Below, one piece after another: positions 1 to 64,000 of a DNA stretch of 64,000 nucleotides; position 1 is the stretch's first letter; each line of letters starts with the position of its first letter. A program made the translations under genes and the position numbers. The notes below the pieces were generated by a model. It saw only the letters and a list, made by a program, of their open reading frames with translations. It was not told the DNA's origin and made no database searches. Source of the DNA: Microthyrium microscopicum (taxonomy: Eukaryota); NCBI GenBank assembly GCA_010405405.1, contig MU004232.1, positions 949,481-1,013,480 on the forward strand. The letters run 5' to 3'.

Positions 1-1327
1 AAGAAACTCGCCAACACCACGGTCGACTGGAGTAAAGCTGGAAACCTCTCATTTCTTGCCAAATGGAAGTCGCCCATCAAGGAAGATGACATCGAGCAAT
101 TGACTCAAGTTGGTGTTCAAGAAGCTACGAATTTGGGCTCAGACGTGAAGAATCGATACCATGGATTTCGCAATCCGCCGAAAGTATGGAGCTCGACGGC
201 AGAAAGAACGACAAAAAGCGCGTCTTCTTTCATCAAAGGACTTTCGGCAGGAACGTCGCCGCAACTAGTTGAAGTTAATGAGGGAAAGGAAGAAGGCGCA
301 GATTCACTGACTCCTTATTCTTCTTGTCCTGCGTATAGCTCTTCAAGAGGCTCTGAGCAGTCCGGGGTAAGCACCAGTTCAATCATCTCTTCCAGTTTCA
401 GTCTAACAATATTTTCAGATATATCAGAAAATCTATACCGCTCCGATTATCGCCCGCTTCAACGCCGCCGCACCAGCATTCAACTTCACAGTCGACGATA
501 TCATCGGCATGCAAGAGCTCTGCGGCTACGAATCCGTCATCAACGGCAACGTCTCAACGCCCGGCTACGCCATAAACGCAGACTCACCCTTCTGTTCCCT
601 CGATCTATTCACTGCAGATGAATGGCTTGGCTTCGAATACAGCAACGATCTCATGTACTGGCACGGCATTGGCTACGGAAATCCCATATCCGGCACAATT
701 GGTCTTCCGTGGGCGAAGGCAGCCGCAAACCTTTTGCTCCAGAGCAATAAGCCTGACCAAGATCTCTACGTCTCTTTCACTCATCGCGAGTTGCCTCCAA
801 CTGTGCTAGTTGCGCTGGGACTGTTTAATAATTCTGCTTATACTGCCTCCAGTGACGTCAATACTACGATGCCGTCGAATGAGATCAATCCGAATCGCGA
901 GTGGATATCTTCTCGTATTCTACCATTTTTGACAAATATTGCTATGGAGCGGATGGAATGCAACAGCTTCAACTACACTGAAGGGGATTATTACCGTGTT
1001 CTCGTCAATCAAAGTCCTGCGCCGCTGCCCGGATGTGCGGATGGTCCAGGACTAAGCTGTAGTGGCAAGGGGTTCACGAGTTATATGCAACAACGACAGA
1101 ACATGTTTGGTGGCTTCTCGCAAAAGTGTGGGGTGAAGTACTCGAATTCAACTGATGTGTTAGGTATTTATGGCACTCAGGTTGATGCTGTTGGTAATGG
1201 TACTTCGACTTCGTCTGGTGCGGCAGCAAGCCAGACATCGGCGAAGGGGAGTGCTGCTGGTAGGACGAGTACATCGGTGTCTATGGCAGCTGGTCTATGT
1301 TTAACAATGGCATACATGCTGTGGTAG
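1..1327 (+). CDS. Histidine acid phosphatase/phytase family protein, 5'-truncated by window edge; probable GPI-anchor tail
   Basis: Open frame from base 1, intron 367-418 (GTAAGC...CTAAC...TTTCAG), then the 509..1327 ORF. Motifs RTTKSASSF, DSLTPYSSCP, QELCGYE, SFTHRE, RVLVNQSPAPLPGC are typical of fungal histidine phosphatases. Ser/Thr-rich linker and hydrophobic C-terminus. Confidence 0.85.
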
Positions 1328-1405
1328 CAGAAATTTGGTAGTAGATTTGCTGTCAATAATGATCAATAATATAGCCAGAAATATCCTCCATTTTTGAGTA
1401 CGCAT

Positions 1406-3489
1406 TTACAAAACGCTGCTAAAGCGCTTCCGCATGTTCACAGGCCTTCTTCCGCCTCTACCTTGTCCTCTCATCCCTCCTCTTCCTCTCGGACTTCTCT
1501 CATATTCTATATTGCTTCTTTCATTGCGTGCTATCTCGCCCCACCTCCCCAGGTAAGCTAACCACTCATCCTCTTCTTCAAACTCAACATTCCGCTCAAA
1601 GTCGTAATGAAACTGGACTTGATGACTGATCTCCTTAACATCCTGACCTTGAGCATTGCGAGCTTTGATATCCGCTCCCGCAGCTACAAGAAGCTGGCAT
1701 ATCTTTGCACGTTCGTCGATACGGCGATATTCACGTGTCATTGAGAGAAATTGCATTATCGGTGTCTCATTGTTGCCGTTCCTTTGATTGACGTCGGCAC
1801 CGTGAGAGACAAGCCATTCGACCATTTTTACAGATCGATACAGGATAGCCCAGTTCAGAGGAGTGTAAGCTGCGGCGAACGCGGGGTTTTCGATATAGTT
1901 CTTGGAATGGGGTGGACACAGTTGGAGAAAGCCGATTGATCTTGTCCATCGTATGCACTTGGAATTGACGTTGATACCACGAGTGTAGAGTAGCTGGAGA
2001 AGCTGGTCGACAGTATCTTGATCCCAACCTTGCATGCAGCCGAAACTTATCAGGTCCAACGCGTTCAGCTTGTCAGTCGTTTGCTGCAAAAGGTTGACAT
2101 TCTTGGTCAAGAGATAGGACGTGACATTGTCGCCATAACTCTCCTCAATCCAGATCCTAGGGATTGAAGCCAAAAACGGAGTGACATCTTCCTTGTTGGC
2201 AGTGTCTGGATCAAGGCCATAAGTCTCTACCAGCACTTTGACAACAGGCAGATTTCCATGTCTTGTCGCAAGGAGGACTAGACAGTCGCCATCCCCGTTT
2301 CTATAGTCGCGTAATTTTCGCTCCAGACTGAGTTTAGGATGTGCTTCTTCCCACGCTTCAATACTCTCATTGAAACACCGCAGTGATGTAGTAACAAGTT
2401 CATCGAGCTTCACATCCTTGACACCATCCCTGATCTGTTCCAAATGCTCTTGGTACGCAACCTCTACTAGGTGTACACAGTATTTCCCACAATTCCACTC
2501 TACACTCAAAGCCAAAGGGTTATGAGAGTAAGGATAGACTCCAGATAATATCACACTTGCGCCTCTGCGTACCAATGCTTCAACAAACAAGTAGCGGGCA
2601 CTATCATCATCATCAACAATATCATCCCGAGCATACGTGATGTCTTGATCGTAGTGATGCTTTTCATCGTCCCAGTGCTCTACCTGGTACAAACCCGGAT
2701 TTGAGGCGTGAAGAGCCTGAATCAATGCTGTACTAAAGGTAGGTCCTAGCCATGTCCCACTGCTATGGCGAATGTGGGATGAGTGTCGGTAGTTGAGTTG
2801 GCCACCGGCTTCGAGTAGTACGTCCAGGAGCTCAATTCCACGACTTTGATCAGAGGGGGATATAACTTCATCATCGGTGGGTTCGACTTGATCTGGCTGG
2901 AACCAAGGATCCAAGGTTGGACTGGAGCAATCATTACTGTGTTCGGCGAGTATAATGATGGCCTCGCTTATTACGTCCTCTGGTAAGCCTTGCTCAAGTA
3001 TCAACTTGATAGTTTGAAAGATTTTATCATCCAGAGTCCAGTTCTGAATAGATCCAAACAACGCGTTGGCCAGCTGCTGATCAATGATATCTTGAACTTA
3101 GTTAGCAGATAATCTCTCTTTCCATTCAACCAAAACGTACCAGCTCGGCAGTGCTCGAATATGACCTTGAGGCATTGAGATTTTTGTCCTTCGGCTGCGA
3201 ATTGTAAAGCCGTGCCAGAAAAACCCATATGGTCTTGATAGAACACTTGAACAGCAGTAGCTCCTTTTTGCAAAAGTAGTTTGAGAACTTCAATGCGTTC
3301 ATATCGAATGGCAGTATGAAGCGCAGTGGTTCCGGCTTCTAGACTATCGTATCGGTCCTCGTGGTTGATATCGAATCCTGCGTCCAGCATGTCGTGGATT
3401 ATGCGTATATCACCAGTTTTCACGGCTTCTTTGAAGCGTTGAGACTCAGTAAGCTCGCATGAAGATTTATCTGCCATTGCCGTTGCCAT
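1406..3489 (-). CDS. Ankyrin-repeat protein
   Basis: ORFs 3001..3489 and 1406..3061 join through intron 3091-3140 (GTACGT...CTAAC...AAG). Several ankyrin motifs (TALHTAI, TALQFAA, TPLNWAI, GADVN, GADIK). RGG-rich C-terminal tail. Confidence 0.85.
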
Positions 3490-4386
3490 TGCAAAGTTGG
3501 ATACACCGAGGCGCGGAAAAGAATCACAGTGAAGGTCTGGCAGAGGATTGTTGAAACGAATTATGAGGCATCTTATATATTAGAAGGATCAATGAATATG
3601 CCTTGACGCGAAAATCCGAAAGTCGATACCTTACATGCCACTCTCAATCACGGTGTCCTGAACTATATCGCGTTGGCGCAATCAATATCAATTTCTCCTA
3701 AAGTAAAGTTGTATGGCCTTCCTGTAGGATTCGAGAGAGGCGCAGTCAGAGTCTTGCTGATTCCAATGGGAAAATAAGGTTAGTCCTTACCGACGGCGAT
3801 GGCTGCTACTACCTGTTTGACATGCAGGATGCAACATCTATCATCACACTCGATGAATTAGCGAAGTGTGAACTCCTTTGTGGCCATAGAAGGCGACATA
3901 GTAGGTGCTGGAGGCGCCTTATTTATCTTGCCATCCCCTAGGCTGCCTAGAGGATTATGAAGAACTTCATTGGATATGTTACACGCTTGAGTTACTCTGG
4001 TCATCCTCATGTACAATACATGATGCAGAGAATGAAGAGTTGAGGTGGAAGTAAACAACGTGGTGCGAAAGAAGCACATGGGAGGATCGTGGCGACCGCG
4101 ACAAGCCGCGAGTCACGATGTCCCCTTGAAGCAGATCACCCCACCACCAGCCTCGTCATCATGACATTGTCTCCAACCCTCACAAAATCTTGGACTTTTC
4201 TTCAACTTTCCTTGTCATCTTGCGTGATTTTCAAAGCACCAATTGAATCCAAAGGTTTGTGAGCAGAGTTTTCCGGTTCACCCCACTTTACCAGTCATTG
4301 ACAGCCATACAGGTGGCCAGCTTTAGAGCTACATAAAGCTTGTTTAGAAGCTCAAAGCTTACTTCAACTACCTACCCGGGTCAACC

Positions 4387-6080
4387 ATGGCTTCGGTACT
4401 GCGTCAATCTTCTAGACTACCATTCAAACATCTGAGAGCTTCCTCTCGCTTCACATCTTTGCCAATTGCCTCTTCCTCCGCCTTATTCAACAGAAGCATG
4501 GCGTCAATTGCATCTGCCCCGCCTCACGATGGCGAGAAGCCATTCTTCCCTGACGAGCCAGAGAACCCCACGGTGAAGACTGAGATCCCAGGTCCTATCA
4601 GCAAAAAGGCCATTGAGAGGCTGGAGAAGGTGTTTGACACTCGAAGCTTGAACATGATGGGTGACTACAACAAATCTGTCGCCAACTAGTATGTCAATTC
4701 GCGTTACTCATCGAATGACCGGACTGACATGATTGAAGCATTGTTGATCCAGACGGCAATACTCTTCTCGACGTGTAAGCGAGGCACGCCAATTGAACGA
4801 TATCAAGCTCTAATACCTGATAGATACGCCCAAATTGCATCCATTCCCGTCGGATACAACAACGCCACCCTCCGCAAAGTAGCTTCAAGCCCCGAGATGG
4901 TATCATCTCTCATCAACCGTCCAGCACTGGGCAATTTTCCCCAACACGACCTAGCCGACATTCTCGAAACCGGCATCCTCAAAGCCGCCCCAAAAGGCAT
5001 GACCCAAGTATTCACCGGCACAACCGGCAGTGACGCCAACGAACTCGCCTACAAAGCCGCCTTCATATACCAACAGACCAAGAAACGTGGTGGTCCACAT
5101 GTAGAGTTCACCGCCGAAGAAGAGAATGCCTCAATGCACAATATGGCACCCGGATCGCCTCCTCTCAGCATTCTAAGCTTCAAATCTGGCTTCCACGGCC
5201 GTCTCTTCGGCTCGCTAAGCACGACTCGCAGTAAACCAATCCACAAACTCGACATTCCCGCCTTTGACTGGCCCCAAGCCCCCTTCCCAGTACAAAAATT
5301 TCCGCTTGAAAAACACGAAGCCGACAATGCCAAAGAGGAACAACGCTGTCTGGATGAAGTCGAGCGCTTACTAGTCACATACCACAACAAGCCCGCCGCC
5401 ATCGTCGTCGAGCCAATCCAATCCGAAGGCGGCGATAACCATGCGAGCCCCAATTTCTTCAAGGGCCTACGCGCAGTAACGAAGAAACACGGCGTCCTGT
5501 TCATCGTCGATGAAGTACAAACAGGTCTCGGCGCAACCGGCAAATTCTGGGCTCATGAACACTGGAACCTAAGCGAACCACCGGATATGGTAACATTCAG
5601 CAAAAAGGCTCAAGCAGCAGGCTACTACTTCCATGATCCAGCGCTGCGTCCAAATAAGCCATATCGCCAATTCAATACGTGGATGGGTGACCCCTCACGC
5701 GCTATCTTATTCAAGGGAATCCTCGAGGAGATTGAGCGCCTCAATCTCGTGGAACACACTGCGAAGGTTGGCGACTATCTGTACGGCAAACTGGAAGCTT
5801 TACAAGCCAAATACCCGGAGGAGATTAAGAACCTGCGCGGCCAAGGACAGGGTACTTTCATCGCATGGGATTCGCCAAGACGAGATGCGATTTTGAAGAA
5901 GGCGAAGACTGTGGGTCTGAATATTGGCGGTAGTGGTGCTGCGGCGGTACGGTTACGGCCTATGCTGATTTTCCAGAAACATCATGGTAAGTTTGCTCAC
6001 CTTGTTCAAAATGACATTAAACTAACGGCTCGACAGCGGACATCCTGATTGATGGGCTGGACAAGTGCTTCAAGTCATAG
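4387..6080 (+). CDS. UGA1: 4-aminobutyrate (GABA) aminotransferase, mitochondrial
   Basis: Arg/Ser-rich presequence; class-III aminotransferase motifs GFHGRLFGSLS, EPIQSEGGD, FIVDEVQTG, TFSKK; three short introns; final exon ends TAG at 6078-6080. Confidence 0.95.
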
Positions 6081-6188
6081 CGGTCCCTAAATAGCTACCT
6101 GTAGCATGCACTATCATCTTGTGGTCTATTTGTTCATTACCTGCCTAGTATATAAAGCGATATCAACGTCTCCTTCCTATTTACTTGT

Positions 6189-9100
6189 CTACAAATGCTC
6201 TCCACCCTGTTCCCACTGTCCCTCTCCCTCATCCCCATCCCCCTCCCACTCCAACTTCTCCAACTCTCTCGCGAAAAAGTCCCGTTCTGCAAGACCTCCA
6301 CCACTCCTCCTCCCCATCTGCACCGGATATCTCTTGAGATTATAGTAATGCGTCAGCGCTCTCAAACTCTGCTCCATCGGCACCGCCATATCAACATCCG
6401 TATCCACATCCGCACTCAGCAGCCAGTCATCGCGTAACTCCGGTCTACAATGGAGATACACCGCTGTAATCACGCGCATGTTCGATTGGCGCCATTTGCG
6501 TCCGCAGTAGGGCACTTGGTTTTTGAATAATTTGAGGGTGTAGAGGCGCAATTCGCGTTGTGGGACGCGTAGGGATTTGCGCAGGTAGGTGGCGGATTTG
6601 TATTGGACTAGCATGAGGTTTCGGTGGGCTTTGGATTTGCAGGCTTTGTGTAAGATGCGGAGAAAGTTTATGCTGGAGAAGAAGTTGCGCCAGCTGAAGG
6701 TCGTTATAGGGAGGGAGGGGAGGATCGTGGTGGGGAGACCTAGTTCGTCGACTTCGGGGGCTGTGGGTGGTGTATCGCTTTGGGGTGGTGTGGTGTTTGT
6801 TGGTTTTGGTGAGCGGTGACGGGCGATTGGTGGTGGTAAGGCATCGTCGTCGGAGTCGGAGTCGGAAGGAAGTGGCTCTGGGTTCATGAGGCTTGGTGAT
6901 TGAGGATGTGGTGGGCTGGGAGGAGTTGGTTGGGGTGCGTTGCGGGAGAGGCTGCGGCAGTATGGGAAGAGACTGATTGGAATGTTAGTCTTGTAGTAAC
7001 ATCAACTTGGAGGCAGCTTACTTGAATTCGACCCGGTCTGATTTCATGTTCACCACTCGTTCCATCTCTTGAGATTGAAGAAGTTTGAGAATGATGGGAA
7101 CATAATTGGCATCAACCAGGAGTTGGCAAAGATACTCAAACTTTAGGACATCTATCATACTATCAGCATATACGGCCTTTGTGTTTCTTGGACTAGCTTA
7201 CGAGAAACCTTGAACCACTTCAGTAGTAATAGGACAAGTCCTGATGCCGCCTTCGCAGTGACCTCCTGAGTTCTTAGAACCTCCAGCTCATCAAGACTCA
7301 TTTTCGAAGTATCAAATGGCTGTGGAGCAGCTTCATTGCCATTAGCTTGAGTAGTGCCATTACCATTTTCATAAACTGATTGTGGGCCATTCATGCCATT
7401 GGCGATCAGGGATGTAAGAGTTGCAATGATAGTCTTGAGTACAACTACAACAACAGACTGGAGATGTGGTAGACCATCGCGCTAGATATGTTAGAGAAAG
7501 GTTCCAATTGCGAAGATTGGTACTTACATAGTAGTCTTCAACAGTGTCTAGCCGATCCTGTACCGAACCATCATGTATCCGAGTAGTCTTGGAGTCCCCT
7601 TCTTGATTCTTCTCATCTTCCGCATTCTTGAGATCTTTTGCCGCGTCTTCCAAGGTTATCGGGCCGTCATCCTCTAGATCAAAAGGAGCGATATCCTTAT
7701 TCTCATCATCCACCCATCCTCTTTCATACTGAAGAAACTCGCTCCGAGCATCCCAGAGCTGTTTCATTGCTCTCGTCGCTCGAATTCTCGACGAAAATAG
7801 CTCCGATGCTTCGAGAATTGATATCGGTATATCTGCTCCATCCCACTTGCGTCCTACAAGGACGTCTTGTAAATATGTCGTTCCCTTACCACCCAGTTGA
7901 TTGGCATTAATATCAAGTGGTGGGTACATGAAAGGAAACAATTGATTTGTTTGATAGTTTTGTTTCTTTCCTCCTTTTCCAGCGGCGGGAGATGGTGGAG
8001 GTGATGGGGCTGGAGTAGCGATATGGACAGGTTGATGGAGGATTGAGCTTCCATGCTGAGTCTGTGGTTGAAAGACACCATTCGTAGACCGGCTGGTGTT
8101 TGCTCGTAACGGAGGGAGTATTGACTTTTGCTCTGGCTCCATAGGAAAGGTGCCTTTTGGTGGAATGTATGCGGGATATTTGGAGGTGATTTCTTGTCGG
8201 AATGAATGATAGTCTAATGGGGATGCGGTGATTATTGGCTTTGTCGGTTTATCTCGGGCAGGATCCTTTTCTTGGAATGAATCTTTGGCCTTTTCCACTT
8301 CAGGTAGCCCCCCTAATAACACCAATACTGCCTTCCAAGCTAGTAGAAGGATTCTAACCATAGGAATCTGGATTGTCTCATCCCATCTTATGCTGTTGAT
8401 GACATCGCCCAGATATATCAGGATGTTCAATTTCGAGTTTACTATGAAGATCAGTATATATGCGTGGTAGCTGACAATCGGACAACCTTACGTAGTTGGG
8501 ATCGATATGCCAATTGCTTTTCACTGTCCGAGCAGGATCGAATTGCCTCTAGACATATGTACAAAAGGGTTGCGGCGTACCATATTTCTCGTTGTTCCGC
8601 TTCGCGTTGAATAGCAATAATGTCCAGTCGTGTGACATCTCCGTTGCTACAATCATCAGCAAGCCTAGTTGTAGGAAAAGAGCTGCTCAACTCACCATTC
8701 CCGATCAACAGTTGTTTTAAAAATCTCCATAATGGGTTGTATACCGTGGCAATCGAGTATGAGCTCAGCGTTGCGCTTAATCCACTCAATCTGCAGCCCA
8801 AAATCATCATACTGCGATTCAAGCATACTATTCAGCTCCTCGCTCTTATACGGCTCATCCGCAGAGGAACTCGTACTCTCGCTATCCCTCCTCTTCCCTT
8901 TCCCAGAACTCGAAGCATGCTCCCGCCAACTATCCGACTGCAGCCCAGCCGTCTCATGCCAACATCCAAGCGCCAAATAAACCAGCGTCTCCAGACTATT
9001 CAGTCTCTGATCCATATCGCCAGTCTTCAACGCCGCCAATTGCGCCTCAACAAAGTGCTCCCGCTCCTTCTCCTCAGCATCACCCCAATCATTCGCAGCC

Positions 9101-9696
9101 TTCCCTTCACCAAAGCCTGACTGTCTCCACGAGCCCCACGTCTCCCCAAAAGAAGAAAACGTCTTTGCAATCCGCGCCCGCTCCTGCAAACTATACGAAA
9201 ACCACTCCTCCAACTCCTCCGGCAAACTCGCCGCATCCTGATACACAAACGCATACGGCGCAGGTTCCTGTCTCGGCAAATCCTTCACCAGCGCCCTCAA
9301 CTGTTGCAGCGAGAGTGAATCTGGTGCAAGTGCCGAGTCACCATTACTATCACTGCCCAAGGAATTCGGAGCTTCAGGTGCAGCAGGCGGCGGATCAGGA
9401 GGCGGTTGTCTCGGCGCTGGAACGGCAGAGTTGTTGCTGCCTTCGCGGCGTATTATGGGGCGGGTGGGGAGGGCGATGCCATCGCGGGGGAGGGAGGGTT
9501 TGAAGGCGCGGAGGGCGCTGAGGATGCCGATTGCGTCGGTTGGGACGGGTTCATCATTAGGAATGTGATTGTCGGAGGAGATGGAGTCGTTCGTGGGAAG
9601 GGGGTTCGAGTCGGATTCGTTGTCGGTGGGGAGGATTAGGTCGGCTTCGTCGATTAGAGGGGCTAGAAGCTCAGCGGGTTCTTCGTCGGTGGCCAT
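6189..9696 (-). CDS. FAR11: STRIPAK subunit STRIP1/2 (Far11/HAM-2/PRO22; N1221 plus DUF3402 domains)
   Basis: Multi-exon gene. Conserved blocks EELEEWFSY, ITSKYPAY, HIATPAPSPPPSP, KKQNYQTNQLFPFMYPP, LYTLKLFKNQVPYCGRKWRQSNMRVITAVYLHCRPELRDDWL. Confidence 0.92.
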
Positions 9697-10111
9697 GGCT
9701 GTTCATTGATTTGCGAAAAAGGTTGTCGATCAGTAAAGCATTCAGGAATTGTTTGGGAGGGCCAGGCGTAGGCGCTGGCGGGTGGTGAAGATGAATTGTT
9801 GGGAGGGAGAAGGTTGAATTGATGGGAGCTCGGGCCCTCCTTTGCCGCATCCTTGTCATCTTGTTTAGTTCGACAAGGCTGAGACATTGATCGAGTACGT
9901 ACATACAACCATTCAAGGTTCGAGTAACATCAATATTATTTTATTATACTATTTCCTGTTCTCGCAAGGCGCGTGTTAGTAAGTAGCACAGATAATACTA
10001 TCTTTATGAATGTTACAATTGGCATCAAACTCAATATGTACAAGGACGCCCGCTATCTTTAAATCTCAGAATACACTTCTAGGCCTCGGATTCTATATCC
10101 CATATCCAAAA

Positions 10112-12543
10112 TTAACCAGATGCTGCCTCTGTTGGCCCATAGGCGACTTGTGGATTCGGTTCACCCTGCGACATGAAGTTTGTTTCAGGGTTACCAGCAG
10201 CTTTGGCTGCTGAGCATCTAGCCATAGTAGGAGAACTATCAATGTTAGTCAAATCCTGTCAGGAGAAATCATCGATCTTACCTTCGAGTGATGACATCTG
10301 TGAGATAAAAGTCTTGAATGACCTTCTTAAGCGGTGTATTTGATGATTTCGAGCCCTTGTTCTGATCAACCAGTTGTACCTTTGCAAGTGCAGTCAGACC
10401 GGTTGATTCAACGCTATCATAACGTCTCATAACTGGAGAGATCTCCTCCATACGATCTCTTAATGATTCAATGTCATCATATGGTAGAGGAGCTCCAAGG
10501 TACTCTGACACTGCTCGAATGATTTTCCAATCTTCTCGTGCAGCTCCAGGAAGACCAACAGCATTCCGCGTCATCTGCACTCTGCCCTCTGTGTTCAAGT
10601 AGGTTCCTTGTTTTTCGGTATATGTGGCTCCTGGAAGGACGACATCGGCAATCTGTGCTCCCTTGTCGCCATGGTGACCTTGGTAAACGACAAAGGCATC
10701 CTTGGGGATATCGGCCTCATTGAACTCATCTGCTGCGAGTAACCAGACAAATTTTGGCTTCGTTTCCGCTACTGCCTTTGAAGGTACTGACCAGCCCACT
10801 TCGTAAGCTCCAGTTCGCGAGGCAGTTCTTTGCAAGACGTTGTAGCCGTTCCATTCGGGTGTGGAGAATTTGGACTTGTTCTTCTCCACGAAACTTCCGA
10901 TTATTTCGTACAGACTCTGTGAATCAGCGTGTTCTGTGACTCCGCTTCCAATGATGATCATTGGCTTCTCAGCCGCAGCGAGCTTCTTGCCGAAGCCTGA
11001 TGCCAGCTCTTTCTTGAGATCTGATGCTGTTTCACCAAGCTTGGTGTAATCGAAGGTGTGGGCAAAGTCTTCACCAATGAGACCGACTTCGAGCTCAGAG
11101 TTAAGCCATCGTTTTCTGATGCGTGCATTTAACACTGCTGCTTCGTGCCGAGGGTTGGTTCCAACAAGTAGAACTACGTCTGCCTGTTCAACTCCAGGGA
11201 TCTTGGAGTTGAATGTGAAATTTGATCGGACGTCGACGCCGTGTGCAAGTGGTTCGTTGCCTTTGGGTTGATCCAGAGCCAGATTTTCGGATCCCAGTCT
11301 ATTGGCCAAATCCTTCATAGCCACAAGCGATTCGGTTTCCACAAGGTGTCCGGCAATGACCTTAAACTCGTCCTTAGTAGGTTTCATCTTTTGGTATGCT
11401 TCGCCAATTGAGACGAGTGCTTGTTCCCAGGAGACCGGCTGAAGACTGTTGTCTTGTTTAACCAGAGGGATAGTTAATCGCTGAGTGTTCAATCCGTCAC
11501 AGGCAAATCGAGTCTTGTCATCAATCCATTCTTCATTGACATCGTCATTTAGTCTCGGAATGACTCTCATGACTACCGCGCCTCTTGCGTCAACCCGGAT
11601 GTTTGAGCCGAGACCGTTGTGAATGTCGATGGTTTCGGTGTGATATAATTCCCAAGGTCGAGCTCTAAAGGCGTATGGTTTTGAGGTCAACGCACCAACG
11701 GGGCAGAGATCAATAACGTTTCCTGAGAGTTCGGTGTCCAGTGCGGTTTCGAGATATGTGCCGATTTGTAGATCGTTTCCACGTCCAGTAGAGCCGAATT
11801 CGTGAGCTCCAGCAACATCATTTGCGAAACGCACACATCGAGTGCAATGAATACACCGGTTCATCGACGTCTTGAACAATTAGTTGAAGCCATCCTCTGT
11901 TTGCATGAACACATACCTTTACAAGAGGTCCAATATTCTTGTCTTCCACAGCTCTCTTTCCCCCCATCTCATGAAATCTTCCTCGATCAGCACCATATCT
12001 CATGCTCTGATCCTGCAAATCACACTCTCCACCCTGATCGCAAATCGGGCAGTCCAGAGGATGATTCGCCAGCAAGAATTCCATCACACCTTCCCGAGCT
12101 TTATGTACGAGGGGCGAGTTTGTCTTGACAACCATTCCAGGAGCGACAGGCCACGCGCACGAAGCGATTGGTTTTGGCGCCTTTTCAACCTCCACCAAGC
12201 ACATACGACAATTTCCAGCAATCATGAGCTTCTCATGGTAACAATATCGGGGGATCGTGGCACCAGCTTTCTCGCAAGCTTGAATGAGGGCGGCTCCGGC
12301 TAAAATGGCGTTAGAATGACACGATCGAGACGAGGATGGGGAATATTAACCTTCAATTTGAATCTTCTTTCCATCTAAAACCCATCGTCAGCTCAATTGC
12401 ATTCCCAATCATGAAGTATACCCACCTATCGTGATTTCAACCTCCGCCTGTCTCGAACTACTAGAGCTGAACGTCCGTGGCACATTGCCTCTAGATTGGG
12501 CCGCAGCCCTTTTGAACGATCTCAAGAGCTGATTCCGCAGCAT
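10112..12543 (-). CDS. nuo78: NADH:ubiquinone oxidoreductase 75/78-kDa subunit (NDUFS1)
   Basis: ATG at 12543 ([12 protein letters not shown] presequence); Fe-S motifs [50 protein letters not shown] at 10112-10114. Confidence 0.97.
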
Positions 12544-13341
12544 CTTGAACCGCAGTAAAAGTGTAGAGATGTCCCAATGAGCGTGGCAACGGCTGCTGTA
12601 ACTAGCATGTTAATGCTGAGGTCAACGAAAGCTCGGGAAAACGGCCGTCGTTGATCCGCCACGCTAGGCCAAAAATGGCTCAAGTCTTGGCACTTCTTCC
12701 TAAAATCTCTGTGGTGATTGGAGCTTGCAGCTTTCTCTTCTTCTTTCTTTTCCATATACTCATATGGACGCCAATTATTGTAGGGAAAGCTGGGGAATTT
12801 CTACTAGCTTTCCCTCTACAGCGTGTTCTAGATCAATTTTTTGCATCGTAGCTGGAGCTCTGGAGTTTTGCTATGAAGCGTTGTTCCTTACCAACGGTGC
12901 CACATTCTTTTTGATCAAGCTGGAAATTTTTGGGAAATGGATTTACGTGATTTTGCTGATGTTATAATTTGTGAGACGTTGTCTGCCTAAGTATCTATGT
13001 ACAAGAGTCCGGACGCGGGTTCTGAAGGACGGTCTTCCACACAAGCCGCAGGCGACTGCTGGACGTCTTCCTGCCCAGTGGTTTTATCAAGTCAAGGTCT
13101 ACATGGCACACAGAAGCTATCTCTTGCCCATCGAGGCAACTGCTCTAGCAACCGTCCTCTTCAGGCCCTTCACGACAGCTACACCAAAACGCCCTTTGTA
13201 CTTGCGCGACCAGAAGTACGCCCTGAGTTGTATATGTACTGGCGTAAGCGAGCAGCATCTTGCCATGTTCAAGCGGCGCTCGCTATAGCTTATTCCCTTT
13301 TCCTTCGTGCTCCTTCTCATTCAACCCACGTATCATTCGAA

Positions 13342-13584
13342 TCATCCGCCCAACCCGACAAAGTGCGTAACCAATCGTGCTCGTCTTTTAACCGTATCGA
13401 TGGTCTGCTGGCTGGTAAATCCTTTCTTGGTCTCATCTTTCCGTATGCGAATAGCCGCTGCTCCGATGCCAATTGAGATGGCGAATAGAGGATCGAGATT
13501 TCTAGCGCGGCGTTAGACGTGCTTTCTGTAGCCTTGAATTCTTACATACCTCGATATGAGGTAAGCGTATCTTGTAGCTGCCAT
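13342..13584 (-). CDS. NCE101: Non-classical export protein 1-like microprotein (64 aa), not in ORF track
   Basis: Exon 13584-13550, intron 13549-13502 (GTATGT...CTAAC...TAG), exon 13501-13342 gives MAATRYAYLISRNLDPLFAISIGIGAAAIRIRKDETKKGFTSQQTIDTVKRR...; the YLIS-x-x-DPLFAI pattern is what I recall for Nce101. Confidence 0.85.
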
Positions 13585-14308
13585 TGTGGAAATGGTGGTG
13601 TGGAGAAGGCTGGAGAAGGAGGTTGTGGTGTCGATGAAGTGTGGGACGGATTCTTGAGGATAGTGAGCCAAGAGATGTGTATTGTGTTTACTTCAGTGGA
13701 ACGAGGAAATTGAAGCTCGCAAGCTCTGGAAACAAGATACTCTGATGTTGTCGTGTCGGAGAAAACTCGGTCAACTTTTTTAACATGGCGGCGACCAACG
13801 AGGCAACGCAAGCTCGGAACAGTTTGTACAAACGAAAATCAATAATTATCCACGGACTGTTTGTTATGATAAATCAGCCTTAAACACGACACTTCAAACA
13901 GACTCTTGTGGTGATGGTTCTCGGAGCACAGAGTATAGCAGCTTCAGAACATCACCAGCATCACTAATCGAGAATGTAATATTGGAAATCACATGAACAT
14001 TGATAAAACCAAGGGACTCATAATAACTACACAAAAGGGAAAAGACACGTCAAACCAGGCAACCACTGTGAGCAATCCGATGAACACCTAGTCAAAAGTG
14101 TAGCATTTCCTATTCTTCCTCCCCACGAGTGTACGATTAGGACAAGACCAACGCATCGCATAGTGGGATATTCCCAGCCATCCTTGATGTTTAAGCATTC
14201 GACGACAGGTTCCTAACCATTCAAGCCAATACCACCAAAGATCGCAAGTCTCTCGTCCACGGCGGAAGGATCGGAGGAATAGTGTAGCCTAGTAGATCGA
14301 TAGGGTAT

Positions 14309-14840
<532 letters not shown>

Positions 14841-15538
14841 TCAGGGTCGGCTCAGCTAGAGCAATAGAGGATAGATGGAAGTTTGTGGTTTGGAGTAGGA
14901 GAGAGATGGAGATGGAGAGAAGTTGATGAAGTATGCAGTAGTAGTAGAAGGTAGAGTAAGTGGTAGCTGGAAGGCGGAGGAAGTGAAAGGAGGAAAGGTC
15001 TATGTAAGGTGGCGGGGTAGACTTTGGTAGTGTGGGCAGGGCAGTCAACCACTCACAGGCTCACTTTGGGCAAGAGCTGTGCAGGCAGCAATTTAGTTGG
15101 CGGTGCGTAAGCGGTGAGCTTCAGGGAAGAACCAGACTTGCTCACACCTAAAACACCAAGTGAGCCGCTCAAATATCCAGAGGTCAACTGGTCAAGATGT
15201 CTCCCAGTGTTAAATTCTCAGCCTTGTAGTAACGGGTTCCTGACTGCTGTCCTAAGATGCTTGTGTTTGGTTGGCAAAGTTTGGGCGGCTTTGTGTCAGG
15301 CGTGAACAAGAAGACAACGACTTTAAATAATGCCTGGTACCGAGTGAATAAGGGCATAGCCTACACGACTAATTCTTCAATAATACCACACCGCATTTCT
15401 TTGACTTGTCTTCATTGTTCACTATGTGATCGTGACTGACCGGCCTCTTCCACTGCTGACTCTGGCCATGTACCTGTGACTCTGTTTTCAGGCCTATGGT
15501 GGCCACCATCTGATGGCGTCATGACTGACACTCAATAA

Positions 15539-15839
15539 TGAGTCAACATTGTTTTCACTGACAAAGCCGCAAAATAACAAACCTCAACGCCCAATATACT
15601 GGTCAAGCATCGAGTGTAGTTGTAACAAAGCGGATCCTCTCGCCTCGCGGTCTAGGAAATGTACATATCCAAGCTAGTCTGCAACTGGCCTAGCGTTAAT
15701 CTACATATCCCTGTCATTATCCCATCAAAAGTCTGAAGTTCGGCAATGAGCATCATCATATATCGGAGCTTTTCATAATTTCATACATGTCACCATTTCC
15801 AGATTCTTTACGCTGACTGTCTCATATGTGATTGACTCA
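15539..15839. promoter_or_regulatory. Two perfect Gcn4/CpcA (AP-1-like) TGASTCA sites in the divergent ATG8-HEM13 promoter
   Basis: TGAGTCA at 15539-15545 and TGACTCA at 15833-15839; function is inferred from motif only. Confidence 0.4.
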
Positions 15840-15901
15840 ATTGTTTTCTCGCGCCCCTGCGCACGCACTCATCCGCTTTCTGTCACCGCACGATACCAAC
15901 C

Positions 15902-17249
15902 ATGCCGCCACGAACACTCCATTCAGTAGTGCCTACGAGGCTTAGACTCCTCCCACACGCTCAATGCGTTTCTAGAAGCAGCGTTCTAGGCCGTATAGCT
16001 CGTCGACAATCTACTCAATCAAAGCCAGCTTCAACCCAGTCCCACAAGCCAGAGATACCCATACCTCCACCAGGATGGATACCTCCGCGAAGACCACCGG
16101 TTGAGGCAAGCTTTCCAAAAGTTCGGGTCGCTCTTGGAGTCGTAGTAATTGGCTACGCAATATATGTCTTTGTAAGCAGCACTCAAGCACAACCGTTAAC
16201 TATAGTCTAACGATCTCCAGGCCTTTGAGAACCCACAAAAACCAGTCCAAGCAGACAGCCCAACACTAGCAGCCAGAGATGAACTCACGAAGCGCGAGTC
16301 GGGTATAACCCAAAACTCACCTATGCGCCTCCGCATGGAACAATTTGTCAAAGCAAACCAAAAGCAAATCGTCAAAGCCATCGAAGAACTAGACGGCAAA
16401 CAATTTCTCGTAGACGAGTGGGCACGCTCGACAGGAGGAGGAGGAATATCGTGCGTCCTCCAAGACGGTAATGTCTTTGAAAAGGCTGGCGTAAACGTCT
16501 CTGTAGTCTACGGCAAACTACCCAGACCTGCTATACAGCGCATGAGAGCAGATCATAAAGCGCTCGATCCAGATGTTGAGAGTTTGGATTATTTTGCTGC
16601 TGGACTGAGTATTGTTATGCATCCGAAGAATCCTCTTGCGCCAACAGTACATCTCAACTATCGATACTTTGAGACTGCGAATGAGGATGGGAGTTCGAAT
16701 GCGTGGTGGTTTGGCGGTGGAAGTGATCTGACGCCTTGCTATTTATTTGATGAGGATGCCATACAATTCCACAAGGGCCTGAAGGAAGCTTGCGAGAAAC
16801 ATGACAAGTCTTACTATCCACGTTTCAAGAAATGGTGCGATGACTACTTCTTCAACACGCATCGTGGCGAACGCCGTGGTATTGGTGGTATTTTCTTTGA
16901 TGACCTTGACGAAGGCGAGAACGATCAGGAGCAGCTCTTCGCCTTCGTTAAAGACTGTCTAGGTTCTTTTCTACCAGCATATCTCCCTATCATGCAGCGA
17001 AGAAAGGATTTGCCGTATACAGAGCAAGAGAAAGAGTGGCAGCAGATTCGAAGGGGGAGATATGTGGAGTTCAATCTCGTACATGATCGAGGAACGTCGT
17101 TTGGTCTGGCTTCACCTAATGCGAGGGTTGAAAGTATTTTGATGAGTCTCCCGCTGACTGCGAGATGGCAGTATATGCATTTGCCGCCGAAGGGATCGAG
17201 AGAAGAACGTATGCTTGACGTTTTGAGGAGTCCAAGGGAATGGATCTGA
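15902..17249 (+). CDS. HEM13: Oxygen-dependent coproporphyrinogen III oxidase with N-terminal presequence and TM segment
   Basis: Exon 15902-16171 and intron 16172-16220 join in frame to ORF 16323..17249; motifs FEKAGVN, HPKNP, HLNYRYFE, WWFGGG, RRGRYVEFNL. Confidence 0.96.
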
Positions 17250-17693
17250 AATGTATAGTATTGTCAAGTATATCAAAACGCATAGAAACTTCCACTCGAT
17301 ACAATCAAGCGTCTGTCCTCATCGTTCTTTGCGCTTCTACTCTCCTGCTCGCTTTGCCAATTCGTAGAGTATTCGAGATGGACATACTTTGAGTCGAGGC
17401 TCACCACAAATGCGGGCTCAGACAGGCATATCACTATCCAGTCCAGAAAGACCACAGACATGGTCGTGTTTGCGGCTAATATCACTTCTGGCACTATACA
17501 TTTGACAGGAATAGGGCCAGAGTACATGGCGTGGGCAGCGGATCTACACGTAATAATATACACCTACACAGGCCTCTTTAATTACATATATTGTATTTAT
17601 AGAGGGCATAAAATTACTAGCTCCATATACTTCTTTCCACAAACTAACACTACAATGTCTTGACGATAGCACCATTCCAACCGAACAGTCAAC

Positions 17694-19491
17694 ATGCTCT
17701 GGTTCTTACCTCTGCTTCTGTGCTCGGTGGCCAGATCGGACGAGGCACGTCTTTCCTTGAAGAGTCTCGCCGATCAGCCGACAGTAACCATATCCAACGG
17801 CACCATCGCCGGAAAATATCTGTCGCAATGGAAACAAGACGCCTTTCTTGGAATACCATACGCCCAACCACCAATTGGTAATTTGCGATTCCGACATCCA
17901 AAACCACTGGATAAGAAATGGGATACACCTTTTCAAGCAACCAAGTTCGGGAAAACGTGTCAGCAGTATGGATCTAGAACGGACCTGAGTGAAGACTGCT
18001 TGGTGCTGAACGGTTAGACTCCTCCCATCCATCCTTCTATATGAGAGACGAGTGGCAGCTAAAGGTGTTTACTTAGTATTCCGCCCATCTCAAGTTCCAC
18101 CCACCGCAAAACTCCCAGTCTTCGTAATGTAAGCCAACCCCTCTATCCCAATAACACAATGCCTAACAACCCCAGCATATACGGCGGCGGTTTCACATCT
18201 GGCTCCTCCGCCGAAGATGGCTACAACCCAGCCGCGCTCATCGCCCACGCGACTTCCCTCTCCCAGCCCTTCATCGCCGTCTCCATGAACTACCGGCTCG
18301 GAGTCTGGGGATTCCTGAGCACGCCCGAGATTCTGAAAGAAGGAAGTACGAACGCTGGTCTTATGGATCAGCGGCTAGCTTTCCAGTGGGTGCAAGAGAA
18401 CATCGGGGCCTTCGGAGGTGATGCGAAACGAGTCACGATTTGGGGGGTTAGTGCTGGTGCGCAGAGTATTGGTTTGCATTTACATAGCTTTGGTGGTAAA
18501 GACGAGGGGTTGTATCAGGGGGCGATTATGGAGAGTGGTGGGCCGGTGGGCACGGCGTTGCAGGAGATGGGGTATTATAAGGGGGAGTTTGATAGATTGG
18601 TGAAGGAGCATGGGTGTGATGGGAAGGAGGATAGGTTGGCTTGTTTGAGGGGAGTGTCAGAGAGCAAGTTTTATGAGAAGAAGGGGAAGGTTGTGTGGAA
18701 TCCTATTGTTGGTAAGTCAAATTGGCAAGCAGATAGAGCACGATATTGACAGCGAGATAGATGGGAATGTTCTCACTGACTGGCCTTCCGAGATGGCAAA
18801 GAGGGGAGAGTTCGTCAAAATACCACTGATCACTGGAGCCAATACCGATGAGGGCAGCAACTTTAGCAATCGTAAGGCGAAATCTGACGAGGAGATTTCG
18901 ACCTGGCTGAAGACATGGCGGGATTATACACTTACTTCGGCTTCGATCAAGAAAATCGTGAGCCTCTATGAGAACTACGACTGGCCGCCTTACTCGGCGC
19001 CCAAGAGCAAACAGTACCCAAATACAGGCGCCCGATGGCGTAAGTCAGGGGCCATTGGAGGCGATATAGTTATGATGGCCCAACGACGAAAGGTCGCGGA
19101 ACAATATACAAAAGCAGGCCAAAATGCCTGGAGTTTCCGCTTCGATGCATCTCCGTGGAATTCGCCGGAAGCCGGAAGTGTCAGACATGGAGATGAGGTT
19201 GACTATGTGTTCCAGAATATCTCAGGGAAGTTGGGACCGGCAGCGAAGTATCAGAGTCACCATGTAGTAGCAGAGAGCATTGGAACGTACTACGTGAACT
19301 TTATCAACAAGTTTGATCCAAATCCGACAGCTGATGCGAAGGGATCTCTGGTGGTGCCGAAATGGCCATCATATAAAGAAGAGGCGGTGAATATGGTTTT
19401 CAATGCCACAAAAGTCCATACTGAGAAAGATGATTGGAGAGCGGAGGGGATCTCGTTCATAAACAGTATAACCCGACAGTTGCTTGCGTAG
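17694..19491 (+). CDS. Secreted type-B carboxylesterase/lipase
   Basis: Signal peptide; FLGIPYAQPP, SEDCL, YGGGF oxyanion hole, GVSAG nucleophile elbow, NTDEG acid, HGDE His; three introns. Confidence 0.92.
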
Positions 19492-19528
19492 AAGCAGATA
19501 TAGTACAAAGATCAACCCATCAATTTTC

Positions 19529-20452
19529 TCATACAACTCCTCTTAGCAAGTCCTGTATTATCTTCCCGTGTTTGACAGTCTCTGACACAATTCCCTCGAT
19601 ATGTCGAGGCTCAACTCTTCCGTACCAGACTGCCTTTCCAGCAAGTGGGTGGGACTTGAACTGCTCGGTGTTTGGAATGTTGATGATGACATTTCCCGCA
19701 AAGACATGTCCGCCAATATGGCTGACAAGTCCAACCCGACATGAAGCATCTGTGGTACTTGTCGGCGAGCTCTCGATCTGGGAGCTTCCTGATACACTGT
19801 AGCCTCCCATTGCCATCTTTTCTTTGAGCTCCTCCTGTAGAAGCGGCCCCATGATACCACATCTCTTATCACGCTCCGTGTGACCACAGATCATGATAAC
19901 GACATCTGAGATTTCTTCAATCTCAATTTTTCCCTGGAATTGGTCCACAAGACTTTGACGTCCCACATCCGGAGAAGAAAGCAACGAAATCAACAATTTA
20001 GTCTGCTCCACCGGCACCTTAAGATCCAAACCAGTCTTCAACAACGAGATGGACACTTTGCCTTTATTCTTGAGTACCGGGAATGAAGAGTTTGTAACAA
20101 GTACATTTCGCGGCTTCCCTCCATCCGCGAAACTTTTGATGCTTTCTTCCCGTATCGCAGCCTTCATATCAGCCGCATACTGAAAGCGTTCGTCGTCTTC
20201 GATTTTACTTGGCCAGTCGTGAGTTCCAGTATTGATAAGTAGATGTTCGTGGTAAGGTGCAATGGAACCGAACAGAGCGCGCTTGTGGTCGATGTCGAGG
20301 TCCGCTGGCATGGGCGCACAGCTACAAGTTGAAGGTGGACATGTTTGGATGACTGGATATGGTACGCTGGTAGACAAAGGCGAGCGTTGAATTGTAATTT
20401 GCGGCGCCTTCTTCCATGCTCTCGATGTCCGGAGAAAGATAGATGTCCTCAT
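19529..20452 (-). CDS. AIM32: Sucrase/ferredoxin-like (thioredoxin-fold 2Fe-2S) protein, Aim32/Apd1 family
   Basis: First ATG at 20452; ICGH-x-x-RDKRCG and SHIGGH ligands, WYGRV motif, presequence-like N-terminus. AIM32 versus APD1 orthology is not certain. Confidence 0.8.
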   Translation of the reverse strand: MRTSIFLRTSRAWKKAPQITIQRSPLSTSVPYPVIQTCPPSTCSCAPMPADLDIDHKRALFGSIAPYHEHLLINTGTHDWPSKIEDDERFQYAADMKAAIREESIKSFADGGKPRNVLVTNSSFPVLKNKGKVSISLLKTGLDLKVPVEQTKLLISLLSSPDVGRQSLVDQFQGKIEIEEISDVVIMICGHTERDKRCGIMGPLLQEELKEKMAMGGYSVSGSSQIESSPTSTTDASCRVGLVSHIGGHVFAGNVIINIPNTEQFKSHPLAGKAVWYGRVEPRHIEGIVSETVKHGKIIQDLLRGVV

Positions 20453-20971
20453 GTTGTTGAAGGCACGCTGAGGCGCATACAAACGCGTCAAACGGCAAAG
20501 GTCGGAAACATTGAGCCAGTGTTTTTGAGCTTAGATCATGGGTAGTGAAAGGCCCGGATTTTATTGACAAAGGAGGTCGTGGTTCTAGTTCTGATGGTTT
20601 CATGAAGTTGATGGAGGTCGCACGGGAAGTGGCGGATGTTGCTTTTTAAATTGGAAGTAGAAAAGTACTCCATTACGAAAAGAAATACTCTACGAGCGTG
20701 AAGATTTAGCAATTCGACTTGATAAGACTAGTGCCCTACCAGTACAGGTGATTCTATTTACAAATAATAATAATTATCAGCCTTCAGTTTGTGTTGCGAT
20801 AATAGTCGCTGGCGTCAACAATGGCACTAGTAAACCTCAATCATGTTATTGATTCATGAAGATGGAAGAATAAAGGATCAATTTCTAGGCCTAAAAATGC
20901 CTTGATAACGCTTCAATACTGGACATGACGACTAACGCCCTTGCTATGCCATGCCAAAAAAACATAATACG

Positions 20972-23251
20972 TTATTCATCACGGAACATCCATCTACCAC
21001 CGCCCCTCAAAGCATCTTCATATCTCTCCCGAACGATGTTTTCATCCATCAGCTGTGCTTCCTTGTTCAGATCCTGGATCTTCTGTGTGCTAGGGAAACT
21101 CATATCCCAGAAGCCAGGGGGGGTCATGCGTCGCGTATCTTCAGTACGATGTTTTCCGTACCGCTCCGCCGTCAATTTAGTTCTAGCATCAAGAAGGATC
21201 TTGTCACGTTCTTCCTGGTCCAGCATCTGAACCTCCCGCCTATCCCACTGCTGTCCAAGAAACCATTTCATCAGATATTCATCATCTGAAAGATCGGCAT
21301 CCTCTGGAGAATTTGGAAATGGCGGCCGCTGTAATGTGGGTTTGATGAGACCGGCCTGTTCTCTCATTGCTGGGCCACAGCAGCGAGCATCGGTACAGCC
21401 AGGAAGACAACTGCGTTGATACGGGGTGGCGAGTTTGCTGTGGTCAACATGTCTGTTCAATCTGAAGTCACCAAGCTGTAGCATGGCCAATGGCTTGTCT
21501 CTTAGTCGACTTTCGTTGTTCCGCGTTTGACGAGTTTCTAAAGCAGGATCAATATTTTCTTTGCCTCGACGAGGTGTATCTAGCCACGTGCTTGGCTTTT
21601 CGATCCCAACTTTTGTTTGGACTTTGTGGCCGCGCTGAGCATGGTTTCCTTGATACTCAGGCGCAGCGAAGAGGCGGGTGTTTTGGCCATTGGTTAGACG
21701 TTTTGGCTTTGCTTGATATCCATATTTGTTAGGGGCAGCCTTTATGGTTGCAGGTAGCGGAGCCTTGGGCTCGGCAGATCGAACCGCTGGTTCTTTACGT
21801 GTGGCCCGACTTTGAAGTGGACGTAACGCGCGTGGTGTTGGCTCAAGATTTTGTGGCTCGTGACCTTCACTTATAGATCGCTCATGCCTCAAAGGTCGGC
21901 CCTGTTGTCGAGGTTGATCGGTAGCCATAAAAACCTGCTGTGCTGCCTTGCGTTTGCGTGGAGTCATAGTAGAACGATTGACTTCATCTAGATCTAGAGT
22001 GTCCTTTCGACCTAGTACATGCGCATTGTCGACGAAACTTGATGGCTCTTGCTTAACGCGGACGCCAGGGTCCGATTCTCGCACTCCTTTACGGCGTTTC
22101 GTCGGGCGCTCTGATACAAAGACGAGATCTGATGATGAGCCTGACGACACAGGTGGGGGCATTGTCTGGGCTGCCTTACCAGCACTATCGATAAGATTCT
22201 CAGTAGCATTCGGAATGGCGACTTTGAGCACGCTCGAGCTTGCAAGTTGATCATCTTTGGAGGGCTTGTTCCGATGTATTTCGACACTTGTGTCCCCTAC
22301 TCGTGACTCGGAGCCTATCGCCGTCTCAGATGATGGATCGTTGGTGCGTGGAGGAAAGTTTGCTGGGGATACTCTGCTTTCTGGTACTGAGGGATCCGCC
22401 ACATTAAGTATTGGCGATCCTTCTCGTGCATCACCCAGCAGTTCTTGCGTTCGGCTGACTAGTACTTGAGTATTCTTGCTGCGAGCTGATTGATCTTGGA
22501 GCATATCATCTTCAGGAAGATCGTCCATAGCAAAATCAACAGGACCAGACTCTGGCAGGTCATGATTTTGTTGAAAGATGGCCTCGAAGGACTCGATTCC
22601 CGGCGACGGGGCGCGTGGTGTTTCAATCAGAGAAGAACGAGGAGTACCTCTGGGAGTCGTGGTAGGTCCATCTGCATTGAGTAATTTGCCAGGTTTCGAG
22701 TGCTTGTCTTTGGAATGTTTTGCAACCCATCGCTCGTGATAGTCAATCCATTCTCGAGCTGTCGTTTTGGCGGCTCTTAGTTTAGCCATCAGATAAACTC
22801 GAGCTGAAGCTTCCAGTTTGTTTCTTTCAATGGAGTCACTCAACTCGGCTTGCAAAATACTTGCTTTCTCACAGACTGCAAGATATTCCGAGTGGCTCAC
22901 TGTTTTCTGATGCTCGGCTGCCCGATTCTCACTTGCGCTTCCAACATTGCGAGTCGAATTGTCAAGTAATGAGGTGAGGCACTTGGAAACGGCATTATGT
23001 TGACTTCTGACTCCCGCTAGACATGTGTTCAGCTCGAGAACCTTGGCTTCGAGGCTCTGTATGCGATCTTTCTCTATACGCCAGTCAGAACAATGCAGAA
23101 CCATAACCGATTTGAAATTACCATCTGTAAATTGTTGTCTTTGCTTCCCTAGTGCCTCTGTCACAGCTTTGGTGATCTGTTGATTAATGCCATCAACAAC
23201 TGCTTGGGCTAGCGCGGCATCATTCTCCGACTCTTGATGTAGTCCCGCCAT
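20972..23251 (-). CDS. SAE2: DNA end-resection factor Sae2/Ctp1/CtIP
   Basis: N-terminal coiled coil; C-terminal CLPGC...CC, YGKHR and TPPGFWDMSFPSTQ conserved CtIP motifs; first ATG 23251; likely in-frame intron 23074-23121. Confidence 0.9.
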   Translation of the reverse strand: MAGLHQESENDAALAQAVVDGINQQITKAVTEALGKQRQQFTDGNFKSVMVLHCSDWRIEKDRIQSLEAKVLELNTCLAGVRSQHNAVSKCLTSLLDNSTRNVGSASENRAAEHQKTVSHSEYLAVCEKASILQAELSDSIERNKLEASARVYLMAKLRAAKTTAREWIDYHERWVAKHSKDKHSKPGKLLNADGPTTTPRGTPRSSLIETPRAPSPGIESFEAIFQQNHDLPESGPVDFAMDDLPEDDMLQDQSARSKNTQVLVSRTQELLGDAREGSPILNVADPSVPESRVSPANFPPRTNDPSSETAIGSESRVGDTSVEIHRNKPSKDDQLASSSVLKVAIPNATENLIDSAGKAAQTMPPPVSSGSSSDLVFVSERPTKRRKGVRESDPGVRVKQEPSSFVDNAHVLGRKDTLDLDEVNRSTMTPRKRKAAQQVFMATDQPRQQGRPLRHERSISEGHEPQNLEPTPRALRPLQSRATRKEPAVRSAEPKAPLPATIKAAPNKYGYQAKPKRLTNGQNTRLFAAPEYQGNHAQRGHKVQTKVGIEKPSTWLDTPRRGKENIDPALETRQTRNNESRLRDKPLAMLQLGDFRLNRHVDHSKLATPYQRSCLPGCTDARCCGPAMREQAGLIKPTLQRPPFPNSPEDADLSDDEYLMKWFLGQQWDRREVQMLDQEERDKILLDARTKLTAERYGKHRTEDTRRMTPPGFWDMSFPSTQKIQDLNKEAQLMDENIVRERYEDALRGGGRWMFRDE

Positions 23252-23592
23252 CTTCAGATACGCTCTGCTGATACCGTGGATACGTCGCAAGTCACATATC
23301 CATTGAAGATTCTGATGTTTTGCAATATATCCCAGTTGCAAGGCGAAAAATATCTGTTGAGTGAAAGTTATTTCTGTGATCCCGTCACAACTGCCAGCTG
23401 ATTATTTTTTTATAACGACGCTGAGACCAGGCGATGGGTTCGACAGTGCAAAATTATCTGAAATGAGGTTCGAGTGTTAGAGATGAGTTGGATGGGATCA
23501 TGGGTGGGAGCGAAGTGGTGATGTTTAGAATCTGGAGTTCTGCAAGTGCTCTGAGTGCTCAAGGTGCTCCAAGTCCGAGGTAGCCTAAAGCC

Positions 23593-23640
23593 ACGCGACG
23601 GCGGCACCGCGTTTGGGAGACCGAAACGCGCAATCACGTG
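23593..23640. promoter_or_regulatory. Cluster of MCB-like ACGCG cores plus an E-box in the divergent SAE2/F-box promoter
   Basis: ACGCGA 23593-23598, CGCGT 23608-23612, AAACGCG 23624-23630, CACGTG 23635-23640. Confidence 0.5.
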
Positions 23641-23795
23641 CCTCAAATCCAGTTAGCGCTAGTGGATTGCTCACTGCTGTCATTTGATATTGCCCGCTCT
23701 CATTGACAAGACATGTCCATATATTCTTTGCTGGTTCTGACCAAGTCATGCACCATCCGCGTTAACCATACGAGCCGCATGCTCATTCCGCCAAA

Positions 23796-25407
23796 ATGAC
23801 CAAACGCAAAGTCCGCGAGGCTGTTTTGGAGTCGAGGGTGACGAAAAGGTCGAAGAATGGGGAACAGCGAATCGACCAGCTATCTCGCCTGTCAGATGAA
23901 TTGATTCTGAGAGTCTTCTCATACTTGACGACCACGGAACTCAACACTTGCCAACGGTATGTCAATTTTCCCGTTCTTCATGTCTAATTCTGACTGTCTC
24001 AGGTTGTCTAGGAAATATTGCGACATAGCCGAGGATTCCCAACTGTGGAAGGCAGCATATTATGCGCATTTCGTTTTGCCCCGAGCGCTCCGTGTACCCG
24101 GGTACAAATATTCCTTGAACGAGACGAATGCGAATTCTTGGAAATCACAAAACTGGCTTGGTGATGAGATCCTGCGTGAACCGGGAAAGATCAAGAACTG
24201 GAAGCAACAATTTATATTACGCCACAACTGGTCAATGGGACAATGTAAAGTTAGTGAACTCAACATTGATAAAGAGCGGCCACTGCCACCGTTACTCGTT
24301 CGGTTTCATGACGGAATCGTGTATACAGCAGATCAAGAATCTGGGCTTCGAGCATGGAGCTCAAGAAAAGAGCAAAGGTTTCTTGCTAGCAAGGCTTTCA
24401 TCGGACTTGAACCACCTACTGCCTTTGCTGTTGACACGAACTCGCCCAAGGACGATCATCGAATAACGGTTGGACACAGGGACGGGGCGTTCATTATATA
24501 CTCGTTCTCCAAAGAAACCCGAACATTTCAAAAAATTTACACCCATCCCGCCTCTTCAAACGGCATGATCGCTGCTATAGCGCACTGTTCACCTTTCCTG
24601 GTAACTATGACAGCTTCTCAACTTGTCTCGGTGTACAAACTTTCAGATGAAAGTGGCGGCTTAGTGAAATCGCCACTCTTACTTCATTCTCTCAGGTCAC
24701 AGACGATATGGCCTCCGCTATCGATTGCATTGCGGCCATTGTCAAACTCATATATTGTTTCAATTACATATGTAATTCCAACAATCCTTACTTGGGCTGT
24801 AGGTGTGCAAGAAATACACCTAGATGCACAAGGCGAAATACGACAATCTCGAGTTGCGTCTTCTGCCTATACTGGCCATGGGTGGGGATCAAGACTGCCA
24901 GACACATCAATATCGACCTCGAGGCTGAGATGGCCTTCCTCCATGCCCTTCACGGCGGCTGCGCCGGCATTCTCGAAGCCAACTTCGATTTCGTATTCCC
25001 ATCCTTATCTTCTACTATCTCATCCGGACAATACACTCACATTGTTTATGGTGAACTCGAACGCCGATACCCTCTCCATCGGCAAAGGAACTCGTCTCTG
25101 GGGGCATACTAGCTCAGTCTCCGGTGCACAAGTTGAGAGTAAAGGCAAGGCGGTCTCAATAAGTGCTAAAGGAGAGGAGCTTCGCATTTGGCAATTAGAA
25201 GGCACGTCTGGTAAGCGATATCTCCTACCCTCGAATGCGAGTGTAGAAGTCAAACCAGCGCGGAGAAAAGCCTCTCAAAGTACCAAGAAGGAGAAAGATG
25301 ATGACGGGATCATGAGAGGATGGGTCGCATTTGATGAAGAGAATGTTGTTGCTCTCAAAGAAAGAACTTTTGGGCGACAGGATCTTGTTATATACGACTT
25401 TACGTAG
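23796..25407 (+). CDS. F-box protein with WD40-like C-terminal propeller
   Basis: LSRLSDELILRVFSYL F-box; intron 23957-24002; NWKQQFILRHNW, LWGHTSSVSG, ELRIWQLE. Confidence 0.85.
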
Positions 25408-25689
25408 ATTATGCCGTCAAGGACCAACATGTTTTAGCATTTTAATAAACCAGTCCTTGAAATGTCAGAAACAAAATGTTATTATGCTATGATCATTTGG
25501 CAAGCTTGGGATATTGTGAAGCATGTCGACTCGCTTGAGCCTAACATGAGAGGAGCTGTCTCGCGGTTGCTAATTGTGCTAAACAACCCGAACATTCTTT
25601 GCGATGCAATAGAGTTTTCATGAGGACAAGTTAGAGGAAAAGTATCAACAAACTTCAATTAAAACAATTAAGGTTGTTGAAGTTGCGGC

Positions 25690-25722
25690 GACGCGCTGGC
25701 CAACTGAAGATTCGGAACGCGT
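25690..25722. promoter_or_regulatory. MCB elements upstream of ORC5
   Basis: GACGCG at 25690-25695 and perfect ACGCGT at 25717-25722, about 80-110 bp before the ATG of a replication gene. Confidence 0.55.
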
Positions 25723-25800
25723 CTGGGATCGGACCTTGAACCTTCTCGTCCTCCTTCAACCACTGTTGAGCAATCAATCCCATCACCCACTTCATCAACA

Positions 25801-27315
25801 ATGGCACCACTGGAATCGGTTCGACAAGAATTAAGCCAGCAGTTTCCTTGTCGCAAAGACCAAATCCAAGTTCTCTCAACGCTCTTCGAAGCTTCATTTC
25901 CATCTCCCCCCACGACAGTGGTTCATGGCTTGGAAGCAACAGGAAAGAGCGTGGTTGTAAGGGCAGTTCTACAAGCACTCGATGTGCCTCATGCTATTAT
26001 CGACTCAAAGGAATGCATCACAACACGACAATTACTGGAGCAGGCTGTTGCAGCCACTCGTAACAGTGTCCATCAAGCTCTAGGAACCGGTCTTTTGCAT
26101 GGTAACCAAATCAAATGCGAGACTGTCAATGCTTTGGAAAATCATCTAGAAAAGAACATCAAAGATGTTCCAAAGTTTGTTTTGGTGTTTGATGGCGTCG
26201 ATCGCCAAAAAGAAGCGCCAATGACACTATTACCTGGACTGGCAAGACTTGGAACGATCGTATGTTACTGACTTTCTTTGATATCCAAGTGGCGCTTATT
26301 GATGTCTCCTAGATACCGAACCTGAGCATTGTTTTCATCATAACAGTGCCAAATCCTAGACTACTCCACCTCCCTGGAACTCCGCACATTCAATTTCCTA
26401 CCTACTCTAAGGAGGACATGATTACTATTCTTTCACTAGACCCCCAGGACATCTTCTTGGAGCGTGTAGATGAAGAGAGGTATGACTATGGCGAAGAGGA
26501 AGCTTCGGAAGATAAGGCCTGGCTTTGGCCAAGATATTGCGCCGTCGTCTGGGACTCTATAGGCAAAGGTGCTGCTCGTGATCTCAGGACATTCACCTTG
26601 ATATGCTACAATCTGTGGAGACCATTTGTGCAGCCTATTGTCGACGGTACTCATGGCACGCGAGACTTTTCCAAGCTACTTGTTTCAAGGCGCAGCATTT
26701 TTCAAGGGGACGAGGCATTGACTGGCAAGATTATCTCTGCAAAGCCATCAGCGGAGGACCAGAATAATCGGAGCAAGCCAAGTAAGTGTCAAAGAGTCTC
26801 ACAAAGCTTTGAGCTAATTATTTTAGCATTTTTGGAGCTTCCATACTATGCAAAATTCCTCCTCTGCGCAGGATATCTGGCTTCCTACAATCCTCCCAGG
26901 CAAGACAAGATCTACTTCATGAAAAGCACGGAACGCAAGCGCAGACGACGTGGAGGAAATGCTGGAGGAAGAGCAAGCAAACACCGAAAGGTAACAAAAT
27001 GCGCTTTGCTCTAAAATACTTACATTGACAATTTTGCGGTAGATCCCGAGACATTTATTGAACCCGTCTCCGTTTTCATTGGACCGTATGCTGGCTATTT
27101 TGCAGTCCATTTTGATACATCCTGTGGCCCAGACCGGCCAAATCTCCGCACAAATAGCAACCCTGACATCTCTTAGACTGCTCTTGCGAACTGGAGCAGG
27201 AACCGCGGATCTGTTGGATCCAGCAACCCGGTTCAGAGTCAATTGTTCTTGGGAATATGTGTCAAGCCTTGGCCGAAGTGTTGGCATTGAGCTAAGAGAC
27301 TATCTTGCAACATGA
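25801..27315 (+). CDS. ORC5: Origin recognition complex subunit 5
   Basis: FPCR-x-x-Q, Walker A HGLEATGKS, LVFDGVDRQ, YLASYNPPRQD, FSLDRMLAI, QIATLTSLRLL; three introns. Confidence 0.93.
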
Positions 27316-28198
27316 GGGTTGTGCAAACTCCCAAGACCTGCAGCTTGCCAACATTAGGCATGAGTGGTAACTCAGCGAGATAAGCAGCAAGATGGTCAGT
27401 AGTTCGGTATCCCACTCTTATGGCCAGTGCGAGGTTAATATCGAAAACCCTGACAACTCATCTATTGGCTCAGACCTGGGCTCAGTCGACCGGAGAATCA
27501 TGGCGAAGTATCGTTTTTCAATATTTCCCACCACTTAGGAGACTTCTCTACAGCCAGAGATAACAAATTCCCAGAGAATTGCGCACCAAAGCCTGGATGG
27601 GCGACGTAACTATCCCACGAGAGCTCATCAGATATATATGAAGCATGTTAGACGACCTCTAACCCGCGTCGTAAGATCTCCTGACCATTTAACGTGTGGC
27701 TTAGTCTGATAACGGTGCTTCGCAGGACATGATTTGTTTGCCCTTACATTCTTCATTGATATGATTATTGTTTGCACAGATCTTCCCATCAGTCTTGTCA
27801 TCGGAGTAACAATTTATATATTGGCTAAATGTCCGATATCCCTGAAAGCAGGCAGATGCTTGCTAACCAGCTCATGCGGACCTGGCTAAGAGTCTCGAAG
27901 CATTCAACTCTTCATCATTTACCCTGCAATGCTCTTCCCCAGAGACGCACCGAATCTTGTTCTAGGTCTGGTCATTGGGCGGAACATAAGCTTCGACAGT
28001 CAAGCAATGTACAGTCGACATGGTTTGTAAAATAAGTTCCATAGGTACCTGCAGAACACAAATGCTTAATGGCCACTGCATCCATAGCTTTGGGATCTTG
28101 GGTCTGAGCCTCGAAAAGATCTCTGTCACAAACTATCATCGCTGTCTCTCGAGCTAGATAGCTTTGGCCATGAGGAACATAATCGCACGTTCTTGACA

Positions 28199-29355
28199 AT
28201 GTTACAACTACTACTCTCCCCTCTCGTCTGGTCCTTGGGTGCCTCCGCCACCCTCCACCACATGTTCGTTGGGACCTATGGCGGATCCGGAGTATACGCA
28301 GTAACCTACGACGACACAACACGCGCCCTCACATCCACGAAAAGCAACACCACCCGCGAAGACAACGAATGGCTCGCCCTCTCCTACGACGGCAAAACGC
28401 TCTACTCGTCCGGTCTCGCAGGCTGGTCTTCATTCCCCATAACTTCGCCCACGACCATCGGCGCGTCCACAGGCAGCTCACCTTCCCCTGGCCAATGTGC
28501 GATCTGGCAGGGGATTTTCATACTGGCGTCGCGAAGAGCGCCGTATAGCGTGTATGGCACATTGAGCTGTGCGCGGAGTAAAGATGTTGGCGCACCAGCT
28601 GGACAGGTTGGGAGGGGGAAGGGCGAGGTGGTGTATAATGAGACTGCTGTTATGTATGGGATGGATATGGATCCGTCGAATCAGTATCTGTACACTTCGG
28701 ACTTCAAGTCAGGGAAGATATGGACTCATAAGGTGAACAAGGACGGTAGTTTGACTGCTTTAGCGTCAGTGGAAGGGCCGAGTCCGGTTGGTGCTCCTAG
28801 GACGGTCGTGGTACATCCTAGTGGGAAGTCACTGTATGTTGTGTTGGAAGGATGGAATGTATTAGCGTTATATGCGATCAACGCGACGACACATCTCCCC
28901 GAATATATGGACGCGCTGTTCAACTTGGTGCCACCAAGTATGTTCCTTATTCTTTTCCATAACGAGCAACTTCTAACGTTATCATAGCCGAGACTCCAGC
29001 AAACTATGCCGCCCACTCAGCAGTAGTGTCCACAAAAGGCAGCGTCCTATGGGCCACAACATCCAGCAAAGTCGGCGGCAAGCCAGGCTTCATCACCGGA
29101 TTCCGCCTGCAGGAAGACGGCCAAATAATAGACCAAATCTTCCAAGTCAACACTCCCACTGGCGGTGGAAAATCGAACAATCTCGCAGCCAGTCCGTTTG
29201 CAGATAATATGGTAGCGTTGACGGAATCTGAGAGAGGTAGTGTCAGTTTGTGGCGATACGACAATGTCAATGTCAAACAAATCGCCAGTGTACAGATCCA
29301 CGATGCTGGAGCGCCCAATAAAGGATGTTGCTCGGAGGCAGTCTGGCTCGATTAG
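28199..29355 (+). CDS. Secreted lactonase-family 7-bladed beta-propeller (carboxy-cis,cis-muconate cyclase-like)
   Basis: Signal peptide MLQLLLSPLVWSLGASA; HHMFVGT start, PRTVVVHPSGKSLYVVLE, TGGGKSN, GCCSEAVWLD end; intron 28938-28987. Confidence 0.8.
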
Positions 29356-29420
29356 TGTAGATGTTTGAATAGCTAAAGTTTAATGCCTGACATGACTCTT
29401 CTCTTGCCTCCCCCAGATTC

Positions 29421-30732
29421 CTAGAAGAGTTCAGATATGGGATACTCGAGGCTTTCGATATTGTCTGGGTAGACCATATCGCCTTGTCTGCGCACTTCAT
29501 CCATAACTTCCATGATAACTATACTTTCTTCCCAGCTCATATCCTCGCTCTCTTGTTTGCCGTCTCTTATACAGCGCGCCGCTTCATCGGCTTGCCAGTA
29601 CATTCCGCGACCCTGTACTTCTTGCGTTACATCCGCAAACTCCAAGCCAGTTTTGTTATCTTCGACGGGAATGATGTTGTATCGCTCTGGTCGAAAGGAG
29701 GGTCCATATACCTGGATTTCACCTTCTGTTCCTTGGATGCGGACGGCTGGGCCGGCGGTGTGCTTATTGTCCGGGTTATCGGAGACCTGGAAAAGAGCTT
29801 TAGTATACTTACAATAATGAGTAGTTGACATGCTCAACGTACTCGTAAGTGGCTCATAGCAACACCATGCGTCCCCTTCGGCAGGAAATTCATAATAATA
29901 CTACACGCCTCATCCGAGCCAGTCTCAAACCTCGTAATCGAACTCGCCACAACCGGTTTCCTCCGCTCCTCCACCGGCAACGCATGATACAGTATCAAAA
30001 ATACCCACGTAATGCTATAAATCCCAACTACCCACCACCATCGTTAGCGCACACCTCCAGACTCAAGGATTTCATCACTTACTATCCAACATCGCGCCTC
30101 CCGCAAGATCCATATTAAACAACCGATTCCCATTCCCCAGCTCCCTCATCGGCGCCTGAAAACTCAAATCCGCAATAACCCGCCACACATCACCAATCTT
30201 CCCACTCCTCACGAGACCCACAACCTCTCTAACAAGGGGGATCCACCGCGTCCAAACCGCCTCCATCAAAAACAGCCCCTTTGCCCTCGCAATCTTCACC
30301 AACTCTTTGGTTTGCTCTGCATTAACAGTAAATGCCTTCTCGCAAAGGACGTGTTTGCCAGCTTCCAGACACGCTCTTGCATGCTGATAGTGGTGCGAAT
30401 GCGGAGTGCCGATATATATAATTTCCACATCCTTATCTGCTATGAGTTCCGCATAGCTGCCGTAGGCTATCGCCGAGCTGGGGGCTTTGACTGTGGTGAG
30501 GAAAGTTTGGGCACGGCTGAGGGAGTTGGAAGTTGCGGCCGCAGTGACGATGTGCTGGATATCGGTGGGCTGGCTGGCGCCTCGGTCGAGGAGGAGATCT
30601 TTGGTGAATGTTGTTGAGATGTTGCCGCATGCTGTGGGAAGGTCAGTGATGTGTGTCTATCGTGGGAGAAATTAGGAAGATAGACTTACAGAGGATGCCC
30701 CATTTTAGGGCGAATGGTTCTTTGGTAGACAT
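29421..30732 (-). CDS. GFO/IDH/MocA oxidoreductase (dihydrodiol / D-xylose dehydrogenase-like)
   Basis: ATG 30732 (MSTKEPFALKWGIL); YIGTPHSHH, KHVLCEKAF, FLMEAVWTR, AGGAMLD; three introns. Confidence 0.9.
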
Positions 30733-31403
30733 TTTGGCTGTTAGGAACTCAATTATGGATTTTATGGGATATGCCGCGTAGTAGACGATTGGCAAATAGC
30801 GATATCAGAGTCGAAGTTGATTCTCCTGATGGTCGTTTGTATCAGTCAAGGTGTTGTACATTACTAGTATGTGGGCACAAGCAGTGAAGCGGGGCAAGAA
30901 TTATTATTCGTTTGAAATTATGCAGGTACTGACGCTCATAGGCAGGGGTACATGAAAACTACATAGTAGTAGTCAATATTGGTGGTCGTGATCATTTGGG
31001 AGAGATTCTTTATATCGTGAAAGTGAGACATGGATTATATCTTGCCTCTCTATGAAAGATTGTCTATCAAACAAAACCAGTGCGGGTAAATTTGGGGATA
31101 AGAATGTAAACTAATTGCGTTATTTACATTTAGATGTTCTGCTCATTTCTTCCATGCATCGTTATAATTATATCAATTGCATGAGTTTAGAACTGAGATT
31201 CTGTCCAAAGGGGGTATTTTTACAACGGTAACTTCAAAAGCAACGGAATATCCAAAGGGATTGTTGTAAATTGGGAAAAGCACCGGGATGTCCTTGCTTT
31301 GTGATTTTGCTCACATATGCTTCTATGGTATCACAAGCAAGCAAAAGTCGAAATAGACTGATTGACATGCCAGCCGTTTGCGATGTTCTGAGCTCTGGAT
31401 GAT

Positions 31404-32449
31404 TTACTTGGCGATGTTACGGCGAAGTCTGACACTTTGATCATATAGAGCGTCCTTGAATGCAAACAAGAATGCTGCAGTGAGAACACTCTGAGTGACC
31501 TTGGATCCAATGCCTAGCAAATATTAGCAATTGATCAAGTTCAACTGAAAAGTCACTCTTACCTCCATAAAGTCCTCCAACACCCTCCTCGTTGATGATT
31601 CTCTTCAGCGTCTCGGTCATGCCCTGTTTTGGAGCATCTTTGCTGGCCACATGCATTCTACTCTTGACTGTGATGTATGGGTATGTTACTGATGTAGCCA
31701 TCAGCTTTCCAAGAGCACCAAGGTAAAAGGCATCCTTGGGTGTGACTCTCCTCCTCTTCTCAAGCGCATTCTTCAATTGTTCAAAGACAGTATATTGAAG
31801 AATCGGGTTGATAACCAACACCAAAGCTGGCATGACACCAGCAAACATACCCGCCAGACCCTCCTCTTTCAACACGCTGAGGAATGTCGCAACAGTGCCC
31901 TTTGGCTTGACTAGCTTGGCACCAGGTAGAGCCTCTTCACGCTTGCCTGCCGTCATGCGGGTGTTCACAACCCAGATTGGGTTGGTAATCAGCACCGTCA
32001 GCGAGCCAGCTACTGCGCCCGCAGCCATACTCTCAATGGTCGTCAACTTCTTGCTGACGCGACCAGATTTGATAGCAGCATTTTCGAAAAAGGCGCGGGT
32101 CCATTCGTACCAGTAGTAGTAGACAAAGTTGGTAAGACTTATGCCGAAGAGGGCGGAGTCGATGCCTGAGTAGAGTCCGCTGATTCCTTCGCGGTGGACA
32201 ATGCGCTGCACAGCTTGAACGAACGAGGCTTCGGACTTCTTGGACTCGACTTGCGCACGGGTTGATAGTGTGATTAAAGGATAGCTGCGATGTATTTAGT
32301 GATAAGCTATTAGAGATGGACATGGTGAGCGCATACGTCAAGGCAGTAGCTAGAATACCACCGCCAGCTCCAGCCAGTGCGTGAGCAATGTTATCATTTT
32401 GCTGGGGTACAGGAGCAACTGGTGCTTCCTTGGTGTTGATCGTCGCCAT
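31404..32449 (-). CDS. PMP47: Peroxisomal mitochondrial-carrier-family transporter (Pmp47/SLC25A17-like)
   Basis: HALAGAGGG, TNFVYYYWYE, ITNPIWVVNTRM, LVINPILQY, TYPYITVKSR; two introns; TAA 31404-31406. Confidence 0.88.
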
Positions 32450-33772
32450 TGCGATATTGTATGTCAATGATCGGCTATCAGAACTAATGTATGGTTGTCG
32501 ACGTTCAGCTGCTAGAGTGTTAAGCAACGTAGTAGTTCTCTACGCTGTGAGATTCAGATGGTGATAGAAGAATAGTGTTGAGGTGAAGAAGTAAAAGCAG
32601 GAAAGGTGAAGCATATCGGAAATGCCTACCGTGACTCGGCGATTCGGTATGAGGTTTACATTCTTTGAGCGTCACAGAGGTTAAAAGCCTCGGTTTGGTG
32701 GGGTTGGGAGCTAGTCGCCTCGGATCTCGTAGAACCACCAGAGGTTGAGCACAAGACAATGGTTGGGCAATATGGACTGTATTGGGTGATAAGTTACAGC
32801 CACGTTAGCTGACTTTCTGCTGAATCATCATTATAGAATAGCCCAAATGGACACGGAAAGAGACGATGAGGGCTTTGGAGGAGGCAAATTAATAGGTCAG
32901 CCAAATCCCTGTTTGGGAAATCGCGACCAAATTTGAGTGGTTGAATATTGATCAAGGCAGGAACAGGGGCCTGAAGAAGTTGAGGCAAGCACTATGTATC
33001 CGCAGGCTCCCAAGGCTTGCTTCGGGGGCATCCATTCAAGGCAAGTGCATGGCACTAATGGCAATGCCTAAGAAATGCTCCACAGAGAGAAAGGAAGCAC
33101 CAGCCTCTTTTTGGCTTGCTCTCTCCCAATCCAAGAGTGTCCAAGCGTCGTTTCCCTAAATCCCTGCCTTGCTGGCCAGGCGTACCTTCCCTCTCAAGCA
33201 CCCAAGCATCCAAGTCCAATCGCAGGGCATTTTGGGCAAAACAACTGCATCTATTTTTGGCAGTCACATCAACGCTCTCACTCTATTCTCTGCCATACTC
33301 TACCACTTACTCCGGCAACACAAGCTCATTACTGTCTCTCCTAGAAACTCAATCTCAACATCTGCTATCTCCTCCATAGTCGGTTATACAGTGCCGTCCG
33401 CAATATCCTGCGAATTGCCCCGTCATACTTCTCTATTCTCTACCATACAACCCTTCCAAACCCTCCGCGCTTCCTCCTACTGGCTCAACTTCTTCCATCA
33501 CACAGACCCCTCGCGGCTTACCCTCCCCGAAACTACCTCTGTAATTCTCGGGAATCGCTTTTTAGATCACTTTCCATTTACCTGGCATCATTCTGCTGAT
33601 CCCGCGACCTCCCACTCTCCTGGTCCTCGTTCGCGCCGAACCATCTTCTTCTACTACTCTACCACCATCCACCGCCAGCCTGGATTAGTCGCCTGACTGT
33701 TTGGCCCAAACTCTAATCACTCCAGTCAGCTCATCGGGATCCTATGGAATCGACCATTCAAACTCCCCAGCC

Positions 33773-36315
33773 ATGGAATATGGCCCGCCTTCAAACATGA
33801 GCCAGCACCATTCTCATCAGATTCAAAATCACAACAATCATTATCAACAGCACTCGGCTACTGCAAGTCCCATGGCTTTTACCTCGTCATACAGACCTCA
33901 ACATGGACATCAGGAGCATAAGACGGGTATGAGCCCCACCAGCGCGCATACTGCAGCTGGAGCGACGATAAATGGACAAAACACTTTTTATAGCCCGGCA
34001 GAATCTGGAAGATCAACTGCGTCACCTCGACAAGTACCGATTCAGCTAAACACACCGACGACTCATTATGCGCCGAACGATCGATCACTACCATCTCGAG
34101 AGTTTGCCGATGAAAAGGAGTTTGAAGATGCATATGTTGCTTTTGTCCTATATTGCAACCCATCTATACCACTGGATTCGAGTACTCATGACCTACGCAA
34201 AAACTTTTCATCTCCTCCAAGAAGCGACGGCAAATCTTTCAGCACGAAACGCCTCTTTGAACTTCTGGAATTACTGGATAAGAAAGAGCTCAAGACTTGG
34301 ACAGAATTGGCATTGGAGTTGGGCGTGGAAAAGCCAGCAATCGACAAAGGCCAAAGTTCGCAAAAAGTCCAGCAGTATTCAGTCAGATTGAAGGTAAGTT
34401 GCATTGTTTGCCCTTTTCTACGTTGTCCTTCATTTGTCTCTTATACCCGAACAAATATCTTGTTTGAGACCTTTTATGGTCCATTAATTTCTTTCGTTTC
34501 TGTTTCACATCGTATTTGCAATTTGTTTTTCTCTATTTTTACATACCCTCGGTCCTCTGGGCTATTATTGTTTCCGACCTTCCCGCTCTATTTTCTGCCT
34601 AATTAATTCATTGATATTGTGTCAACATAATTGGCTTGATATTGTATGCTGGTCGGCTTGTTACCTGAGCTCTCAACCCTTGTTCATAGATCGGCATTAA
34701 CTGTGGCTTGCAGAGATGGCTAAGGGCATCACATATCGATGCATTTTGCGACTATATGATGGGCAAACATCATAACTACATGGAATTACCTTCTTTGCAC
34801 GAACCATTCCCAGAACAACGAGATGGTGTATATGTCGAAGATGATCTCGCCCTCAGAGCTCTCAAGCCAGAGTTTCGTCCGAAAAGGGGTCGTAAACGGG
34901 CGGAATCCGACGAGATAGAACCAATGTCTGCAATTGAACCAAAAAGACCTCACTTGGAATTACCAAATTACAATGCTGGACCACATTCTGCATATCCAGG
35001 AAGTATGAGCGCACATCCCGACGATTTGGAGAGATTTGGACCAGGTGATCACTGGCTCACACCTGCAAATCTAAGCAGTCCTGCAACTGCCAAGTCAAAT
35101 GGACCTACCACACATCGGTGGAGATTAAACGAAACACCATCAACGCCTCATCCAATGTCAGCAGTGACACCAATTAGCGCACAACCACCCGACTCGGCAT
35201 TCGATGATGCTAGTGGCTCACAATCGCAAAGGATGCGAATGCGCCGAAGACATGGAACCGCAGTGTCTTCCGCTTGGCCTAGTAACAGCACGACACCAAA
35301 TGGGAAACTACGAGGAAGGCCTCCGACAAATCGATCTGTTAAGGATGGTCCATTTATATCGTTTCCAGCAAATCCCAAGGCTAAAGAAGGACCAGCAATT
35401 GACTTGTCAAGAAATCAAATACACACCCCAACAGATGAACTCCGAACGCCATCTAATTCACTTCCTCCTCCAGCGCAATCACCAAATTCCCCCTTCCGTG
35501 TACCAGCATATCCAACGCCGGTTTCTGCTACAGCAAAAATACCAGGTCGACCGGAAAGGCTGTCACTCCAGGTACCTCAGCATGTTGGTAACCCAGTACG
35601 ATTAGCGACACCAACGATAGCAGTGAATGGTGAAGAGGAACATACATTCCGCAGACCAGAGTCATCACATGGCGTACCCCGACGATCAAGCAATCCCATC
35701 TCAACACACGTCATAAGCACCGATGAGCTCAAACGGGCCCTCGCCGCTGATCTGCTGAAAGCCGATGTATCTGGTCGCGCAAAAGCCCTACGAGGCACCG
35801 AAGCTAAAGATCTCGCTGAAAGCCTACTAGCCGCTATGCGCACGCGAATCAGCTCTCCGCCGGCGGAGGGCCGCAGTCTCGGAGCAACAGACGATACATT
35901 CCGGCTAACATGCGCAAGCTGGCTCGGACTCAATCCTCCACCATCCTGGCCTAGTTGGACTCCAGTAGCACCAGCCGGAGTCAAAAAGATCCATATCCGC
36001 CGCTACAGAATCAACCACGATGGCTACGATATTCCCGTTGACGAAAGCGACGATGAAGCCGAAACGGATTCCGGACGACTAAAGCAGACCTTTGATATCG
36101 AGTGGGACCTATCACTAGGCAGCATCAGTAGCAAATTCCAAATCAAAGGTCTTCACATCGGCGAAACCTTCGAACACGACGATGAGGATCGCTTGGGCGT
36201 GGCAGACGCAAGCGAGAATTGGAAATCAAAGGCCATGGTGCTACAAGCCAAGCTCAAAGAACGTAACGAGGAGATGAAGAGCCTTAAGGATAAGGTGCTC
36301 GAAGCGGTGCTATGA
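33773..36315 (+). CDS. abp2: ARS-binding protein 2 (Abp2)-like AT-hook protein
   Basis: DAYVAFVLYCNP, PPRSDGKSF, TWTELALELGVE, QKVQQYSVRLK|RWLRA-x-HIDAF, RPKRGRKR; 320-nt intron 34394-34713. Confidence 0.85.
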
Positions 36316-36757
36316 TGATGAGCGTTTTATGTTTTTTTCTACTGTTTATTCTATGATACCTTATATAACGACATGGTTTCGGTAAAGACGCAAGGGATTT
36401 TGGTGCGTTCTGGCAGTTGGATATACCCACACTTGACAGAAAAGTTCCGCAAGTCGGAAGCTTTGTATAGCGGTGCATTTGAAAATTAGGGGCTGTTTGT
36501 ATATTCATAACATCTTGAAAGATATCTCGCAGATGGTTGGCTTTCAAGTCATCGTCCCTGGCTTTTCAGGAGCCTGAAATTTATGTAAAATGAATTGAGA
36601 TTATTTCTCGTCGCAAAGTAACTTCATAGCCTTGACTAGTCCTGCCTGGACTTGGTCAAGGTTGCCTAAATGCTAGTAGTTGTGGTATCAAAGGGTAAAT
36701 AATAATAACATGTTGAGGAGAGAGTAGTCTTCCTTTTTGAACCACTTCATCGCATAC

Positions 36758-37867
36758 TCAAAGTTTCCATACTTTCCAGCCATGTAAATCCATCTCGCCC
36801 AATGCACCGCCTATCGGCCCCTGCTTCTCCTGTCCACCTTCTAATCTTTTCCGACCAGCCCAGTAATCGATAAATCCCTGTGGGCCAGAAACTAGTATCA
36901 GCTTTGCGCCTGGCCGTCCACTCGATGGTGTTTGTACTGCACCCTCCACTGGCTTCGCCGCAGCAGCGAGTATGCTCCGCACATGGCTATGCTTTATAAA
37001 CGTATCTTCCTCATCCACGAAATACTCCACGCGCAATGCGCCAGTGGCCACACGCGTTTGCATTTCTTCGAGGATTTGCACCACCAACCCTTTCTCTTCT
37101 GGTTTGACTTCTTCTTTCTTCACCGCTGAAGTCTTGGAGCTCCATAACTTGTCTAACATTCCTCCCGACGCTGCTTTAGCTATTGGCGCACCGACACATT
37201 CTTCCCGTCGTCTATTTGCCCATAATATCGTGATGCGCGCATCTCTCCGCTGGCTTAGTATGTGCGCTACTTGCATTGCTGGACTTATCCCCGTCCCGCC
37301 TGCTAAGACGAGGACTTCGTCTACATGTGATGGTATACGCACATCCTGATATGGGCCTCGTAGGGAGACGTCGGCTGCGGGGGGTAGGGAATGGAGGTAT
37401 GTGGTCATTTCACCATTGGCTTCCTTTCGTATCAACAGATGAATATCTGCGCTCGCATCGCTATGTGAATTCGGCGGCGTCTCGTAGCCCGGTGCTCGTC
37501 CATTCAGCACGCCTGAGGGTGGAAGAGGTGTATATTCGCGGCCGATTTGGAGTTGTGGTTGTTTCGCTTGTACGCTCCACAAACTACTTGCGGAACTCCA
37601 TACATCGCTTAATTGGCTCGCGGCTAAAGGTGAGGAAGGTGGGCGGAGTATGAAGATGGAGGATGTGGCGGATATGGGGTGTTTGGCAATGAGGGTGTAG
37701 GGTGTGAATGTTGTGGGGTTCAGGGCGAGTTGTCGACGCCGTTGGTAGTCGGTGTAGTAGAGGGGCGCATAGTAGCCGACGCCGAGGGCGGAAGAGCAGG
37801 CGAGGAGGGAGACGATGGGGCGGGCGCGGAGGTGGAAGAGGAGGGAGGAGAAGTAGGTGGAGGTCAT
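36758..37867 (-). CDS. CYC2: Cyc2-like FAD/NAD(P)-binding oxidoreductase (cytochrome b5 reductase fold)
   Basis: N-terminal TM segment, QPQLQIGREYTP, GEMT, LRGP, LAGGTGISP, VSGPQGF, QGPIGGAL. Confidence 0.8.
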   Translation of the reverse strand: MTSTYFSSLLFHLRARPIVSLLACSSALGVGYYAPLYYTDYQRRRQLALNPTTFTPYTLIAKHPISATSSIFILRPPSSPLAASQLSDVWSSASSLWSVQAKQPQLQIGREYTPLPPSGVLNGRAPGYETPPNSHSDASADIHLLIRKEANGEMTTYLHSLPPAADVSLRGPYQDVRIPSHVDEVLVLAGGTGISPAMQVAHILSQRRDARITILWANRRREECVGAPIAKAASGGMLDKLWSSKTSAVKKEEVKPEEKGLVVQILEEMQTRVATGALRVEYFVDEEDTFIKHSHVRSILAAAAKPVEGAVQTPSSGRPGAKLILVSGPQGFIDYWAGRKRLEGGQEKQGPIGGALGEMDLHGWKVWKL

Positions 37868-38895
37868 TGTGGTGTTGTTGATGCGGATGTTGTTGCGGTT
37901 GGATCAATTGGTATGCGCTCATGCGGTTGTGGGTCGGAAAGTCATGGCGAGGCCGGATTGCGGAGGGCTCCTTAGAATAGCATGCTATTAAAGCTCAGTG
38001 GGTATAGCTGTTGGAAATAATGATTTAGATGTGGCGAGAGGAGATTTCGTGGTATGTCATTGATACTGAGCTCGAAAGGTTTGCTTGGAGCTTGGTGGTT
38101 GTAGAAGCTTACTAGTGTTTACTTTACCCCTTAGCGTATTGTTTTATGGCAAGCAAGCGCTAGCTGTACAGTACATGTTGAACTAGCGTCTTGGCTTCGT
38201 ATCAACGAGGCTATCATTAGTGAGTCCATAATTCATATTTTCGATCTCAGACAATAAACCTCTGAGACAGTTATCATCATGTGTTCACTAGCCAAACAGA
38301 GGAGTTGATTGTATCGTCAGGCGGATTGCCGATTTCAATTTAGCCCAGTTTGCCTGACGGAAGGGCGGCATTAATGAAGATACCTAGGTATAGTAGAAAG
38401 TGTAGAGGTACTCCGTAGTACAAAGCCAATAAAAGAACTGTGAAGCAAATTATCTCGCCGATGGACCGACCGACCTTGAATACAATGAATTGATCAGGCT
38501 CAAACCGGTTTGGGATCAGCTGACATTTGCTATTGGAAGGGAAGTTAGGGGCCAATCACAAGTCGCTGGATCCCTGCCTCTTTCGTATCGCTCCTTCCCA
38601 AGCGAGTAGATCCCTGTCACTAGCAGCTGCTGGCAGCCTGTCAGCCTGAGTCCGCCAAAATCCGCAAAACGCAAGAACCAACGACCCTCCCAGACTGCGA
38701 AGTCACGTTCATCCAAAGCTCCTTCTTCAATTCCTCTCATACCATTACCGACCTCCCAGCAATACGATATTTGATTCTTGATTGTCGTTTGTGACTGAGC
38801 TGATAATCCAACTAGCTGATTTCCGCTTCAAATTCCTTCGCGCAAAGTTTGCTTTGGTCAGTTATCTCAACATCTCGAAAAGGCATCACGGGACG

Positions 38896-38927
38896 TCCAT
38901 CCATCCATCCATCCATCCATCCATCCA
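38896..38927 (+). repeat. (TCCA)8 microsatellite
   Basis: Eight perfect TCCA units read directly. Confidence 0.9.
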
Positions 38928-39369
38928 AGACAAGTCATGTGAGCAAATTCTTACCCGTGCTCCTCATTCATAGCGTTGGCTAGCGATGGAAGCAATCGTT
39001 GGAGATGATCAGTGCGACCTCATCATATTCCTCTTTGGAGGTTCAGGTCAGCTCATGATCTCGCGCGCGCCGCTGCTGACTTGTCATGATTTTATTCATC
39101 TCAGCTCAAGTCAGTTTGGCGTCGCAGCGTGTTCCATCTCGCAACCATCTCGATGAATCTGATCTTTCATAAATTATTTTGACAAACACTCGTCGCTAAT
39201 ATCAAGCTTTACAGTTGTCAGCAAGTCTTACGCAGGCCTTTCTCTGCCCGAATTATAGGCTCTCGTCTACTCAAAGCTGACTATTTAGGCTGCCTCTGTA
39301 CAGGTATATACCACTTTCAAGCAACATCATCACACTGGAGCTAACATCATTTTAGCTTAAACTCTCAGA

Positions 39370-40229
39370 ATGGCTCCTGGAGAATCTGCCTCGTCTAATA
39401 AGCGCAAGCGCGGTGGAGCTGATCAGGGTGCTTCTAGGCCATCACCATCTGCTCGTCCCTCATCTTCTCATGATGATGCAAATGCTGCCCAATCTGCCTA
39501 CGACGAAGGGTTAGGCCAGATCATTGCGCACAACAATGGTACGCATAACCATCTGAGCGGGCCCAGTACTAGTGTTGCTGCCGAGACAGCTGCCGCGGCT
39601 TTGACGCACTATCAAGTTCCAGCATCATTTGAGCCGGGTGCACAGTCTGCTGGAGATTCAAGCAACCCCTTTGGCCTAGACCATAGGGACTTTGGACTGG
39701 ATTCTCTTAAAGATGGACATCCATCAGGGCCACAAGGTCCACAGCAAGGAAGTCCCCAGACTCCAGCCTCTGGTTCCAAACCTGCTGTCGGATCTGAAGA
39801 ATGGCATAGGGTTCGACGTGATAACCACAAAGAAGGTATGTTGTCCCAAAGTGTACATCAACCAACTACCACTAACAATGCTTAGTTGAGCGTCGCCGGC
39901 GTGAAGCAATCAACGAAGGGATTAATGAACTCTCCAAAATTGTGCCAGGCTGCGAGAAGAACAAAGGCTCCATCCTACAACGAGCGGTCCAATACATCGG
40001 ACAACTCAAAGAAAATGAACAACAAAACATCGAAAAGTGGACTCTCGAAAAACTCCTTCTTGATCAGGCCATTACCGAGTTGACCTCTACGGCAGAACGG
40101 TTGAAGAATGACTCGAAATTCTACCAACGTGAGCGAGACATATACAAGCGGGCCTGTGAAGAGAACGGTACAGTTCCACCAGAAATGAAAGAGCTGGAGA
40201 ACGAAGGCAAAAGTAGCATCGAAGAATAG
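39370..40229 (+). CDS. CBF1: Cbf1-like bHLH-zipper transcription factor
   Basis: KPAVGSEEWHRVRRDNHKE|VERRRREAINEGINEL (intron 39836-39885), NKGSILQRAVQYI, NIEKWTLEKLL. Confidence 0.9.
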
Positions 40230-41241
40230 GCTTCTTCGGTGCGCTCAACCTCTGTACATCCGCTGATGGAGTCGCAACAGGGCTCGAATTCAATCTTGAC
40301 TCGACCCAAACTACCTGAAGAGCACTACGAGCAAAGCGCAATGACTGCACATTCTACTGATTCTCCGCGCTTCGACTACGCTGAAAATTCCGACCTGCAT
40401 CCGCATCATCATCCAGCATCCGATAATGGCAAAGAATATCTAAAACTACAAGACGTTCACGACGCCACATCCCATGCGGATAACACTACACAACCCCCCG
40501 AAGACCATGACGATCGCCGATTGGCACACGACTCGGAAGATCTAGTGGCCCATTACGCTCATCAAGCGGCCAGAGAAGCCTTCCGCCACGAGTACGGCGA
40601 TTACGGTTATTAGTCAGATTTGCAGCTGGCGTTCTCTAGGTTATGAAAGGACATGGCGCTGGCGTTAGACGATGGTTATTTATCTTGTTGTTCCCACAAC
40701 CAAGCTTATACGGGTTTGTTTATGCTGTAGATATTTCTTGAGGGTACAAGTTGGCCCAATCCCTTTTGATGGGGTGGTGTCGTACCTCGTTTCCTATTTG
40801 TTACTCAAATGCCAACGATCAATGCAATCAGAATAATACTTCAAAGCAACCATTTTGTTCGTTAAACATTTTCTAACGTTCCGCATAGTGCAGTCTTTCC
40901 TTTTCGACGCAGACATCAAATACCACTTGGTAGCGTTCACTGACGTCGTGTGCCGAGAAGCATTGGTCCAAATTGATAACCCCTCTCATTTTGCCTCAAC
41001 TCTGAGAACTTCACATCCTTCCCATATCATCACATCTGAGGCAAGTTCTACATCAATTTATTTGACACAAATCGGTTTAAATACTAGAGCGTTCTGGAGC
41101 AAGGTTCATAGGAAGTCTAGAAATTGCTGCACTCCTACAACAAGTTCGACATACCCAGAGCTAAAGAGAAGATCCCCATCTACACATCTCTATATCAATC
41201 TAGGAATTAAACTTCGTATCAACCGGTCCACCAAAGTCAGC

Positions 41242-42429
41242 ATGTCAACCCAGGCCGACCCAGGCTCGAGCATAGTCATCATAGGTGGCGGCATCATAGG
41301 AGTCTGTACCGCCTACTTCCTAGCAACTCACCCAAAATACGATCCGTCAAAACACACTATTACAATCCTCGAAGCATCCTCAATCGCCTCTGCCGCGTCC
41401 GGCAACGCAGGTGGTCTCCTCGCACTCTGGGCTTACCCTAGCTGTATTGTCCCTCTCAGCTTCAAACTCCATGCCGAGCTCGCAAAAGAACTAAATGGCG
41501 CTGAGCGCTGGGGCTACCGGAGTGTCCAATGCGGCGAAATCACAGCCGTCACGTCCGCTAGCAAAATCTCCAGCAAAGGCAATGGCAATCTAGGCAAAGA
41601 ACACAGCAAGACCAAGAAAGGCTCCAAAGCCACTCTCCCTAAGGACCTGCTCTCCTGGCTCAACCCATCCACCATAACCGCCTACGATCCCATGAGCTCT
41701 CCCGGCCACACTGCCCAAGTCCACCCACGACTCTTCACCAAAGCGATCGCATCCGAAGCACAAAGGAACGGCGTCACCATCACCATCGGCCGCGCCACAG
41801 CACTAAACACCAATTCCACCGGTGCCATCGAGTCCATCTCATACGACGACGCCGGCTCAAGCAAAACTCTCCCTGCCTCGACCGTTATCGTAGCAGCAGG
41901 CCCTTGGTCCTCCACCCTCCTTCCAGCCCTTCCATCCAGCACAGTCCGCGCCCATAGCATAATTATCCGCACTAAGGCGCCAGTCAGCGCCCATGCCCTC
42001 TTCACTTCCATATCAACCTCTCCCCGAAGCACAGCCGCAACACCAGAGATCTATCCCCGGCCCGACGGCACAGTCTACGCCTGCGGTGCCACCGACTCTG
42101 CTGCATCCCTCCCCCAGCTAGCCAGCAATGTGTCCATCGACGAGTCGCAAATCAGCGCCCTTCATCAGCAGATTAGTTCCGTGAGTCCTGTGTTAGCTGA
42201 CGCAGATCTCGAAGCAAAACAAGCGTGTTATCTACCCAATATGGAGGATGGGGGTGGCCCCGTGGTGGGACGGACGAAGACGAAGGGCGTGTTGGTGGCG
42301 ACGGGACACACGTGTTGGGGGATTCAGAATAGTTGTGGAACGGGGAAGGTTGTTAGTGAGATGGTTTGGGAGGGTGAGGCGAGAAGTGCGGATGTGAGAG
42401 AGTTGGATCCTGGGTTGTGGGGTCTTTGA
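41242..42429 (+). CDS. FAD-dependent oxidoreductase, DAO family (Tda3/Btn3-like)
   Basis: First ATG 41242; IIGGGIIG, ASGNAGGLLA, TAQVHP, PEIYPRP, QACYLP, GHTCWGIQNS. Confidence 0.88.
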   Translation: MSTQADPGSSIVIIGGGIIGVCTAYFLATHPKYDPSKHTITILEASSIASAASGNAGGLLALWAYPSCIVPLSFKLHAELAKELNGAERWGYRSVQCGEITAVTSASKISSKGNGNLGKEHSKTKKGSKATLPKDLLSWLNPSTITAYDPMSSPGHTAQVHPRLFTKAIASEAQRNGVTITIGRATALNTNSTGAIESISYDDAGSSKTLPASTVIVAAGPWSSTLLPALPSSTVRAHSIIIRTKAPVSAHALFTSISTSPRSTAATPEIYPRPDGTVYACGATDSAASLPQLASNVSIDESQISALHQQISSVSPVLADADLEAKQACYLPNMEDGGGPVVGRTKTKGVLVATGHTCWGIQNSCGTGKVVSEMVWEGEARSADVRELDPGLWGL

Positions 42430-42942
42430 TGGGGCGGTAAGAGTTGATGAGGTTGACTGGCTTAGGTGGCTAGAATCGTAGTAAGATTCTGTAAGTTGAC
42501 CTCGTAAATGTTGATATATTCGGAATGCCAAAACCAGGGGTGTCCCCCAGCGCGTTCGATGGCGCCCATAAAATGCGTTGCTGATCGAATGCAATGGTTC
42601 TCAACAGATGCGATGGACAAAACCAACAAAACCTCAGTGTAGTTTCATGATGTAAAACTGTATATAAACAAAGAAGGGAATCTACATGTGGCTACTATGG
42701 AGCCAGTGCTGTCTAAAGATAGGGATATCAAACATCTTCTAAACGACAGTAGGTTACTTGCCAGTAACCAGACCATCTAAAATCCCGCAGTGTATATCAA
42801 CCCAGCCTAATCTAGCATTCCACTATATAGAGGTAATCTCCCAAACGCCATCCAAAATCCAAAGAACACCATAAATGCAAGATTCCACAATACCCATAGC
42901 CAAAATTCTCATAACAGCCACGCCCCATATCCAATCCCAGAC

Positions 42943-44311
42943 TCAAAGACCCTCCCCCAAATCCATGATCTGAATTCCCCAATCCTTCGTAACAGCCAAC
43001 GGCATTCTTCCCGAAACGAGGCCCAACCAGTCAGATCCATTAACCCCTTTCGGCAGTCCAGGCCAGCTACTAAAGAATCGACAACCCACTCTGCTGTCAT
43101 CTTTGTACCCCTTCATGCGGACCGCCCAACATTTTGGCGAGGAGCCACTTCCATTGTAGCAGAACATTTCACATATACCAGATCCGACCTGTTTAACGCC
43201 GCGGATCAACGGGCTGTCTTCGCAATTACTAGTTCCATAAGACACGCCCGACGGCGAGAAGAAGCGCATTTGAATTTCTGGGCCGCACAGCTTTCGAGAG
43301 CCAGGGGTGTGAAAGTGGTCGATGGTGGCTAGTAGAGCTGCCACGGCGGAGTTATGTGTTTCGAGGGAGATGGAGGCGCATATTGGACCGGAGGTCGCGG
43401 GTGTGAATGGTCTGATGGAGCTGTCGTCTGCGCGGGTATGTTGGCCTGTGAAGAAGCCGCCAATGTCGAGAGATGCCACCTTTGTGAGAAGCGTGGGGTA
43501 GATGTGTTGAAGGACGATGATTCCGTATGGGTAGCTGACGTGTAGCTTGAGAGGCTTGGAGTGCTTGAGGCCCATATAGTCTGCGAACTCGTCTCGGATC
43601 TGCTTGCAGGTTGCGACGAGGGCGTATGGTGCGACTTTGGGCATGCCTGCTGGAGGTTCGGCTGGGATGATATTGCCAAAGTAGCTAACAAACGTTAATA
43701 TGATATGACGATTGGCGGCAATGTCTTCGAGAATGACTAAATAAAATAAAGAATCATAAAACACGCTATGGGAGCCATCGAATTCGATGGGAATCACAGC
43801 ACTTGATCAAAGAACGCATGCGATGGCTCGCATAGCACTCGATCAGAAAGCGCATTCGGTGGCTCCCATCGCACTCGATCACACAACACATCCCATGGCT
43901 CCCATCGCACTCGATCAGACAAGGCATTCTATGAGAGCCATCAAGTGCGATGGGAGCCACCAGGAGTTTTCTGAAATTCAATGTAATCGCTAAAATTTGT
44001 GGAAAGTCTCACCTGTTCGTACGAGTCATCTCTGCCGCAACCGCAGAAGGGGTAGTAGACGGAGATGCGGGCGCTGGAGTGCGTGGTGGAGAGATTGTGG
44101 TTCGTGGAGCATAGGTAGTGAAATCCATGAGCTTCTCGTCTAGGCCATTATGTACGACGGGGATATGATCATATGGCAGCCCGGGGATGCGATGGGCGCT
44201 ATCAGAGTTGCTGGAGAGGATAGTACCGATTGTGAGTTCGTTGGAATCTTGTATCGCGAGCTCGTAGATTGCGAGCCGGATCTCAACTGGGAGGGTTAAG
44301 AAGGAAGGCAT
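42943..44311 (-). CDS. Hypothetical protein with F-box-like N-terminus
   Basis: MPSFLTLPVEIRLAIYE start at 44311; exon 44311-44013, intron 44012-43685 (GTGAGA...TTAAC...TAG), exon 2 in frame with ALVATCKQIRDEF. Confidence 0.7.
43766..43960. repeat. Intronic 36-bp tandem array (4 units) flanked by two opposite-orientation related copies
   Basis: Units start at 43787, 43823, 43859, 43895 (consensus RTGGCTCCCATCGCACTCGATCA plus about 13 variable nt); 43940-43960 is the reverse complement of 43859-43879 at 20/21. Confidence 0.9.
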
Positions 44312-44563
44312 TGTCCCCGGAAGTGTCAACTCGACGTCTGTTGGTGAATCTGGCAAGTGAATTTCGTACAAGATGAACCACAAAAGTATTGATATACTGG
44401 TGGAAGACGGATCAGATGGAGAGTATCAGAGTCGCCTGTGTGCCAAATGGTCGAAGATGTATTTCCAACAAGATCCAGTGGGGAGCGTTAGCAGTTCAAA
44501 TCTAGCTCTGTTTCCGATTTGAATTACGGTATCCGAAGCCAAAAACTAAACTACAATAGTCCT

Positions 44564-44775
44564 TAGCTCAAGCCTCATAAGCCTAGCTCAAGCCTCAATC
44601 CCTTTTAGAACAGAGCAACGCTAAGCTAGTCGAAAGGTATTAACGAATAATATTCTTTAGCTAAGAGAGATAGACAACGCTAGGCTTAATAGCGTTAAAG
44701 AACGCCTCTCCCGTCAATTCAATTCGAGTTCAAGGTCCTTGAACTGAGTTCAAGGGCCTTGAACAGGATTTGAAC
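44564..44775. repeat. Short direct repeats and tandem palindromes in a TpA-rich patch (possible degraded/RIPped element)
   Basis: TAGCTCAAGCCTCA twice (44564, 44584); AGTTCAAGG-T-CCTTGAACT (44727-44745) and GTTCAAGG-G-CCTTGAAC (44748-44764). Confidence 0.55.
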
Positions 44776-46529
44776 TAGTTAACCTCTTTAGGAAGCGATC
44801 AGTTCCAACGGAGTATTCCGAGGTAGCAGGAATTGAACTGCTAACGCTGCCCAGTAGAAAGAACCAACGGGTTTCACAGAAAGATATACTTCCCCAGCTC
44901 TTTCAATTACCAGTCTATAAGTCGATCAGTTCCAGCACGAGTTAGTCAATAATTGCAATGCACTTCGATCGCAATGCCAGTCTGAATCGGGAGCAGCCAA
45001 CTGCACTCCGAAGACAAAAAGGTGGGAGATGAGTTGAAGATCAAGCTGATCAAGCCGAGAATGGAATTCAGGGTCCAAACACCAGACCCAAAAGGCCCAA
45101 ACAAGGGGTCAGGGCGCACGACCGAGATTGCAGAAGTGCTCGCGGACTGGTGCTGGATGCGGCTCAGGGTCCACAGCTCAAATTGGTGTCGTCTGATTGG
45201 CAATGTCAAGAGTCTAGAAGCCGGGATCCGGGCCACGCAGAAGATTTGGAAACGTGATCGTCGCTTCTGCAATGTTTCCCGATATCGTCCGTGAATGTAT
45301 GATAATTGGTGGATAAGATGATAGCTGAGCCGGTCGGCGTACGGATACTGATGATATGCTGTCTCTGCACCTTCTGGCTTCAAATTTCTTATATATTGAC
45401 TGCAGTCTGGAAAGTCGAAAGTATGGTGATATGAAGAAGCATCGGTCTCAAAGTCAGAGGACCAAGTCTTATACCATCCCATCAAGGGAGCAGCTCAGAT
45501 GGGAATATGCCACATGCTCTCGTGCACGGTCAACATGTCACTTTCAAGAATCGAAGCTGATAGGGTGTGCACTGTGCAGACGTCAAAGAGCAAACGAGAC
45601 AAGGTGAAGTTGATATTGACGTCTGGTTCCAAACGCCAACAGTGCGCAGTGCACGGAGCATTGGCGACAGATCTTTGCGGGAGAGCGGCCTCTAAGAGTA
45701 ATAGTGCTCATAAGGCTGGTTAGCAGCGGCCTCATAAACTAGCGAGTTGAACATCGTGAAGTGGCGCGAGTGGATGAACTGGATTAGAGCGCAAAAGTGG
45801 GCCAAGGTTGAGAAAGGTTGAGCACGGGCTAAGGTTTGCATCCAGACTTTCTCGTCAACTGCATGCAAAAGAAAGGAGGAAATGGGATAAATTGCTGCAC
45901 AGGTCACACAAGAGACAGACGGTTCGTGAGTTCAAGAGATGTGACACAAGACCACGGGATCAGTTTGAGCCATGAAATTCGAGACATTGCGTCCTGTTTG
46001 CTGGTTATGTCAAAATCTGGGATGATGTAGTTTTGGGCACTTCTGCTTGAGTCAATAGTCAGTGCCTACGCGTATATCGAGATATTGAAGGTATGCTCGT
46101 TATATTGTGCATTAACTAACAGGTAACATAAGTAGACGAAAGGGCAATCCGACACAAAAAAGAGAAGACAAAAATCATCCTAAGCTCCGTAATTCCCCAC
46201 CCAAGAGGTCTATCGTAAAAGTGTACCTGGTTTAATACTTGCAGCATACAAAGCTCAAGTATATTAATCGCACCAGCCTTATCAGCCACGCGAAAACCAA
46301 GCTATGTAATTAATCAGTGTTGAGATTTGAAAGAAAACAGCACAAACTCCCCCAATCCAAGTAGCCGCGTGGTGTCCAGTCAGTGCCATCGTCTCTCTTG
46401 AACATGGGAAGCTCTGCCCTTTTCATCTCTTCACGAATAGCCGCGCCAGCTTGCAGAACATTGACATTGATGCCTACAGATCCATTTCCCCTAATCAGCC
46501 AAAGAACATCGGTCAAGTGATCGAGTCCT

Positions 46530-47520
46530 TTAGCAGCAGCCACTTCCGGATCCTTGATCCACGCGAGTTCCAGCACCAATGTTCACCTTCTCTTTGCCGC
46601 CCTGTTGTGTCGAGCTTCCCATACGCTCCTTGATCTGTCGAGCCATGGTCAAGAAAGCTTGCTCGACGTTTGATGCATTCTTGGCAGATGTCTCGAGGAA
46701 TGGTATTCCAAGGCTGTCAGCGAATTCCTACGGCGAAGATGTCAATCTATGGTTCCTGGGATTCTGGATGAGTAGCTATTTCTTACCTTTGCCGTAGTAT
46801 ACTCCACAACCTTCTTATCAGTCATATCAGACTTGTTGCCTACCAACAGCTTGTTGACGCCCTCGGTAGCATATCGATCAATTTCTTGCAACCACTGTTT
46901 GACGTTGTTGAAGGAATCCATATCTGTAACATCATAGACTACGCAGATGCCATGGGCACCACGATAGTAGGAAGAAGTGATAGTACGGAAGCGCTCTTGA
47001 CCGGCTGTGTCCCACTAATATGATCTTAGTAACCCAACTTATGGTAACATATAAGGTATAAACATACGATTTGTAGCTTGACAGTCTTTCCGTCTAGCTC
47101 AATCGTTCGGATTTTCTATTGTCGCATTGTTAGTGGCACTATCTACTGGAGCGATATAGGTCGGTTGCATGTAAAACATACAAAGTCAACGCCGATAGTG
47201 GAGATGTAACTCTCTGTGTAGGTATCGTCGGCGAATCGAAGGAGAAGGCATGATTTTCCAACACCAGAGTCACCGATGAGGAGGAGCTTGAAGAGGTAAT
47301 CGTATCTAGAGGGGTACGTCAGCTGAAAGCCGCAAGGTACGTTGGTGGCGGTGAAGATTATATCGTGCGGATAGTTGGCTTGAAGGTAAGAAGTACTCTG
47401 TTGAAGCTGTTAGCACAAGAAAGAATGCTGCGATAAACCATGGCCGCCTTGTAGAAGGCTGGCGATGCGGTAGGTGATGATTTAACGTTGGCATGGAGAT
47501 GCGTACCACTCTGGATTCAT
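46530..47520 (-). CDS. YPT1: Rab1/Ypt1 small GTPase (202 aa)
   Basis: Exons 47520-47510, 47305-47182, 47115-47068, 47014-46787, 46727-46530 total 609 nt; [42 protein letters not shown]-terminal GCC. Confidence 0.97.
47306..47509 (-). other. Predicted spliceosomal twin intron (stwintron), [D3,4] type, in YPT1
   Basis: GA|GTG[GTACGC...GCTAAC...CAACAG]AGT...GCTGAC...CTCTAG|ATAC; removing internal intron 47506-47398 creates a canonical GTGAGT donor. Confidence 0.85.
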
Positions 47521-48221
47521 GATGACGAAGCGTTTAGACGATAATTAGATGGATAGACAGCGGGCTTTGTGGAAAGAAGTGCAGGTAGCTGAGTCCTATG
47601 AATATGGACAGCGATGAGATGCGGATACCAGTAGAGAAACACAAGTGAAAGGTGTAGGAGAAAGTTTGGGACGTTGGAAGGGAACAGTGAAGGCCCCCAG
47701 TCAGTAGTTGAGGTCGTTCTACTTTGGGGTCCGGCGTTTGCTGAGTGTTGTGGTTGGCTACTCAAGCGCCCAGCCCGAGCGCGCTACTCAGCCTGAGTCA
47801 GCAGCATCTGAGCTATGTATCAAACAGTCTCATTGATCAGCTGCTGAGGCTGTCTTTCCCTGAAAATAGCGGTCATGTATGTATTGATCAGGTAAAGTTT
47901 CATAGGAGTTCAATTCTGGAAGCCAGATATGTAAGTAGAGCTATCCGCTGTACAGATCGGACTCCGCGCTCTCTACTCCCAGCGAATCTGCCATCACTCG
48001 CCCATCGAAAAGAGTTGAGATCCTGTTCAGTCACAAAACCCGCAATTACAACGCCTTACAAACATGCTCGAATATATCCCTTTGATCCCAGAGTCTATTA
48101 AAACTTTTAGGTCGTCCTCTATAGCTCGGCCGGGTGCCTAGCCTTGCCAGTCATTAACGCCGCCATTGATGTCTTGAAGAAAATGGAACCTCCTCTGGAG
48201 CCTTCGCTGCAGCCTAGTAGC

Positions 48222-49327
48222 TTACATGATCTTGTTGAACGCTGGGATCAGTGTTTGTGCCAACCAGAATGAGAAGACGAGCTTTGGTCCCGTCATCAGA
48301 AGCTTGGGCACTAAGCCTTTGAAGAATGCAGATGCTCCCTCGTGTTTGGCCATATTTGACAGAATCTTGAATCCGCTTTCTGGGTTTTCGAAGTTGCGGT
48401 TTTGTATCCGGGTCTTGATAACGTCGAGAGGAGCGGAAACGATAAGGGAGGCGCTAGCACCAGCGATTGATGCAACAAAGTTTTGTGACCAGCTGGCCTT
48501 ATTGTAGTCCTCTAGCTTGTATAGATATTGTTTGGCAGCGGCTGATCCACCAAAGAGCTTTATCCGTTAGTATCTGAACTTTTCTCCTGCGGCGTAGTCC
48601 ACTCACTGCAAAAGAGCCTGGCGCATTTCGAGCTGCGGTCCATCCCCAACCTCTGTATAAACCGAATCCTTCGTCGGCGACAATTCTGAACACGCCTCGT
48701 CCTCTAAATGCCTCGGGATTTGTCTGTCGCTTGATCTTCAATACATCAAGAGGTAGTAGAACGATTTCTCCTATTCCGATGAGACTGCACCATGTCAGAT
48801 TATGCTCCTTTATCCTCCTTACGAGAGCAATTCATACCTTCCTGCGGTAGCGTGGAGTATAGCCTTGCCATTTCCCTTGCCAAACGCATTGTCGAATTGC
48901 TGTCCGTAATTCGCGGCCAGAATGTCACGCGCAAATGGCTGTCCACCATACTTGTACATTCGCTGTAGGACCTTGTATGCTGCTGCGTATCCGAGACCGG
49001 GGAAGAGGGAGAAGAATCGACCGGGTACAGAGGCGCCTGCTTTATCTTTGAATACGACGGTGTTTAATTGGGCTGCTGATGTGATTTTGCCATAATTGCT
49101 CATCAATCGTTTGGCGGTTGTGTCAACCTAGATAGGTCAGCTAGCTTTCGGCAGTTTTCAGAGCGGAGGACGTACGGGATGGAAGACGGCGAGCTCGGCA
49201 ATACCAGCGCATCCTAAGAAAGTCAATTGATACTCGACAGCATTTTGGCATTGGGAAGTTCACCTGCGCCAGTGAATCGAGCTCTTGTCGACTCCTTCTC
49301 GACTGAGGTCGCGGATCCCACCGCCAT
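48222..49327 (-). CDS. GGC1: Mitochondrial GTP/GDP carrier
   Basis: GIAELAVFHPVDT, FPGLGYAAAYKVLQR-x-YKYGGQP, LKIKRQTNPEAF, LYRGWGWTAARNAPGSFA; four introns. Confidence 0.93.
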
Positions 49328-50298
49328 TGTATGGATTAGAGACTAGAGAAGGGAGGAGAAAGGCCTGTATGAGATAAAAGAGAGGGCGCGAAAATAAATG
49401 TGAGAGTGTTTGTTTCCAGGGAACGAGAGTCTTATCAATGAATGGAAATGGTTTTACAAGAGTCGAATTTTTGGAGAAGAGTTGAAGAACGAGGATCCCT
49501 GCAAGTTTGACTTTTTTTCTCCTCGTGCTCCCTGACGACACCAAGACGGCATCTTTTTTCCTTTCTCATTTTCAAGGACTTTTTCTTTTCATCCCGGTCA
49601 TTATTGGTGAAATATACCAATCTGCACTGCTACTACTCGTGTTTAATCTCCGACTGATGGTAGACCGATCAAGCATTGACTGTGGGCAAGTCGCATTGCA
49701 AGTAGCCTTGTTACAACTCACACAGTACTGTCACGTATGCTCAGATTGATTGTTTTGAGGATAGCCATGGGCTCTGCCATTGAATTAGGAGCCTTGTCGA
49801 CGCCGTGAAGCCTGGACAAGCCGTTTGGCGATGGCCCCGGAGCTCATATGCTATGCTACTGATTCCAGCTTGCGGCCCAAGAACTCAGCTGTAAGCTGTC
49901 TACTACTGCTTTCCATACTGCACGGATAACTGAGGCAGCTAACCTCTGGACAATAACGGTATCGAGACTCGGATTTTCGGATGTATGGAGTACTCTCTGG
50001 CGTCACACCTTGGTTGGCAGCAATTCGGTCATTACCTATCGGTGCTAGCATAAAACTCAACTCAGCTCGTTGATCGTGGCATTTCATTGCAAGCAAACAC
50101 AAATTTCGATCACAGGATCTTTATCTATCTCACATGGTTCGACTTGATGGGCTGACCGATGGTAGAAAGCATTTTCGATTCGATTATTCAATCTGCTACC
50201 AGATTGCAATTCCATGGACCCATCGCAGTTCCATTCGCTATGGTAGATCACAGCTCGAATACATTGGACCGTAGTTCGGATAATTCCTCGCTTTTCAC

Positions 50299-50625
50299 CT
50301 AATTCGAACTCTTTGCACAAAACACCGCAAAGCTACGGAAGTCCTCTTTCGCAGTCCCACTGTATTGTCCACAATGTCGTTCATTCGCATAGCCGCTCCC
50401 TTTGCATGTCTTGTCAGAGTACAAAAGTGCGCAGCAGTTCAGTGAAACTCCATCTCGTGTGCTATCTTTTCCGTCCCAGGTATAGTGGTCGTTGCGCGAG
50501 CGAGATACTGTTTGGCAAGGCATATCAGACGTGCTCTTGTATGAGTCCTTGTTGGTGGTGAAGGTCCAGGCTTGGGCGACTTGAATTGCCGAGAGGGCGA
50601 TGAGGAGGGTGGAGGGAAGTTGCAT
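50299..50625 (-). CDS. Small secreted cysteine-rich protein (108 aa, 6 Cys), effector-like
   Basis: ATG 50625; signal peptide MQLPSTLLIALSAIQVAQA then WTF; C-x26-CC-x8-C-x10-C-x17-C spacing. Confidence 0.8.
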   Translation of the reverse strand: MQLPSTLLIALSAIQVAQAWTFTTNKDSYKSTSDMPCQTVSRSRNDHYTWDGKDSTRDGVSLNCCALLYSDKTCKGSGYANERHCGQYSGTAKEDFRSFAVFCAKSSN

Positions 50626-51548
50626 AGTTGCGATAAGTAATCGTTGTAGGAAATGAGATGAGAGAGTAGTTGCTATGTTGTGTTTGTTTCGAGAAGTATT
50701 TCTGTATACAGGGAAATTGAGAACGCGGCACTCCAATACTTTATATTCCCTCTCAAGACTACCCAACTGTATTCTCAGTCATGCTATGCTCTTTTCCATA
50801 GCATTTTACCTTGGACACTCTATCGACCAGACCCCATACTCCCTAAGACATCATTTTCGGGGCCAAGAATCTGGTAAATTGGAGATTGTAATAGCGTTTA
50901 ATATCCCCAATCTGGGGCATCATTTCGAACATATCAGCGGGCCGACATCTACCAAAGTATTTACACGACAACGCGATCATGCTATTACAATTCAGTGGCA
51001 AGCTCGTGCCATAGTTCTGTTCACTGGCCAGATACTATCGACCCAGGCGTTCTTGACATTGGCGCTCATATACGTTGAATTAAGACATGGCACAGTACAA
51101 GGTAAATACGCAATTACAGGCCTCACAACCTGTAAGGATCTTCAAAACTGCGTCATTTGATAGTTTGTAGTCCCCCTGAGCATTTGATGCTTGGACAGAC
51201 TTTGTCTTTAAGTTATGTTGAGCCTGACACATGTCTCCGGGAGCAATGGTGAATCCAGATTTTCGGTTTCCAGGCATGGATGAAGAGTTATGCCGAACAT
51301 CTCAATTTAAAATGGCCAGGGTGAGCTCAAATCCATATCAGTAGACGTATCGATCGATTAGCAAGAGACATTTTGTCAAGCTTTGAGGCAACTTATTTGC
51401 TCTATAGTAAAAGCACTGGGAGAACGCGGATGATCTAAATAGATGTATTCTATATATCTAGTCGTGCAGTGTCTAATGCAAACAATGGGGTATATCAGGT
51501 CAGCGCATACGTCTATACAAGAGAGAAAATTCTTCGTCAAGGATGGCA

Positions 51549-52894
51549 TCAAAGGATACCGAATCGGTCACCAAAAACTCCTAAAGCGGATCCTTCACCA
51601 GCATCAAATTCCTCTCGCAGCGCGTTCAGACCGTCAAACGCTTGGGCGAACTTGAGACCGCGCAGTCTCTCCTTCTCTACGATATCCCAGGTCCATGGCT
51701 GCGCAGTATTATCTGAGTCAACTTCGGGAAAGAGGGATTCTTCAAGGATAGAATTGACAGACCCAGCGTTGAGCCCATTGTCAGACGAAGTCGTTCCATT
51801 GATTCCTGGATCACTAAACTCGCCAGCTGGTGTGCTGGGTGAATTCTTCTCAGTAGACAATCCAAAAACCGCACTTGGCATTCCAACTGGCCGAGGAGGT
51901 AGCATATGACTTCGCTGGAGTACTATCTCTGGCGGAAGAGTCAAGCGACCCTTTTTGACCACATAAGTCGCTATCGATGTCGCCAAAACCTTGCCACGAA
52001 CCCGCTGTCGTTTCTCCTCCAATGTCTCTCCTTCCTTTACTTTCTGTACGTTTTTCCCAGAGCGCCATGGCTGCAATATAAAATCTTTTGGTTGAAGAGC
52101 GCCTGCTTCCACGAAGTAGCTGACGATGTACATCCATTTGCGGTCCCAAGTCAACAAACGGGTCCAAATTTCGTATTGGCGATAAGGCACTATCTCGCGG
52201 TGGAAGAAACAAGCGACGCTGCCCAGTGCCATCAGCAATGGTCCGGGTTTTTGTACAATTGCCTTGAATTCTTCTTCCGTCAGTGTCCGTTTGGCTCCAC
52301 CTGGGGTACTGACGCCAGTCGTAGCAGTCTCTACGCCGCTGGTTGCTAGGGCTTTGATGGATTTGTCCTTTGTCTTGCGGCGTATCGCGGTGCTCAGATT
52401 CCAGGTGGTGGCCTCCTCGCCGGGCACTTTGCCAACATCTAGAATTCCCTTACGCAACAACGCGGTCACCAAATGTGTTCGCGCAATGTCCGCATCTGTA
52501 AAGTATGTGCTATTGGACTTGTGGAGGTTGTAGTCCATTTCCCATAACGGGGTGTGCGATCGGGTGATGCTGAATTTGAAAAGCGCATTCGGAGGGATAT
52601 CTGTAGGTTGGCCGTACACATGGTACCAAATGCCTTTGAATAATCGAATCTGTGGTTGAACAACATCAGCATGGCACTCGCGTGAGCAAAACGTGGCGCA
52701 CGTGGCGATTGCTAACTTACATGCCAAATGAACGGAAGGTTCTTGAGATTCAACAGCGCAAGAACAATGGCAATCGATCGCCACGAGAGAATCCGACTCT
52801 TCAGAAATGTAATGAGCTTGGCGCGAAGAGTCGAGTTGGTGCTTGCAGCTAGGGCGGTGATCGCGACCGCTGCGACTGGTGAAATGTAAGGCAT
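51549..52894 (-). CDS. Hotdog-fold thioesterase-like protein (YBR096W-like)
   Basis: ALLNLKNLPFIWH|IRLF across intron 52720-52650; EMDYNLHKSNSTYFTDADIAR, FHREI-x-PY, LTWDRKWMYIVSYF. Confidence 0.8.
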
Positions 52895-53970
52895 GCTGGC
52901 TATCACAGACACAGAAACGCGCCTACAGCATGCTAAAGAACGCCAACCAGATATGAATATGGAAAGGATATAATGGAGTAAGAGGACAAGTAGGCGATAT
53001 GTTTCTTTGACCCAAAAATAGGGCCAACTGCATACTTGTAGAAGTAGCTTGAACGGCGAATTCCGTGGAGCCTCGGTCGGCATGCAGGGCAGCGAATTTG
53101 GAGGCATGTGTTTGGTTGTCGAGTCAGGGACCATAAGGCTGTAATTCCTGGGTTTGCTATTGGCTTCAGTATATTGTATCTGGAGTGGCCGTAGAAAAAT
53201 TTTGTAGCAATCTTCTTCTGGAGTTAATTGCTCCTATTGTCTAACGTTAAATGCTCAACAGGAAACTGATGGCGTGTAGCTGTTGGAAGATTCTGGTGAT
53301 GCGTTGGAGGCCAGATGACGACGCAAGTCATTGGTGGTGCTTAGGATCAGCGATTGTCAGGTTGGCCAGGCGACTTTATTGATCTGGAGTTAGTTCTATG
53401 TTGGAACTAGAGATGCAGAAACTACTAGTGAACAGTTTACTGTAGGTTTTCTTTGGACCTTCTAGATGTGAATTGTGAGCATTGCGCTTCACATAGCACT
53501 GTCAATTATGCACAGGAATTTGAGGCCACGACCCACAATGCACCTCAACGACACCTTGATGTGTTTATTAGAGGTAACCGGTAGCTTTCACATCTGATCC
53601 AAGCCTTGAGATGACCGCTTTTATCTTCCAGCAATGTTGATATATTTGAGTTGATACTTCAATATTCGCTCCACAGTCGAATCGGAAAACGAGCTTTTAG
53701 CAATATCAGCACTGTATTCATTATAAATTTCAAGTTATATTTCTACAGGCCACTAATAGGAAGAATCTTTGAATCTGCTAAATTTCCTGGTCATCGACCT
53801 GATTTTGGACACTTCTTCAGCCAACCCCTCGCCAAATTTTTGGAGCTGCGATGTCTCTTCACTTCTCCATCATCAACTTGTCAACAACTCATCAACATCA
53901 ACTGTCAAATTTTCTATCAGAGCTAGATTCAGCCAACGAGCTACAAGTCTGGTGTAAAGCATATCCTCCG

Positions 53971-55121
53971 ATGGCCTCAAACTGGTGTGGTAAGATTTCT
54001 CTTCCGGGCGACCAGTTCATCGAGGATGTCAACATCACAGATCCAACATTGCCTGGACTTTGTGACCAACTTGGCTCAACTCTGGAATTCTTGAGTCTAG
54101 TAGAGATTTTCAAATTGCCAGCTGTGATGATATTGCGCACAGGATGCTCTGTCTGGACGCACAATGACACAACTCAAAATTGGTTCTCAGACAAGCTCAT
54201 CAGCTCAAGACTATCAAGTGTACCTAACGCCCAGGCAGGCATAGGAATTCTTGCCCGAGGTGACTCTCCTAGAGACAATTCCCAGTCCACAATTACAGAA
54301 GTTCTTTTCTCTATGATAGAAGAGCCTGCCAATGAATTTCGGGTACAAGCTACTTTTCTCTGTTCCTCAAAACTGGAAGCCAATTTGCAAGACAATGACA
54401 CCAATGAAGAAGTAACCGTCGTTCTCGGCGGACCGCCAGCCGCAGGAAATGAAAACAACAGTCAGAATATATTCGATCTTGCTCAAGAGCAAAGACGACG
54501 CACAAGTGGCAGGGGAGGAGTTGGTGTTGCAGCTGCAGCTGCATTTATGAGTCCACGACCTTCAACACCAGCAAGTGGAGTGGAGAATCAACGACGAATA
54601 GCGCCAGTTGAAGGCTCAAGTTTGCGTAGAAAGTACGAAGCTGCGCACACAACGTCTCCGATCTCATCAATCGAGCGTTTCCCAAATTCCATGTTCTTCC
54701 AGACGCAAGATAGCCTTCCTGCCTCGCAAAGTCAAACCATCTTGTCGCAAGAAGAGTCTTCAGCATTGGAAACTGCCAATAGAGAAATGATATCACGAAT
54801 TGTAATGGCTGGCATGCGCTTGTATGGTCATCAGCAACGGCGCAAAGGAGAGATCACACAAGAAGATCTTCCCAATGAGATTGATGCTACAGGAGGGAGT
54901 CCGCAGGACGAATATAAGCTGATATATCATCAGACATACAAAGCAACTATATTCGCTCTGGTGAGTCAACTTGACGTTTTTAAAAGCTTCAACATTGCTA
55001 ACCATTTACAAAACAGAGAACTAGCATACGTAGTGTATCGCTACAAGCACACATAGAGCGAGTTCGCGAAATAGTAGATAATCTTCTATCTTTGTTTTGT
55101 TCGCAGCAACTTCCTGGTTAG
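53971..55121 (+). CDS. SLD7: Sld7 C-terminal-domain protein (replication initiation)
   Basis: NREMISRIVMAGMRLYG, DEYKLIYHQTYKATIFAL, then intron 54961-55016 and VREIVDNLLSLFC. Start uncertain (53851 or 53971). Confidence 0.7.
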
Positions 55122-55890
55122 TAGCGGGATCAATGACTCAAGACAGTACATGTCTATCAACTATTGATATTCTGGAAAAAGATACTCTATAAGTTTAGAC
55201 TTGTGACTTGAGCGTCCGAACCGACAAAGCGCATTAAACCAATCAGGAGCGTTTCATTATGGACAACTATTGGAATTATGTATAAAAAAGGAGCTACAGC
55301 AAGATTAAGCGGAACGATTGCATATGTGCTAGAAAAAATAATGATTAATATTGGATCCCAAATTGTATATATTCGCTTAAGGCTCGCGTATATGGCAAAA
55401 GATATCAGATGAACTGTTTATCATTGTAATGGAGTAATATTATGTCTCGATGTTTGTGCTTTCAAGCGCAATATAATAAACTCCCAAAAACTCTATATGA
55501 CCATCCTTGTACGACATAGATATCGGCATATATAAATTTCACAAGAGCATGAAATGACTGAAATTCGAATGATAAATGCTGTGTGTCAGCTTGCGCTGGG
55601 CAGTCTGATGCGCTCAATCCCTTAGCCACACAAAAAAAACCTTCAAGACTTCTCCATATTTCATTCCCATAGTAAAAATGATACTCTACAGTAAACCTCA
55701 TACTCATGCAAGATATCTACACCAATATCAACCATCCCTGACAGCCCTTCCCCAACTTCCCCTCCGCTTTCCACAACCGAAATCTGCAACAAGTTTCACC
55801 TCCACGCGCCCCCATCCACATCCTCAACCTCAATTCGCGCCCCCACCAACAGGGACCGACCAGACGCGACACACGATGGCTTTGTTCGGC

Positions 55891-56120
55891 TACTAACGAG
55901 ATATAGTAAAGCGGGGATTTGAAGCCAACCCGCCGGCTCGGCGACGCCTCTAAGCCACTTATCTAGAATCAAGCATTTTTGTTTTCAGGCACAACCCAGC
56001 AAGTGCTCAGGTTGCCCTGAAGAATGGCGTTTTTTTGGATCCATAAAAAGCAACAGCTGCACGCTAGAGAAATAATAGGAGTTGGCTTGAAGCCGTCGTT
56101 CTGTGCGGGTCGGCGAAATG
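55891..56120 (+). ncRNA. Candidate structured non-coding RNA of unknown class
   Basis: 55924-55960 pairs with 56079-56114 in a long imperfect helix enclosing two smaller hairpins; preceded by TACTAAC...TAG; no convincing ORF. Confidence 0.3.
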
Positions 56121-58529
56121 TGTTTTTCTGTTACGAGGGTGTATTTGCGTTAATGATAAGGAATGGCCGGGCAATGTTTTCTGTGTTGAGTTTGACATGT
56201 TGGAATTTGTGTGTGCATTGGTTACACGGAAACTGGAATTGTTTGCATTGCAGATGCGGGAACTAGGAAGATCGATTCTGCAAGCACCGCTTCAGAAGCT
56301 GAAGTCGCAATTGCGCTTTGGAAAGCTTGTTTGTAGCTTGAGCTTTACGCTATGGGTGTAGTGCTTACGAATATGGGGATGATTATCTTTCGATGCGTAT
56401 ATAAAGCTAAGACAGGCTTCAATGATCGACAGAAGCACACAAGCCTTTCAACTGCTAGCTTGCTTGTTGCGACAGGTGTCTAGCCTTATCAATGGCAGAT
56501 CATGTTCAAGTTCTTAACGACCATGTGTGATGGTGATCAAATCTGGAAGCGAAGTAGTGCCTCATCAGTCGGATTATTGACATGGTTCAAAGGGTTCGGT
56601 TCAGAAGCTCGCGTGGCCATTTTAGCATCCAAATATACTGGAATCGCTACCACAGATCCATGTTTCGTATCAATCGCAAGTTGAATCTTCCAAGCGAAGG
56701 CACTGGAAAGAGGCCTAGACCAAGCTGACAAAAGATTGATCATTATTGAACCATGAGGTATATTGGCCGTTGATATCGAAATATCTCAGATAACTTGAGA
56801 TAAGTGCAAGTTCAACGCTATTTTTTTTTTTGAAAATGAAGTATAGACTAGTATCGACTGTAGTCCTGGGTACTCGGTGCAATACTCGGTGTAAATCAGA
56901 CTCGTCTTTCGAATGGCTTGTCTTGAGCTAAGATAGGCTTATATGTTACCTCAACTCAACACAAGAGTTTGAGTTTGGTAGCTCTACTTGTTGAGCTGGT
57001 GTAAGATCTTATGGATTGTGTACAAGTACAAGTACTGTATAAACGAAGCATCTACCGGTAGTGTCCGGTATGGAGCCGAACAAACTCGAAACTTCAGGTT
57101 GTGTGAGATATTTTCTTTTGATGTTGCTATCTTTGTGGTTGTTAATATTGAAGGTACCCCTGACCTTGTCGCCGTTTGTTTCCAAGTTGAATTCCAACCA
57201 CTTGAGAGACTTTCTGCACAGTCTTCATAAATTCTTGTATGCGAAATGGTTGGTTTACAGGCTTTTTGACAGCTCAGTTCATTGGCTATGTGTGTGATCG
57301 CATTGCTAGAGCCGCGTTGAATGCGAATTCCACAGCGCAACAACTCCCATGGTATCTATTATTGCAAGAATGCTGGCAATTGCCACCTTTCAACAAGGAG
57401 TTGTCCTGATATGGCTCATAAAGCATTATACAGCCAAACAAAATCTTGTTTTATGCTGGTACAATGCCTGCTAGCAAGTGAGAGCTATAATACTAGATGT
57501 AACAACGCAGCTGTGATATCAGCTGTGATGCCTCGCCTAGGTCGTTCTGTACTCCAACTGGAGGTCAAATGCTTGCTATCATCAATGCTACGGTCCTGGA
57601 AATTCCAGCGTGCCGGAGATGATAGCACGTTCAAGCCTTCAAGGTTGTGGTCTCGACGAGGCTGCTAGGCCAGGCCAGGCGCCGAATGAAGGGGCTCGGT
57701 TCAGTAGGTGAGCCATGATGGCGGCGCGCTCCCCCAAGTCCCAACCACGCCAACGCTTTTCTCAGTAGGGTATCCTTGAGTACGGATAGTAGCGTGTTCT
57801 ACAGCGACGGATATGCTTCGTAAATCGCCTAGCCTCTACACTTTTCCAGGAGAAACCGAGAAGGACAATCCAGTGGAGTCCCAGGGTACGGGAACACTTC
57901 CGGGATTCCGATATGACGAAGTCATGGAGGAGCGCGTCTGTTCTGTAGAGCTTTTAGAATTAGCAAAAGGGATGTCTCTTACTGGGTCGATATCGAGTAT
58001 TGCGGGGTGTGGAAGACCCTGGCGCACATGGCATAGTATGAGTATTACTTTTGATGATTTCTTCTGATTGATAGTATGAATACGGAGAAGAAAGATCAAG
58101 CAGGATCAAAAGAAGAAAAAGGTGTTGAAGGACAAGGTGGTAGAGTGAGAGTGTAAAGTGGTGTGAAGTTTTGAGGATGATTGGAGCCCCCACGTCTCAA
58201 CCGCCATCCGCGACCCTTTGCAATTGCCTTCATGTTTGCCCCAACATTCAAACTCCAAGCTATTCCATCCGACAACCATCACTGTTCGACCCCATTATTG
58301 TCTTTACCCGCTGCGTCTGGTTTTTCTTCCATATCTTCTTCTCTTCTTCAACAAGCAGCGTGCTTCCATGCTTCCGCGTAATTGCTTTCCTTTCCTATCT
58401 CATGAATCAGTCTCGTGCCGATTCGGCCATTGAAGCTCCTTCGCGCCAGTATAACAAATCCGACATCCCACTCTCTCTGGCATTGTAACATTCTGCGCCT
58501 TCAGTCTCTGAAGCTACTTCGTATTCGCC

Positions 58530-61500
58530 ATGCCTGGGTGAGTTCATGAACGTAAATATACGATCACTTGATTGCCGCGCAATAGCTTTGACGTGCGCTA
58601 TCTTGTCGTACCTGCGTTGGTCTTGTTTCAAGTTTCGCTCTAACAACAAACTGCAGATCCCTCAAAGACACCCTCCGCGTACTGCAGGATACCTTCGCAG
58701 AACCTTCTGTAACTTCACATCCACTTCCTGACGAGCTCGAGAGAACGATTGAGCGTTTTGTGGAATCGAGACCGCAAATTGACGACCATGATTCTCAGAA
58801 GATCCACGAGGAGCTTCTTTACATTTTCAACAAATATGTATCGGGAAACACTGAAAAGCATGGCCCGTTTGTGGCTACCTTACGACTCCTCCGACCGGCT
58901 ATCTGTGGCGAGAAGCGACTGGACGAATGGTGGAAGTTGATTATAAGGCCCACTGTGGATTCACTTGGTCATAAAAGAGACACTATTGAGGACGCGCGAG
59001 AGTTCTTGCTTGGAGTTCTAGTCTTTGATGTCGAAGATGACCCGACGGGTGAAAAGGCGGAAATCTCAATGGAGTTTACGAGAAAACTTGTTGATGCATA
59101 CCTTGCGAGAACGAAACTGCCATCTGGGGACAATGTTGTTTCTCCCGAAGATGAGTTTCTTGCTCATGAACTAGAAGGTGTTCTTGTCGCTTTTGGTCGC
59201 AAGAATCCCAAGGTATGACCGACTTGATTGGTGTTTGCAATATCTTATCTAACTCCTTCCTTAGGAACTCCTTGTGGCTATCGATGAGCTCTTTGTACAA
59301 AGAGATTTACGTCTACAAGCACTGTCATTACTGAGTAGCTTCGTCCGATTACAGCCTCCACATCTACATCTTGTGCTCGAGACTTCTCTCATTCAACACC
59401 TTCACACATGTCTTTTGCTGGATAATTCTACGACAGTTGTCGACCTTGCACTGACTATTCTCATTATGTTTATTCCACACATTACGACTACTCTGGTTGA
59501 CGATTTGCCTCGTTTGTTCCTGATTTATGCTCGCATTCTTTGCTGGAACAAGTACAATGACGACAGTGCAACTCGTGCGGCTCAAAGCGAGGCCTCCGAG
59601 TCAGAATATGCCTCTGATTCCGAGACGAGACAATCATTGCATTTCGATCCTCATTGGGATGTCGTTGAGGCTAGCATCGATGGCTCTCAATCCATCCCGC
59701 CGAAGGCCAATTACCTTTTCACATTTCTTTATGGGCTCTTTCCCCTTAATTTCATGAACTTCATCCGAAAACCCCGACGATATCTCAAGATGAAGGCTTA
59801 CCCGCGAGCTGATGATCTAGATCTTCACCAAGGTCTTATAAGAATTCGGACAGAACCGCACCGCATACACCACAAATTACACCCGAATTTCTTCCTCACT
59901 ACAGCAGAAGATGAGCTTTCTGATAACCACTGGGTGAAAAGCGACCCTGCCGATCTGGTGTCTCAATGTCTTGGCCTTTCCAATGCGATTGCAATGAATC
60001 TTGGAGATCCAGGTCCTCCACCAATCTCCAAATTACCCGCTCTACCAAGAAAATCCCGCTCTCAAAAGTCTCGAATTCTGCTCAACCCTGGCGATGAGGA
60101 AACATTGGGCCATGGCAATGACTTCCGACCTTCGAATAGCAATCGGAATACGATGTCGACAACCATGACGGGTACAACTGCCAATAACCATGAGTCATTG
60201 AGGATGCCTCCACGACAACTTTCACATACAAGTTTACTAGATGCCATGGCTCGGTCACCCAAAAGTGGCTCTCCTACAAACAGATATATCTCCGGTGATG
60301 AAAACATAGATAGCCCAGTCGACACCAGACCACATACTCCTCGATTTGACCATGGCAAGAGTTCTGCTAGCGCGCCACCGTCACCGCCTCGCTCTGTCGC
60401 CGCATCTCACTCAGCACCAAAAGTTCCTACCCTCCAGTCCTTCGCCCAAACGTTATCCCGGTTCCCTCTTCCAAGCTCTAGTCCTACAGGAGGGGAACAA
60501 TACAACAGCTCTATTTTGCAGCGAGAAGTTATGCTGCTTAAGAATGACCTCAATTTTGAACGCTTCCAGAAGCAAAGATACATTGAGCAAATTGGAAACA
60601 TGCAACGAAAACATATGGGTGATGTTGGCGTCGAAGCAGACACGCACACTCTGATGAACAAGAACCGAAGTCTCAAAGCTCGATTAACCAAGGCCGATGA
60701 ACGTTATGAGCAATTGAAGAAAGAGGTTGCCGCAAGCAGAAGCCAAGCCAAGAAATTCGAGGAGCAACTTACCGCCAAGCTCAAGACATATCGTGAAGAC
60801 GAAAAGCAATTGCAAATGGAGGTTGAAAACTTGAAACACGAACTGGGACTTGCTCGAGAGGAATGCAACGCGCTCCAGAAACTCGTCTCAGCCGGTGAGA
60901 AGCGCGACAGCAATGGCAGAGAACAGCTTGGTGCCATGGAATCAGACGTTGAAGAAGTCAATAGACTTCGGAACAACATATTCGACCTCGAGTCGAAAAT
61001 TCAGGGATACGAGCAACGTGATTTTGACTTTGAGCGAACACATGAAGAGCACAGCATCTTGCAATCAGAACTAGAGTGTGCACGAATGAAGGTGGCCTCT
61101 GCAGATTCGGAACGAGATCGACTGCGGCGCCAATATGAGCAAAAGATAATGACTCTCGAAGCCAATGCTCGAAATTCACAACTGACCGCACAAGCTGGCT
61201 CGGGTACTTTGCCAAATAGTGTTCAGCAAATGATCGACTCGGCCCTCAGCGCACAGCAGAGTAAATTTCTGCAGTTGAAGAGGACCTACACAACTCTCCA
61301 CCGCCGCTACATGGAACTAGAACTCCGGAATACGGAGCTCGAGAATGCTATCGCCAAACCTCGACCTGGTAGCGTTCTAAGTCTCACGCGATATGCTGAC
61401 GACAGCGCCCTTCCTGGACTCATGCGGCAGGATTCCTTTGGACAAAGCACCAATGTTCCGAGATCACGCAGCGTGCGTCGACACGACTTTTCCGCCGCAG

Positions 61501-61958
61501 AGCCGCTTCTAGAAGACACTGCTAGTAGTAGTGGCCACAGCAGCATGTATTCTAGCGTGCACAGCTATCCATCCGAGCGACCACGTACCGAAGGCCACAT
61601 GATGAATGGAATGGTCGCTAACCCGACCATGCCCCTCCGTGGTCCAAGCAGAGATACATTCCGCCAAGATCGAGACATCAATTCCGCTTTCGAACAATCA
61701 TTGAAGTCCGACTTTGCTGGCAGCCCTACAGAAAGTCTCGCAGACACTTTGAAAGTCGGTGCCATCACTCGTGCCCAGACCGAACCGGGTAAGACCGAGG
61801 TTCGCTCATATGGCAGAGGTAAGTCAAATTTCCTTTGTTCCAACAATGGGAATTCTTACTAACGCGATGCAGGTGGTGCTGGTAATGTGAAGAAGCCAAA
61901 GGACAAAGAATCTTCGACAAAGAAAAGTGGGTTTCGCGGCCTGAAGGGCATAATGTGA
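58530..61958 (+). CDS. TSC1: Hamartin (Tsc1)
   Basis: 8-nt first exon ATGCCTGG, intron 58538-58656; FVRLQPPHLH, LFTFLYGLFPLNF, LLKNDLNFERFQKQ, long coiled coil; TGA 61956-61958. Confidence 0.93.
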
Positions 61959-62396
61959 GAGAGGAAACATGGCTTCTGTTTTCGTAACCTTGTTTTTATA
62001 TTGTTGTGTAGGATACCCTGACGCGGTTGCATTGGGAACGTGGATGAGATGGGGTGGCTCATCGTATAGACATCATTTGTGTCTCATGCCTTATGATTCA
62101 GCTGAGTGCTGACAAGCACTTGTATAGAGAATTTTATATGTAGAAATAAGTATTCACATTATAATCATCTTGATGGCCACCATGTCGACAATACGAGGTA
62201 ATGCAGAGCTGCAATTAGGTAGGCATGGCCGCATTAAGACAAATCAAAGCACCATTGTAACAATAAGGGTCGTGAGTTCTTTGTCAAATTGGACCACTCG
62301 TCTTGATTAAATCATCTACCAAATGATTCTCTAGGAATTTACAGATTATTCCTCGACATATTCACAAATTCTGGCAGATTAACGAGAGACTTCAAC

Positions 62397-64000
62397 ATGG
62401 CACTGGATCCGAATCAGGCATCAATCTTGGACTTCCCTCTAGAAATCCAGGATTTGATATGGGAGTACGTTGTACTAAGCCATGACTTTAAGCACAGTCA
62501 CAGTCGACGGCCCGAAGAAGTATTCTTCGATGTGAGTTTCCCTAATACAATAATTTTCAGATCGTCATGGTTCTATATTAACAAAGCTTACAGAAGCCTC
62601 CAAACACCAGAATGTTGCTGCGCATTGCGCTCTCAAGTCGTATGTTTCCTGAACCTGTAATCTCGAAGACTACATAGACTAACACCTCACCTCTAGACGC
62701 AGCCCATGATGCTATAAGCAGAGCAATGCGTCGCTTGGATATATTTGATGTCCCCGACCCAAATGAGCTCAGATTCAATATCAGTCACAAATACGCCGTT
62801 GAATACTGCTATGAAGGCGTTCTTCGAAACCATAAGAACCCAGCAAAGCTCGCTGGTCCAGGATTCTATAATGAGATCAATGAGGCTTTGGACTGGGTTC
62901 TCGCCAACAGTCGACTTGTCAACCCAGATTTGAGAGATGAATACGTCAAGCGGCTGTGTATCTTGACTTGTGACAGACATTGTCAATTGACCAGTCCTGA
63001 CGGGGAATGTTATAACGATGACCCGATCAGGTTTCTTAATAAAGCGTTGTGGAAACCGGACCCGGACAACACCTTTTACCACTGGCCGGAGCGTCTGTAC
63101 TGCGATACCAACCTTCGAGCTGCTATCGCAGCAGCTCTGGGCTGCGAAGGTATGTTAACCTGGGAGCATTTGGATGATAAAGGCTGACTAGTTCTAGATC
63201 TGTTCGAATCGAAACTGGAGTCACATATCTTGCACAAGAATTTCTACCTGGGCAGTCCAATATATCTAGCTGCTCGCGCTGGCAACGTCAAGATTGTAGA
63301 GACTATTTTCAACTACGCTGCCCAACAACAGGGCCTTATTACTCGGCTACGCGACTGGGTTGAGAATAAGCAAGTTCCAGGCGCAATCAGCGATCAAGAA
63401 ACATGGACCGAAATTCTCTTGGGAGTCGTGCATAGAGAGAGTGGTGGCGAAGAAGTCTTTGACTATCTGCTTGAAAAGTGGGACGAGGTGAAGAGACTTG
63501 ACCATCCTGATCCTCCAACGCGCGGACGCGGACGAATCGACTGGTGGGACGACGCACCAGAGGGTGCGGAAGACGAAGACACTTCGGATGACCAGCACAG
63601 CTACTACACGGGCTCGACGCCACGATGGGAGCGTACGGCAAAGATGGAGGAAAGGAAATGGGTGGATGCGTTGAAATGGGCGCTCAAGACTGCTGCAAAG
63701 AAAGGCCGTTCTGATTTCATTTCGAAATTGATTCCGTTGATTTATGAGTTGACTCTGATCAAGGAGAAGAAACGGGTCCTACACGTCTTTCGCCCATGGA
63801 TGACGGGTGCGGCTCTAGGAGATCATCCTGAGCTCATCGATGAAGCCTATGTAAGTCCATGGCAGACGAATCATCCTCGAAGACTTGTGAACACACTTCT
63901 TCACCTTAGGTTTAACGATGCCCAAGTACGATACTGACGAGTCTATAGGAGTGGGCCAGGACTCACGCAGTCGACCCTGCCAATCCCTTCCCAATCGCCC
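62397..64000 (+). CDS. Multi-exon F-box-like/ankyrin-like hypothetical protein, 3'-truncated by window edge
   Basis: ILDFPLEIQDLIWEYVV N-terminus; GSPIYLAARAGNVKIVETIF and ALKTAAKKGR ankyrin-like motifs; several GT-AG introns. Confidence 0.65.

Follow-up and report, generated by a model that had tools for sequence, protein, structure and literature searches.

A probable [D3,4] spliceosomal twin intron at the start of the YPT1/Rab1 gene of Microthyrium microscopicum

The first intervening sequence of the YPT1/Rab1 gene of Microthyrium microscopicum is very probably a donor-split spliceosomal twin intron (stwintron) of type [D3,4] that is excised in two steps. The gene lies in a 64,000-nucleotide stretch of genomic DNA (GenBank assembly GCA_010405405.1, contig MU004232.1, positions 949,481 to 1,013,480 of the forward strand)—the window of this study, the first letter of which is position 1 of all coordinates given below. 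The end product of the splicing process, i.e., the exact removal of 204 nt, is shown directly by an RNA contig; the order of events and the nature of the intermediate are those that the sequence and its conservation point to. Moreover, the comparison across loci indicates that the nested design is old and under selection; it has been kept in distantly related fungi with intron bodies that share no similarity.

In the route that we envisage, the nearest good splice sites would be paired in a first step—the donor GTACGC (47506) with the branch element GCTAAC and the acceptor CAG (47398)—with the loss of 109 nt. This reaction would bring GTG and AGT together as GTGAGT right after exon 1, and the new donor would then pair with GCTGAC and TAG in a second step, taking out a further 95 nt. 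The outcome would be the exon junction GA^ATAC, with the reading frame of the protein restored. Two features of ascomycete splicing agree with such an order: spliceosomes in these fungi pair the nearest sites across short introns, a mode known as intron definition, and RT-PCR has demonstrated, for other [D] types, an excision in two steps in which the smallest unit leaves ahead of the rest (PMC5639578, PMC7138796).

The YPT1/Rab1 gene and its RNA

The gene is encoded on the minus strand and comprises five exons, with a coding span of 46530-47520 (Table 1). When joined and translated, these exons give a 202-residue protein that starts with MNPEYDYLFK and carries CC at its C-terminus. Exons 2, 4 and 5 matched Pfam Ras, and a comparison of exon 4 with solved structures returned Rab-1A as the best match (E 1.6e-41), followed by Rab-1B and yeast YPT1; the matches to Rab-10, Rab-35 and Rab-8 were far weaker, at about 1e-26. 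Judged by its predicted product—a Ras fold, nearest to Rab1 among the Rabs, ending in Cys-Cys—the gene is YPT1/Rab1.

Table 1. Position of the exons, introns and splice signals of the YPT1/Rab1 gene in the window, including the proposed units of the first intervening sequence.
Feature	Position	Strand	Remarks
Exon 1, coding part	47510..47520	-	ATG at 47520-47518; 11 nt, ends in GA; RNA contig joins 47510 to 47305
Whole first intervening sequence, proposed [D3,4] stwintron	47306..47509	-	204 nt; begins GTGGTA, ends TAG; skipped exactly by the X1 contig
GTG, opening three letters of the split external donor	47507..47509	-	Sequence; GTG or GTA here in 7/7 loci
Internal intron (putative), 109 nt	47398..47506	-	Deduced from sequence and conservation
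Internal donor GTACGC	47506-47501	-	Sequence
Internal branch element GCTAAC	47414-47409	-	12 nt before the end of the internal unit
Internal acceptor CAG	47400-47398	-	Sequence
External intron remainder, 92 nt (95 nt including GTG)	47306..47397	-	Sequence
AGT completing the external donor	47397-47395	-	Sequence
External branch element GCTGAC	47323-47318	-	13 nt before the end of the external unit
External acceptor TAG	47308-47306	-	Sequence
Exon 2	47182..47305	-	Starts with ATAC; P-loop region; Pfam Ras, E 8.1e-13; RNA contig
Intron 2	47116..47181	-	66 nt, donor GTATGT; skipped in the X1 contig
Exon 3	47068..47115	-	Sequence and RNA contig
Intron 3	47015..47067	-	53 nt, donor GTATGT; skipped in the X1 contig
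Exon 4	46787..47014	-	RNA contig; best solved relative Rab-1A, E 1.6e-41
Intron 4	46728..46786	-	59 nt, donor GTAAGA; skipped in the X1 and X2 contigs
Exon 5, coding part including the stop codon	46530..46727	-	RNA contig; Pfam Ras; protein end CC

On the RNA side, the data consisted of assembled contigs from three small coded runs (X1-X3), none of which was recorded as RNA. A 5658-nt contig of run X1, aligned on 46000-48000, showed 0 differences from the window and skipped exactly 59, 53, 66 and 204 nt, all of them with GT..AG ends on the minus strand. Because all four introns are absent from it, this contig derives from RNA. It also contains the mature junction 47510^47305, which the preliminary description had named as a check on its proposal, with all 204 nt removed exactly. 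The intermediate junction 47507^47397 and the stop-bearing junction 47507^47305 were found in no contig; since assembled contigs drop rare forms, these two results count neither for nor against such products.

Several further features of the RNA-side records were observed. The X1 RNA contig covers both gene flanks without a break, extending 2.8 kb and 1.2 kb past the 46000-48000 interval; transcripts of the neighbouring genes seem to overlap or to have been joined during assembly, and this contig thus does not reveal where the YPT1 mRNA begins and ends. Another RNA contig of the same run (record 2, 634 nt) matches the window only over the first part of exon 2 (47252-47305), where it shows 9 differences, and encodes a different N-terminus beyond 47305; the divergence sets in exactly at the exon-2 boundary, and the contig probably stems from the mRNA of a Rab paralogue. 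One contig in run X3, from a related organism, extends as far as 47305, and its loose end corresponds to the same exon 1 when read on the gene strand. A low-depth contig of that run (record 10), which covers 47510-47664, shows no difference from the window and breaks off where exon 1 ends; carry-over between runs seems a more plausible source than a relative.

With respect to the anatomy of the first intervening sequence, the coordinates and motifs put forward in the preliminary description—the units of 204, 109 and 95 nt, the branch points and the acceptors—are all exact in the sequence. Taking the unit criteria for stwintrons from PMC5587772, we found the internal unit of the window to be a complete U2 intron, with a donor, a branch element and an acceptor in 109 nt (the criterion being at least 42 nt), and the external unit to possess a branch element (GCTGAC) and an acceptor (TAG) of its own. 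Upon removal of the internal unit, GTG (47509-47507) meets AGT (47397-47395) and forms the GTGAGT donor of the 95-nt external unit, so that the internal unit separates letters 1-3 of the six-letter external donor from letters 4-6. Translation also bore out the earlier statement that both alternative products read MNPE-stop: this peptide results when the internal donor is joined to the distal acceptor, and again from the product left after step 1 alone. Each of these two readings, as well as the unspliced form, was rejected as a productive one in view of its early stop. Additionally, we considered the intron as a host for a small RNA or as the seat of a special fold, and discarded both options given that a search of Rfam yielded no match at E up to 1 and that the fold z-score was -1.3.

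Conservation of the splice signals and quality of the donors

A search with exon 4 against metagenome contigs returned 80 loci, six of which (L001, L002, L005, L006, L007 and L035) were counted as relatives—these being genomic, complete in the region and equipped with an intron ahead of an exon 2 beginning with ATAC. Left uncounted were L004, which shares the exon-2 start and is cut inside the intron, L003, where the region is missing, and the intronless L026. The latter is a Rab1-like gene with 79% identity in exon 4 and a different N-terminus, located on a 235-kb contig and carrying zero introns. Among the counted relatives, L035 displays 76% identity in exon 4, a different N-terminus and the same intron positions, and is likely orthologous by these measures.

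In the six relatives and in the window, exon 1 ends in GA and is followed by GTA or GTG, by a donor with G at +5, by a branch element and by YAG; directly behind this internal YAG stands AGT, with TGT in its place in L001. Removal of the internal unit rebuilds GTAAGT, GTGAGT or GTATGT in the seven loci. Under a fixed rule—a branch element whose end lies 4-40 nt ahead of HAG, with WGY following at once and with both units at least 42 nt long—each of the 7/7 loci that have the GA^ATAC junction contains one nested design and no more. This comparison follows the check on orthologues laid out in section 2.3 of PMC9024468. Intron 1 of related fungi had also been named at the outset as a place to look, and the GTR-GT...AG-WGT geometry proved to be kept in all seven loci. 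In L002 and L007, the branch element of the external unit falls outside the strict pattern, the nearest candidates being of the CTCAC type.

The bodies of these introns are unalignable across the seven loci, with 1 of 42 z-scores exceeding 2.5, and the DNA of exon 2 is 73-90% identical among them. No similarity was shared between the flanks of the window and those of the related loci; they are not close relatives. Taken at the level of sequence, the seven loci are well-separated lineages that keep the geometry of the splice signals and nothing else of the intron; being relatives, they do not represent seven separate origins. The other three intron positions are common to the window and the relatives.

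As controls, we examined eight Rab1 genes of other lineages (L010, L016, L017, L022, L028, L030, L041 and L073, with L016 and L017 close to each other). The nested design was found in none of their first introns (0/8; 2856 nt scanned), which open in a similar manner, with RTA or CTA ahead of GTRAGT or GTGCGT. In three of the control genes (L016, L017 and L073), an additional intron follows a few codons later, between LFKLL and LIGDSG; it is missing from the window and its fungal relatives. When the interior of the window intron was shuffled, the design arose in 159 of 5000 sequences (3.2%), and the rate lay between 1.2 and 4.7% when each locus was treated in the same way (5000 shuffles each). 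The product of these rates over the window and the six relatives is about 1e-11, a figure that assumes independence, yet the loci are relatives.

The quality of the donors follows a consistent pattern. Against the fungal donor consensus GURWGY (PMC7138796, PMC12403724), the outer donor GTGGTA of the window agrees at 3/6 positions and has T at +5, and the rebuilt GTGAGT agrees at 6/6—in line with the initial reading of the former as poor and of the latter as a consensus donor. The same holds for all seven loci, with outer donors at 3/6 and T at +5, internal donors at 4-6/6 and rebuilt external donors at 6/6. Introns 2-4 provide a reference within the same genes: G is present at +5 in 24/24 of their donors (window, L001-L007 and L035), and their lengths range from 50 to 110 nt in the window and the eight related loci. 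The first intervening sequences measure 163-261 nt, the size of two units of 50-110 nt. Some internal donors, namely GTACGC in the window and GTACGA in L001, conform to the consensus imperfectly. Donors of the GTACGT/GTACGA type serve ordinary introns within these same genes and are among the 24 counted above, so that the GTACGC of the window is of a kind that these fungi use.

Proposed two-step excision and its alternatives

The preliminary description had argued for ordered, inside-out splicing, and three lines of evidence now lend weight to this proposal: the mature junction in RNA, the contrast between a poor outer and a full rebuilt donor, and the occurrence of the nested design in 7/7 loci as opposed to 0/8 controls. 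The simplest alternative is that of one ordinary 204-nt intron, in which the weak GTGGTA pairs with the distal branch point and acceptor without any prior step, the internal motifs being incidental. The whole sequence starts with GT and ends with AG, and a single reaction would indeed give the observed mRNA; the intermediate is in no contig, although contigs are the only RNA-side material; and shuffling alone produced the design at the window rate given above. However, a donor at 3/6 without G at +5 would stand apart from the 24/24 other donors that have it, and a stronger donor placed only 3 nt downstream would compete with it, leading to a stop codon when joined to the distal acceptor. Furthermore, incidental motifs would not be expected to last in 7/7 diverged, unalignable introns and to be absent from 8/8 controls. 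We consequently regard a single ordinary intron as highly improbable. A related idea would retain the single reaction and shift its register instead: U1 would bind at the internal donor (47506) with cleavage 3 nt upstream, at 47509, releasing 204 nt at once. Such a mechanism would account for the good donor that always lies 3 nt inside, and recognition of a donor one base out of register does occur in other organisms. We know of no precedent for a shift of 3 nt, though, and the conserved internal branch element and acceptor followed by WGT in 7/7 loci would be left unexplained, which makes this scenario barely credible.

A different proposal concerns what the two-step pathway might do rather than whether it operates. 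The output of YPT1 could be tuned by a regulated switch between productive two-step excision and a single reaction that joins the internal donor to the distal acceptor, the latter giving a stop at codon 5. The unproductive product of the window does carry an in-frame stop, as it would by the same logic in all 7 loci, and low-level one-step missplicing has been reported for [D1,2] stwintrons (PMC9024468, PMC12403724). Yet the geometry by itself produces the stop—since GT plus A or G, followed by the first A of exon 2, reads TAA or TGA—and the conservation of this stop is therefore silent on regulation; the sole RNA contig, moreover, shows the productive form. As an addition to two-step splicing, we deem a switch of this type unlikely. 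On the other hand, excision of the [D3,4] stwintron in two steps need not be exclusive: one-step and two-step excision coexist for a [D6,7] stwintron of Lipomyces starkeyi (PMC7138796) and, by analogy, a minor one-step route may accompany the two-step route in YPT1.

An ancient intron position and the known classes of nested introns

The other-lineage Rab1 genes also shed light on where the stwintron may have come from. In 8/8 of them, one ordinary first intron sits after 14 coding letters, within a Tyr codon, and exon 2 begins with C or T followed by GAY. In the window and the six relatives, the mature junction falls after 11 letters, within a Glu codon, and exon 2 starts with ATAC. The internal donor (47506 in the window) is found after exactly 14 letters, i.e., at the ancient intron site and 3 nt downstream of the mature junction. 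The triplet that separates the two donors reads GTA at 4 of the loci and GTG at the other 3, which suits the purine at donor position +3 and no longer suits a Tyr codon. Because the control introns sit exactly at the internal donor, this arrangement suggests that the old Rab1 intron was converted into a [D3,4] stwintron, the junction moving by 3 nt; the old donor probably survives as the internal donor, the exon junction having slid 3 nt upstream.

Drawing these elements together, we lean slightly towards the following joint scenario. In an ancestor of these ascomycetes, the ancient Rab1 intron that is common to many eukaryotes would have turned into a [D3,4] stwintron, with the old donor kept as the internal donor. 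The letters G-T-A, once part of the exon as the end of the Glu codon and the start of the Tyr codon, would have become the head of a new external donor and exon 2 would have gained ATA, such that the junction slid by 3 nt and the protein stayed unchanged; two-step splicing would have been obligatory ever since for this essential trafficking GTPase, across widely diverged fungi. If true, the locus would illustrate in detail how an intron can slide in phase by way of a nested intron. The apparent 3-nt offset from the ancient Rab1 position represents a concrete and testable case for intron sliding.

The YPT1 case would extend the donor-split types beyond the published lists examined, and does so within an essential, highly expressed housekeeping gene. 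Its conservation across diverged fungi makes it a convenient model for the order in which splice sites are chosen under intron definition. The published types comprise [D1,2], [D2,3], [D4,5], [D5,6], [D6,7], [D7,8] and [A2,3] (PMC5639578, PMC7138796, PMC9024468, PMC12403724, PMC5587772, PMC6616335). Of these, the preliminary description had named [D1,2], [D2,3], [D5,6] and [A2,3]; these four are correct and the list was incomplete, as [D4,5], [D6,7] and [D7,8] are also in print (PMC7138796). The [D3,4] type is not among the types given in the examined text of the stwintron papers from 2017 to 2025, and literature searches on stwintrons or nested introns in YPT1 found no such case. Within the published lists examined, [D3,4] is the only donor-split position from 1 to 8 that is missing. 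The supplementary tables known to us list [D1,2] cases.

Nearly all described stwintrons are of the [D1,2] type, and the class as a whole is rare (PMC12403724). Annotation software misses [D1,2] stwintrons on account of their GG start (PMC9024468). A [D3,4] stwintron, with a GT start and an AG end, passes as a plain intron, and this may be the reason why the type has stayed undescribed; as such sequences are annotated as plain introns, cases of this kind may be under-counted.

The closest parallels are found among other donor-split stwintrons. In the [D2,3] stwintron of bioDA, known from Sordariomycetes and others, an internal U2 intron likewise splits the external donor, and bioDA shares with YPT1 an ancient intron position, retention across whole fungal classes and a needed gene product (PMC5639578). 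The two differ in that the bioDA split lies after the 2nd letter and the YPT1 split after the 3rd, and in that the former interrupts a biotin gene and the latter YPT1/Rab1; moreover, bioDA keeps the old intron position (PMC5639578), whereas the outer junction of YPT1 is 3 nt off it. The [D4,5] stwintron of a reticulon-like gene in Lipomyces lipofer and the [D5,6] stwintron of rtnA in Pezizomycotina resemble the YPT1 intron as donor-split, GT..AG sequences annotated as one plain intron (PMC7138796, PMC6616335). Their split positions differ from that of YPT1, with [D4,5] limited to one yeast genus, and their two-step excision has been shown by RT-PCR of the intermediate (PMC7138796, PMC6616335), whereas that of YPT1 is deduced from sequence and conservation. 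A further likeness exists to an alternative [D1,2]/[A2,3] stwintron tied to a 1-nt intron shift, where a nested intron also links two nearby positions in orthologues (PMC5587772); in YPT1, by contrast, the apparent shift is of 3 nt, the phase is kept and the nested form has been retained rather than resolved into one intron.

A final comparison relates the YPT1 intron to a mode of splicing outside the stwintrons. In recursive splicing at ratchet points, known from animals, a long intron is removed in consecutive reactions, with a donor rebuilt after the first; the first step acts on the donor of the upstream exon, and the new donor appears at the exon junction. Consecutive removal and a rebuilt donor are common to this process and to the route proposed for YPT1, where, in contrast, the outer donor would not be productive in the first step. 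A recursive splice site, i.e., a zero-length exon, was rejected for the window, as joining exon 1 (GA) to the AGTACT behind the internal acceptor leaves the junction without a GT and would break the frame. By the sequence of its nested units, YPT1 intron 1 would belong to a known class, that of the stwintrons, at a split position that is not in the published lists examined.
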